A stretch of DNA of 63,000 nt, filler included, from Diploschistes diacapsis (taxonomy: Eukaryota), in NCBI GenBank assembly GCA_023645945.1. It is 23 parts of 23 records of this genome, joined end to end, with 100 filler letters (N's around TTAATTAATTAA, not from the genome) between each part and the next. Parts side by side here need not be neighbours in the genome. Positions count along the whole stretch, not along the records: positions 41,775 to 60,604 come from JALAIB010000396.1; 22 more parts are not named here. The stretch is one strand, 5' to 3'. Positions 1-63,000 of the stretch are shown here, in pieces (the first letter of the stretch is position 1; the number at the start of each line of letters is the position of its first letter). Position numbers and translations under genes: made by a program. Under the pieces are notes generated by a model. That model did no database searches. It was given only the letters and a program-made list of their open reading frames with translations, and had not been told where the DNA came from.

Positions 1-140
1 GTAGGCTGAATGGTTCAGATTCGAAAAGGTGAAGAAGGAACTATCTAGGTGGGAGCAGGGCACATATAAATACTGGGTGCTAGCCCTACCAGCCCTACCA
101 GGGTTCAACCCTTGAACCCACAAACATTCAGGATGTTCCA
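1..140. mobile_element. LTR fragment, family D (ends ...GATGTTCCA)
   Basis: Near-identical to 39456-39596; ends in CA. Confidence 0.6.
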
Positions 141-734
141 AGGTACTCGTTATTTTTCGTTATTAAGAAATACGAACTCCGGATATCTTTCGACACCAAT
201 AAATTAACGAAATAAAGAATTATTATTTACGAAAGAATAAATAATCGAAGTATTAATACTATCGTCGAAATCATATAAAACATTTAAAACTTTATAAAGC
301 GACATATGGCCCTAACGTAAGAACAATAGAAACAATACGCGGACGAATATCGACGTCTCGTCGAAAAGATTAACCCCGATAATTTAATTTAATTAAATAT
401 ACGTAATATTAGAATTACTCGAGCCTATAAGAAACTAAATAATAAATAAAACGGCCCTTATAACGTACTACGAAAACTAAACGACGTTAATTACGAACTA
501 AATTTATTAACGTCGATAAAATAATTTAAAACCTTTTATTCGTTCTTACTTTTAAAAGACCCGTAGGACCTATTAAAAAAACAAACGTACCTTAAATTAT
601 TCCCGATAGAAACGAAAGTCAGAAAAGAATAAGAACTCGAGGAAATCCTCGATACTGAACGTAGCCCGGAGCGAAAACTAAACGTCCAATATAAAGTACG
701 TTAAATAAAATAGTTATCCGACGATAACTAATAT

Positions 735-1104
735 TAGGCTGGCCGTCACTGACAGTGTCAGTATCCGTGTTTTAGATTTTTTAGCTGCGGTGTCCGTGTC
801 CGTGGATTCACGGAAGTACAGTGTCCGTATTAATATTAATGTTTTAAATTTTTTAATTACAGTGTCCGTGTCCGTAGATTCACGGAAATATAATGTTCGT
901 ATCAATGTCCGTATTTAAAAAGTTTTAGTTACGATGTCCGTATCCGTGTATTTATTATAATGTAGTATCCGTATCCGTGTCCATATTTTAAAAAAACTTT
1001 TTTAAAAATAAAAGCGTGAGAAATAAACGTGATAATTTTAAAAATATTAAAAAAAAAGTGTTTTCGTGTTTTTATTATAGTATAATATTCGTATTAATGG
1101 ATTT
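735..1104 (-). mobile_element. TAGGCTGGCCGT MITE, 3' portion (subfamily 2)
   Basis: Terminus TAGGCTGGCCGTCACTGAC at 735, followed by GTGTCCGT repeats. Confidence 0.85.
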
Positions 1105-1204
1105 NNNNNNNNNNNNNNNNNNNNNNNNNNNNNNNNNNNNNNNNNNNNTTAATTAATTAANNNNNNNNNNNNNNNNNNNNNNNNNNNNNNNNNNNNNNNN
1201 NNNN
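1105..1204. other. Artificial contig linker (44 N + TTAATTAATTAA + 44 N), repeated about 25 times in the window
   Basis: An identical 100-bp block with stops in all six frames recurs every ~1.2 kb and at the ends of both long contigs. Confidence 0.98.
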
Positions 1205-1629
1205 AATCACGCCTTAAAGATTCCTTTTTAAGTATTATTTATAGCACTGCCGCCTGATTACGTAATTATTATCGACGTTATTAATATCTAAATCGACAAT
1301 GTTTTATCCGTTATTATCGATTACGATAAATAGTTTAATAGATTAATCGATAAATAAATTAAAACTAATAGAAGAAATCGCAGTATATTTATTCCGTTAA
1401 AAAGAATCCTTTTAACGATCCGACGAGAAGCGACGCCGCCATTCTAACTTAAGAAACTTATTTAAAAGATATTTATTTTCTAATAATAATAATTATCGCG
1501 CGATACGCTATAAACTCGCGAAAGAATTTTGAAAAATAACCATCGTAATAAAGAATAAGAACCGAAAGGAGAAATCCCGAGATATCCGTAATAAGCAAAA
1601 AGGCAAGAATAAACGCGTCTATGACGCAG

Positions 1630-2162
1630 TGTTACGATCTAGGTAGCTGACCTGTCACGTCCTAGTCACTCATTTAGGAATTTACTGACGCGTGTGTCAC
1701 GTTGTTACCATCCAGGTAGCTGACCTGTCACGTCCCAGCCACTCACTTAAGGAACTCACTGACGTGTGTGTCACGTGAGCTGTTGGAGCGAGAGGAGCCG
1801 GTCCATGGGCTCCGTGGGAGCAATAAACGGCGCTCCCTCTGCTTTATAAGAGCCACCGTTACCGCTCCCTTCGCTCCAAAAAAACAAAAAAAGTCGATAC
1901 TAATGTTTTATCGAAGGTTTCGATATATAATTTTTAAATCAAATTATTTATATCCTACGAGTTTATTTTTATAAATATCTTTAACGATTATTTAAGATTA
2001 ATCTATATTCGGTATTTTTATTATTAAATAATAATCTTTTTAAAAATCAAAACAAATTTATTACCGATTTATTTCTTCTTTTTCCATAATTTTCTTTTAT
2101 CAGAAACTAAATCATCTTAATTAATACCTCGTGTCTACGTTATAAAAATAAAGATTATAATA
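1630..2162 (+). mobile_element. LTR family B variant with a duplicated 73-bp 5' end
   Basis: TGTTAC(G/C)ATC starts at 1630 and 1703; the 3' end CTCGTGTCTACG...AGATTATAATA matches the end of the 35875-36328 copy. Confidence 0.65.
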
Positions 2163-2407
2163 TTTAAATATTTTTAAATAAATATATTAAAAAATACGAT
2201 CGAGTGATCGTTAAAAATTAAATCTATATTATTTTAAGTAATACTCGATTTCAATATAATTATAACGGACACCGCGAAATTAAAAGAAACGATCTTAAAA
2301 GTAACGANNNNNNNNNNNNNNNNNNNNNNNNNNNNNNNNNNNNNNNNNNNNTTAATTAATTAANNNNNNNNNNNNNNNNNNNNNNNNNNNNNNNNNNNNN
2401 NNNNNNN

Positions 2408-3510
2408 ATTTAAAGACATTTTCAACTTCTATTGTATCTATATTATATTCCGTTCTATTAACTAAATAGTAGGGCGGTGATTATTCAAAATCATTTCTAA
2501 CTTCCGTTGTATCTATCTTATCCAGAGGTGTTCTTCCAGGTAATTACATCAGGCAGCACGTCCGCCGCCCTCTTCTCTCTCCCACCTCTTTTCCGACCAC
2601 ACCTTTCAGACAAGCGGCAGCAAATAAGTAAGCAAGAGGTAGGCAAGCAGGTCAATACATAAACATAAAGTAAGCAAGAAAGCATAAAGTAGAAAAGTTA
2701 ATCATATAAAAAAATAAATAAATAAATATATAAATAAGTATTAAATAGGTAAGCAAAGAAGTAAGCCTGTTATGAAACTAATAGATTAACCAGCTAACAA
2801 GCTTATATACTGACTTCTCATAATCCGAATAGGTTATTCGGTAAAGACCGAGCCATCAAAAGTTTAATTTTCGAGATATAGAATAGTTTTCCTAATATTT
2901 GCTGTTATAGAGTAGTATTAGATCCTTAATATAAAAAAGATGGGCCTTCGTATAAATACTCTTGTGGTATAAATCGATTATCTGGCTCTTCCGACGTTCT
3001 ATTCTAGTAGAAGTTTTTTTTATATCTTTATCCCGGTTTTCTAGTTGTCTTGTTCTTGTTGCTAAAAGATCGGTACGGTCGTGAATATCGTTCTATAATA
3101 ATATTATTTACGTAATAACTTCCGTTTTGATTGGTAAGACATATTCTGTTTTATATAACAATGAAAATGAAGTTCTTTCCGTAGTGGTATTAACCGAGAT
3201 TCGTTTTGTTTAAAGTATTAAAAATAAAGCCGATATTTAGTTTCTTTTCCCGTTATTAGTTAATTTGTTTAGTGCATCTATGACCACGCGATGATTATGC
3301 TTAATTAAACCATTTGTAGGAGGATTATAGGCCGAAATCTGGGTTCGTTGAATTCCGTATTTAATTAAAAGATCGATAATTTCTATTTTATTTTTTGGGT
3401 TATCGTCGACGATTATCTTTCCGAACATCTCGTGTCGATAGATTAGTTTTTTATGAATGAACTTAGTAACCGTTTTTAAATCGTTCTTAATAATGGTTCG
3501 TGTTTTAATT
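2408..3510 (-). mobile_element. Ty3/Gypsy integrase remnant plus 3' region, RIP-mutated
   Basis: ORF 3237-3428 reads FGKIIVD..P.NK...YGIQRTQISAYNPP.NGLI (integrase core); a degraded KLNF.WLG.YRIT (GPY motif) lies near 2830-2870. Confidence 0.85.
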
Positions 3511-3610
3511 NNNNNNNNNNNNNNNNNNNNNNNNNNNNNNNNNNNNNNNNNNNNTTAATTAATTAANNNNNNNNNNNNNNNNNNNNNNNNNNNNNNNNNN
3601 NNNNNNNNNN

Positions 3611-4030
3611 GTATTATTACGATTCCGAATATATATTTTTATATAAGTTCGTAATTCTTTATCTTTAATCGTTGTATATATAAGGTTGAGATAGCGTTTA
3701 TAATGGTATCTAAATCGATTAATATCCGCACGGTATATCGTTTTAATCCAATTTCGAGGTCGGTTTAAATCCGTTTTATTTGAATACGCGTGTTAACGCT
3801 TATGTTTATAATATATAACTTTTTAATATAATTTATAATTAAAAAACCTTAACTTTTCCTATAACTTATTTTTATATTAAGTATATTTCGTCGTGATAAT
3901 ATTTATATTTCTTATTTTTATAATAAAGGTCGTTTCATTCTTTATATTTAAAATGCATGAGGTTTAACTCGTTAACTCTTATATTCTTTGCGATTTTTAA
4001 CCGAAATCTATAGTCGTGGTGTGCTAGGAT
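3611..4030 (-). mobile_element. Possible Gypsy aspartic-protease remnant
   Basis: Minus strand near 3690-3735 reads TVRILIDLDTIINAIS, which restores to ILIDSGA..NAIS if C>T/G>A changes are reverted. Confidence 0.35.
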
Positions 4031-4625
4031 TAGGCTGGCCGTTGCGTGCCACGGTCACTGACACGGACACTACCGCGAAAATTTTCTCGGCACGGACACT
4101 TCCACGGACACTACATTGCAATAAAAGCACGGACACGGACACTACGACTAAAAATTTTAAAACACGGACACTTCCACGGACACTATACTGCAATAAAAGC
4201 ACGGACACGGACACTACGGCTAAAAATTTTAAAACACGGATACTAACACGGACACGACCGTGTCAATAAATCTATTAATATTATAATAAATTTATCGAAA
4301 TATTTTTTTTATAAAAAATAAAAGCGTAAAAAATAAACGTAATAATTCTAAAATTATTAAAAATAAAAAAAATATTTCGATAAATTCACGAACACGATAA
4401 TAAATTTATTAACACGAATATTACGATTAAAAAATTTAAAACACGAATATTTTTATAAATATTATATTATAATAAAAACACGAACACGAACATTATAATT
4501 AAAAATTTTAAAACAGGGATATTTCCACGGATATTACATTACAGTAAAAGCACGGACACGGACACTACGGCTAAAAATTTCAAAACACGGACACTGCCAC
4601 GGCCGTGTCCGTGACGGCCAGCCTA
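4031..4625 (+). mobile_element. Complete ~595-bp MITE with TAGGCTGGCCGT terminal inverted repeats (hAT-like)
   Basis: TAGGCTGGCCGT at 4031 and ACGGCCAGCCTA ending at 4625; interior made of 72-bp units containing ACACGGACAC. Confidence 0.9.
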
Positions 4626-5241
4626 CAAAGAACGGTAATTCTATTCTTCTACTCATTTATTCTGGGAATAGAAGTTGGACTATATAGGAATTTTTATCAT
4701 GGCTTCCATGAATNNNNNNNNNNNNNNNNNNNNNNNNNNNNNNNNNNNNNNNNNNNNTTAATTAATTAANNNNNNNNNNNNNNNNNNNNNNNNNNNNNNN
4801 NNNNNNNNNNNNNTAATTATTAATTATTTTCGTTAGGTTAATAAATTATTTATAATATTCAAATTAATTAATACTAGTAATATCGAATTTTATGGGGTTT
4901 ACTAGAGACTATATATTGTCGCGAAAATATTAAGAATGGCGTATTTTATATTAAGTAAGCGTGGATATTCGTGGCGTGAGAACTTTAGCGAGTTTTAAGC
5001 GCTAGTTATCGGGCGCTAAATTAGCGGATATTTTAATATATTTTCGAAAAAATAATTTTTTTAAATATTAAAAATATGCTTTTTTTTATTTTCTGATTAC
5101 GTAATAAAAATAATTGGCCTCGTCGCTTTTACCAGGTTTCGGCAGAAATCTTTTATTGATTGAAAAACTTTTCGTGATGTAGCGTGAAATGTGCCTATAA
5201 AAGGCCTCTCACCCTCCGTTGTTTATAGTTATTATTTTTAT

Positions 5242-5916
5242 TGTTGAGCAGACAGGCAGAAGGCATGGCTGGGAGTTCGACTGAGTTCCAGAAGGAGGTT
5301 CAGTTCAGCTAAACTTCCTGGAATTCCAACTAGACCGAATTGGGAATGGTGCAGATGATAGGGCTTAGCGTATCCCATAAAAATAAAAGTCTGTAAAGTA
5401 AGATAGCCTCCTAAGTAAGACCTCTAGACTTCACTATATCCATTACGTTACCAAACAAATTATAAGCCCGGCTTAACATCTACTGTATTACGCTTATCGT
5501 TTATGAAAATACGTCTCCCGACAATTGTTACGATTACGAACTCGGGTACCGATTACGTTACCTATCGCAAATTAAATCGAAAAGATCCGAAAGCCTAGGA
5601 TCTAAATCATAAAACCCTAAAATAAGCTGATTCAAAAATAGAAGTTATACTACTTTAGAAGAACGCGGGACCTTATTACGCTGGCATAAAATATACTTTA
5701 ATAAGAAATACTTAAATCCCGATCATCTGTTTATACAGATTAAAAAAACCTTTCGACCCTTTTTTCCTTTCTCGACAATAATCGAAATTCAATTGAACCG
5801 TTATTAAACCCAATCGATTCTTTGATAATCCTCGAAATCTAATCGAAACGTTATCCTCGTTATTAAACCTATTCAATTACTTAATAATTATTAAAATTTA
5901 GTTAAACTATTAAACC
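5242..5916 (+). mobile_element. Copia 5' LTR (family A, 5242-5457), PBS and leader
   Basis: TGTTGAGCA...CCAAACA followed by AATTATAAGCCC (mutated GGTTATGAGCCC, the tRNA-iMet-type PBS); colinear with 39859-40476. Confidence 0.8.
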
Positions 5917-6257
5917 NNNNNNNNNNNNNNNNNNNNNNNNNNNNNNNNNNNNNNNNNNNNTTAATTAATTAANNNNNNNNNNNNNNNNNNNNNNNNNNNN
6001 NNNNNNNNNNNNNNNNCGATTATTTAATCGAAACCAGAAACGTCGTTTTAAATAAAAAAATATTATAGATTTAGAATCCCGATACCGTATTAATTATATA
6101 AAGAATATATAAATTATAAGATATATAAATAACGACGTTATGGATCTCGATATTTTAATTAATAAATCCCGGTTTAATTAGAAGAAAAGGGTTAAAGGAT
6201 TCAACGAGGGACCTTTAATTAAAGGAAAAAAATATTTCGAATGTAATAAGATTGGTT

Positions 6258-6860
6258 TAGGCTGGCCGTTGCGTGCCACGGTCACTGACACGGACACTAC
6301 CGCGAAACTTCTTTCAGCACGGACACTTCCACGGACACTGCACTGTAGTAAAAGCACGGACACGGATATTACGGTTAAAAATTTTAAAACACGGATACTT
6401 CCACGGACATTATATTACAATAAAAACACGAACACGGATACTACGGTTAAAATTTTTAAAGCACGGATACTTTTACGGATATTATATTATAATAAATCCA
6501 TCGAAATATTACCGTGAATCAATTAAAATATCGCGATAAAAAAATAAAAACATAAATAATAAACGTAATAATTCTAAAATTATTAAAAAATAAATATTAT
6601 TTAAAAATGTTTCGATAAATATACGGATACGATAATAAATTTATTAATACACATATTACGATTAAAAATTTTAAAATACGGATACTTTCACGGATATTAT
6701 ATTATAATAAAAACACGGATACGGATATTACGGTTAAAAATTTTAAAACACGGATATTTCCACGAACACTGCACTACAGTAAAAGCACGGACACGGACAC
6801 TACGGATAAAAATTTCAAAACACGGACACTGCCACGGCCGTGTCCGTGACGGCCAGCCTA
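6258..6860 (+). mobile_element. Complete ~603-bp TAGGCTGGCCGT MITE
   Basis: Both terminal inverted repeats present; colinear with 4031-4625. Confidence 0.9.
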
Positions 6861-6889
6861 AATCGGATTTGTTTCGTAAAGTTATTATA

Positions 6890-7118
6890 TGTTACGATCC
6901 AAGTGACTAGGTGGTAGCAACTTGGCACTTCACAGCTGATCGGGCCTAACCCAACCATTCCTTGTATATAGTCTAATCATGGTAACACCAGTCACGTGAT
7001 GAATAAAAAACCTTAAAGGCTATTTTATTCTTTATAAATAAAACGGAAGAACGATAATTCTACCTATCTATTAACCTATTCCGTTAGGAAGTAATTAGTT
7101 ATATAAGAACCTCTATCA
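6890..7118 (+). mobile_element. LTR family B, 5' part
   Basis: TGTTACGATCCAAGTGACTAGG... is the reverse complement of the end of 38581-39034. Confidence 0.8.
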
Positions 7119-7218
7119 NNNNNNNNNNNNNNNNNNNNNNNNNNNNNNNNNNNNNNNNNNNNTTAATTAATTAANNNNNNNNNNNNNNNNNNNNNNNNNN
7201 NNNNNNNNNNNNNNNNNN

Positions 7219-7901
7219 TCTTTTAATTATATAATGGCCTAATATTATGGATAAGCAAGAAATAAAGTTTAGTTTTTACCTCGATAACTGAAGCTGAATA
7301 TATTGGATTATCATATGCCGCAAAATAGGCCGTATAGTGCGCATAATTCTTAAGAGATATTGGATATTTAGAATTTATAGGACCATTTCCATTTACTATT
7401 AAATTATTAGGAGATAATATTGGTTTTTTAGATCTAATAAAGCACGCGAGAATTAACGATAAATCAAAGTATATCGATATTGCTTATTATTATATACGGG
7501 ATTTAGTCAAACGAGACCGTATTAATATTACTTACATACTTATAGACAAGATGATTACCGACGGATTAACGAAACCACTAAATTACGTTAAACACGACAT
7601 GTTTATTAAAGGACTTGAACTAGTATAAAAGGCATCCAGCTGGACTAGATGAACATGCCGATGATTCCGCCCGTAAGGAAGTATTGAGCAGGCAAACAGA
7701 ATACATGACTAGGAAATTCAACTGAACCTCAGATTCAGGTTCAGTTCAGCTGAACCTACTAAGGTTCCTACTAATCCTAATCGGGAGTAATACAAGTCTA
7801 TAGGGCTTAGTAGATCCTATTAATATAAGAGCTTGCATATAGAATCTTCCTTCTAATTAGATCTCTAGATATCTAGACTTCAATACATGCGTTGCCCAAA
7901 A
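7219..7901 (+). mobile_element. Ty1/Copia RNase H remnant and 3' LTR (family A, ~7682-7901)
   Basis: Reads TS.TEAEYIGLS.AAK, GDN, SK.IDIAY.YIRDLV and MI.DGLTKPL with in-frame stops; a purine-rich tract then precedes the LTR. Confidence 0.92.
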
Positions 7902-8133
7902 TTAATATTACTTCGTTTTAGAAAGCGTATCTTTATTTCGTTCCTTTAAGTATGGCACGGATGTTTATTTCGGTAATTTATATAAATTTTTCGGTAATAT
8001 TATTTTAACTTGACGTGTATGGTATTATCGGTTTTATCTAAATTCCTAAATTTCTCCCTTAATTCTCGATTATAGAAATTAAGTTAAATATATTATCGAA
8101 ACGTATCGCTTTTAATTACTTACCGCTTTAAAG

Positions 8134-8320
8134 TAGGCTGGCCGTTTCGTGCCACGGTCACTGACACGGACACTGCAGCAAAAATTTTCAAAACAAGGAC
8201 ACTGACACGGACACGACAGTTAAAATTTTAAAACACTAACATTAACACGGACACTGCACTTCCGTGAATCCACGGACACGGACATTATAATTAAAATTTT
8301 TAAAACACTGATATTAATAC
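8134..8320 (+). mobile_element. TAGGCTGGCCGT MITE, 5' portion (subfamily 2)
   Basis: TAGGCTGGCCGTTTCGTGCCACGG at 8134. Confidence 0.85.
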
Positions 8321-8420
8321 NNNNNNNNNNNNNNNNNNNNNNNNNNNNNNNNNNNNNNNNNNNNTTAATTAATTAANNNNNNNNNNNNNNNNNNNNNNNN
8401 NNNNNNNNNNNNNNNNNNNN

Positions 8421-8613
8421 AAAAATATAGCTAGAAATATAACTAAATTCTAGAAGGAGGTTCAGTTTAGTTGAACTTCGAGATTCAGTTTAATTAAATT
8501 GAACTGAATTAAATCTCGGTAAGTTCATCTGAACTGAACTTCCCGGGTTCATCCAGTGAACCTCTTGGAACAAGCCGAGCTCACAGCCATGCCTTCCGTC
8601 TGCCTGTTTAACA
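8421..8613 (-). mobile_element. Copia LTR family A fragment inserted in a pogo transposase
   Basis: Ends ...GCCATGCCTTCCGTCTGCCTGTTTAACA, the reverse complement of the family A LTR start. Confidence 0.75.
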
Positions 8614-9458
8614 GATTTAATGATATTACCACCGCATAATTCTTATCTTCTTTAATCACTCGATGTCGCAGTGTTTTCGCCGTTAAAAAGCGCGTTGGCG
8701 TAAAAAACGGATCATATTATTCGATTAAATAGATCGCGTATAATACGTTCGGAATAAATCGAATTATTTTTAATAGCTCGGAATCGAGTTATTACGAATC
8801 GAAACGCTTAAATAAGTTTTATAAATATTAAATTATAATTTATTAATTTTATAATCGTGTTTAATAAACTTTATTCGATTTATCGGATTCTTTTATTTCT
8901 ATTTTATAATCTTTTTTTAATCTCGAATTAATTCGATTTAGATTTATTTTTATTATATAATTTTTTATTAAATGCGACCGAACTGCGAAAGGTCAATAAA
9001 GAATTTAATTAGGCGTTACGAGCCGTTTTAGAACTAATCAACCCGATTCGACGTTATTCGAGTCGAATAACTCGTATATTTAAATCGACGTATATTGAAT
9101 TTATAACGTTTCGTAAAGAAAACCGAAAGTAAAAAACGCTTCTTAATAATCGTAAAAAACGTAAATTAGACAAACGAATCGAATTAAATGGTCGTTTTAT
9201 ATTTAATACAGACGAAGTTCTTAAAATAGTAGTTCGAGCTAAATCGAGTCGGACAGTTTCGAAACGACCTATAACGCGTAAAAAACGTCGTCGCGTTTCT
9301 AAAATCGTGAAGGATGAAAAGGAAAAAAATAGATTCGATTTAAATCGATTAAATTCTGATGGCGACGAACAGGTTGTATCTAAAAACCGTAAAATATTGG
9401 CGATAGTGATTTGAGGTGGCCGGAATCTGGGGGTGGCCGGAATCCCCGTGAAACACGT
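8614..9458 (+). mobile_element. pogo/Fot1 (Tc1-mariner) DDE transposase 3' half with terminal inverted repeat
   Basis: Reads ILPPH.S.LL..LDVAVFSPLK (DDE_1 motif); terminal repeat ...GGTGGCCGGAATCCCCGTGAAACACGT followed by TA. Confidence 0.92.
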
Positions 9459-9622
9459 TATATAAAATAAATAAATTCGCTTCTTTAAAAAAGCCGAGCA
9501 AGCATAATTCCGACATAACGTANNNNNNNNNNNNNNNNNNNNNNNNNNNNNNNNNNNNNNNNNNNNTTAATTAATTAANNNNNNNNNNNNNNNNNNNNNN
9601 NNNNNNNNNNNNNNNNNNNNNN

Positions 9623-10089
9623 CCCCCCCACAGCCCCCTCGCCGGCGGCTTCCTAACCGGCAAAGTTACCTTCCGCCCCCCGACGACACCACCATGTCCA
9701 CCACCAGCAACCCCGACTCCAGTTTGCACCGCACCCGCTGGGAAGGCGACTCCGAGCTCACCATGTACACCAAGTTTTTCAAGCAGCCCGCGATGCACGA
9801 CGCGCTGCGCAAATTCAAAGCCACGCTGGACGGGCACAACGCCCGCCACGCCTCCTCTGCGGAGCCCATATCCCTGACGGAAGCCTCACTCAGGCTGGTC
9901 ATGTATCACTTGGCGCTGAGGGGGGAACATGGCGACGCGATCATCCTGGACGCGAAGAGGGAGGAGCAGTTGAAGGGAAATCTGGAGGCGTGTCGCAAGG
10001 GCCCGTTGCCGGAGGAGCCGGCGAGGGCGGGGGAGGAGATGTGGAGGGCCGTTAGGGGGTGCAACGAGGAGAAGGATACTTATTTGTAG
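9623..10089 (+). pseudogene. Aldo-keto reductase (AKR7 / aflatoxin B1 aldehyde reductase-like), 3' part, frameshifted
   Basis: SPLAGGFLTGK at 9632-9664 is in a different frame from the downstream ISLTEASLR...GDAIIL.A..EQL..NL..CRKGPLP segment. Confidence 0.7.
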
Positions 10090-10823
10090 TGTAAGGGGGG
10101 GAATGGGGGTTTATGGATGCTGTGGTAGGGTTCTAGCTGGATGGCTTGCCACTGAGTACAGCACAAGTGATATGGGTATGGTTTTTTATAGAGAGCATTA
10201 GCAGCCTGGGTTGGCACGAAACTGTATAGCAACAAAGCTTTTGTGTAGCGTTGGAGCTGGTGGATGGACTCTGCACTTCCTGCTAGACCTATCAGGTGTT
10301 GATTCAAATATTGGGGTGCCTCGATATCAACACTCTGTGGTGCTATCAGAGATCGTCACTCGACTCGACACTACTTGCTGCCTTTGCTACAGCTGCAGGG
10401 ATGATAGCGAGGGGCCGGTAAATGGTGTCCAGCAGTAGTGACAGAAGGGTTGTGTACTTAATCAGACAAACAATAGTGATCGCGAACAGTGGTCATTAGA
10501 TGCATGCTATTGTAGAAGAGCTCTGAAAAACTGCGGAGCTAGTCCGAACATATCCCCAAGAAAGCAAATTTGAAAAATCAAGACAACCATCTACCTCGAA
10601 AGAACTGTTTCTGCAGAGCAGAGGTGCCGATAGACTCCAAGAGCGCGATGATCAAAACTGTAGAGAGTCACTGTTGACGATGCTTGAGCCTCTTCATTTC
10701 TCCTTCGTCCTTTACTCCCTCCCNNNNNNNNNNNNNNNNNNNNNNNNNNNNNNNNNNNNNNNNNNNNTTAATTAATTAANNNNNNNNNNNNNNNNNNNNN
10801 NNNNNNNNNNNNNNNNNNNNNNN

Positions 10824-13800
10824 CTCCTTCCCTCCGCCGCCGCTCCTCATAACATGCGACGAGATCCCATACTCGTCCGCCGCCGCACTGAAAGCGCTCG
10901 TCGCGCGGCGTATCAGCGACGGGACCTTGAACCCACCCGCCGTAGCGCTGGAGGCGTTGGCGAAAAAGGCGAGGTTGCTGCCGCCGCCCGCACCCGTGGC
11001 CGGGTCGGCCAAGGCGTTGAAAGAGGAAGACTCGCGTTTGAGTGACAGGCGGTCGACGAATGCGGGGACGGGGCCGGGCGCGGTGCGGCGGGGGTTGTTT
11101 CTGGTTGGGGGCTGCTGCGTAACCATACCTGCACTTGCTGGCTCCGCAATACTCATATGTCGCTCCTCGTTCATGTCCCGAGTGTCGACCATACCAGGGG
11201 TCTGGCCGGTCGATGCCAGCGCGTCGAGCTCAGCATCGAGTTCCCGATCGTCCATTTCGATGTCCGAGCTCGGGTCGAAGGGTGAGGGTCCGACGGGGTT
11301 TAGGAGGGCGTTTGGCTCCTCAGTTAGGAAAGAGACAGAGGCGCGGATGTCGGCTAGGGTGGTGGGCTTGTGGGCTATGATTGCGGAGGGGCGGCGGCGG
11401 CGGGCGTTGGCGCGGAGATTGGTGCTGGCTTGGGCTGGGGGGAGGGATTCAGTGAGGGGGCGTTTGCGCTTGAGAGAGGGGGCGGCAGCGGCGTCGGTGG
11501 TTTGAAGTTTGGTGCTGGTTGGGGGAGGACGGTTCTCGGCTTGTGAGTCTGGGATGATGTCCTGGCTCTTCTCTTCTTCTCCCTGCGAGGCACCGTCGCA
11601 AGGTGTGCCATTCAAAAAGTCTGCTGTTTCGTCGTCTTCGTTCTCGCGATCCTCAATAGCGCGCAAGAAAGCGGCTTTCTTGGGATCTTCGGCTATCTTG
11701 CCCACGTTAGTGTCGCCGTCGAGCAGTGCCTTTCGCATCCGTGCGAACTCGCGCCTTTTCCTGCGTTGTCGGGCCTCTACGTCGTCATCCGAGTCCTCTA
11801 GGTCGTCGAAGTCGGCACCTGCGCCGCGTTTCCTCCGGAGGGCACCGGAGTTGATGTCACGGTAGAGTTTAGAGATTGCTGCTTCGTCAGACGCGCGGGA
11901 TTTTTCACTGGGGAAAGGTTAGTGAGTCTAAAACCCAAGCAACCCAAGGAGGAAAAAGGCAGGGTCTTACGCGTAATATGCAGCAATCTTCCTCTCGTCT
12001 ACATCTACATGCCCCTTGTCGATCATCTTCCTGACTTCTTCATCTTCCTCACCTTCGCTGTCGTCGCTCGCGCCACCGAGGCCGGCGTACTCGTCCTCGG
12101 ACTCTACGGCTTGTTCCTCAACCATCCCCTTCGCCTCGCTCTTCGTCTTGTTGTACAGCTGTTCGCGCTTCTTGGCTTTCTTCGAGCCTTTCTTGAGTAC
12201 GTCGAAAGCATCTGCGGAGATCGCAAACCCCTGATCTACAGCCGCTCTTTCCTCAGCGTCTTCGGCTACATCTTTATTCGCCTCCTCCTCGTCGGAGAAC
12301 ACGGCTACTGCCTCAGTCCTCTTCCGAAGACGGCTTTTTCTTTTGACAATTGGCGGCTCCGGAACGGGTTTTGATTGGACAACGACGGTGTCCACCGTGG
12401 ATGGAGGAGCAGCAATGAACCGAGAGGCGATTGGAGAAGACTGCTCGAATCCTTCATCTTGAGTTGGGTCTGGGATTTGAGAAAATTGTGTTAGAACAGG
12501 TACGCGCTCTAGAGGGACAGAGTCTGGCTGGATTTGGGACTGTGTCAAATGCAAATCAATCTCTGCTTCCATGGTATCCTGCGCTTGCGAATCTTTCACA
12601 AGAGAATCCATCTCAACATCCGGAAAGTCGGGAGCAGACAGCGCACCGAGAGCCGCAAGAGAGTCCTCCTCGTTCCCTCCAGACAACTGAGAGTCGGCCA
12701 TTGTGGCAGCAAAGGCCTGTGTAAGGCCCATCGGAGCGGTTACAGCGCCAGCTTGTTGTCCAAACGGGTTTGCAACTACAGGAGAATCTCCTGCAATGAC
12801 AGTCGGTTTCTGGGGCAAATCCTCATCCTCATCGTCGACTATCCTAGTGGCTTTTCGTCTTCGCTGCACTTGAGGAATATCCAATTCTTCATCGGACTCA
12901 TCGTTACGAGGGATGCCGACCTCTTCGTCCTCATCTTCACTCTCCTCTTCATCTTCGTCTTCTTCTTCATCTCCAGAAGCAATGTCGTCGACAAAACCAT
13001 TCGTTCTCTTTTGTACAGCATTTTCCTCGTCTTCATCTATTATCTCGTCATCTTCCTCTTCGTCACCTACATCGTCTTCTTCCCCTTCGTCGTTGCGTTC
13101 CTCTTCAGACCCCGACAGCTCAACGCTGGCATCATCCTCTGCCTGTGCTTCCCCATTCTCCTCGTAATCTTCGTCATCGCTAGAGTCAAATGCCACTTCC
13201 TCTCCATTCGCCCTCTTTTCTTCCCTCACCTCTTCCTTTTCCTTCTTTGCCAATTCTTGAGCCTCAAGCCGAGCCTTTTCAAGCATATCCTCAACAGCAA
13301 GTTGATCAAGCTGACGCTCCTCAGATGTTTGGATAATAACACCCTTCTTCCTGAGTTCTTCAATCCTCTCCGAACGTTCCCTTGCAGCTTGCTGTCGTGC
13401 TTGACGTTGAAGGGTAGATCCAAGTTCAATTGAAGTCATCGACGGCTGGCCGGACTTTCGATGCTGTTTCTTGGGCAACGAAATGTGTGCTAAAGCTTGG
13501 AGTTTGATGAGGGATTTTTCTGCTTTGGCTGTTTTCGCCGGAAGTTGGTCGAAAATAGTCGTTTTGCCTAGAGGATTCTCTGAGGGTACCACTTCCAGAT
13601 CGCTGTCTGAGTCATGAAGGTACCGTGCTGGCGGTACTGGATTCTTTGGAGGCCTCAACTTGATCGGGCGTTGGGTGAAACCAGCCTTCTTGCCTTTTGG
13701 CACCACGTCGCTCCTGGTGGTAGACTGATCTGCTGTGACATTTACAGCTGCTAGCGCAGGCTCGCTCGAGTAATACGCTGGGTCCTTGCCTTTGCCTTTA

Positions 13801-15107
13801 TCAAGGGTCTTGCTGTTCAGAAGGTCGCCGACTGTGGACAATTCTTCTTCGCCATCGGGTTGCAGTAGAGAAGTTTCTGGAACAAGAGTTGTGAGCATCC
13901 GTTTGGAGGCCTTCAAGCTTTGCGATTTCTCCGGAGTTGTGAGAGGTGTATTCTTGTCATGAATGGCCTCTGTATCGGAGTTGGGAGCAGAGCTGTTCAC
14001 GGTGGATGAGCTAGCTTGCACTTGGGTTACAACAGGACTCCGTTTGGTTTTGAATCGCGCCAATAGACTGTCTTTTGTTATTTTCTTTCTTGTCCTCGCT
14101 TCATGCGCCAGCTGCATATTGCGGCTCATCCTTTGGGTCTCTCTCGCCATCTCCTCCATTGCCTTCTTGCTGGCCTTTCGCGTGGGTCGGGAGCGCTGCG
14201 TGAGCTTAAGATTTTCCTCGTTGTCCTCGTCAGCGCTATCAACTTCAGATACGTTGGATGTCATCCCATTGTGTTTTGCTCTTTCATTTGACGATGCAAG
14301 AACCGCTCGCTTCGCACGCTTCGCCTCTTCGGCTGCTTCTTTGGCCTTTCGCTCTTCGCGTTTACGAGCAACTAAAGCCAAGAACCTATCGTTCTTCAAG
14401 AGGTTTAAAGGAAGATCAGGTTCTGAGCCATCATCATCATCATCAACTCTACCTGCCTTTGCTTGTAAACCGCTCAAGGCACCTTCAGCCTGTGGAGACT
14501 TGGCTTGTTGGGTATCTTCACCGGGGCTATGGGCTTTCTGTGATGGTGACTGAGGGATTGATCCATGACTCTCTTCTATGTCTGCTGAAATCTCAGATTT
14601 TCGTTTTCGTCTGAGGAAGCCGCCAAATCTCTTTGGTTGCTCCAGATCCTCATTACTGAGTTCCTTGTCAACATCCGCTTGCTGTAACTCGTTTTCCTCT
14701 TCTTGCCTCTGAATCAAACGCTTCACTCTGTTATACGCGTCGCCATCCTCAGAAGCGGCAAGTGCGTCCTCTGGCTGTTTCGTGGCTGCCGAAGCATGTA
14801 GTCGCCTAGCAAGCTTCCCTCGCGGTACGACAACTTCGTCATCGTCATTATCTTCGTTGGCTTCATCGACTGAAAATGATTTGGTTTTTGGCTGAAGTGC
14901 TGGTTCTTGTAGAGTCTCCGAGTTGAAGCGTACGTATTGCTCGTTCAATTTCTGGGGTGACGCCGTGTCCGAGTTGTCGTCGACGGCCGCGAGGAGAGCC
15001 TTCACTTTACTGCGTGGCGTCAGTTGCTCTACGACATCACTGGAGCTTCCTGGTGTCGATGCTCTGGATTGCGCCGCGCTTCGCAGTGAAGGTGATGGAG
15101 ACGACAT
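10824..15107 (-). CDS. MRC1: Mediator of replication checkpoint Mrc1/claspin (3' end truncated by contig edge)
   Basis: MRC1-like domain EQAVESEDEYAGLGGASDD...LYRDINSGALRRKRG spans intron 11908-11970; SQ/TQ cluster; acidic tracts. Confidence 0.92.
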
Positions 15108-15216
15108 GGCATAGATTACCCCACATCAATTGCTGTTCTCAGTATTTCGATGTGATCTGAAAGATGCATCGTAAATAGTAGATAGAACGAGCTAAAGAAG
15201 CTTAGCAAAGACAGAC

Positions 15217-15251
15217 ACGCGAACCAGGCTTATGACGCGGGGAGAACGCGT
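15217..15251. promoter_or_regulatory. MCB (MluI cell-cycle box) cluster upstream of MRC1
   Basis: ACGCG at 15217 and 15235 and ACGCGT at 15246, 110-145 bp upstream of the ATG. Confidence 0.7.
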
Positions 15252-17934
15252 TTTGCCCTCCCAGAAATTGAATAGAGGTCAGGTGACAATGTCAAGGATC
15301 ATCTCCTAGAACGCTCTTGCGGTCCTCCTTTAAACAGTAAGCATCCTCGCCATTTATGTTCAAAAAAGAATGTGGTTTCATTTTTTACTTATATATACTA
15401 TATAAAGACGAAGTTTGGAAGCGCCAGCAAGCACATCTTAGAAATGCTTCCAAGTCAACTATTTCATAGTACAGAGTAATTACTATAGTCCCAAGGCTTT
15501 GGTGTACTTGCTAAAAAGAGTGCAGCTTAACAGCCCCATCAACTTCAAGACTGAATGCTGCCAGTAGCACGATATCCTGCGACCAAATACTGTATGGGTT
15601 CTTGAAAAGCGCGCTCGAGTGTGACGAGACACTACGAGCACTTCGAATCTTCATGGAGAAGTTATCTGGCCTTAATAATCCAAAATCGCTGAATAAGCTA
15701 AGCGAAGAAGAATTCGAAGCATTTCAAGCCGCCTTTACTTCAGAGTCGATATTGGCCGCCGTACAGCAGGTCAATAAGAATACATTTTCAGCTAGCTGGA
15801 AGAGTTTTACCAGCAATAGACTGCGCTATCTGGAGGGTTGAAGCACTTTGGATCGCTTAACAACCTCATAGGCTTGATCATGCATCACCAATCAATAAAT
15901 GATAAGGTGGAGGAGTTCTGGGAAGCAAGAAACGAAAGAACCAAATTATTCCCGCAAAACGGTGGAGCGAAGAATTCATCTTTACGTTCGACTGGCATCA
16001 GCGAGCCAGACCTACTTTGGCGAGCAGCATGATAAACCTTTCCTCCGGAAACCACAACCGCCACTCACATTGAAAATGGTTACCTAGTTACAAAGATGTT
16101 CGGCGTCTCCGTCCGGCGTGTTGAGCAAATGCCAGTTTTAGCCCTGGTCCGTATTCTGCTACAGCAACTCTCAGGGGTGGAGAAGAGTCATTTCGGTCAA
16201 GGAGGCCTTAGAGAGGGGCTTTGTGGGGTATGCTTCCTGAAAAGGTGTAGGAGGAGAGTCCGCTTCTGGTTTAGTGGACGGTCTGATGGCGATATTGACA
16301 TCGCTATATCACCATAATCCCTCAAGGATGACATGCCTGGCGGCCAGAATCTACCACCACTTCTCCCCTTCGTCAACGACCCAACCCTGACACCACGTCC
16401 GCATCAACCTCCTGTACACTCACACAGGCCGCATGAAAGATATTCGCCCCTCCGGCGATTGTTGTTGGGAAGGAAGAGCGGGAGGGGATGAGGCGAGGCG
16501 CGTTGGGAGTTGACAGGGAAGAAGAGGAAGGCGAGGTAGATGGTTGCAGACGACGAGGGAGGGCAAAACTGGGGAGGAGTAGATCTACAGTACTATGCCA
16601 AAAATAATGGACCCTCCCCAAAATTATATCAAAATGCGTTTATTTTATAAAGCTGCTATATCACTCATAAACCTTTTAAAAATTCAGAACATATTAAAGC
16701 AGTTCATGAAGAAGTAAATATTCAAATGTTTTTTCTTTTCGAAGTTATTGCAGCAGTAAATGAAAACAACTACCTTATAAAGATCGAGAATGTACCGGTG
16801 CCGCGGAAAATCGCAGCAGCGTTACACTTTAAAAGTTTATCATGTTATTAATCATTCAGTATCGCATTGAAAGATTTTAAAAGAAGTCACGTAGACTGAT
16901 CGTATTATAAAAGGTTTTCGTACATTTTTTTGACTTCTTAAAATTTTAATTGGTGAGGCGGGAGCGTCGTGAAATTTGGTGTGTTTTGTGTTTTAGGGCA
17001 GGGCCCATTACTTTTGGAACGTGACTGTAGGATGCGCCCAAGCAGGTCCGGAAATGGGGCAGGATGGAGAGAAGAGGAGGTGACGCGCAGAAAGGAAGGG
17101 GAGGAGCGGAAGTAGTAATGACAACAGTCAGCCATGTGGGATGAATTAATTGATTGCTCAAGTCTGACAGTGACTCAGTGATTTGCGGCTCCCATTCCAA
17201 CATTCTGCAACACATCCTGCGCCAACAACAGCACTGATTGGCAGTCTAGAACGGATCCAACATGCTAATATGTATATGATGTCCTAACAATACCTCGTAC
17301 ATGGTACAGAGTAGGTGCTCTTCTCAGATACTTACCCGCTTCTCACTTTTAGTGCTTACCTATGCATCTTCTCTTCACCCCATTTTGCATGATGAAGAGA
17401 AGTAAGTCTATTGGATTGACAATTGAATTCGACATTCGACGTCACACGAAGAGAATTTGAGAGGCAGAATGGCAGGCCCGGTTAAAGGTGGGATGAGGCC
17501 ATAACCAACTACGTTTGGGGCACTCGTTTGAAGTCGCTCAAGCTGCAACGTCGGCATGCTATGCCACGATACGACTGTCTGCGCCACGAATGGTCTTCGC
17601 TTTGCTGCCAGCCGGGCTGCCAAAGGAGGGAGGCAGACTTTTGCAACTCGTTTCAGCCAGCGCGGCGTTCCTGACCCTTGAGAGTTGGAAGGATTCGGTA
17701 CTGTTCGAGTATGTACCTTGCAGCGTGTGGAGTTGCAGTATGAGCTTCCTAGCAGGATACATACGAGTACAGCCAAGACACGCCACCGCAAATAGATAAA
17801 AAGGTTTTATTCCCCCTCTACCTAGAAGCTCTTGATCAAAGGAACCAGCATCTTCCAAACATATAACCCAAAACACCCCCCCATCTCTTATTACAAGCAT
17901 CTTTCCAAGAGTATCACTACCCAAATACATAATC

Positions 17935-18462
17935 ATGAAGCTCACTCTCTCCCTCTCGCTTGCCGCAGCCCTCATCTCCACCACCGCAACCGCCTATGGC
18001 AACATCTACGCCCGCAGCGCCTTCTCCGACGACCTCGACCTCGTGGACTACTATGCCCGCGACGCCGAGCCCTTCGACGACGATCTCGACCTCTACGCCC
18101 GCGACGCCGAACCCTTCGAAGAAGACGACGAACTCCTCTTGCTCGTGGCCCGCGAGCTGGCCGCCGAGCTGTACGCCCGCAACCCCCCGTCCCGCTCCAG
18201 CAGCTCGTCCTCCTCCAGCGGACTCTTCCAGAGACCCCTGGGCAGCGGCTCCGGGGCCCCGGCCGGGAACGGCGGATTCAGCCCCCAGAGCCCAGGCCTC
18301 GGCAGCCATTTCACTTACACGGGCGCTTACACCCTCGACGCCAACGGCGGCCGGCGCCAATCCACCGGGAGCAGTAATGCGATTGGGGATGGTCGCCCAG
18401 CTCCACCGCCGCGCCGGAAGACGGCGCGCCGCAGCGTTGCGCCGGCCTTGTACGCCGAGTAG
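17935..18462 (+). CDS. Secreted repeat precursor protein (YAR-DAEP repeats)
   Basis: Signal peptide MKLTLSLSLAAALISTTATA, acidic repeats ending YAR/VAR, Gly/Ser/Pro-rich C-terminus, strong C-ending codon bias. Confidence 0.88.
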   Translation: MKLTLSLSLAAALISTTATAYGNIYARSAFSDDLDLVDYYARDAEPFDDDLDLYARDAEPFEEDDELLLLVARELAAELYARNPPSRSSSSSSSSGLFQRPLGSGSGAPAGNGGFSPQSPGLGSHFTYTGAYTLDANGGRRQSTGSSNAIGDGRPAPPPRRKTARRSVAPALYAE

Positions 18463-19521
18463 GTGGGGTTTCTGGAGGTGTTAAAAAGCAGCACGGCATA
18501 TAGCAGAGGCCGTGGAGCGATGAGGAGCAAGGAGTGCGTTGAGCTTGTATAAAAGAAAATGTGGTCCTTTGTGGTGAGTTGAAAGTGAAAAAACAAGCAC
18601 ACGGATTTTATGAGCGGCTTGGGAAGGATTTGGACTGTACTATAGAATCAGGGTGGGCTCGTGCAAACCGCTTTTAAGCCATGTAGATATATTTTTACCC
18701 ATGTCTTTCCTCCCCTACATGGCACCCAAGTTTCACAGCCCTCAAACTCAGTCTCTCGGCCCGAACTATTTTTCCCTCGCAGACACTATGCTCTTCGCGC
18801 TTTTTTGAGCTCAATTGGTCCTCAAAATCGCGTCTTCAAAAAAAAAAGGACTTTCGAAGGTGCGCAATAGCGCGGGCAGATGTAGCTGGATGGTGTTTCA
18901 GGACAATGACATGAAAGGAAATGCAGGACAAAAGGTATGGTCTCTTAGCTTACTAGCCTTCAGTAGGGAATGGTAGCTGAAATCAGATTGAAAGAAATCA
19001 TGCCAAAAATCACCCGTGATGAAAGGGGGGGGTGGTAAGTATCAGGGCGCAGAGCTGCGGCCGCCCAGCGTTAGGGCGGCCATTAACTTGGTCGCCGAAA
19101 GGAGTGAAGGCGACGCAGGTTTTTGTTACCTTGGTAGCTAATAGATTGAAGATGACCGAAAATTTACCCCCATGCTCAGTTAAGCTGCCGTTGCCCAGAG
19201 CTCGTCGGCTGGATACCTAAGCCCAGGTAATATAGTAAGAAATACAGACAGAGACGTGAGATGATGGCAGGGCTGGATGTAGGGCGCAGAAGAAGCTCCT
19301 GCTTATGAGGTCAATTGCTGGCCCGAATCGGCATGCAATCTTGGCCATCCTGAGCCGTGTACGCTCTTTATCCTTTTGCCATCCCACTCACGTCTTCGAT
19401 AGCTAATTTGCTTTCGCCTGTGCTTCGCTGCGTTCTTGCTTAGCATCTCTGTTGGTTTCAAGTTTGGCAGGCTCTTCTTCTAGTCGACGTCGCTGAAGGC
19501 ATTCGTCAATCCAGGATCCAT

Positions 19522-20702
19522 TTATCGGGCAGGGAAACTTAGCTCGAACTCGAAATGCACATCATGCAAAGCTTTGAATAGGCCAATCACGCCGATTATG
19601 AACGGTATCAGCTGGCCAGTGGCTTGGATAGTGTACACTCCGTCAATACCATTCCACATAGCCAATATGGTGTAAATAGCGCACGCGATAGACCCAGTCA
19701 CGAAGACTGTGTTCGCCATGTTAAACGTCTTCTTGCCTGCCCTAGATAATTTGTTGGACGGATCCTTAGATATTGCAAATATAAAATCTCTCATATCACT
19801 CATGGTAATACCTTCCTCTTCTTGGCCATTGTCAGCTTCGATTAAACTTAAGAGCTTTGCCGTGTTTTCGATGCGTTTCTGCACTTTCTGTCTGTTTTGC
19901 ATGTCTTCCAGAGGACGGTCTAGCCGGACTATGGACCGCGTTTCTCGAGCTCCACTTCTGATAATAAGGTACGTGTAGGTTATGCCCTGCAGAGACGCCG
20001 ACAGAGGCCTGGAAGAGCGGTATTTAGAGTCGTGAGCGAGGAGGATGACTAAGGGGTTGTTACAGTGCGTATTAATGTATTCCAGAAGTTCCTTCTTTGC
20101 GGCCGGGCTCAGCGGTATTGCCTTGCTTTTGAAGAAGGCAAGGAAATCTTCGCAGTAGGGAAACAGTCCAAAAGACCATGATGCTGCGAAGAGAATGGAG
20201 AGGACAGCAAAGAAGATGCTAACACCTCGAAAGGCTTTTGCAGGGATCGGAGCAAAAAAAGATAGGACCGTTCCGCATTCCGAGGACTGCTTAAAGTGCT
20301 CACTGTCGGCTCCTGCGACCCAGAACCAGCTTGCATAAACGGGCACGATCACATGGGCCACATTTTAACAGGAGCAAGCGCCACCATACAGGACGCAACG
20401 ATGGCGACCTTTCCGCCTATACCCACAGAGCTGAGCATGCCACCAATAATCATGTATAGCATGATCACGACTTCCACAGAATGCGCGCGCTCGTCCACAT
20501 CCCATGACTGGAATGTGAGAATAAAGATGGCACCAGTAAGAGCGAGGGAAAAGATTGTCCAAGATTCTGCGAGGTCGTTGGCGCTATCAAGCTGGAAGTA
20601 ATATGCTATTTGTGTCGAAAGCCATAGCAGGTACGCCCCAACGCGGGTTCCAAGTCCGTAGAGATCAGAGTTGCCTGCGAAGCCACAGCTCGATTGCGAC
20701 AT
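19522..20702 (-). pseudogene. Fungal uncharacterised multi-pass membrane protein, apparently disrupted
   Basis: Motifs GNSDLYGLG.RVG.YL.W, YASWFW and WNGIDGVY...GQLIPFIIG are split over two frames near 20350, with no in-phase intron found. Confidence 0.6.
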
Positions 20703-21166
20703 TGTACGAGCTTTCTGCGTATTCAAAGGAGAGAGAGTGCGACGCATATAGCTGCCAGTTCCATGCGAAGAGACAAGGGAAGAGGACTGACTGTTTGCCT
20801 ATATTGACATGGAAAAGCGTGGGTTGACTGGGACGGAGCCAACAAACACCCCTGGGGCCCAGCAAGGCAGTTGAATGATTAGAGACGAGTAGTCGAGCTT
20901 AAACTTACTGTCTATCTTGGGAGTTGGAACGTTCCATTTCAATAATAGTCCATAAGAGCTGCAGTCAAAAGGTATAGCGCTGAAAGAGCCACCTACCTAT
21001 TGGCATATGGCTGTATCAATCCAACATGTCGATTGGCTCGTTTAACGTGTCCACAGGGCTCAAGCTATTACTCATCCGACGCACCGGCAATTATCGTGAT
21101 TCATCCTTTCTTCTAGATCTCTAGTAGGTATATTTACCTTATTCGCTACGGTCAGGAATTTTTGCG

Positions 21167-23333
21167 ATGAATGGCCTTCCTATAATATCGGGCCTGGAAA
21201 CAGCAACCGAGAAAATTCGAGGCGCCGTTGATCAACATCCTTCCCCACTGTATGAGGAGCAGGGTGGTTCGGTGAAGCAAGATGACCTGGTGCTCAACCG
21301 CCTAGGAAAGAAGCCTGTACTAAGGGTGAGTTCCGTGGCATCTCTTCTTGAAGTCGAATGGCAATCTCCATGCGAAATCCATTTCCCATGTTTTCAATAG
21401 CCTAGAAAGCCTACGACATACTCCGCGGACTCATTTGCTCATAGCGACGGTTTGGACTCATCTCTATATTTGCACTCAACTGTCTGAATCTCAACACATG
21501 GGGAACCGCTTTTCAGTACGTTCTGAGATGCATGGACTGCAGGAAACAAAGAAGCTAAAAAGTAACGTAGGGTCATCGGTTTAGGGCTCTTAAAGTTCGT
21601 CGTGCCGCTAGGAAACTCAAAATGAGACAGTGTTATCGTATTAACCCACTCATCCTAGTGGTGGTCCCGCTGGCTCAGTATACGGATGGATCTTCGTCTG
21701 GCTTGGGGGATCCGCTGTTCTTTGTTGCCTCGCTGAGCTTGCGTCAATGTCAGCCTTCTAAACATGATCAGCTAAAAGTGCTGGGCGAAGATCATGGGGA
21801 AGCTGACATTTCGTTGCAAGGTCCCCCACGAGCGGTGGCCAGTACCACTGGGTTTCTCTTCTGGCCCCAACGTCTAGTCAGAAGTTCTTGAGCTACGTAA
21901 CGGGTACATGCAGCTTTCAAGAGTACAGAGAAAAGAACAGTAGCCTAACATAAAATGTTACAGGCTGGCTTACCGTCCTGGGATGGCTGTCCGGCGTCGC
22001 CGCATCAACCTACATCAGTGGTACAATTCTACAGGCGCTGATCCAGCTCGTCAACCCTTCTTATGCTCCTCAACTTTGGCAGGGGACCTTGCTCGTATAC
22101 GGGGTTCTTGCTCTTTGTTTGTTCTTCACCATAGTACTGGGTCGCGCCTTACCACTCTTGGAGACAAGTCTGCTGGTGTTCTATGCGTTCGGCTACTTTG
22201 CAGTTCTGATACCAATGGTTCACCTAGCACCCCAGCAAGCAAGCGCACAGACGGTCTTCACAATGTTCATCAACCGGGGTGGATGGAGCAGTCAGGGTCT
22301 CTCCTTTTTCGTTGGGATCTCAGGGTGGGCATTTGCCACTCTCGGTAAGTCACTCAGTACTTCTCGACCTTATCTGTCTCGAGCCTAATAGGTACTTAGG
22401 GGGCGACGCGGCAGTGCATGTAAGAATCCTGGCAGTTCAGCTGTATATTGCAATCAGTACAACAATAGAATGACTAACGCTGCTCTTCAGATGAGCGAAG
22501 AAGTCCATAATGCAGCAGTCATAGTGCCACGCTCCATGTTGATCAGTATTGCTGTTAATAGCACCATTGGGGGATCCATGCTGCTAGCACAGCTGTTCTG
22601 CATTCCCGACCCCGAAGGCCTCCTCAATCTAGGCCTGCAGTACCCATTCATCCAAGTCTTTCTCAATAGCACGGGTTCGGTGGTCGGTAGTGCCCTGATG
22701 GTGGCTATAAACATAATCAACCAGGTCGGTCTCAACATTACAAACGTAGCGACAGCCTCACGCATGCTATGGTCCTTTTCACGCGATAAAGGCGTACCAG
22801 GCTGGCGGCACATCACCCGCGTGACAAACCACTCTCGCCTCCCGGTGACCGCCATCCTCGTCACGACGGTCTTCGCCATGCTCGTGGTCCTTATCAGCGT
22901 CGGGTCTTCCGTCGCGTTCAACGACGTCATATCCCTCACCGTCGGCAGTCTGTTCTGCTCCTACCTGCTCGTCTGCTCGCTGCTTCTCTGGCGCCGCTGC
23001 ACAGGCTCCGTAGTCTCTCCTTCTTCACAGGCCACACACGACTCTTTCGGCGCCAATACCCCGGGCGCGGCGGGTAAGCTGGTCTGGGGGCCTTTCCACA
23101 TGCGTGGCTACCTGGGCATTTTCGTCAACGCGGTTGCGTGCGCTTACATGGTCGTTGTGCTTTTTTTTGTTGTCTGGCCGCCTGCTACACCGACCACGGC
23201 GGCGTCGATGAACTACGCCATTGTCATGTTCTCCGCCGTCGCTATGCTCGCGACGGTTTACTATTTAGTCTGGGCACGCAAGACCTACAAAGGACCGGTC
23301 ATCGAGACTTCTAGGTCTGAGCCTGTTTTATAG
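21167..23333 (+). CDS. APC-family amino-acid/GABA/choline permease (multi-exon)
   Basis: Spliced exons give LGKKPVLR.RFGL, NGGPAG, LAELASM.PTSGGQYHWV, GWLTVLGW, GDAAVH-MSEEV and SRMLWSFSRDKG. Confidence 0.92.
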
Positions 23334-23776
23334 AAATCTCAATTGAAGCATTGCGGAAAGCGACAGTCTAATATTGTATATATGGTAGCGGGTATATGCC
23401 GCCGTTATGCGGTAGAAAATATAGAGGTGCTCGTATTAAGCGTAGAAAAGGAGATGCTTCAAGACATGCAACAAGCTGCCCAATAGACTGCGGTCCTCGT
23501 GCAGTAAGAGCAGAAGCACGTATACAGATTGCAGGTACGGGCATGCCAACAGGCGGTGTTACGATGACCTTTATGCATTCCAGCCGTCAACAGCCCGCGG
23601 ACTACGACAAGCACATACTCATGCGCAATAACAACAGTTCAGGTAATGCCCACCCGAGCGTCTTAATGTGCATCAAGATAACGCTGAAGCTCTTATTATG
23701 CTTAATAGTGCTATCATCACGTTCTAACCTTTGGGTGTCCATTCAGTAGTTTTCGAGCCAGTCTACTCCTCTGTGT

Positions 23777-25293
23777 CTAATCTTCAAAAGCCTTGAGCGT
23801 CAAATCTGGAATAATGGTTCAGTGTTACCTTTGTCATTGCAATTGCCACGGCGTTGGAGCTAACCTGGGTTCTTGAGTATTGCACCATGTTCCGCTGGAA
23901 GCAAGGCCCCATTTTTCGGCTTGTTTTTGCTCTTGAAATCGTCACAGATATCCTATTAGTTTTGTCAGCTCTCGAGTTTCTGGTTTGGCACTTTCTGAAC
24001 ACGTGCGCCCATGGTGACCCATTCCACCCCTTCTTTACTACTAATGTACTCTATAAGCCTGTAGGGTACGATCAGCGAAACGTATTTCCTCCAAGGTTTT
24101 ATCGGTTCTAAAGGCTGTACCTTTCCAGCATGAGAAGCGCATGCGGATGACCGGATACGTCTGGGTGTGTTGTGACAGTGAAACAGAAATCGTCCTCCTC
24201 ACGGTAGAAGTAGTCGAAATGGTCTCTCCAGAGCTCCTCGACATCCTTTGGATTGACCCACCCATGTGAATTGGGAGCTGTGGCGCTTTAGGCAAACATG
24301 ACTGAGACTTATTCTGATTGAGGTACCTGCCTTTCTTTATGAACATCATAGGTGGTAGATCGTCTAGGTACCAAGTAGAAGGGATTTCTAATGTCGATCA
24401 GATCGCGAATCCATACGCCGAAGGATGATAACTCCACAGACCAACCATTCCAGTCTCGGGACCCTTCTTCAATGGATGCATCCAGTGTGACGGATGCTTT
24501 GAGTAATCGATGGGTATCCACGAGTCTCCAGTGCGGAGATAGTATGGGTGACAATCATCGTGGGAAAAGGAATGATCTGTTTGTCTCTGTCAAGCATGGC
24601 GAGAAAAGCTTGGCCTAGCTATGCCATAGTTTCATACCATATTCAACACCGTATTTCAGCATCAGTTCGACACCCTCCTTCGATGATTCCCACCTAGTCT
24701 CCTTCAGCTCAAACCGATGCGGCAGGATCACCGACGAGGCTTTCATACCAGGGCGCCACATTCCCCCTTGGGGGTTTACCGCAGAAGTCCGTCAGCAGTT
24801 TGTAGGTCTTGTCTAGGATTGCATGCTGCTGTTCGAGCGACATCGCAACCGGATTCTCATGCGAGTATCCATGGAGACCCCTGCACACGGTGAGAGGGTA
24901 ATCACTTCATCGCATCGATCTGCAATAGCATACATCTCGTGCCCGGCGTCTCTGATCATTGCGCACTCCTCAGGAAAGGTTTCGAGGGAATGACCTGGGA
25001 TAAAGAAAGTGGTCTTGATCCCATACTTGGCGAATAGTTTGAGCAGTCGCCTGACTCCAACCGTTCCAGCGAAAAGACCTACAAGAAGCAAAGGATGATG
25101 AATGGGACATCATGTACCCTTATAGACAGCACGAACCTCGAGATATATCACTCGTAGAGTCCTCTCCACCGTATGATCCGAGCCATCCCGCGACAGCGTC
25201 TATATCTACTGAGATACAGCAAAGCGCTCCTGAACCAACGTTTGAGGATCTGCATCAAAAGAGCCTGTTTCCTTTGTACTTACGCTTAGGCAT
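23777..25293 (-). CDS. Polysaccharide deacetylase (CE4, PuuE/HpPgdA-like), 10 introns
   Basis: Spliced product contains [68 protein letters not shown] and HPDVSG. Confidence 0.92.
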
Positions 25294-25691
25294 TGCTTAT
25301 CACCCGGAGGCAGACTTACTTTGACTTGTGATCAACAGTAATACACTTTGAGACTCCTTCGACATAATGTGCCCCCGCCGCTCAACACCCGAAGCCAAGC
25401 AAATATCGGCCCGAGAGCATCAAGTAATCGGCAGCAACATCGGACACATCGGATCAAGGAGCGCCAAGATATGTGGGCTGCATGCAGGGGCGTCGAGCTT
25501 ATTGCAAACAATGTAAATATTTGTGAATACCTACGAGGTATTATCGTTTCTTTGTCTCACAGCGCAGCTTCATGATTATGCGTTGGCAGGTGTCAAAGGC
25601 AGGACACGAGCGCAAGGGCGTGGAGCTGTTGGCATTAACCTCCTCACTGCTTGTAGGATCCTGCGCTATGCGATAATTTAAAGACCTAGAA

Positions 25692-28600
25692 ATGTTCAGC
25701 TTTACGCCTCTTCTAGGGGCGCAATCATCTTCCCCAGCTTCTCAGTCCTTACTGGAGTTCGAAGGTGGAATCAAAATTCTCGTCGACGTAGGCTGGGACA
25801 GCGAATTTGATGTATCTAAGCTTCGAGAGCTAGAAAAGTAAGACACAGTACAATCAATATCAGCCCCAATGATTGAGAATTACCCATATCATTGTATATC
25901 AAGCACAGTATACTAACATGCGAATCTTAGGCATGTATCGACTCTCTCAGTAGTACTTCTGACCCATGCGACTCCATCCCATATCGCTGCCTTTGCTCAT
26001 TGTTGCAAACATTTTCCTCTCTTCACCCAGATACCCATCTATGCAACCACGCCAGTCATATCACTTGGTCGTACGCTCTTACAAGACATATATGCCTCGA
26101 CACCTCGGATCTCTACCATTATCCCTGGTAACTCTCTTGAAGAGACTTCACTCGGTCTTTCCACTACAGCCGACAACAATCCTCAGGTCCTACTGCAGCC
26201 ACCAACCGCTGAAGAAATAATCTCCTACTTTGCTCTTGTCAATCCTTTAAGATACTCGCAACCTCACCAGCCAATACCCTCGCCTTTCTCGCCCCCGCTC
26301 AACGGCTTGACAGTTACTGCTTACAACGCGGGCCACTCGCTCGGAGGAACAATATGGCATATTCAGCATGGCATGGAATCAGTCGTCTATGCTGTGGACT
26401 GGAACTTGGCTCGGGAGAATGTGATTGGCGGAGCTGCATGGCTAGGAGGAGGGGTTGGCGGGGGCTCGGAAGTCATTGAACAGCTGCGAAAACCAACCGC
26501 TCTCGTGTGCAGCTCCAAGGGGGTGGGCCGGACATCTCAAGCGACTTCCAGAATCAAAAGAGATGAACTGCTCCTCGACATGGTCAAAAGCGCGCTCGGC
26601 AGAGGAGGCACCGTCTTAATACCTTCGGATTCAAGCGCGAGAGTACTTGAGCTTGCATGGCTTTTTGAGAACGCGTGGCGTCGAAGCGGTAACGGTCCGG
26701 ACAACGTCATCAAAGACTCGAAGCTCTATCTCGCAAGCAAGACCATGGGCTCGACGATAGAGTTCGCCAAGAGTATGATCGATTGGATGGACGACAATGT
26801 TACGAAAGGATTCGAGGCCGATACTGAGGGTCGGCGAGGACATAAGAGAGGCGATAGCAAGCGTGAAAACGACATGAACAGACCGGATGGGGATGGTGGG
26901 GATCGGACTGCCGGGCCATTCACCTTTAAGTGCTTGAAGGTGGTGACACGGAAATCACGGCTGGAAAAGGTCCTTTTGTTTCGAGGCCCGAAAGTTATCA
27001 TTGCAAGCGACTCCTCTCTCGACTGGGGCTTCTCGAAAGATGTACTGCAACGGATAGCTGATGATCCAAACAACCTAGTTGTGCTGACTGAAGACTACGG
27101 CTCGCAGGCAGAAGCCTCCAAGCCACTGCTTGGTCAAGTTCTGTGGAAGTGGTATCAGGAAAGAGAGCATGGAGTCGCAGTCGAAAATGGCAAGGAAAGC
27201 GACCCTCTGAACGAGGTATACACCGGAGGCCGAGACCTTGTCATTCCGGTTTACTCGTGGGTGGCACTTGAAGATAAGGAGTTAGCTCTCTATCAGCAAC
27301 ATCAAGCCACTCGGAAACAGCTACAAAGCATCCAAACTAACGGCACTGCAAATTTAGAGAGTGTGAACGATATTATTGATGAGGCATCTTCATCGAGCTC
27401 ATCGTCATCTGATGAATCCGACGACGAGCGTCAAGGCAAGTCTCTGAACTTCTCGTCGAAAATATTATCGGGCAACCGGAACAAAGCAAATGAAGACAAG
27501 GAAGTCCAAGGAGTCAATGCGCTGCTCCGAAAACCCGGCTTTTATGACTGGGACGTTCGGGGAAAGAGAGGTCGCGAAGCAGTATTCCCTTACGCGAACA
27601 AGAGAAAGCGCACCGACGAGTATGGCGAGCTCATTCGACCGGAGGATTACCTCAGAGCCGAAGAGCGCGATGACATCGAAGGTCGTGATCTACGAGATGA
27701 ACCGGATGGAAAGAAGAGCGGTCTCGGAGAGAAACGTAAGTGGGGAGGGACGAAGCTTGTGAATGGCGACAGGTCAAGAAGACCGTCAGGTGCTAGGAAG
27801 CGGCAAAAGCTCAACTCGCTGGCTGGCCAAAGGAATGGCGTGGATAACACGGAGTCTTCATCTGACGAGTCCGAGGTTGAACATGTTCCGAGTGGGCCGT
27901 CAAAGCTCCTCACCACCTCTACAACTGTGCAAGCCCAACTGCGCTTGGGATACATCGATTTTTCGGCGATCCACGATCAAAGGAGCTTGTCCATGTTAAT
28001 CCCCCTAATTCAACCTCGAAAAGTAATCTTGGTGGCAGGAACGGAATCAGAAACCGGATGGCTAGCTGAAGAGTGCCGGCAGAAGTTACAGCACTCAGTC
28101 CAGGATCCTGAAGGGAAGGATGATATCTTCACGCCTGTCAACGGGGAGACAGTCACAGCAAGCATGGACACTCATGCGTGGACAGTCAAGCTCAGTCGAG
28201 AACTTGTCAGACGCATCCAGTGGCAAGATGTCAGAGGCTTAGGAGTTGTGACGCTCATGGGTCGGTTGGCTCCTACACTGGCTGAAGATTCGCCGGGCGG
28301 AGAACAGAAGAGAAAACGACAGAAGACGGAAAGCGATGAAAGCAGCTCTGAGACGACAAGGTTCGACCATGATCTCCCACCGACCCTGGATGTGCTACCA
28401 GCGAACCAAGCGGCAGCGACTCGAACGGCCGCGCAACCTCTGCATGTCGGCGACCTGAGGCTCGCGGATCTCAGAAGAATCCTGCAATCAAGCGGCCACG
28501 CAGCAGAGTTCCGAGGCGAGGGAACATTAGTCATCGACAATTTGGTCGCGGTCCGCAAGACAGCCAGCGGACAGATCGAGGTCGAAAGTAGCGGCATCTC

Positions 28601-28694
28601 TCTACCAAGTCTGCTGGGCCAGGGCCAGGAAAGCTCGTTCCATACCGTAAAACGCCGGATTTATGAAGGTTTAGCCGTTATCGCTGGAGGGTAA
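25692..28694 (+). CDS. CFT2: Cleavage and polyadenylation factor CPSF100/Cft2
   Basis: MFSFTPLLGAQ...ILVDVGWD; intron 25838-25930; YNAGHSLGGTIW; beta-CASP region; C-terminal LHVGDLRLADL..AEFRGEGTL. Confidence 0.95.
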
Positions 28695-29036
28695 TTACGT
28701 TGGCTTCATATTCTGTATAACTTTCCAGGACGATACCATGTATTATCTGACGTTCTTATTGGTTCCATCTACTACCTTTCTTTCCTTTTGATCATTGGTA
28801 TGACTCGCGGGGGTATAGCTCTGCATGACTGCCTCTAAGTCTCGTCACTTCCAATGCTTGCCAGAGTCACAACCAGCTTCAACAGGGAACTCTTCCTTCA
28901 TTCTCTGCATCCTTCCTCCACCACCGGACACTCCCTTGCAACCACTGCTCCCTCCCTACAGCCGTTCGCTCGCTCGTTCATTTCATAGCTGCCAACCTCA
29001 GATCTCGCTTAGAGCAACAAAAGCGAGAATAACGCG

Positions 29037-29671
29037 ATGGTCACGTACTACTATGTGACTCACGACGGCCTTCCACCGGACGGTGGTATCCCCCCCACGG
29101 GGATACTGGAATCACCCGAGCCGCAGCCAGCGGAGGAGCCAGCGGCTCCCACAGCGGCTCCAATAGCGTCGACACCTCCACCCTACATGCCGCCACCACC
29201 CAACGCTTTCTACCCTGTCCAACCCTTCCCCGGATATCCTTATGCCCCCTTCTTCCCTCAACCTCCACCTCCATACTTCTCTGGCACGCCGGACCCATTT
29301 CATACTCCAGCTCCGCCAGCACCACCACTACCTCCTCAACCACAACCTCAGGCACCACCACCGCCTGCCCCACCTCAGCTTCAACCCCAATTCCCGAATC
29401 CCCTCCTAACCCACTACAGCTCCCTGCCCACGGACCTTCACGGCCCCACATTCATCCTCCACCTCGTCTCCCCCGCTACCATCCCACCACCCTGCTCCCC
29501 TTCCTGGAACCCGCTCTCAAAATTCACCTTTACCGTCCACAGGGTCTCGCCCGAGCTGCGTGCTGGAGATCTAATACGGCTTCTGCGGCCCCAGGACGAT
29601 CCGGACCGGGAGCAGGGCGTGGTAGAGATGCTGGAGGCTGGGGAAGGGCGGTGGTATCGGGGAATGAGAGT
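29037..29671 (+). CDS. Proline-rich hypothetical protein (3' truncated)
   Basis: Open frame runs to the contig end; Pro-rich N-terminus followed by a globular-looking FTVHRV...GVVEMLEAGEGRW segment. Confidence 0.6.
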
Positions 29672-29846
29672 NNNNNNNNNNNNNNNNNNNNNNNNNNNNN
29701 NNNNNNNNNNNNNNNTTAATTAATTAANNNNNNNNNNNNNNNNNNNNNNNNNNNNNNNNNNNNNNNNNNNNATATAGGATGTTTTAAACCGCTTAAGATT
29801 ACGTACGATAAAGAAATCGAATAAATAATACGTACGTATTTATATA

Positions 29847-30032
29847 ACGTGTTTCACGGTCAGCTCGGCCACCCCCAAAGCTCGGCCACCCCCAAAGCTC
29901 GGCCACTTCATATTGCGATATTCATCATTCTTTCGATTTTTCTCGATAATGGCCGCTTCGCATCAAAATAACTCGATATTATTAAAATCGAATATCAACG
30001 ACTGTCTATATACCTAAATTTTTTAATAATAT
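29847..30032 (+). mobile_element. pogo/Fot1 end with three subterminal repeats
   Basis: TA|ACGTGTTTCACGG followed by AGCTCGGCCAC repeated three times. Confidence 0.8.
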
Positions 30033-30872
30033 TGTAAACATAAAAGTAGGCCGTAGACTTGGTGGGGGTGGTCCCCACAGGGCAGTTCCATTTAAGGAGG
30101 CCTGCTAGGTAGCTCTAGAGAATTAATGCATCTTATACCTCATAAATGTCCTATCTAAATATGCTGTTAATTACGAAATCATATTACATTCCTTTACTAC
30201 ATCATCTACGATTATTTACCTACTACAGCAAGGGAAGTCCCCCTAGACAACGCGTCTTATATTTATAATGAGGGCCAACCTAAGGACTTGTCTAAGGACC
30301 CTTCCACATCTTACGAAAGGTAAGGAGAAGATTACGATCTGAAAGTTTTAGGCATGATAAAAAAACATTATTTATAAGAATATAAAAAAAGAAATAAAGG
30401 GGGTATCTAATTGTCCCTAAATGGCTTACCAGTATTGAAAGGATAAAAAAATATAATTTAATTAAGATACATTTAGAAAGTTAGGCTCCAAACAAATGAA
30501 ATGTTAAGAAAGAATTAAAAATTAAAGATTATCGATATTAAAAATGACAGACGTTGTTAGTTTAGGTTATTCGGTATCGGATAGAAATTAAATAAATTAA
30601 TTAGAAATACGCGAATACGAATACGAAAAAAAGAAAATCGAGCACAAAAGAATAGATTAAACAGAACTATACGAATACGAACGATAATAAAAAGAGATCG
30701 AATACGGGAAATAAATACGAGTTTTATGAAAAAACAACGAGAAAGAACTAAGAAATAAGAAATGAAAGAAATTATGATATATTAGTAAAAGAATAAGATA
30801 AATATGAAGAATAAAGAAAGAAAGTTTGATGTATTATTGAAGTCTTAGGCTTTGCAGTAGAAAGAATAAGAA
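30033..30872 (+). mobile_element. LTR family C (30033-30308) and downstream internal sequence
   Basis: TGTAAA...TTCCACA termini; the GTAGACTTGGTGGGGGTGGTCCC core recurs at ~32000-32070. Confidence 0.6.
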
Positions 30873-31289
30873 NNNNNNNNNNNNNNNNNNNNNNNNNNNN
30901 NNNNNNNNNNNNNNNNTTAATTAATTAANNNNNNNNNNNNNNNNNNNNNNNNNNNNNNNNNNNNNNNNNNNNTTATAAAGGTTAATATTATAGTATAATA
31001 ATAAAATAGATAAATGGTTATTCGGTGGCTAGATCTCGGTTAAATGATAGATGTATTAAGTTGATGAAATAATTTTTAAAGAATTATTTCTATTTGCGAA
31101 AACTTTGTTCTTATATTAGAACACGCTAGCGGGCCTTGATATATGCTTGGCATACCCCCTGGTAGCCCTTATTGGGTTCTGCGTATTACAGTTATTAACG
31201 AGAAAGAATAAAAGCAACCCGCTTATCAGATAAATTATTTTTCATCTTGTTATCCTTTTTTGATCGAATAAGTTTAATATTAATTCAAT

Positions 31290-31729
31290 CGAACTTTCAA
31301 TGATTATGGAAGAATATCGAATAAATTTAATAATGAATATAACTGAATTCTTAATAATTATCGAAGCTTTCGATCAAGTTTAATAACGTAAATAACGATA
31401 CTATTAGATATCGAAAATTAACGAAAGATCGAAAAGGATCTAATAACGAAAATAACGATTCTATTAGGTTTCGAAGGTTGATAAGAGATTCGACTAGGTT
31501 CAATAAAGAAAGTAACGGTTCTATTAGATATCGAAGGTTGTTAAAGTGATCGATAAAATTCAACGTAAAGATTTAACTAAATTTCGATTTTTAACGAGGT
31601 TATCGAATAAATCTAACGGCGATAAAATTAGGTTTCGATAATTATCGAAAATTTCGATTAAATTTAGTAACGTAAGTAATAATATTATTAAATGTCGAAA
31701 ACTAATAATAAGATCGATAAAATTTAATA
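31290..31729 (-). repeat. Degenerate ~60-bp tandem array (about 7 units)
   Basis: CTATTAG(A/G)T(A/T)TCGAA recurs at 31401, 31461 and 31521; related sequence occurs at 5770-5916 in the Copia leader. Confidence 0.7.
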
Positions 31730-31995
31730 ACGTGTTTGACGGGGAGTTGGGCCACCCCCCCATCTAGGCCACCTCAAATCACTACCGCCGCCAACATTCT
31801 ACGGTTTTTAGATATAACCTGTTTGTCGCAATTAGAATCTAATCGATCTAAATCGAATTTATCTTTTTTCTTTTTATCCTTCTCGATTTTAAAAACGCGA
31901 CGAAGTTTTTTACGCGTTATAAATCGTTTCGAAATTGTTTGATTCGATTTAACCCGAGTTATTATTTTAAGAACTTCGTCTATATTAAACATAAA
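31730..31995 (-). mobile_element. pogo/Fot1 3' end with terminal inverted repeat
   Basis: TA|ACGTGTTTGACGGGGAG...; reverse complement of ~9200-9458. Confidence 0.85.
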
Positions 31996-32785
31996 AATAG
32001 GCGGTAGACTTGGTGGGGGTGGTCCCTTCAGGGCAGTTCCATTTAAGGAGGCCTGCTAGGTAGCTCTAGACAANNNNNNNNNNNNNNNNNNNNNNNNNNN
32101 NNNNNNNNNNNNNNNNNTTAATTAATTAANNNNNNNNNNNNNNNNNNNNNNNNNNNNNNNNNNNNNNNNNNNNAAATATGCCTAGATATTTATGATTAAT
32201 TAATCGTTTCAATGTTTATACGTGATAAACTCGAATCGTAATTGTCGATTTTCGATTTCAATAAACTTTTCGTATTTAATCTTAAGAGATATTTATTTAA
32301 CGTAAAAAATATCGAGATTTTCGATACGTTCGTAATCGACGTCGTTTATATAAAGATATATTTAATAATTAGCTTTGGTCTAATACTTTCGTTATTGATC
32401 TCTAATACACAAAAATTCAGGTATTAAACTAAATTAACTGCTCGATGCTAAAGTATCGGTACCATAATTAAACGATATTTCGTACAGCAATACGTCGTCT
32501 GTTATTTCGCTTTAAAGATAATTCTTAACTAATATAAATAATTCCTTATGATTTTCCTTATTCAATACTGGAGCTACTCTTTTCTTACTTATAATATCTT
32601 CCATAATTATAATTTTCATAAATAAAGAAGATTGATGTAAAAAATAAATTGTAATTAATAAATCGTTAATAAATAAAACAAAAAAACTATAAATTTTCTA
32701 TTAAAAAAATAAAAATAATCGAATAAATTCAGCGAATTCAATTAAACTTCGATACTTATTGAGAAAGAAGTTTTTCAGATATTAA

Positions 32786-33274
32786 TAGGCTGGCCGTTTC
32801 GTGCCACGGACACTGACACGGACACTGCGGCAAAAATTTTCTCGGCACGGACACTGACACGGAAATTACACTGCGGTAAAAGCACGGACACGGACACCGC
32901 AGCAAAAAATTTTAAAACTCGGACATTAACACGGATACTATACTATAATAAAAACACGAACACGGACACTATAATAAAAATTTTCAAAACACGGATATTA
33001 ATACGGACATTATACTTCCGTGAATCTACGGACACGGACACCGTAATATAATTTTTAAAAAAATAAAAGCGTGAGAAATAAACGTGATAATTCTAAAATT
33101 ATTAAAATAAAAAAATTATTTAAAAATGTTTCGATGAATACACGGACACGGATATTATAATAAAAAAATTTTCGATACGGATACGAATACGGATATTATA
33201 TTATATTAAAAACATGGACACGGATATCGTAACAAAAATTTTTAAAACATAGACATTAATACGGACACTACACT
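32786..33274 (+). mobile_element. TAGGCTGGCCGT MITE (subfamily 2), truncated by contig end
   Basis: 5' terminal repeat at 32786; ACACGGACAC units. Confidence 0.88.
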
Positions 33275-33374
33275 NNNNNNNNNNNNNNNNNNNNNNNNNN
33301 NNNNNNNNNNNNNNNNNNTTAATTAATTAANNNNNNNNNNNNNNNNNNNNNNNNNNNNNNNNNNNNNNNNNNNN

Positions 33375-33513
33375 CGGATATTACGATTAAAAATTTTAAA
33401 ACACGGACACTTCCACGGACATTACATTATAGTAAAAGCACGGACACGGACATTACGGCTAAATTTTTTAAAACACGGACACTGCCACGGCCGTGTCCGT
33501 GACGGCCAGCCTA
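33375..33513 (+). mobile_element. TAGGCTGGCCGT MITE, 3' end
   Basis: ...GTGTCCGTGACGGCCAGCCTA ends at 33513. Confidence 0.88.
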
Positions 33514-34202
33514 AATATGCCTATAAAAGGCTTTTCACCCTTCATCGTTTTTAGTTATAACCTTCAACCTTTTCAATATAATTATTGAACAATAATCAGC
33601 TATCAGGCTAAATAGGCTAGAAATATTTCTTAATTAGGATTAGTTGCTGAATTTACCTTAATCATTTGTTATTTATTAGGAACTTCTACCACTTTTAATA
33701 GGTTATAAGCCCGGGTAGCGCATTGCGCTGCATCCCCACTCCTTTAGTTCAGAGGTCTGAGGTCGAGTCCCGCTCACGGCAGATTTTGATCTGGCTGGAA
33801 AGAATATAAATAAATAATAAAAGCCGTAGAGCCATGTTTACGGAAATGTATGGAAATATAAACATGGACTGCTGCTTGTTAAAAAATACGCATCTTTTAA
33901 CGTAGTGGTTTAGTTTAATAAATTATAAACCTAGAATACGCGATTATCTAATTAAACAACTAAATTTCGAAGAATTCGACAGCGAGATCAATTACCTGAA
34001 ATTTAATTAAATAAATCCAATTAAATAAAGCGACTAGACTTAAATAGGAAATCGACTATACCCGATTCGGAAAAATGGGCGATTTAGTGATAAAAATCTC
34101 TAGGTTACGTGGTAGCGAAAATTAGGATATTTGGTTAATGCGTATGGAGGCCGTATTAATCGAAAAAGGTTATTACAACGTGATGATTATTAATGTTCCA
34201 TC
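33514..34202 (+). mobile_element. Second Copia family: LTR 3' part, PBS (33701-33712), leader and gag start
   Basis: PBS GGTTATAAGCCC; from 34075 reads MGDLVIKISRLRGSEN*DIW.MRMEAVLIEKGY (Copia gag N-terminus); LTR segment shared with 5190-5240. Confidence 0.8.
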
Positions 34203-34475
34203 TAGGCTGGCCGTCACGGACACGGCCGTGGCAGTGTCCGTGTTTTAAAAATTTTAGCCGTAATGTCCGTGTCCGTGCTTTTACTATAATGTAATGTCCG
34301 TGGAAGTGTCCGTGTTTTAAAATTTTTAATCGTAATATCCGTGTCCGTGCTTTTATTATAATATAATATTCGTGAAAGTATTCGTGTTTTAAAATTTTTA
34401 ATCGTAATATCCGTGTTAATAAATTTATTATCGTATCCGTATATTTATCGAAATATTTTTAAATAATATTTATTT
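34203..34475 (-). mobile_element. TAGGCTGGCCGT MITE inserted in Copia gag
   Basis: The terminal repeat at 34203 interrupts the gag frame. Confidence 0.88.
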
Positions 34476-34575
34476 NNNNNNNNNNNNNNNNNNNNNNNNN
34501 NNNNNNNNNNNNNNNNNNNTTAATTAATTAANNNNNNNNNNNNNNNNNNNNNNNNNNNNNNNNNNNNNNNNNNNN

Positions 34576-34697
34576 TGGTACTTCCGTGAATCTACGGACA
34601 CGGATATTGCAGTTAAAAAATCTCAAATATGGATACTGATACTGTTAGTGTTTGTGTTACTGACACGGCCGTGTCAGTGTCAGTGACGGCCAGCCTA
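34576..34697 (+). mobile_element. TAGGCTGGCCGT MITE, 3' end (subfamily 2)
   Basis: ...CAGTGTCAGTGACGGCCAGCCTA ends at 34697. Confidence 0.85.
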
Positions 34698-34850
34698 CTT
34701 TTTACGTATGATAGATAATTGATTAAAAAGTAATATTTTAAAATGAAAATAAAAATAACGATTAATTTCGAAGAATTATTGAAGATTTAAACTCTTTCTT
34801 GGCATAAGTGGCCGGAATCTGGGGGTGGCCGGAATCCCCGTCAAACACGT
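34698..34850 (-). mobile_element. pogo/Fot1 terminus
   Basis: GTGGCCGGAATCTGGGGGTGGCCGGAATCCCCGTCAAACACGT|TA, nearly identical to 9416-9458. Confidence 0.85.
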
Positions 34851-34860
34851 TATAAAATTA

Positions 34861-35103
34861 CGAGCGATTCTATGCCTAGATTTTAATAAACATAATAAAA
34901 ACACTTTTTCGACGTCATACTGTCGTTATGTGGCTTTATTCTTGAGAATCTTACAGATTTTAAATAATTTGGGTAGACGACGGCCAGTATTTGCTTAATT
35001 TAAAATGACTAAATAATAATGAAAAAGACCACACAACGGCAGTATAACGTCGAAAAAGAGTTTTATTAATACTTTTATTAAAATCTAGACATAAAATCGC
35101 TCG
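34861..35103. mobile_element. 243-bp MITE with ~75-bp terminal inverted repeats and TA flanks
   Basis: TA|CGAGCGATTCTATGCCTAGATTTTAATAAA...GTGG pairs with CCAC...TTTATTAAAATCTAGACATAAAATCGCTCG|TA. Confidence 0.85.
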
Positions 35104-35185
35104 TAAATATATATTCGAGGGAAAATTTCATTCCGTTATCGCCAATTTTAATAAATTGAAAAATCCGCTTTTCCGAGTCGTCATC

Positions 35186-35626
35186 TGTTATGATCTCTAT
35201 CTTTACAACGTAGACACGAGGTATTGATCAAGGTGGGTTTGGTTTCTGGTAGAAGAGGAGTATGAAAGGAGAAGAAGTAGATCGGTTATAGGTTTATATT
35301 GATCTTTAAAAAGATTACTTTTTAATAATAGAGGGTAACGAATATAGATTAATTTCGAATTATTATTAAAGATGTTTATAAAGATAAACATATTCCGATT
35401 TATAGGAGTTATGGCGCGTTTTTATATAATTAATTGTTTTTTAATGGAGTAAATTAAAAGATGGATAGAATTACCGTTCTTTCGTTTTATTTATAGAGGG
35501 TAGAATAGCTTTTAAGGTTTTTTATTTATTACGTGACCGGTGTTATTATGATTGGATTATATATAAAGAATGATTAAGAAGTGTTTGATTAATTTTGACG
35601 TATTAGGTAATTATTCGGTCGTAATA
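35186..35626 (-). mobile_element. Solo LTR family B with a mutated 5-bp target-site duplication
   Basis: TGTTATGATC...GTCGTAATA; the flanks TCATC and TTATT differ only by C>T. Confidence 0.8.
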
Positions 35627-35874
35627 TTATTATTTTTTTTAATTCTGTCGCCCGATAAGTGTCGAAGGGTAAATATNNNNNNNNNNNNNNNNNNNNNNNN
35701 NNNNNNNNNNNNNNNNNNNNTTAATTAATTAANNNNNNNNNNNNNNNNNNNNNNNNNNNNNNNNNNNNNNNNNNNNGTTATTATCTTTTCCGCATATGTC
35801 GAAGAAGATAGAATTAATATTAGTTCTATTATTTCCTTCCTTTCCGAGAATTATGGATATGAATACTTAATCGA

Positions 35875-36328
35875 TGTTACGATCCAAGTACCAGACTTGG
35901 CACGTCCCAGCTTTATATATAGGTCAATCACGAGACCAGGGGTCACGTGATATACTTACTGCTCGCGTTTATTCTCGTGAACGGCGAGCGGGCTTCGTTA
36001 TCGCTCGATAATCGCGTTTATTTTCGTAAACGACGAGCCTCGAAAACACCGTTCGTTAAATTTACGATAAATAACGAGCGAGCTAATTATATATAAACGC
36101 GATTTTATTTTCGTAAAAAAGAACGTGTTCATTTTTATAAATATCTTAAATTATTATTCGAGAATAATCTATATTCGTTATCTTTATTATTTTAGAACCT
36201 TTTTTCTAGAAATAATTTAAAACCTATAACTGCTTTATCTTCTTTTCCTACCACATTCCTCTTCTAACAGAAACCAAACCTACCTTAATCCTACTCGTGT
36301 ATACCTTGTATAGATAGAGATCATAACA
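35875..36328 (+). mobile_element. LTR family B variant
   Basis: TGTTACGATCCAAG...GAGATCATAACA termini. Confidence 0.8.
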
Positions 36329-36527
36329 GAACTATAGAACTTACTTATACAATAATAATAAAATAGGAAGACTATTACCAACAATACTACTAAAAGAACA
36401 AGAAGTTACATTAAGGGTTTATTTCGTTTATCAGACGTGTTTATATAAAAAGTATAAACACCCGTTTCATTCCACACATACGAACCCAAGAAATTGCCGA
36501 GATAAAAAATGCATAATCTTAATATAC

Positions 36528-36877
36528 TAGGCTGGCCGTCACGGACACGGCCGTGGCAGTATCCGTGTTTTGAAATTTTTAGCCGTAGTGTCCGTGTCCG
36601 TGCTTTTATTATAATGTAATGTCCGTGAAAGTGTCCGTGTTTTAAAATTTTTAATCGTAGTATCCGTGTCCGTGTTTTTATTATAATATAATGTCCGTGA
36701 AAGTATCCGTGTTTTAAAATTTTTAATCGTAATATTCGTGTTAATAGGTTTATTACCGTGTCCGTATATTTATCGAAACATTTTTAAATAATATTTATTT
36801 TTTAATATTTTTAAAATTATTACGTTTATTTTTTATATTTTTATTTTTTTATCGCGATAGTTCGATAAATTCACGAT
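36528..36877 (-). mobile_element. TAGGCTGGCCGT MITE, 3' portion
   Basis: Terminal repeat at 36528; matches 34203-34475. Confidence 0.88.
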
Positions 36878-38580
36878 NNNNNNNNNNNNNNNNNNNNNNN
36901 NNNNNNNNNNNNNNNNNNNNNTTAATTAATTAANNNNNNNNNNNNNNNNNNNNNNNNNNNNNNNNNNNNNNNNNNNNGTGGTGTGGGAGGCAACGCGCAA
37001 AAAGGCCCCTTCTCGAGAAGAAACAAAAGGGGTTTTGCTCATCATCTTCGAACAGGCCTTTAGGTTCCCGGCGTTGAAGTCCGAGCCTTGGACTTCCGAG
37101 TGACCGGGTGGGATGGGCCTATAAGCTCCATAAAAGGCGGTGGGAAGGTGCGGCGCCGGAGGGACGGAAGGAAGGAGGGGAAAATTAGAATTGGGGGAAA
37201 ACAGGGTGAGGGAATAGGGTGGCAGATCCAGCGGGACCTACAAAAGAGGGGAGATGAGAGGGAATAGGGGGGGCCGGTGGGCGGACAGCACGATTACAGC
37301 GCAACAAAGAACGGGCGGTTGGATGCCCGGTCGGTTATGGATCGGACATCTATCTATATATCTCCGGGAGGGGAAAGGCGGGGGGAGCGGGGTTTGAAGA
37401 AGCAAGGAGCAAGAAGCAGCAGCAGGCAAGAGTAGGCATTCTGAACAGACCCCCTACTCCGTCACGTGATAAGTGCTAACAGGAACAACGGCCGGAAACT
37501 AGAAACCTGGAAAAAGTAGAGATAGAGGAAGCGAAAGGGGCATGAAACCCACACCCTCCTTTCCCTTCCGCTATCCCCGCCCGTTCCGCTTGCCCTCGCC
37601 ATGCAGCGGCGTGGACTTCCCCTTGTTGCAGCATCTCTTCGCAGAACATGGGGGGGAAGGGAGCCCATCTTCGCATTACGCCGCACTGCACGAATCGGAT
37701 GAGCTGTAGTTCCCAGCGCCTGGCTGTGTGTCGCGCGCTGCTACGTGCAGCCGGGGCGAGGTAGATAGCCAGCCAGCCAACTAGCCAGCCTTCTTTGGCT
37801 ACCCTTCCTTCCCTTCCCTCCCTTTCCTCCGCCAAAGCTTCAACACAACCTGGCACTCCCTGCCAAAGTCTCAGCAGCAGCATTACCATCATCATCATCA
37901 TCATCATCGGCACCAGTCGCCCCACCACAGCCATACCCCGTCCTAACACTCCCCATTAAGCCACCCTCGTCCCGGCGCGACACATGCAACTCCCCTCTCC
38001 GGCAGCAATTAACGGCCAGCAGCCCGCAGTCTGCAGTACCGGATCCAGCCCCCAGCCAAGGCAGGCAGTCCCAAGAGNNNNNNNNNNNNNNNNNNNNNNN
38101 NNNNNNNNNNNNNNNNNNNNNTTAATTAATTAANNNNNNNNNNNNNNNNNNNNNNNNNNNNNNNNNNNNNNNNNNNNAAGCGATTATATAACGAAACGTA
38201 TCTTAATTTTATCGTTAAAAAAATATTTATATGACATAATAAACATACTTTCTATATTTATCATTCAACGATTATGTTTTTGAATAGTTTTTTTATAAAA
38301 AAATGATAATTTATCTAATTTGATATCGCGGTAGCGGTTTATGACATCTAAATAATCTTAACTTGCTTATCGCTTATGTATTACCTCGGCTGTTAATACT
38401 ACTTTAATAATAATTCTTTTTATTTTCTCGGCGAGGGGATCTTTTCTCGCCTTTATTATCTAGCTTTTTTTAAGCTTTATATCTTATCTCATTTTTAATA
38501 ATATATTTTTGACTATTTTTGGTGCATTTTTTAATATAAATTCGAAATCATCTTCTTATTCTAGCGATTCGCCTATTAAT

Positions 38581-39034
38581 TGTTATGATCTCTATCTCTA
38601 TAATGTAGACACGAGGTATTAATTAAAATAAATTTAGTCTCGTATAGAAAAAAAGTGCAAATAAAAGAAAAAGATAGAACAATTATAAGTCTAAAACTGT
38701 TTCTAAAAAAAAGACTTTAATAATAAAAATAACGAATATAAATTAATCCCGAGCAATAATTAGAAATATCTATAAAAATAAATATATTAAGATTTAAAAA
38801 AACTATAATAAAGATTTTTATATAATCAACTACTCTTTAACGGAGTAAATCAATAAATAGATAGAACTACCGTTCTCCCGTCCTACCTACAAAAAATAAA
38901 ATAGCCTCCAAGGCTTTCTACTCATCACGTGACCAGTATCACCATGATTGGACTATATACAAGGAGTGGTTGGGTTAGGCCCGATCAGCTGTGAAGTGCC
39001 AAGTGGCTACCACCTAGTCACTTGGATCGTAACA
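38581..39034 (-). mobile_element. LTR family B, full length (454 bp)
   Basis: Inverted termini TGTTATGATC...GATCGTAACA. Confidence 0.85.
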
Positions 39035-39379
39035 ATTCGTTCTCGTTGTCTAATTCGAAATAAAAGGTTTTTTATAAAAATATATCTAGGTATACTAATT
39101 CGAAATATTTAAAATGAAACATTAAATAAACTTTAATATCTTTTAATAACTTAAATCGATAACTAACTCGTTTAATTTCGTTCGGTATATCGGGTTATTT
39201 ATCGATTAAAAAAGATCCGATTTTAATATAATCTAGTTTCTTAAAGGGTTTACGTATTCTAAAGTTATCTATATATANNNNNNNNNNNNNNNNNNNNNNN
39301 NNNNNNNNNNNNNNNNNNNNNTTAATTAATTAANNNNNNNNNNNNNNNNNNNNNNNNNNNNNNNNNNNNNNNNNNNNTT

Positions 39380-39596
39380 TAGAACGCCCCTACAGGAATA
39401 CTACACAACCAGGGGCTGAGCCTAATCTGGAAGGATCACGTGTAGCTGCAATCTGTAGGCTGAATGGTTCAGATTCGAAAAGGTGAAGAAGAAACTATCT
39501 AAGTAGGAGGATGGCACAAATAAATAGTCTGGGTGCCAGCCCTACCAGCCCTATCAGGGTCCAACCCTTGAACCCACAAACGTTCAGGATGTTCCA
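39380..39596. mobile_element. LTR family D (~217 bp) abutting a pogo transposase fragment
   Basis: T(A)GAAC...GTTCCA termini; matches 1-140. Confidence 0.65.
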
Positions 39597-39858
39597 TTAA
39601 TATTTATAAAGCCTACTTAAGCGTTTCGACTCGTAATAACTCGATTTTAAGTTATTAAAAATAATTCGATTTATTCTGAACGTGTTATACGCGATTTATT
39701 TAATCGAGTAATATAATCCGTTTTTTACGTTAACGCGTTTTTTAACGGCGAAAATACTGCGATATCGAATGATTAAAGAAGATAAAAATTATACGGAAAT
39801 AATATTATTAAATCGATTCGATTAGATATATAAAAACGAATAATATTAACGATAATAT
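39597..39858 (-). mobile_element. pogo/Fot1 transposase fragment
   Basis: Reverse complement of ~8614-8830. Confidence 0.85.
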
Positions 39859-40476
39859 TGTTGAGCAAACAGGCAGAAGGCATGATTAAGAATATAACTA
39901 AGTTCTAGAAGGAAGTTTAGTTTAGCTGAACTCCGAGGTTCAGTTCAGCTGAATTTTCTAAAATTCCAACTAAACCGAATAAAAAATAGTATAAATAATA
40001 AGGCTTAACGTATCCCACGAAGATAAAAGTCTATAAAATAGAATAACCTCCTAATTAAGATTTCTAGACTTCAATATATCCATTTCGTTACCAAATAAAT
40101 TATAAGCCCGGATTAACACCTATTTTATTACGCTTAATCGTTTATTAAAACTACGTTTCCCGGTAATTATTACGATTACGAACGCGGGTATCGATTACGT
40201 TACCTAACGCAAATTAAATCGAAGAGATTTAAAAACCCAGGATCTAAATTATAAAACCCTAGGATAAACTGATTCAAAAGTAGAAGTTATATTACTTTAA
40301 AAGAACGCGGGACCTTAATACGCTGGCCTAAAATAAACTTAAATAAGAAATAATTGGATTTAGATATCATCTATACAAACCAACGAAAAACAATCTTCTT
40401 CTTTTTTTCGTCAATATCGAAGCTCAGCTGAACCACGCTGAATTCCTCGATTACCTTTATTTCTACTATAAAGGAT
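39859..40476 (+). mobile_element. Copia family A 5' LTR (39859-40097), PBS and leader
   Basis: Colinear with 5242-5800. Confidence 0.82.
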
Positions 40477-40576
40477 NNNNNNNNNNNNNNNNNNNNNNNN
40501 NNNNNNNNNNNNNNNNNNNNTTAATTAATTAANNNNNNNNNNNNNNNNNNNNNNNNNNNNNNNNNNNNNNNNNNNN

Positions 40577-41674
40577 ATTTATAATCGTATTAATCTTTTA
40601 ACGGCAAGAATAAGATAACTAAAAAGCCGGGATAAAGATATAAAAGAAATTTTTGTTAAAATGGAACGTCGAAAGAATTAAATAATTGATTCACGCCACA
40701 AAAATACTTATACGAAGGCCTATCTCTTTTATATTAGAGATCTTATATTACTTTATAACAACAGATATTAAAAAGATTATTCCGTATCTCGAAAGTTAAA
40801 CTTTTGATGGTTCGGTCCTTACCGGATCACCTATATAGACTAGACGAAATCAGTTTTCAAGCTTGCGGAACTAGATGGAACTAACCTCGCTGGAACCTTT
40901 GCAGGCAGAAGGCTGAAGGCCTTTGTTGTTGATCCTAGGGAAGATGTGGTAGTGCCGGATTCTGGAGCGACGGTCGAAGAGGACGAGGAGGAAGATCAAG
41001 TAAATAACCTTGATCTGAACATAGAAGAAGTAGAATCCTGAAAGGATAAAAAGGAAGAAAGCGGGAAATATTTTATAAAAGAATAAATACAAAATAAAAT
41101 TAAAAATTAAATATTAAAAGTGAACCTATAAATATCTAAACTGTAAATAAAGAAAGAGAAATATAAAGAAAGTTTAAAAAAGGATAGAACCGTTCTAAAT
41201 AAAGATTAAATAATTAGGAATCAAAATTAGTATTATAAGGCTTTAAAGGTCTATAATAAAGAACTATCTATCGCTTACGCGGTTGTTTATTTTATTTATT
41301 AATTTTATAATATTCTTACTTTTCCGTCTGATTTACTTATTTACTTTTTTTATATGATTTGCTTGCTTGCCTACCTTTCTAGTTATTTATCTACAATTAA
41401 CTTCTTATTGGTCGTGGCGAGAAGTAAGAATAAAAAAGAAGAAAAAGAAGACTATAGACCGTGCTACTAATTATATTTATCGGGCGGAATATTTACGAAT
41501 AATATAAATACGGTCGAAGATAAAGATATTTTTAAATAAGTACCGTCTTTTTATCTAGCTATGTTTAAAAGAATAAAATATAAAAAAATAGATTTAAAAA
41601 CACGGTTACGTCGAGGAAGGAGCATTAAGGATGATAAACTTTTAGGTATTTTAGTTATCGGAAAGGTATAGAAT
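40577..41674 (+). mobile_element. Ty3/Gypsy integrase C-terminus and 3' region
   Basis: KLNF*WFGPYRIT and KLAELDGTNLAGTFAGRRLKAF; homologous to 2408-3100. Confidence 0.88.
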
Positions 41675-41811
41675 NNNNNNNNNNNNNNNNNNNNNNNNNN
41701 NNNNNNNNNNNNNNNNNNTTAATTAATTAANNNNNNNNNNNNNNNNNNNNNNNNNNNNNNNNNNNNNNNNNNNNCCCCCCCCCTCCTCGCTCAACCTGGC
41801 ACCTTCCCACG

Positions 41812-43003
41812 TTACGCCGGCTTGTGCACCCTGATCGGCCCCGGCGGCTTCACATAATCCGTCACGTCCATGGCTTTCAGCAAGAAGTTCTCTTCCGCGT
41901 TCCTCCCTAGCATGTTGTACGGGAAGCCCGGATCAAACGGGGCGGCGTCCTCGATCTCCTCGATGTCCTCGTCGCTCAGCTCGACCGCCAAAGCTTCGAC
42001 GTTGGCCTTCAGATGCTCCAGCTTGCGGCCACCGACGATCGGAAAGACGTAGGGGGCCTTGTGCATGACGTACGCCATCGCCACGCTCGTCGTCGCCGTG
42101 CCCTTCTTCTCCGCCAGGGCCTCCAGCACGGGCAGCACCTTCGCAACCGCGGCGTTCTCCCCGACGGTCGCGCGGCCCTTTTCCCCCGCCTTCTCCATCG
42201 CCTCGCGCTGTGCGGCCGTCTTGAACGCGCCGCCGCCCAGCGCGCCCCACGGACACAGGCCCATGCCCTCGTCGCGCACCAGGTCCAGAATGTCGCGCTC
42301 GAAGTCGCGACACGCGGCGGACCACTTGCCCTGGTAGACGACGAAGCCGCGCAGGCCGTGGTCGCGCGCGTACTGGTTCGCCTTGGCGACGACGTAGGCG
42401 GGCAGGTCCGAGGCGCCCAGGTACAGGACCTTGCCCCGCTGCAGGAGGCCGTTGAGCGAGAGCATAAGCTCGGGGATGGAGGTGGTGAAGTCCCACCAGT
42501 GGACGTAGAGGAGGTCGATGTAGGACGTCCGGAGTTTCTGCAGCGAGGCCTCGACCGACAAGTGCAAGGATTTGGTGCCGTTGCCGCCGAAGTTGGCGGG
42601 GATGTGCTTGTCGAACCCCTTGTGCTGCTGGAAGTTGGACGTGTACTTCGTCGCAAGCACCATCTGGTCGCGCACTCCGCGGCCGGCCATCCATTCGCCG
42701 AGCCATTCCTCGGACTGGCCGGCCTGGTAATTGTTCGCCGTGTCGATGAAGTTGCCGCCAGATTCTAAGCGTGTTAGGACCATCCGCGGAGCCTGAGCCG
42801 CCCGAATCTGCGTAGGGAACTTTACCAAAGAAGTAATCGAGCATCTCAAACGCCGTGCTCTTGTCGCACTTGCCCAACCGAGCCTCCCACGCCGTCCCAA
42901 AGTTCATAGCACCGAGACATAGAGGGGACACGCGCACGGAAGCACTAGGAGCGAGAAGACGATGGCGACCATTCAGATTCTTGGGCGCAGGGGCCGGTTC
43001 CAT
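41812..43003 (-). CDS. Aryl-alcohol dehydrogenase / norsolorinic acid reductase-like aldo-keto reductase
   Basis: RVSPLCLGAMNFG; intron 42765-42825; GGNFIDTANNYQ; LATKY; YIDLLYVHWWD. Confidence 0.95.
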
Positions 43004-43525
43004 AGCGAAAAAGGATGTGATTTTTCGAAGGGGCTGTTCCCGATCCGAAGATAGAATAAAAAAACGGAAAGCAAAAGGGTCGTTCTTCAGGAACAGACAA
43101 GTAGAAGCAAATCTGATGATGGGAAGAGACGATGGAGATGAGGGGGGGATACTTTCCAGAGATTAAATAGCTCGTCACCTATCTGATCGGCCCACCACTG
43201 CTCGATCCATGATATCCGTATCGCCGCTCCGGACATCCCGCTGGAGAAAGTCAAACGCCGAGCTAATGCCATCCAGGCCAAACTCTCGTTCCCCTGACAA
43301 AAGTTGGCCGCGCTAAACGGACGAGCAGATGCTACTACAAAGCATGTACTGTGTAGATCGGAATTATCGGAAATAACTGGACTTTGTACGTGCACAGAGT
43401 AGAATACTAACTCGTCGGCCTTATTCGTCCGTCTTCTATGTCTTTCCTATGTTTTTGCGAGGTATGTAGATATCACTAACAACCTGCCACATCAAATACT
43501 TTGCATCCATTACTGGTTGCGTATA

Positions 43526-43636
43526 TACAGTACTAGGCCAAAAGTAGTTAGGTACACCATAAGCGGCAGTAAAGAGTTGACTGTCTCTTTACTGCCGATT
43601 ATGGTGTACCTAACTACTTTTGGCACCTGACTTGTA
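43526..43636. repeat. Near-perfect 40-bp-arm hairpin, Tc1/mariner-like minimal MITE
   Basis: Arms 43537-43576 and 43585-43624 have one mismatch and an 8-nt loop; TACA...TGTA outer edges. Confidence 0.85.
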
Positions 43637-43969
43637 TATCAGGTTAGTTCAATACTGGCACAATCCAGTATTGTTGGTCTTTTGGCTGTGGCCTAGCGGC
43701 ACGAAACTCGCGCTTTGCAATATCACCCAAGTATCTCAATTGCCCGGACTTTAAGTGAGGTGGGCACTTGCCTGTTCTATCCTTCGTTGTGGCAGCTCAG
43801 GAGCACTTGCTCGGTCTACCACGTTTGATAGGGCAGCTCTGGTTCTAGCGATGGTCAAAAAGATTCCATAGGTTGCAATAGCCCGTTCTGTTTACAATGC
43901 CGCCGTCACTTTAGCCAAGTATGCAAGTCTTGCCAGATTCGACACCACAATGCTCCCTCACACCCCAGC

Positions 43970-44726
43970 CTATTTCGTCCGTATATGCTTCAGCCCCTTG
44001 GGACTATGCAAGAAATTGTTCGCATAAGCCTTTGGCACGAACTTCCGTGTGTTAGGCTCTTGCACGAAATACTCGTAACCCTGCTTCTGCGCGAACATGA
44101 TAGCGTCCTCCTTGCTCTTGAAGTTCAAGTGTGTGCCTTGCATGTAGTCTGCCGATGACTGCCAGCCCATGAGCGGGTTCTCCCATCTATGTCCTTTCTG
44201 AAGTATGTCCCAGTCCATGCGCCAGTGGTGACTCGTCCAGTCGCCGGATTGGGTGGCGGTTTTGGCAGGTTGATATATTCTAGAGCGTATCAGCTGGCGC
44301 CGGAGATGCCGGTGATATGGTTTTTGGGTGCAATGGGCATACCTAACGGTGCGAGCTTGTATGTCAATTGGAGCGCCAGACAGGACAGCGGCGGCGACCG
44401 AGTCTCCTGGTTCACTACCATCCATTACTCGCCGCGGTATGGGGGAGAACATGCTATGGTCCGTCAGTATCTCACGTTCAAAAAAGGTTGGACTAAGTAT
44501 ACGAAGTGCCATGATCGACATGTGCATCAAAGTCTGGCGGGTGCTCTACCACGGCTCGCTGGGCCGGTTCTGTCTGTGATAACGCTCGGTCCTGGTTGAC
44601 ATTGCTTGCTGGATCGGCTGCATCATCAGAGCTGGCATGTCGTCTTTGCACGCGAACGCCACTTTGTCTCGCAAACGAAAGAAGCGGTAAAGCTCTAGGC
44701 GCTCGAGATAAGCGTATTGTAGACAT
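43970..44726 (-). CDS. NDUFS4: NADH:ubiquinone oxidoreductase NDUFS4 (21 kDa) subunit
   Basis: RIYQPAKTATQSG, RWENPLMGWQSSAD and YANNF; mitochondrial presequence; two introns. Confidence 0.95.
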
Positions 44727-44995
44727 TGTTGTGAGAGTATTGTTTTGGAGATTAATGGTGTGAACTCTTTGCTGAAGGCGGATGTCGTCGGTAAATAGAC
44801 CGGGCCGAGACAGGAGCTAACAGCCCTATCGTCGAGCTTCAACCATCTTCTTAGAGTTCCCAACTCCATTGCCATCTCCATTTACCATCGTTTGACGCTA
44901 TCTCCAACTCTGAAAGCGTTACAAGGCGTACTGAATCTCTAGTAAAGCAACTTAATACGGATCCCATTGTTGATTGATCCTCATAAGTCGGCACA

Positions 44996-45614
44996 ATGAG
45001 CTTTGTTACTCGGCGCGCTCTCTCAACTCTCATCCCTCCAAAGGCATTATACCTTCTACCTCTTCGTGGACCTAAAGCTAACATGATCATAGGTCGCATC
45101 ACCTACAGTGAGTTCTCCAATACGCTGAAAAACGCTCTTTGCCTGCCGTTGCCAAAAGAAGTATACCGTAAACCTGCAGTTGGTCACCATCAAGGATCGC
45201 TCTCTTTTTCGGCTTCGGGATGCAACATGCATGGTATGGATGAAGATAACTGATGGTCGAAATAGTCGATTGGCGCGGCTCCAAATGCAGGACGTATGCA
45301 AAGGGTTGTGAAATTCTACGAGGGGCTACCAAGAGGACCAGCACCAGAGCCAAAACCACGAGGACCTCTTGAGTGGTACCAAGCCAAGTACTTTGGGAAG
45401 AACCCTTCAGCAGCACGTAAGCTCATTGAGGCCATTTGCTTCCGGCAATATCACTGTACTGATACTAATCGCAGCTATTGTTCATGTCATTGCATTCTTC
45501 ACCATAATCGGCTACGCCCAAAACTACTATTTCCATCTCCGTACGTAATGCGTCTTTCTGTTGAAACGACAATTGCTTATCTATTCAGGTCACCACAAGA
45601 ACAACGCTCACTAA
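44996..45614 (+). CDS. ATP17: Mitochondrial ATP synthase subunit f
   Basis: Spliced product [48 protein letters not shown]...YYFHLRHHKNNAH. Confidence 0.95.
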
Positions 45615-46389
45615 GTAAGGGATCTTTCTGGTGAGATGGGTGCAACAATGAATGTACATATTACACGATTGTCAGATCAAATAGAGCGTTTCATTTGTTG
45701 ACTTGCATAGCGCCTGCTAAATGCATGTCAGGGCATGTGTTGAGATTCTCTGGTTGTCCAACAAAGTTCTCTTTTCCTAATTACAGACAACCTGTTCTGC
45801 GACTCCATACTCTAGTATCATGAGTTACTGGGCGCATGTTCTACGAGAGGTAGATACTCTACACCTATTAAAACAATCGTTACGTGCTGTTGCGAGTAGC
45901 ATCTTCGTACACATCAACTTCATGTTGCTGGACGAGTGAACGTTCAAACAAGCCAACTGTGCCGTTGTACATACTATGCCAAGGCGCTAGTCCTAATCTG
46001 ATCGAGCATCGTTGCCCGACCCTCTTTCGGCCGCCTCATCCATCAGAGGTTACTGCTACTAATTGTCAACTCCATCCCCTGGACGCCTCTCTAACCCTCC
46101 TCCATTCCCGAGTGAGGTACTTAACTCATTCTCCGTTCTTTCTGCAATCCGGTCAGCCATCGATCCGGATTCGTCACCGAGCAACCATTTGTAGAAGGTG
46201 TCTGAGTCAACTGGACTTCGTCTGAAAAGCTAGTCGGCGTGGCTTCCAACAACAGACCGTGACATAGGTACATCTTATTCTCATTTACGCACATCCTCAT
46301 GTCCCATGGAATTTAATCTACAAATAAGATCTGGGAACGGTTATCTGACAGATCGCTCATGGCGAACTCGAACAGATTCGAAAAAGGTA

Positions 46390-49300
46390 ATGGCAGATCA
46401 GAGCATCCACGATGTGGTAAAACAACCTCAGTCGGTGGACGCTTTGCGTTCGACCGACGTTTCTGGCACCACCAACACTGATTCCGCCGCGCGTGCGGCC
46501 GTCGACGGCACGGCTTTGAAAGGAAGCGACATCAAGAGTACAACTTTGCCGCCGCGCTCAGAGAGTGGCCATACAAGTCAGCAACCTACTGAAAACACCG
46601 ATCCGACCGTGTCAAATAGCCAGGATGCAGCCAAGGTAGATCACGGCGGGCGACTACCTCATTCGACTTGGGCATCGCTAATGATCGCAGGATGGCGCCG
46701 AGGGAGGTGAAGATGGGCAGGACGAAATGCAGAAACAAGTGAATGGCATAGGCATTGAAACACAGGAGGCAGATCCCTACGAAAATGGTTCTGTGAAAAG
46801 CGCGGGGATCGATGGGAGCATCGGATCAGATACTGATATGAACAAGGCTGAAGCTGGCGAGAACCTTGGCAAAGATACCGAAGGCGCCGTTCCTAGGTAC
46901 ACGGTGAAGAAGGCCTCCAGCTTCAAGCCCGTATCGGTCACAAAAACCTTCCTCATGAAGGCGGGTTCTACTTCTGTTTTACCCAAATCTGCCATAGATA
47001 AAGGTCTAGCAGAGTCCTTCTTGCAGCGAAGCAGCAGATACTGACGATTGGTATAGGTGTCTCCTCCCCGAGTACCCCAGGTCCAGGCTCTTCCGCTCTG
47101 GGGTCGCGCCCTCGTTTGGTGGCCAAAACCGCCAGCGGTTCCAGGACTTCGGCGCCCAAATCGCTCAGCATGAGTAAGAACGGTCGGACTTCGGGACCAG
47201 ACCCCAGTCAAGTCTGGAACCGTAATCGAGGTAAGAACAAGTGTTTGACAGACTCGCTATCATGGCTCATACTCTCCTAGTACAAACACCTCAAGCTACA
47301 CCAAAGCAGATGACGGATGAAGAGCTTCGTCAGCAATACGGTATTCAACTAGCATCCCGACCGATCGATAATGGAGACGGAAAGGAGGCAAAGTGGGCCG
47401 ACATCGATGACGACGAGGACGACTGGGCTCCGGAAACGATTGAGTGGAATGATGGAACAAAGATAAACCTAGCAACAGTCGATGCCTCCACGCCAACTAC
47501 CGATCAGCTGGCCGCGCTGGAGAAGCCAAAGGAGATCAAGCCTGAATCTACCGACTCCAAGTCTGTACCTTCAAAAGTAAACACCATCGGTCCCAAAGCT
47601 ACAGTTCTTAAGCTCGGTAGTGTTTCACAACCAAAAATGCCTTCGGCGGAGCCAGTAGCATCAGCAACGAAACCTACAGTAGACAAGCCTACGCTTGTTG
47701 CGAAGCCATCTCCGGCACCGCCACCGAAAAATCCATGGGCGCCTTTGCCGCCAGTCGACAAATTCCCCCCCGTTGCTTCACCCGTCCAACAACCTCTATC
47801 AGCCATGGGACAGAGGGAACCTCCCAACTTCCAAGGCATGCCACCACCTCCTCCTCCCCCACCGGCTAAGGAAATCGCTGCTGACGACTTCTCACGATTT
47901 CCTCGGGAAGCGGCGAATGGCACGCCACGCGAGCTCTTCAATTCCCAGTCTGGACGATATGAGCCGGTTGCCGAGAGACGTATGTCTAAGAAGGATCAAG
48001 GGTTTAGAACACCCTCCGTTCTGCAGAGACCTTTACAAACGGACCCTTCCAGTCCAGCGGAACCTTCACCAGCCTTTCAAACCAGCAGATCCCAACAAGA
48101 TGCTTCTCAGTGGCGGCGAAGAAGGGCTTCTTCTAACATTAGCGGCGAGAATGGCGCCTTTTTGCGACGTATGTCTGTCAGCAAAAGTTCCTTGGACGGT
48201 GTCCAAAGACGGGACTCTCAGCTCGAGCAACCTATGAATTTTAGCGCTCACCATACGCTGCCCGACCAGCAAGATACTTCACCAGTTTCTCAGGAGCAGT
48301 CGTTTATGTCGCAGTCTCCAATTGTTAGTACTGCACAAACCGTTCCATCAGACCAAAGCTTCATGGCACAGGCTTCTCCTACACCAGCAACTCCGGCAAC
48401 CTCTGCCACACCTGGTGGACACACAGTCGAGGAAGTTAAAATGCAAAAGGTTTTAATGAAAGAGAAAGCCGAAGCGGCTCACCGGCGCAGGCTTGAGGAA
48501 GAACAGCGCCAGGAAGCTGAAAAGCGCGAAAGACTACGGTTAAAGATGGAGCAGATGGGCTTGACTGACGCAAAGATGGGCAAGAAGGTTGTCGAAGAGG
48601 AAGCTACACCTTCGCCCAACATCATTCTGAAGGATGTAAAAGCATCTCCCGCTAGTGTTCCGCCTCCACCGGTCAAGGCTGTGTCACCACCGAAACCTCC
48701 TATACCCACTGCAAATGGGGAGCCTCAGCAGTATGGTCTAATGAAGGTACATGCTCCTCAGGTAATTACTCCAACGAGTCCAAGCTTTGAAAAGAAGCTG
48801 GTCAATCCAGGGGAAATAACTCGGGACACAACGTCTGAAACAAAGCCGTCGACAATGAGAGAGCCTGCTTCTATTGTTGCGCCCATGCCACAAACAAATG
48901 GCGAGCAAATTCCGAAGAAGCCGAGTCCAGCTCCCATTGGTGCCCAACTCAACAAGGAGGAAACGATAGAATATCCATCTCAGCGGCTGACCCCCGTGCC
49001 GCCATCGGTAAACGGCCACACAGCTTGGGGTCAGCACAGTATGGTGACGCACTCTACTCCCGGTGGAAATGTTTGGGCAGCGCCCGCTAATCACAAGGGG
49101 CTGGGGAATGGTGATTTCCAGAAAAGGGTTCACGTCGCTCCGACACAACAGCCTTTTCCGCCACAGCATTTGGTGTCATCTCAACCGCAACCTCAACCCA
49201 TCGGGACTCCGAGGCAGCAAACGAACAACAAGCCTATTGTTGCCGAAGCACCCATTGTGTCTTTGCCAAGTCACGTGAATGTACTCCCACAGTCACATGC

Positions 49301-50732
49301 ATTTAGCGCGGATACAAGTATTTTATCTTCTGAACGTCCCAAGATGCATTTGCCCCATCCTACAACTTCTCAGTCTCAACTTCCGATTTCTCCCGATACG
49401 GACATTCCCTCTGCTTCTTCTCGAAACATGATGCCTCAAATGTCTCAACGCGAGATGCCTTTGAACGGTATGGCGATCTGGAACGACTTCTCTAAGAATG
49501 CAGCAGCCTACGACACTAAGTCTCGCGAAAAAATGGATCAAGAGCACGCAGCTCTCATGATTGAACAGCAAAAGACTGGAAAGCCTCTGTCAACTGGTCC
49601 AGTCTACAATGAAACTTGGAAACAAGTCGTCAAAGGTCAAGACGTTGGAGCTCGCAACTTGGTCAGCTCTGTCAAAACACAACGAGAGTTTTCCAGTTCC
49701 GAAACTGCACCTGCAGCTCAAGCTCCAGCTCCTGTACGCTCGCGCTACCAGGACATCTTTGAGCAGAATGAGCGGTCATTCCACCATCATGGGTCGCTTG
49801 TTCAGTCTATCTTACCACCTTCCCCTCCTGCTGAGGTTGAATTGCACCCGGTGTTTGGTTCCACTCAACGTCCAGTAGTAAATCTACCAGGATCAAAGGT
49901 GAGAGATCCAGATGCTCTTGAAGGAACTCCCCAAAGGCCGATTGTTAGGCTTCCACCGCCTAAGGCTCTCACCTTAATTGGAGCTCCTGCTACGGTAGAG
50001 CCTCGACTCTCGCTCTCACCGCTCCGTGCTCAGCCCTTCGTTGCTAATCCCACTTGGCAGGATCGTATCAATGGTCTCTTTGATCGCAAGGCGGCGGCAG
50101 CAGACAGAAAGCCTCTCGATACAACCGACTTCTCCATCTCAAAACCTCCTCTGGAGCTTTTGTCGGCCGGGTCAACCTCTGTCACACTACCCCCCAAAGG
50201 AGCTTCGGCCATCTTGCGTCCAGAAATTCCCTTGAAGACCGTCGAAGAAGAAGATGCACTCTTTGAAGAGAGAGACTTCGGTTCTGTTCCAACTGTTCGC
50301 GTTCCCGCCATGGCCCCACCATTAGCATGGAACCCTGCGAAGCCTTATGCGAACTGGAAGCGGATGAGAGCCGTGGCTTTGGGCGATGGCCATATCTACA
50401 GTGGGTTCAACTTCATTCCAGGATTCGATGATTTGGCTCGCCAGGCCGATATCCCCGTCGTCATCAGACTTGCTGGAATGATGGATTCCAAAACCAAGCC
50501 GTTGGCTCGTACTGGCAACTTCAAGCAAACCCGCCAACCTTACAACAACAGCTTGCGCAGAAAGCCCAACCATGGACACAAAGGTAGAGAGCAATCCTTG
50601 CCTCTTGGATCTACTCCACCGGGTCAGCTGAACACGGGACGTCAAAACGGACAGCAGGCTGGTGGCCAACGCAAGGCGAGTGGTAATATTGGCCAGACTT
50701 GGGCAAGGCGCGTCTCAGGGGTGGTACAGTAA
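46390..50732 (+). CDS. Large low-complexity Pro/Gln-rich protein, PRRC2/MOS1-like
   Basis: 1163-aa ORF plus upstream exons with GT-AG introns; WADIDDDEDDWAPETIEW motif and a charged coiled coil. Confidence 0.85.
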
Positions 50733-51371
50733 TTGTGTCATAAGTTGGAGGTCACGGATGCATACCATCTAAGGGATGAAGAGATGTTTGAACTTTGGAA
50801 TCATGGAGCTGATTTCACTTTCTCAGGAGTTTATGGATGAAGGACATCTCTGCGGGCGGGACACAGACAACTCTCGGCCACAGCATGTTCGACCCTTCTT
50901 GTATCCCTTGTGGAGGAAGTGCCTTTTCGAACTTGAAACAAAGCATCATCGGTCATTATCGAGGAGAGCGTTGCAAGATGGCTCGCACATGCAGAGATTT
51001 GCAAATAGCACGCATTTGCGCGTGTGTACTAGAGGGAAGGGAGATGGCTCTTTGACTTTGCCTCGTCGGGCTTTGCGCTGCCGGAAGCGAGGAGACTATC
51101 ACACTCTCTGAAATGGAGTTGTAGTGCGCTCAATTGTCGATTGTTATTGCAATACATTTAATACCACTTGAAAGCTCCCGTGCCCGGGCTGGTATTGTGA
51201 AGTGATGGTGGCTCTTTGTTTTCATGTCGTAAAATGACCCTTCCGTTTATTGCCGCTCTAGTTCTAGTCCCTTAACCATCCATCACTCTACTCATTTCCC
51301 CACTCCGCTCATTCCTTACCTACTCTGGAAACTCAACAGCTCCAACCGCTCAGCTCCAGGCGGACAAAAAA

Positions 51372-52862
51372 TCAAGCAACAAGCTCCCAATCCTTGTAGC
51401 TCCACTTCTCCGTCTCAATAACCTTCCTCTTCTTAACCTGGCCTATTGGTTTCCGAACCTCCAGCTTACCCCTTACCTGCAGACTGCGGAACCTGTCCCG
51501 CATCAGGTTCCCCTCTGGCTTCAGCAGACGCAGCGAGTCCTGCAGCTCGTCCGGCAGTACGAGCTCGAGGTCCTTGGGCGGCAGGGCGCGCTTGCCCAGG
51601 CGGGCCCGGCGGCGGAGATTGCTGTCGGAGAGGTCGGAGTCGGAGCCGGCCTTGCTCTGATCATCGGGCCCATCGCCCGTCGCGGCAACAAGAGAGTCCC
51701 GGGCATTTTGGGCGGTGGCTGCGATTGGGCCCCTGGCCGTACTCTTCTCCCGTGCTTCTTTGGCCTTGACTTCCTCTGCAATCTCCTCCACCCGTCTGGC
51801 CTGCTCCTCCTTCTTCTTCAGCTCTTCTTTGCGCTTCTTCTCCCTCTCCTCCTCTTTCCTCCGCTTTATCTTGTTGCGTTCCGCTTTGGTTTTGCGCTCC
51901 GGCCGCTTTTTGTTCAAGGCCTCGGTGTCCACGCCGTCGTACTCGCTCTCGAATCCCTCCCATGCGCTTTCGTCATCCAAAAGTGGATCCCTGTCGGGCC
52001 CCAGCATAGCGGCTTCGATCCTGGCCTGCTCCACGGCTTCGGCAGCGGCATTTGCTTGGCGGCGCTGTTCGGCGAGGACCTCCTTTTCGCCTTCGGAGCG
52101 GAGGAGGGAGTCCCAAGCTTCGAAGGGAGGGTTGTAGGAATGCGCTTCCTTTGGCTTACGGAGTGCGGAGGCTGCCTTTGCCGAATCGAGCAAAGATACT
52201 GGGGGCTGTGAAAGGGTAGAAGGTGCGCGGATAGGCTGAGGTTTATCCAGGAAAGACATATTCTGCTCCTCGGTATCATTTTCAGAAGGGGGTAGAGGCT
52301 CAGCCCACGGATCGGCGCTCGGAGTTGTCGAAATATCTAGGTCTTTAGGCACTGTATCCCCCCCATAAGCGCGTTTGTATAGACGAGCACGTTCTCGAGG
52401 AGAAACATAGTCCTCCTGCTTAAAACGCTTCGTGCGGGGCTCGAGGACGCCGTCTGTTGTCTTCGACTGCGCCTCAGTGCTACTGCGCTTCCTGCGCGTG
52501 TGAACTGCCGGAATGGCGGAGCGTTGAGCGAGAATCTCATCGGATTTGAGGGGTTTCTGGGCTTTCCGTGTGGCGGCGCGGATGCTGCTGGAGCCAGCGG
52601 TGTCGGTTACGAAGAGGGAGGTGGAGGGAAGTTCAGAAAGTATGCCTCTATTGCGGAAGTTAGACGAATTCGATCCAAAGGAATACTACAGGAAATTGGA
52701 GATTATAATTTGAGAGGAGAGGTAGTACCCTTTGATAACCTCGTCGCGGGCTTGCTCAAGGCCGGTTTGGACGGAGGAGACGTCGACGTTTTTGCGCCAG
52801 GCTTTTTTGCCTTTGCGGGATGGTTGCTTGTACTGTTGAGGCGCTGCAACAGCAGAAGCCAT
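51372..52862 (-). CDS. NOP53: 60S ribosome biogenesis protein Nop53
   Basis: QPSRKGKKAWRKNVD, SYNP and ELVLPDELQDSLRLLKPEGNL..DRFRSL; EKWSYKDW end. Confidence 0.95.
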
Positions 52863-53319
52863 GGCTTGAGGGTCTTCAAAGAACAAGCTACACGATCAAC
52901 GCTAACGATGAGTAGAAATAGTTCGTCGGAACGATTCGCTTGAACCTTTTTGCGGGTGTATCGTGCCTCACCAGGTTCGGTTACAGATAAGCATAAATCC
53001 TATGCAAGGTATTATATATACATAACTTACATAAATTGACTTTACAGCCGCTTATTTTCCGCATGCAGCCCTATGGATGGATGAGATACCTTGCAGCGAA
53101 CATCAGGCGTTCAGACGTTAAGCACGACAGGCAGGAAACCATATCCAACCTCTACCCAACCACTCCTTTGAAACAAACGGAATCCTTTCTAAGACACGCC
53201 GGTTTTTAACTTGAGGGGCTCGCTCTTTTCGATCTTGTTCTCCGTTTATGTTTCATTTAGTGATTGAACGATATACCATTCCAGAAACGTCACAGAAGTA
53301 CTGCAGGGGATAATCCATC

Positions 53320-54192
<873 letters not shown>

Positions 54193-54464
54193 ATCAAGTA
54201 CCGCTGTATAAAGAGTTTCCATTGAGGATGTTCAGTGTATGATGTTCCATTCTCGAATTCTTCAAGCGATCTATTGCATTGGGGGTGTATAAGGAAAGCA
54301 TGGAGTTTACATAGGTGGTACAGATTCTGTTCTATGTGATATATTTGACGCTTTTGACTTGGGTTATATGCTTTTTTGGAATGTGCTTTACCATGCCTGA
54401 TCTTTTGCAAGCTTCTCTCCAAAGGCTTGGCGGGTATACTATTTGTTCCCGCCCTTGGGCGCTG

Positions 54465-55971
54465 CTAACACCCGAAGTACCTCTTTTCGACCCACCTTTC
54501 CTCATAGTCCTTTATAATCCTACAAACCACCACTTTCATCTTTGGAAAAACCGCCGCTAGTCGATTGACGCCCAGCTTGCCCGCGAGATACGTCACGAAC
54601 ACGATCCTCCCCTCTTGAACACCATGATCGACAAGGACTTTCACAGCCATCAGAGCAGCACCGCCACTCGCCATTTGAGGGTCCAGGACAAGAACGTTAT
54701 GATGTTCCTTGATGTTATGGGGGAGCTTGTTGAAGTGCAGTTCTGGCTCACCGGTTCGGTAATTGGTCTGTATCAACACGCGTCCCGTTTGGCATTCCGG
54801 GATGACGCGCTTCAGGCCAGTCTCAAAGCACGATCCAGCTCTCAGTATCACAACCGCACTTACCTCTCCGGCTGGCTCAAGCCCATAATACGCGTAGCCC
54901 GGTGGCGTTCGAATCTGGTGCGGCCGAAAATCGAGATTGTCCATGGCCCTCTCGACTAGCAACGCGGCCAGGCGGTCAAAATAGAAATTAAAGTCCACAG
55001 GTGTTGTGTTAGGGTTCTGAAGTATAGTATCCATGGCTTTAATCTGCCGGGTTGGCTGAAGCACATGCACGCTTGAGGCGACCGGCTCATCCTCGACCTG
55101 CTTACCAAGACGTTCGAGATCCTCTTGGTGCTTCCGCGATTTCTCTTCCAAGGTCTGCTGGATGTGCTTCACCATCATGCCAATAGCGACGCGGTTTTCG
55201 ATACCGCGAGGAATGATGACATCGGCAATCTCTCGCTGCGGTTGCACATAGCGGAGGAAGTTTGGCTTGACGAAGTTGAACCACTGCTTGATGCAGCCCT
55301 CGATATCTCGACCTCGGTCCCGGACATCGCGTGTGACTTTGGACATCAGCTGCAGCCTTGAACTTGCGAGGATGATTAGGAGCTTACTGCGTCGTGCAAG
55401 ACATAAATCGCCGTCGGCCTCGGCGAATATTCTCAAATCCAACAGTTCCAAGACACGGGGATCATACAGGGCGAATATTCCTTCGAGCACGAGGACATGG
55501 GGAGAGTATATAGAAGTCGTCTTCTTCTCACGTGCATGCCTATCGAACGAATAGACTGGGATTTCAACTCTGTGCCTGGCATGCATCAGAAGGATTTTAC
55601 GAAGGGGGTGCGGGCCTCTCTTACCCCTGCTTTAGCTCCCGCAGCCGGTCTACTAAAAAGTCAAAGTCGATCGCTTCTGGGGAGTCAAAATCATATTCGT
55701 TGCGAAACGCCCGCGCCGAATCTTCCGCACTCAAGACTTTATAGAAGGAATCCTACCAACAGTGAGCTCCAATTTCGGCCTGTCAAGTAATCCCAGAGTC
55801 TATCGCCCGGATGGAGAGCATCCAATTACCTACCATAGACAGAATCACGACCCATGGTAGGTTGAGAGACCTGATAATTTCTAGCGCTAGGGAGGTCTTA
55901 CCAGAGCCCGAGCTTCCCGCTACACCAACAATACTCATGTCCGCCCAGGGCGGACTATATCTGGTCTCCAT
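54465..55971 (-). CDS. URK1: Uridine kinase with C-terminal UPRTase-like domain
   Basis: RYSPPW, P-loop GSSGSGKTS, DFDSP, EGIFAL, VILRAG and LDPQMASGG; an upstream exon is possible. Confidence 0.95.
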
Positions 55972-56449
55972 TACCTATGAACTCCGCGCCGGTTAAGGGC
56001 AATATGTGAACCATTAAAGAAGAAACATACACAGATAATATAAAAGGAGCCCATATCTATATAGGAAGAATGTACTTTGAAAAGAAAGTCATGGCGTAAA
56101 GTGTAGCAGCGTAGCAGTGCTCTGTCTCACTAGAACGTCGAGTCCACGGGCGGAGAAACATGGCCCGAACAGAGTAGAGCTCTATAGGGCTGGAGACGAA
56201 ATCAATTTAACCTTCCCTTAACCACTGCGAGAAAATTTTTGTTTGTGGGCAAAACATCTCAATATGTAGACACTACCCTCTATGTGCAATGCAGCAAAGG
56301 CTTCGCTTTTCTTACCACTCCCTGACACAGTCCTACTCTGTCTCTCAATGTTCATCTCTCCGCCTTATTCTGTCGCGCTAGACACCAGTGCCGCCCGCTG
56401 TGCACTCTCTTCAGTAGCCTTTGGCTAAGTTGTGCTTGATTCTTTCATC

Positions 56450-57771
56450 ATGGTAAGCAACAATGAATTCAGAACTGCTTGAAGGCCCCGATGCAGCTCA
56501 TGCGGCTATGGAGTTGCTTTTCGGAGCTGCAGTCGCTGCAAGACAAGATGATACTTCATTTCTTTTTTCTGTTCCATCCTCACGTCCTCTTTACTCTCCT
56601 ACCGATACTGAGGCACTATCTGACTGGGTCTATCAGTCTTCGGGCAACACCGCAGGCACAGACCCTGCAAAGGTTGCGGCAGACTTTGAGGAGCGATGCG
56701 CAGCGGTCAAGATCAGCAAGCCGTAAGTAGCTTTCCTTCGTCTTCCTGCAGCCTGTAGGAATTGCCGTATGATGCAAGACACTTTACAATGGGAATCTCT
56801 CTGAACACCTTGAGGAGAACCTAAGTTTATAGCTAGATACTGACTGTTTTTGATGGCTCTATCATCATGCCATTTGCAATTTGTGGCTTTCTACTGATTC
56901 GACCCTTTGTAGGCAAATCAACTCCATCATCATGGATTACCTGGTGGCTGAAGGCTACCCGAAAGCTGCCCAGGATTTTGCTCGTGAGGCCAATATTCAA
57001 CCGTCTGGAGATGTAGACACACTCGAAGCTCGGAAAGATATCAAGCTTGCTATTTACGGCGGCAGGATCAAGGAGGCTATTGGGATGATCAACGAAATAA
57101 ACCCACTGGTGAGCCGGAGTTTTTAGTCTTGTCGTTCTCGCTATGATTAGTCTAGTTTCATGCACCACTCATATACCTAAGGGTGCTGATGAGCAAACAA
57201 ACCTAACTTCAGTCTTCAAAATGAGCAATGAAATCTCCCTCCTTCTATCCACAACAAGTAAAGGCACCTAGCTGACACTTGATAGATCCTTGAACAAGAC
57301 CAAAGCCTTCATTTCTCGCTTCTTCGCCTTCAGTTGATAGAGCTTATCAAAGAATGCAACCATTCTGATGAGAAGGACATTCAACCCCCTCTACAGTTTG
57401 CCACAGATAATCTCGCCCCTGTCGCGCCCACCAATCCCCAATTTCTCAACGACCTGGAGCAGACAATGGCCCTCCTTGTCTTTGATGAAGCTAAGCTCAC
57501 GCCACCTCTGGAGGCTATTCTCGATCCGCAGCTCCGGATGGACATCGCCAAGCAAGTAAATGAAGCAATACTTCGTGCCAACGGTGAGGCTTCAGGCGCC
57601 CGGCTCATTGAAATTCTTAAGACTCGTGTCTGGGCTGAAGCTCAAGCTCGGAAGCTCGGCAAGCTGATTCCTCAGAAGATCGATATCGGTCTTGATCCTC
57701 CTCAAGAGGTAGAGCTAGAGCGCGAGGGACATGGTGATGGCAATGGCGAGGATCAGACAATGGCTGGGTGA
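56450..57771 (+). CDS. GID8: GID/CTLH complex subunit Gid8 (LisH-CTLH-CRA)
   Basis: Exons ATG(56450-52), 56637-56722, 56913-57108 and 57286-57771; LisH INSIIMDYLVAEGYPKAA; LHFSLLRLQLIELI. Confidence 0.9.
56766..56846 (+). ncRNA. Intronic box C/D snoRNA (LSU rRNA guide)
   Basis: Box C ATGATGC 56769; guide TGGGAATCTC with D' CTGA 56801; C' TGAGGA 56811; D CTGA 56840. Confidence 0.75.
57140..57226 (+). ncRNA. Intronic box C/D snoRNA, snR40-like double guide
   Basis: Box C ATGATTA 57143; guide CATGCACCAC (18S); C' TGATGA 57187; guide ACTTCAGTCTTCAAA (LSU); D-variant ATGA 57221. Confidence 0.8.
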
Positions 57772-58244
57772 ACTTGTCGTTACAGCGTTGCGCTTGGCAT
57801 GGTTTTGTGCAGGAGAATGGCTGTAGGGTACGATTATCACGACTTATGGCTGGAGCGTTCACTGCATGGCGTTGTGCAAGCAAGGGCGGAACTGATGTAC
57901 GGACAGTCACAATGCACGAAAGATCAATGTAGAAAACCGTGATACGCTCGAGTTAGTAACCTAAGAACCGTTTCAAACAACAGATCACTAATGCCAGTCA
58001 CTGTCGGCATAGGAAGTCGCATAACTTTCTGCTCTGCTCGATAATGCATTTCCAGCAAACGTTGCTGTTGGTTGGGCGAACCTGAGGCCCAGTTCGGCTA
58101 AGTAGGCCTTATCGATAAGCCCTGCGGACCCATGTCCGCGAAAGTTTAGAGCTGGCAGCACAAGATAGGGTGTTTCGCATTTCCGCGATCCAGGAAGCAA
58201 TTTTCTCTGTTCCAGCTGGTGCCTGTAAATCTAAGCCCTCCATC

Positions 58245-60604
58245 ATGGATAAGTCCAAAGCCCGCTCGAAAGCAGCGCACACTGCACCCTCTTCCAACGA
58301 CCGCATCAGTGCGTCTCATTTCTCCACATCTGCATCTGCAAGCTAACAATCCCACTATAGCCGACCCTCGTTTCTCGAACATCCAGCGCTCCTCCCTTTA
58401 CCGTCTTCCTTCGAAGAAACAAACCCATGTTACGCTCGACTCGCGCTTCGCGCACATGCTGCGCGATGAGCGCTTCTCGTCGAAAGCGAAAGTAGACCGT
58501 TATGGGCGGCGGCTGCCGTGGAAGGGAGCTAATGATGGGGTTAAGGGTCGAGGGCGAATAGGGCCGCTACAGAAGCTGTACAGGGTGGAAGGAGAAGAGG
58601 ACGGTGAGGCGGAGGAAGAAGAGCAGGGCGATGAGGCGGACGATGATGCGGCGGTGCAGGCAGAATTGCATCGGTTGGAGAAGAAGAAGAAGGATGGCAG
58701 CAAGCCCTATGATCCTGCTCGTAATGGCGGTTTCTCTCAGTCCTCTTCGTCGGAGGAAGATACGAGCGAGGAGGAGAGCTCCGACGACGAGGAGGCAGCG
58801 GTGGAGGATGAGCCTGAGATTGCTGCGCCAGGCAACGCAGATGCTCCTGCTGGTAGTGTGACTAGGAGACTGGCGGTCGTGAATCTTGACTGGGATAATA
58901 TCCGGGCTGTGGATTTGATGGCTGTGTTCTCTAGTTTTGTAGGGGACGAAAGGGGATTGGGGAAAGTAGAGAGAGTGGTTGTCTATCCAAGCGAGTTTGG
59001 CAGGGAGAGGATGAAGCGGGAGGAGGTCGAAGGGCCGCCTAGGGAGCTGTTCGCTGGCCAAGGAAACCGAAGGGGGGAGCAGATAGAGGATGAGGATGAA
59101 GAGAATGATACTGATGATGAGGACGAAGATGAGGATGCACGCATCCGAAAATCGATAGTCAAAGAAGATTTGGGGGAGGAGTTCTCGTCCGCCCACCTCC
59201 GGCGCTATCAGCTCGAGCGCCTGCGCTATTACTACGCTGTTCTCACATGCTCCACCCCCGAAGTCGCCAACCACATCTACCAGAACGTTGACGGAACAGA
59301 GTATCTTTCCAGCGCAAACTCCTTCGACCTCCGCTTTATCCCCGACGAAATGGACTTTGCCGACGAAAAGCCGCGCGACGAGTGCGATAAGACTCCCGAC
59401 AAATACCGGCCCAACGAGTTCGTCACCGACGCTCTCCAGCACAGCAAAGTCAAGCTCACCTGGGACGCTGACGACAACAAGCGCAAGGAAGCCCAGAAGC
59501 GCGCATTCGGCGGTAGCAGGAAAGAGATCAACGAGAACGACCTGCAAGCCTACCTAGGCAGCGATAGTAGCCACACCTCCGACGCCGGTTCCGATGCGGA
59601 CGGGAACGGGGACGAGGGCGTCCAGGTCGTCGACGCCACGGCCGCTACCAATACCGTGTCTGCTGATGACAACCAGCTGTCCGACTCCGCACCCTCCGCC
59701 CCTGCAGCACCGGCGTCCAATTTGTCTAGGAAAGAGCAGGGGCGCCAACGCATGCGCTCTCTCCTCGGCCTCCCGGCCGAACCCGCGCCCCGGAAATTGA
59801 ATAGCGAAATGGAGCAGCGTCCAGTGGGAGATATGCAAATAACGTTCACGTCCGGGCTTTCGGACCCCAAAGCTGCGGGCGGGGGCAGCGTGTTTGAAAA
59901 CGAGCCTTTGCCGCCTCACGACGAGACGACGGTGGAGAAGTACATACGGAAGGAGAAGGAGCGCAAGGCCAGGCGAAAGGAGAAGAGCAAAGGCGCGCGA
60001 GATATCGAGGTAGAAGCGGACGGGCAAGGGCGCGGCAGCAAAGAGGCAGCGACTGAGAAGCCAGCGGCGAAGGAGAAGGAGAAGGAGAAGGAGAAGGAAG
60101 ACGAGCAAGACCTCGGCTTCGACGACCCCTTCTTCACGCAGGGCCCCAACGACGCGAAAGCCGCCGCGAAACCGTCGAACAAGGAGCGCAAGGAGGAGAG
60201 GCGGCGGAAGCGAGAGGAGAGGGAAGCGGCCGAAGCGCGCGCGGAAGTCGAGCGCAGGGAACTGGAAGACGTTATGCAGGGCGCTGGCACCGGCACCGGC
60301 ACGGCCACAAGCAGCAAGAACAACCCCCCAGCTCCCTTCTCCCTCCCGCTCCTCTCCCGCGCCGAAAAGACCCTCGCCAAGCTCGCCAGGTCCGGTCTTC
60401 CCGGCAGCAAAAAGCGCAGCAGGAAGCTCGGCCGCCTCTCGGCCGCGGACAGAGCGGCGCTGGAAGCCAAAGAGAAGGATGCGTTCGAGATGGACGTCGC
60501 GGACCCGCGGTTTGCTGCGGTCTACGAGCGGGCGGAGTTCAGGGTCGATCCGAATCATCCTGCTTTCAAAAGGGGGACGGAGGGGATGAGGAGGGTGCTT
60601 GAGG
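58245..60604 (+). CDS. ESF1: Pre-rRNA processing protein Esf1 (3' truncated)
   Basis: Intron 58309-58360; DPRF, VDRYGR, TRRLAVVNLDWDNIRAVDL, LRRYQLERLRYYYAV; NUC153 motif DPRFAAVY..F.VDPNHPAFK. Confidence 0.95.
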
Positions 60605-60979
60605 NNNNNNNNNNNNNNNNNNNNNNNNNNNNNNNNNNNNNNNNNNNNTTAATTAATTAANNNNNNNNNNNNNNNNNNNNNNNNNNNNNNNNNNNNNNNN
60701 NNNNGGCAGAGACAGGCACAAAGACGCGCACAGAGAGGGAGACAGGGGCGGCGGGTACAGGGAAGGCGAGAGGGCGCTGCCGCACGAAGCCGCGGGGAGG
60801 GGCAGGAGCAGGAGCAGGAGCCCCGCCGGCGGCGGCGACGGGCGGGAGAGGGACAGAGAGAGGGAGAGGGACAGGCGGGACAGCTACAGGCGCTGAGGAG
60901 GCGACGACGCCACCGAGGGCGAAAAGACGAAGAAGCTTTTTTCGAGCCTTTTTTTTTTGCTTCCTTCCCCCTTTTCTCT

Positions 60980-61438
60980 TCCAGCCTGCTCTGTCTGTCT
61001 GTCGCGCGCGCGCGCGAGCGGTATCCATCGCCTTACCTACCAACCCACCTACCCATCTGTCTGTCTGTCCGTCCGTCCGTCCGTCCTATGTGCTCGAGAA
61101 AATTTGCGCTCAGGGCAAAACAAACATGGTCCGGTTGGTCCGAAGGGGTTGGGGGCGCGGATTTGCTCGGCGTTGTGCGGCGGCCTGGCGTGGAAGCGAG
61201 AGTATCCGGGATGGACGGGGGCGGGCGCATGTGGGATTGTGGACTGGACTGGACTGGACTGAGACGGAATGGTGCTGGTGCTGGTGATGGTCCTGGCTGG
61301 CGGCGGAAGCTGCGCTGTACTGGATGGGTGGATGGATGGATGGATGGATGGATGGATTGGTTGTGTGGGGCCTGGTTACGTATCTTAGGACATGGATGGA
61401 TTGGGATGGATGGCTGATTGGGTGTATGGGAGAGATTA

Positions 61439-61471
<33 letters not shown>

Positions 61472-61480
61472 TAAACAGAT
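60980..61480. repeat. Microsatellite cluster: (CTGT)n, (CCGT)n, (GACTG)4, (GGAT)n, (GACA)n
   Basis: Directly visible at ~61056-61085, 61242-61261, 61322-61356 and 61438-61478. Confidence 0.9.
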
Positions 61481-61902
61481 AGGTCGAAGAAGATGCGGAA
61501 ACGAGAGTCGACATGCATGTGTCTGTTTGGATTGTGGTGGTAGAGAAAAACGTTCATGCTTGATTCGCTGGGACGGCTGGTACTACCAGAAAAGCGATGC
61601 AGCGATGCTGAAGCAACATCATAGCACCTGCTCGCTCGGATGCCTGCCGCCATGCGCTCCCACACCCCCTTCTCCTTCTCCCTCTCAAACCGCTCCTCCC
61701 CACACCACACTTCAAACCCTCATCTGCTCCAGCAGAACCTTATACTCCTTCCTCTTCTTCCCACCCGTCCCCTTCCCTTTCCCTTTCCGACCCCTCACCC
61801 TCNNNNNNNNNNNNNNNNNNNNNNNNNNNNNNNNNNNNNNNNNNNNTTAATTAATTAANNNNNNNNNNNNNNNNNNNNNNNNNNNNNNNNNNNNNNNNNN
61901 NN

Positions 61903-62525
61903 CCCTCCCCCTCAGCTCCGTTCGCCTCGTGACTCCGCTCCCGCACCCCGAAACCGGCGCGCTGCGCGACGTCATCATCAACGCCCTGCGTCTGCGCAAG
62001 CGCAGCATCGCGCAGCTCCGCGGCACCGAGCCGCCCCAGCGCATCATCGCCGGCGTCTCGCCCGCCATCTCCATCCCCTATCCAGCGAAAAAGGAACCGG
62101 CGGAGGAAGACCACGACGCGGACACGCTGCGCATCGAGGTCGAGGACAAGACGTGGACGCCGACGCTGTCGGAGCCGCCGATGCCGGCGAGCATCATCGA
62201 CGAGCTGAGGGGGAAGTACAGCAAGTTTAGGACGAGGCATGACGAGAGCTGGCTGGAGGGGAAGAGGGAAGAAGATAGGAGGGCGGAGATTAAGAAGAAG
62301 TGGGAGAGGATGGCGCTGAAGAGTCCCACGGCTGAGGCGAGGGCGAGGGAGAGCAGCAGACTGAGGAGGGAGGGTAGGAAGAGATTGGCGATGAAGGCGG
62401 AGACGGCGGAGGCTGTGGGTAGGGTGATGGAGAGGAGTCTTGGCGAGGAAGAGGCGAGGCGGAGATTGGAGGGGCTGGGTCTTGATGGAGGCGGAGGGAG
62501 GGTTCAGGGAGAGGCGAGCATGTAG
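61903..62525 (+). CDS. MRPL40: Mitochondrial ribosomal protein uL24m (MrpL40), 3' part
   Basis: DTLRIEVEDKTWTPTLSEPPMPASIIDELRGKYSKFRTRHD is typical of fungal MrpL40. Confidence 0.8.
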
Positions 62526-63000
62526 GATGGTGGCTGGCGGAAAATTCGTATATTAAGTTCTGGCATTGCGTTGGGTGCTGGTGTATGGGGCCGGCTGTAC
62601 ATGACCCTTTCCTGGTAGTTCTTTTTAAATACCGTGTACCTTGCAGCGGCCTAGAGTTTACGGTTGCAGCACAAATCAAAGTCCTTTCAGCGCGCAGCTC
62701 CAGTTCTCTAGTTCTATCTCCCATGCGCACCCGTTTGCCTTTACAAGCCATCGTACAGAAAATAAGTGAACGAGGCTCGCAAAGCTCCCACATAATCCTC
62801 TCGCCCCCCGGTTCTACATCGCCCACTTATCAGGAACATTCCCACGTCCTTTTGACGGCCACTGCCCTCCCACCAAGTACCGCTTTCCTCCTCCCTTCAA
62901 CCTTCCCGCCACCTCTTGCAACCTTTCAAACAGGAAAGCCACCCAGCACCCCTTTCCCCATCCCACCACACCTTTATATCCCTCCATCCCCCTCTCCATC

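Follow-up and report, generated by a model that had tools for sequence, protein, structure and literature searches.

Does the second intron of a GID8-like gene of Diploschistes diacapsis harbour a small nucleolar RNA and, if so, which positions of the ribosomal RNA might it guide to modification? A reading made from the DNA alone (hereafter, the sequence-only reading) had proposed that the window (i.e., the whole stretch of DNA analysed, 63,000 nucleotides long) carries, at 57140-57226, a hidden snR40-like box C/D snoRNA with two guides: one for the 18S rRNA and another for the large subunit (LSU) rRNA. According to the analysis presented here, the segment 57138-57228 very probably corresponds to an intron-borne, two-guide box C/D snoRNA of about 85-90 nt, with an 18S guide and an LSU guide, which is orthologous to CD55 of Neurospora crassa. 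The following features can be distinguished at this locus:

56763-56848, + strand: neighbouring box C/D snoRNA, U79/N. crassa CD14-like, in the upstream intron (56723-56912) of the same gene
57109-57285, + strand: host intron (GT..AG, 177 nt) of the LisH/CTLH (GID8/FYV10-like) gene, read from the sequence
57138-57141, + strand: 5' strand of the terminal stem, UCGC (in the window: 2 bp, one mismatch, 1 bp)
57143-57149, + strand: box C, AUGAUUA (U for G at position 6), read from the sequence
57158-57169, + strand: guide 1 (D' guide), U-CAUGCACCAC-U, antisense to 18S GUGGUGCAUG(G)
57170-57173, + strand: box D', CAUA, degenerate, placed by ortholog comparison and Rfam alignment
57175-57184, + strand: short D'-C' hairpin ACC-UAAG-GGU, called by reading of the sequence only
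57187-57192, + strand: box C', UGAUGA, read from the sequence
57206-57220, + strand: guide 2 (D guide), ACUUCAGUCUUCAAA, antisense to LSU UUUGAAGACUGAAGU
57221-57224, + strand: box D, AUGA, read from the sequence
57225-57228, + strand: 3' strand of the terminal stem, GCAA, from the covariation test on orthologs

The host intron and the architecture of the element

The intron 57109-57285 is the second one in the coding-sequence model of the GID8 gene. Its removal joins, in frame, a LisH exon (56913-57108) to a CTLH exon (57286-57768), the Pfam matches in these flanking exons being 3.1e-09 for LisH and 7.9e-22 for CTLH; moreover, the same exon-exon junction is found without the intron in nine cDNA-like metagenome contigs. 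The GT..AG borders, the in-frame splicing and the two domain-bearing exons bear out the 177-nt GID8 intron that had been claimed at this place. Likewise, every box and guide listed in the sequence-only reading is present in the window at 57143-57224, and the span then given to the RNA (57140-57226) includes the two innermost pairs of the terminal stem, G57140-C57226 and C57141-G57225.

Orthologous loci were obtained with a profile built from the GID8 exon-3 protein alignment and blind to the snoRNA. This search returned 80 metagenomic loci: the intron is kept in 70 of them, and the 10 without it comprise nine cDNA-like contigs and one contig that starts at the exon. Statistics on the boxes refer either to 69 parsed loci or to these 69 plus the window (70 sequences). 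In this sample, (i) box C is ATGATTA in 66 of the 69 parsed loci and in the window, the remaining states being AGGATTA (two loci) and ATGATTT (one locus); (ii) box D' is CATA in 52 of the 70 sequences, CTTA in 11, CCTA in three, CGTA in one, and canonical CTGA in three (L076, L078 and L079), which have it exactly at the place of the window's CATA; (iii) box C' is TGATGA in most orthologs, with the variants TGGTGA, TGCGGA, TGTGGA, TGCTGA and TGTTGA; and (iv) box D is [A/C]TGA in all 70 sequences (ATGA in 60, CTGA in 10).

With respect to RUGAUGA, box C of the window retains R, U and the first GA but not the second GA. In the work by Canzler (2018), the first GA is given as the absolutely conserved part of box C, and the 5' C of box D as replaced in 4.2% of fungal snoRNA cases, usually by A. 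As for the two non-canonical boxes that had been called here (CAUA for D' and AUGA for D), AUGA is both the majority state among the orthologs and a known fungal variant. The U at position 6 of box C faces the A at position 1 of box D, and both could form a pair replacing the usual G-C pair of the kink-turn stem; such a U-A pair would not be obligatory, since a CUGA box D coexists with an AUGAUUA box C in five of 57 distinct sequences.

From box C to box D there are 73-93 nt (window and 69 parsed loci), and the 3' splice site comes 61 nt after box D in the window and 61-92 nt (median 72) after it across the orthologs. Only the boxes, the guides and the terminal stem are conserved; the sequence is free to change in the spacers, in the D'-C' insert and elsewhere in the intron. 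The terminal stem, which is mostly UUGC...GCAA in the orthologs and weak in the window itself, covaries: in alignment A2, 77.8% of the cells are paired versus 66.4% in shuffles (0/500 shuffles reach the former value), and four of the five pairs of the stem show changes on both sides. The D'-C' hairpin is mostly of the (C)CC-UUCG-GG(G) type in the orthologs and is occupied by a long insertion in N. crassa. Beyond the terminal stem, no consensus structure was predicted by RNAalifold on the orthologs and, in consequence, the guides would be left single-stranded. The absence of such a structure is expected for the box C/D class.

The alignment of orthologous GID8 introns, suggested beforehand as a check, finds boxes and guides conserved and the whole architecture present in all 70 intron-bearing loci. 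By sequence comparison, Pezizomycotina retain the element in this one GID8 intron, and it is not a product of chance, given this recurrence, the constancy of box C and the covarying stem.

The neighbouring snoRNA at 56763-56848 is matched by Rfam SNORD79 at 19.5 bits, below threshold, and its guide UGGGAAUCUCU and its CUGA are identical to those of N. crassa CD14. Besides the window, 58 of 69 loci have a U79/CD14-like snoRNA upstream. It shares the host gene with the element of the intron 57109-57285, of which it is not a part.

Homology to CD55 of Neurospora crassa

CD55 (EU780979) is an intronic RNA which was cloned (C) from a box C/D library, detected by Northern blot (N) and called an orphan, with no target given (Liu et al., 2009, PMC2780460). 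It is described as "exclusively found in Neurospora", again with no target given, by Canzler (2018). Compared by eye against the printed sequence in Additional file 1 of Liu et al. (2009), CD55 and the window share AUGAUUA, CAUGCACCAC-N-CAUA, UGAUGA, a terminal AUGA and the intronic position. Their differences are as follows: (i) the nucleotide between CAUGCACCAC and CAUA is G in CD55 and U in the window; (ii) CD55 has 137 nt, with a long structured D'-C' insert, whereas the RNA of the window would have about 85-90 nt; and (iii) on the D side of CD55 (...ACCACUUCUUU), little of the LSU complement is left, whereas the window keeps an intact 15-nt second guide. Judged on these shared motifs, the element is an ortholog of CD55. 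A CD55-like version is also present in the GID8 intron of L063, a locus placed by the tree together with the sordariomycete Escovopsis. The snoRNA had been termed hidden, which is not entirely so, its N. crassa ortholog having already been cloned in 2009 as an orphan.

This homology to an expressed RNA has a bearing on the possibility that the conserved segment is not a snoRNA, but a splicing or regulatory element of GID8 whose complementarities to rRNA are coincidental. Such an element would fit the lack of any Rfam family over threshold, the non-canonical boxes and the folding of the whole intron, which is no better than that of shuffles (z = 0.43). It is, nevertheless, very improbable: besides the cloning and Northern blot of the N. 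crassa ortholog, there is the restriction of conservation to boxes, guides and stem in an intron otherwise free to vary, there are compensatory changes in the terminal stem, and complements to rRNA of 15 and 10 nt, unexpected by chance, are located exactly at the boxes.

A different proposal would maintain the snoRNA but change its borders, taking UGAUGA at 57187-57192 as box C and CUGA at 57271-57274 as box D, flanked by GUG...CAC. Each of these two motifs has its canonical form in the window, and a closing helix of 3 bp could be formed. But that CUGA is part of a CTGAC branch-point-like motif near the 3' splice site, nothing is conserved downstream of 57228 in any ortholog while the segment from AUGAUUA to AUGA is conserved, and the CD55 cDNA ends just past AUGA (Liu et al., 2009, PMC2780460); we can hardly give these other borders any credence.

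With the borders adopted here (57138-57228), the RNA would mature from the spliced-out GID8 intron through debranching and exonucleolytic trimming up to the terminal stem and the kink-turn, a route that we infer from how intronic snoRNAs in general are made. By analogy, its C/D kink-turn would bind Snu13, Nop56, Nop58 and fibrillarin. Regarding sequencing runs, the stretch was matched by one lichen-metagenome run (maybe its source) and by two others at 0.64 and 0.47 of words, with no RNA run among the matches listed.

In A. fumigatus, a possible ortholog is Afu-199 (an orphan of 79-80 nt in intron 1 of Afu7g02320). The Afu_199 family does not appear among the matches listed for the Eurotiomycete-like locus L008.

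The two guides and their predicted targets

Guide 1 consists of CATGCACCAC at 57159-57168, followed by T at 57169. Its core ATGCACCAC is invariant in 70/70 intron-bearing loci, about 140 nt upstream of exon 3, and the 18S complement of CATGCACCAC, i.e., GTGGTGCATG, is present in every 18S piece examined that covers the region. The pairing comprises only 10 Watson-Crick pairs and one wobble; the duplex has an energy of -20.0 kcal/mol, which 0/500 shuffled guides reach. Counting from D', the fifth nucleotide upstream is paired with a G that corresponds to G1271 of yeast and G1267 of N. crassa, that is, the second G after the U methylated by N. crassa CD34 (snR55/U33 homolog; Um1265). In yeast, these two 18S sites are Um1269 and Gm1271.

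The same register is obtained from CAUA and from the CUGA of L076, L078 and L079. Furthermore, snoZ221_snoR21b, snoMe18S-Gm1358 and the SNORD33/32 family of Rfam, which have the same 18S guide, align CUGA at the D' place of the window. The D'+5 position had been assigned to the Gm1271-equivalent G, and this assignment stands, the place of D' being set by the CTGA orthologs and the Rfam alignment, and the register by the CD34 site. From this pairing, guide 1 would direct the 2'-O-methylation of the Gm1271-equivalent G (N. crassa G1267), and the 18S of the organism is predicted to read GUGGUGCAUGG. The N. crassa list (Table 1 in Liu et al., 2009, PMC2780460) includes no other guide for the G1271 equivalent. 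A homolog of the U24b/CD51 guide was searched for in the window and none was found there.

Guide 2 is the 15-mer ACTTCAGTCTTCAAA at 57206-57220, the exact complement of TTTGAAGACTGAAGT, with which it forms 15 Watson-Crick pairs. This target occurs in 27/27 contaminant rDNA contigs, all of them fetched with a pattern containing it, and also fits the Rfam LSU_rRNA_eukarya consensus; the 15-nt LSU complement of the sequence-only reading is, in this way, confirmed as exact in both. The duplex has an energy of -25.8 kcal/mol (reached by 0/500 shuffled guides), and the probability of a chance 15-mer match in about 5.4 kb of rRNA is, by hand arithmetic, near 5e-6. Guide 2 abuts box D, and the partner of the fifth nucleotide upstream of this box is the A of UUUG(A)AG. 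The target, at about positions 1480-1497 of the Rfam LSU model, covers the 3' strand of a small hairpin in the LSU, plus the nucleotides that follow. This hairpin, in LSU domain III, is probably the H47 of the Chaetomium thermophilum paper, located near the tunnel exit; the accessible part of the supplement of that paper contains a pseudouridine table and no list of 2'-O-methyl sites. The A of UUUG(A)AG, by count about A1455 in N. crassa and A1474 in yeast, would be the nucleotide methylated through guide 2, and the LSU of the organism is predicted to read UUUGAAGACUGAAGU.

The core CTTCAGT of guide 2 is found in 68/70 loci, and so is a 14-nt core abutting box D. The exact 15-nt form of the window is a minority form (10/70 loci); in its place, most fungi carry ...CAGUCCUCAGU, the majority form (41/70 loci). 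The latter places a C against an A of the yeast-type LSU, adjacent to the position where methylation is predicted: in the majority-form fungi, either the LSU has a G there or the site is not methylated by the element. A perfect target of the majority form was not found in the window and all the loci, in the contaminant rDNA pieces, or in one complete eukaryotic rDNA unit. All that this search returned was the same LSU site, at the cost of one mismatch, and a stretch of 11 matching nucleotides in an expansion segment of the yeast-like LSU.

The 11-nt match, placed in a variable expansion segment, was rejected as target of the majority form because it is not conserved. A scan of viral contigs for LSU anchors yielded one unrelated LSU piece only, full-text literature searches for the target strings returned nothing relevant, and the supplements of the T. 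rubrum paper had none of the five guide and target strings searched.

In view of this variation, it could be argued that the element is a real box C/D snoRNA in which only the 18S (D') guide methylates, the D side being either a region that pairs with the LSU precursor or another RNA (e.g., as a folding helper) or else a relic in this lineage. Indeed, the predicted LSU A is not known to be among the methylated sites of yeast and human; guide 2 is dispensable in some fungi, being altogether lost in L063, L076 and N. crassa (CD55); and position 6 of its majority form does not pair with the yeast-type LSU. Even so, we regard an RNA with a single methylating guide as unlikely. The 14-nt core lies at the methylation register beside box D. 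The variable positions of guide 2 are 1, 2 and 6, and the changes at them improve or keep the pairing with the same LSU site: the forms with U at position 6 are perfect or near perfect LSU matches (-22.0 to -25.8 kcal/mol), while the C form suits an LSU that carries G in a base pair for which covariation is seen. The variation of guide 2 between lineages plausibly tracks this covarying base pair of the rRNA.

On the preferred reading, in which both guides would methylate, a broader interpretation can be formulated in three parts: (i) the element would be the long-missing guide of filamentous ascomycetes for the 18S Gm1271 equivalent, CD55 being its degenerate form; (ii) guide 2 would set a Pezizomycotina-specific 2'-O-methyl-A in the small hairpin of LSU domain III, unmodified in yeast and human; and (iii) guide and target would have co-evolved, in such a way that fungi with a C-G pair closing the hairpin carry C at position 6 of guide 2, and U is found there in the lichen-forming Lecanoromycetes and, independently, in at least two more lineages, with extra pairs gained at positions 1-2. 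Taken jointly, the three parts constitute a tentative interpretation, and we lean slightly against all of them holding together.

The element assigns a predicted function to the published orphan CD55 and is, from its complementarity, the predicted missing guide, in filamentous fungi, for a universally conserved 18S methylation. In addition, CD55-type RNAs are not confined to Neurospora: they occupy one GID8 intron across Pezizomycotina, beside a U79-like snoRNA. Finally, one LSU methylation that is not known in yeast and human is predicted, and guide-less lineages should lack this mark.

Comparison with known box C/D snoRNAs

In the Rfam check that the sequence-only reading had named, no family was found in the whole window at gathering score, and the best local matches had 14-19.5 bits. 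At the element, snoZ221_snoR21b reaches 14.0 bits and snoMe18S-Gm1358 16.2 bits. Where D' is canonical, the orthologs obtain 33.5 and 32.5 bits with snoZ221_snoR21b (E 2.6e-4 and 5e-4), below the cut-off of 44, and weakly match snoMe18S-Gm1358 and the SNORD33/32 family as well. No snR40-named family is among the matches listed for the window stretch (E <= 10) and for four orthologous loci (E <= 5). Box C/D RNAs with AUGAUUA/AUGA and a CAUA D' escape both Rfam and rule-based finders.

The mechanism of box C/D RNAs, as it is known, is unchanged by these findings, and the element belongs to a known kind. In particular, snR40 (yeast), U32 = SNORD32 (human), Z221-R21b (plants) and Me18S-Gm1358 (Drosophila) have the guide ...CAUGCACCACU directly upstream of D' and are directed to the same 18S G; the D' target of snR40 is given as 18S-1271 by Canzler (2018). 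In the snR40/U32/Z221 families the C, D' and D boxes are all canonical and the second guide is a different one, whereas these three boxes are non-canonical in the element. The snR40-like reading of the element is upheld by the place of D', the Gm1271 register, the known AUGA variant and the conserved second guide. The second guide of yeast snR40 targets U898 of the LSU, whereas guide 2 of the window is directed to a different LSU region and is itself a conserved element, which agrees with the claim that it hits a site other than that of snR40. As to the U79/N. crassa CD14 snoRNA of the neighbouring intron, it resembles the element in residing in the same host gene, with one snoRNA per intron, and is conserved together with it, but has canonical boxes and another target, 26S-Am2288 (N. 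crassa numbering).

The host gene and the layout of the element

The intron-borne element lies in a gene whose two introns, once removed together, leave a single ORF with its ATG at 56463 and its stop at 57769-57771; in the gene model built here, the host intron comes second in the coding sequence. The exon preceding it matches the Pfam domain LisH (E 3.1e-09) and the exon following it matches CTLH (E 7.9e-22), the database homologs of the latter exon bearing the source names GID8, FYV10 or CTLH-domain protein. In nine metagenome contigs (L009, L013, L026, L034, L049, L059, L061, L065 and L071), exon 2 is joined directly to exon 3. These intron-less contigs look like spliced transcripts and the splice junction is thus confirmed in relatives. 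The sequence-only reading had described a 177-nt intron holding the boxes and two guides of a C/D snoRNA, and all of them are found in the window, in the order proposed.

Features of the host gene and of the element (window coordinates; boxes, guides, hairpin and GCAA read in the intron sequence)
56723-56912, + strand: upstream intron of the same gene, spliced out together with the host intron for the ORF
57109-57285, + strand: host intron, 177 nt, GT..AG
57143-57149, + strand: box C, AUGAUUA
57159-57168, + strand: guide 1, CAUGCACCAC, then U
57170-57173, + strand: D' box, CAUA
Between CAUA (57170-57173) and UGAUGA (57187-57192), + strand: short hairpin
57187-57192, + strand: C' box, UGAUGA
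57206-57220, + strand: guide 2, ACUUCAGUCUUCAAA
57221-57224, + strand: box D, AUGA
Directly after box D AUGA, + strand: GCAA

Alternative borders, formed by the UGAUGA at 57187 and the CUGA of a branch-point-like CTGAC at 57271, were rejected, since conservation does not extend past 57228. A weak Rfam match to the trypanosomatid H/ACA family TB9Cs3H2 (57158-57187, - strand; 18.1 bits, gathering score 50), on the strand opposite guide 1, is taken as chance.

Conservation across orthologous introns

Metagenome contigs were queried with a 35-sequence protein alignment of GID8 exon 3, a query that is blind to the intron. The 80 GID8 loci returned can be divided into: (i) nine intron-less loci; (ii) one locus starting at the exon; and (iii) 70 loci with an intron at this place, all of which (70/70) carry ATGCACCAC some 140 nt upstream of exon 3. 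Boxes were counted in the window and 69 fully parsed loci (57 distinct sequences), L042, with its 5' end cut, being left out. In this set, box C is ATGATTA in 67 cases, AGGATTA in two and ATGATTT in one; the D' box is CATA (52), CTTA (11), CCTA (3), CGTA (1) or CTGA (3); and box D is ATGA (60) or CTGA (10). The distance from C to D is 73-93 nt and the 3' splice site lies 61-92 nt from box D, while the spacers, the D'-C' insert and the remaining intron vary freely among the orthologs.

The flanks form a terminal stem, UUGC/GCAA in most orthologs. In the alignment of the orthologous elements, 77.8% of the stem cells are paired versus 66.4% after shuffling (none of 500 shuffles as high), and four of the five pairs show changes on both sides, with lower values in slid controls. 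RNAalifold found no consensus structure beyond this stem in the orthologs, which suits an RNA whose guides are kept free. The window element is best read as a genuine box C/D snoRNA that is encoded in an intron and conserved.

In the box C/D kink-turn, the G at position 6 of box C is paired with the C at position 1 of box D. These positions hold U/A in 52 of the 57 distinct sequences and U/C in the other five; hence, a U-A pair could plausibly substitute for the G-C pair, though it would not be obligatory, and no covariation supporting the substitution appears among the 57.

A second box C/D snoRNA (about 56763-56848, + strand) occupies the upstream intron, 56723-56912, with AUGAUGC, a guide UGGGAAUCUCU followed by CUGA, and CUGA as box D (56840-56843). 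This RNA agrees with what is given for Neurospora crassa CD14, the U79 homolog with target 26S-Am2288, and Rfam SNORD79 scores 19.5 bits on it and 29.6 bits in the metagenome locus L078. The U79/CD14 guide core lies upstream of the GID8 snoRNA, which resembles N. crassa CD55, in 58 of 69 loci and in the window. It is absent from L063 and from ten other loci, each of which has under roughly 350 nt of sequence upstream.

The two guides and their rRNA targets

The 18S target of guide 1, GGTGGTGCATGGCCGTT, was found in every 18S piece examined that covers the region. The corresponding N. crassa strand is printed paired to CD34, the snR55/U33 homolog, at Um1265 (Liu et al., 2009, Additional file 4, PMC2780460), and no further N. 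crassa guide for G1267 appears in Table 1 of the same paper. By count from that Um1265, the fifth guide-1 nucleotide upstream of CAUA faces G1267, the second G after it. The guide 1/18S duplex reaches -20.0 kcal/mol, and none of 500 shuffled guides is as stable. The yeast counterparts of N. crassa U1265 and G1267 are Um1269 and Gm1271; on this numbering, the register agrees with the sequence-only reading, which had placed guide 1 on the G equivalent to yeast Gm1271.

Guide 2 had been assigned to the A of LSU UUUG(A)A, and this register and target were recovered by the fifth-position rule. The window duplex reaches -25.8 kcal/mol (none of 500 shuffles as stable). The Rfam LSU_rRNA_eukarya consensus reads AAAUAuUCaAaUGAGAaCuUuGAagaCuGAAGUGG, with uUCaAa and uUuGAa drawn as hairpin strands, so that guide 2 covers the 3' strand of the hairpin and the next nine bases. 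Assuming no indel, the predicted site corresponds to about N. crassa A1455, counted along the LSU sequence from Am1430 in the N. crassa strand AGUAGCAAAUACU, and presumably, under the same assumption, to yeast A1474, counted from yeast Am1449. If the numbering offsets hold, a Chaetomium thermophilum pseudouridine, 26S-1453, listed under "H47 ... hairpin at PTE" (PMC12723226), lies four nucleotides 5' of it; because its position depends on those offsets, the name H47 for the target hairpin is tentative.

Prokaryote assemblies were scanned with a pattern made of the guide 2 target and short flanks. The 27 short contigs that contain the target (L081-L107, from bacterial or archaeal assemblies) all show it in the context ...GTAGTAGCAAATATTCAAATGAG-AACTTTGAAGACTGAAGTGG-... 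and carry eukaryotic LSU rDNA, two being assigned to LSU_rRNA_eukarya by Rfam. In one of the assemblies, G005, eukaryotic rDNA units are repeated in tandem over at least 12 kb (L112). All these contigs are contamination of prokaryote assemblies.

Forms of guide 2 in the 70 intron-bearing loci
Ending ...CAGUCCUCAGU, box D AUGA: 41 loci (majority form)
Close variants of the majority form: 5 loci
Ending ...CAGUCUUCAGU, box D CUGA: 10 loci
Ending ...CAGUCUUCAAA, box D AUGA: 10 loci (same form as the window)
Ending ...CAAU: 2 loci
Element lost: 2 loci

Against yeast-type LSU, the majority guide has a C opposite the A at position 6, beside the target, and its perfect target occurs in none of the rRNA pieces examined, all from outside Pezizomycotina. 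The hairpin opens with the base that is the partner of this A, and Rfam prints both positions in lower case, the sign of variable positions; the N. crassa 26S strand is printed with C, not U, at this first base (Liu et al., 2009, PMC2780460). In L112 (6040-6110, - strand), which includes a complete rDNA unit, the hairpin CTCCAG-AGAGGCC-CTGGAG replaces TTCAAA-TGAGAAC-TTTGAA, several base pairs being swapped in a compensatory way and the first-base C being matched by a G opposite. Together, these observations suggest a possible C-G pair; if most Pezizomycotina have it, the majority guide would be exact from position 3, with G-U at position 2. The U-form guide would pair with A, or with G by wobble.

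In a quick host-protein tree (one row per distinct protein), a clade with 97% SH-aLRT contains the window, L001, L054 and L014, which share the window's form, every drawn CAGU-ending U-form locus, and three named lichen fungi (Xylographa, Icmadophila, a Lecanoromycetidae sp.). Because the branch leading to the window is long, its exact place in this clade is unsure. The window's guide 2 form recurs within a majority-form clade (L073, L077), with a near copy in a dothideomycete-like clade (L011, L012).

Relation to CD55 and to the U32/snR40/Z221 group

No Rfam family is matched in the window at gathering score. Below threshold, snoMe18S-Gm1358 (Drosophila; 16.2 bits) and snoZ221_snoR21b (plant; 14.0 bits) both place a guide ...CAUGCACCACU and D' CUGA over the window's CAUGCACCACU-CAUA. 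Orthologs with a canonical D' reach 33.5 and 32.5 bits to snoZ221_snoR21b (E 2.6e-4 and 5e-4; gathering score 44), with weak matches to snoMe18S-Gm1358 and the SNORD33/SNORD32 family. These matches, all below the curated cut-offs, support a history in which the RNA either descends from the U32/snR40/Z221 group or has converged with it.

CD55 is a 137-nt, cloned, intronic N. crassa snoRNA from chromosome IV, with a Northern blot signal; it is listed as "Orphan" in Table 1 and described as complementary to neither rRNA nor snRNA (Liu et al., 2009, PMC2780460). In the sequence printed there, ...AUGAUUA... and CAUGCACCAC-G-CAUA precede a long insert, after which come UGAUGA and, at the terminus, AUGA. 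Its family, Nc_CD_55, "is exclusively found in Neurospora", while the snR40 family of the same study comprises 90 sequences and its D' target is 18S-1271 (Canzler et al., 2018, PMC5824354). The metagenome locus L063, which clusters with the sordariomycete Escovopsis in the host-protein tree, carries in its GID8 intron a CD55-like version, with spacer GAACACGAGUUU and end CCAACCACUUUUUU-AUGA as in CD55. Like CD55, L063 and L076 retain guide 1 and boxes C and D but have lost the second guide; in the tree, L076 is placed close to L063, with a long branch of its own.

The boxes and first guide common to CD55, together with the CD55-like copy in the GID8 intron of L063, identify the window element as the ortholog of expressed N. 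crassa CD55, whose family spans Pezizomycotina. In the window, this ortholog carries a second guide that is directed at an LSU hairpin and differs between lineages, and it is the predicted functional counterpart of snR40/U32 at the 18S site. Compared with CD55 as printed, its odd boxes and first guide are identical, whereas a short hairpin takes the place of the long insert that follows CAUA in CD55.
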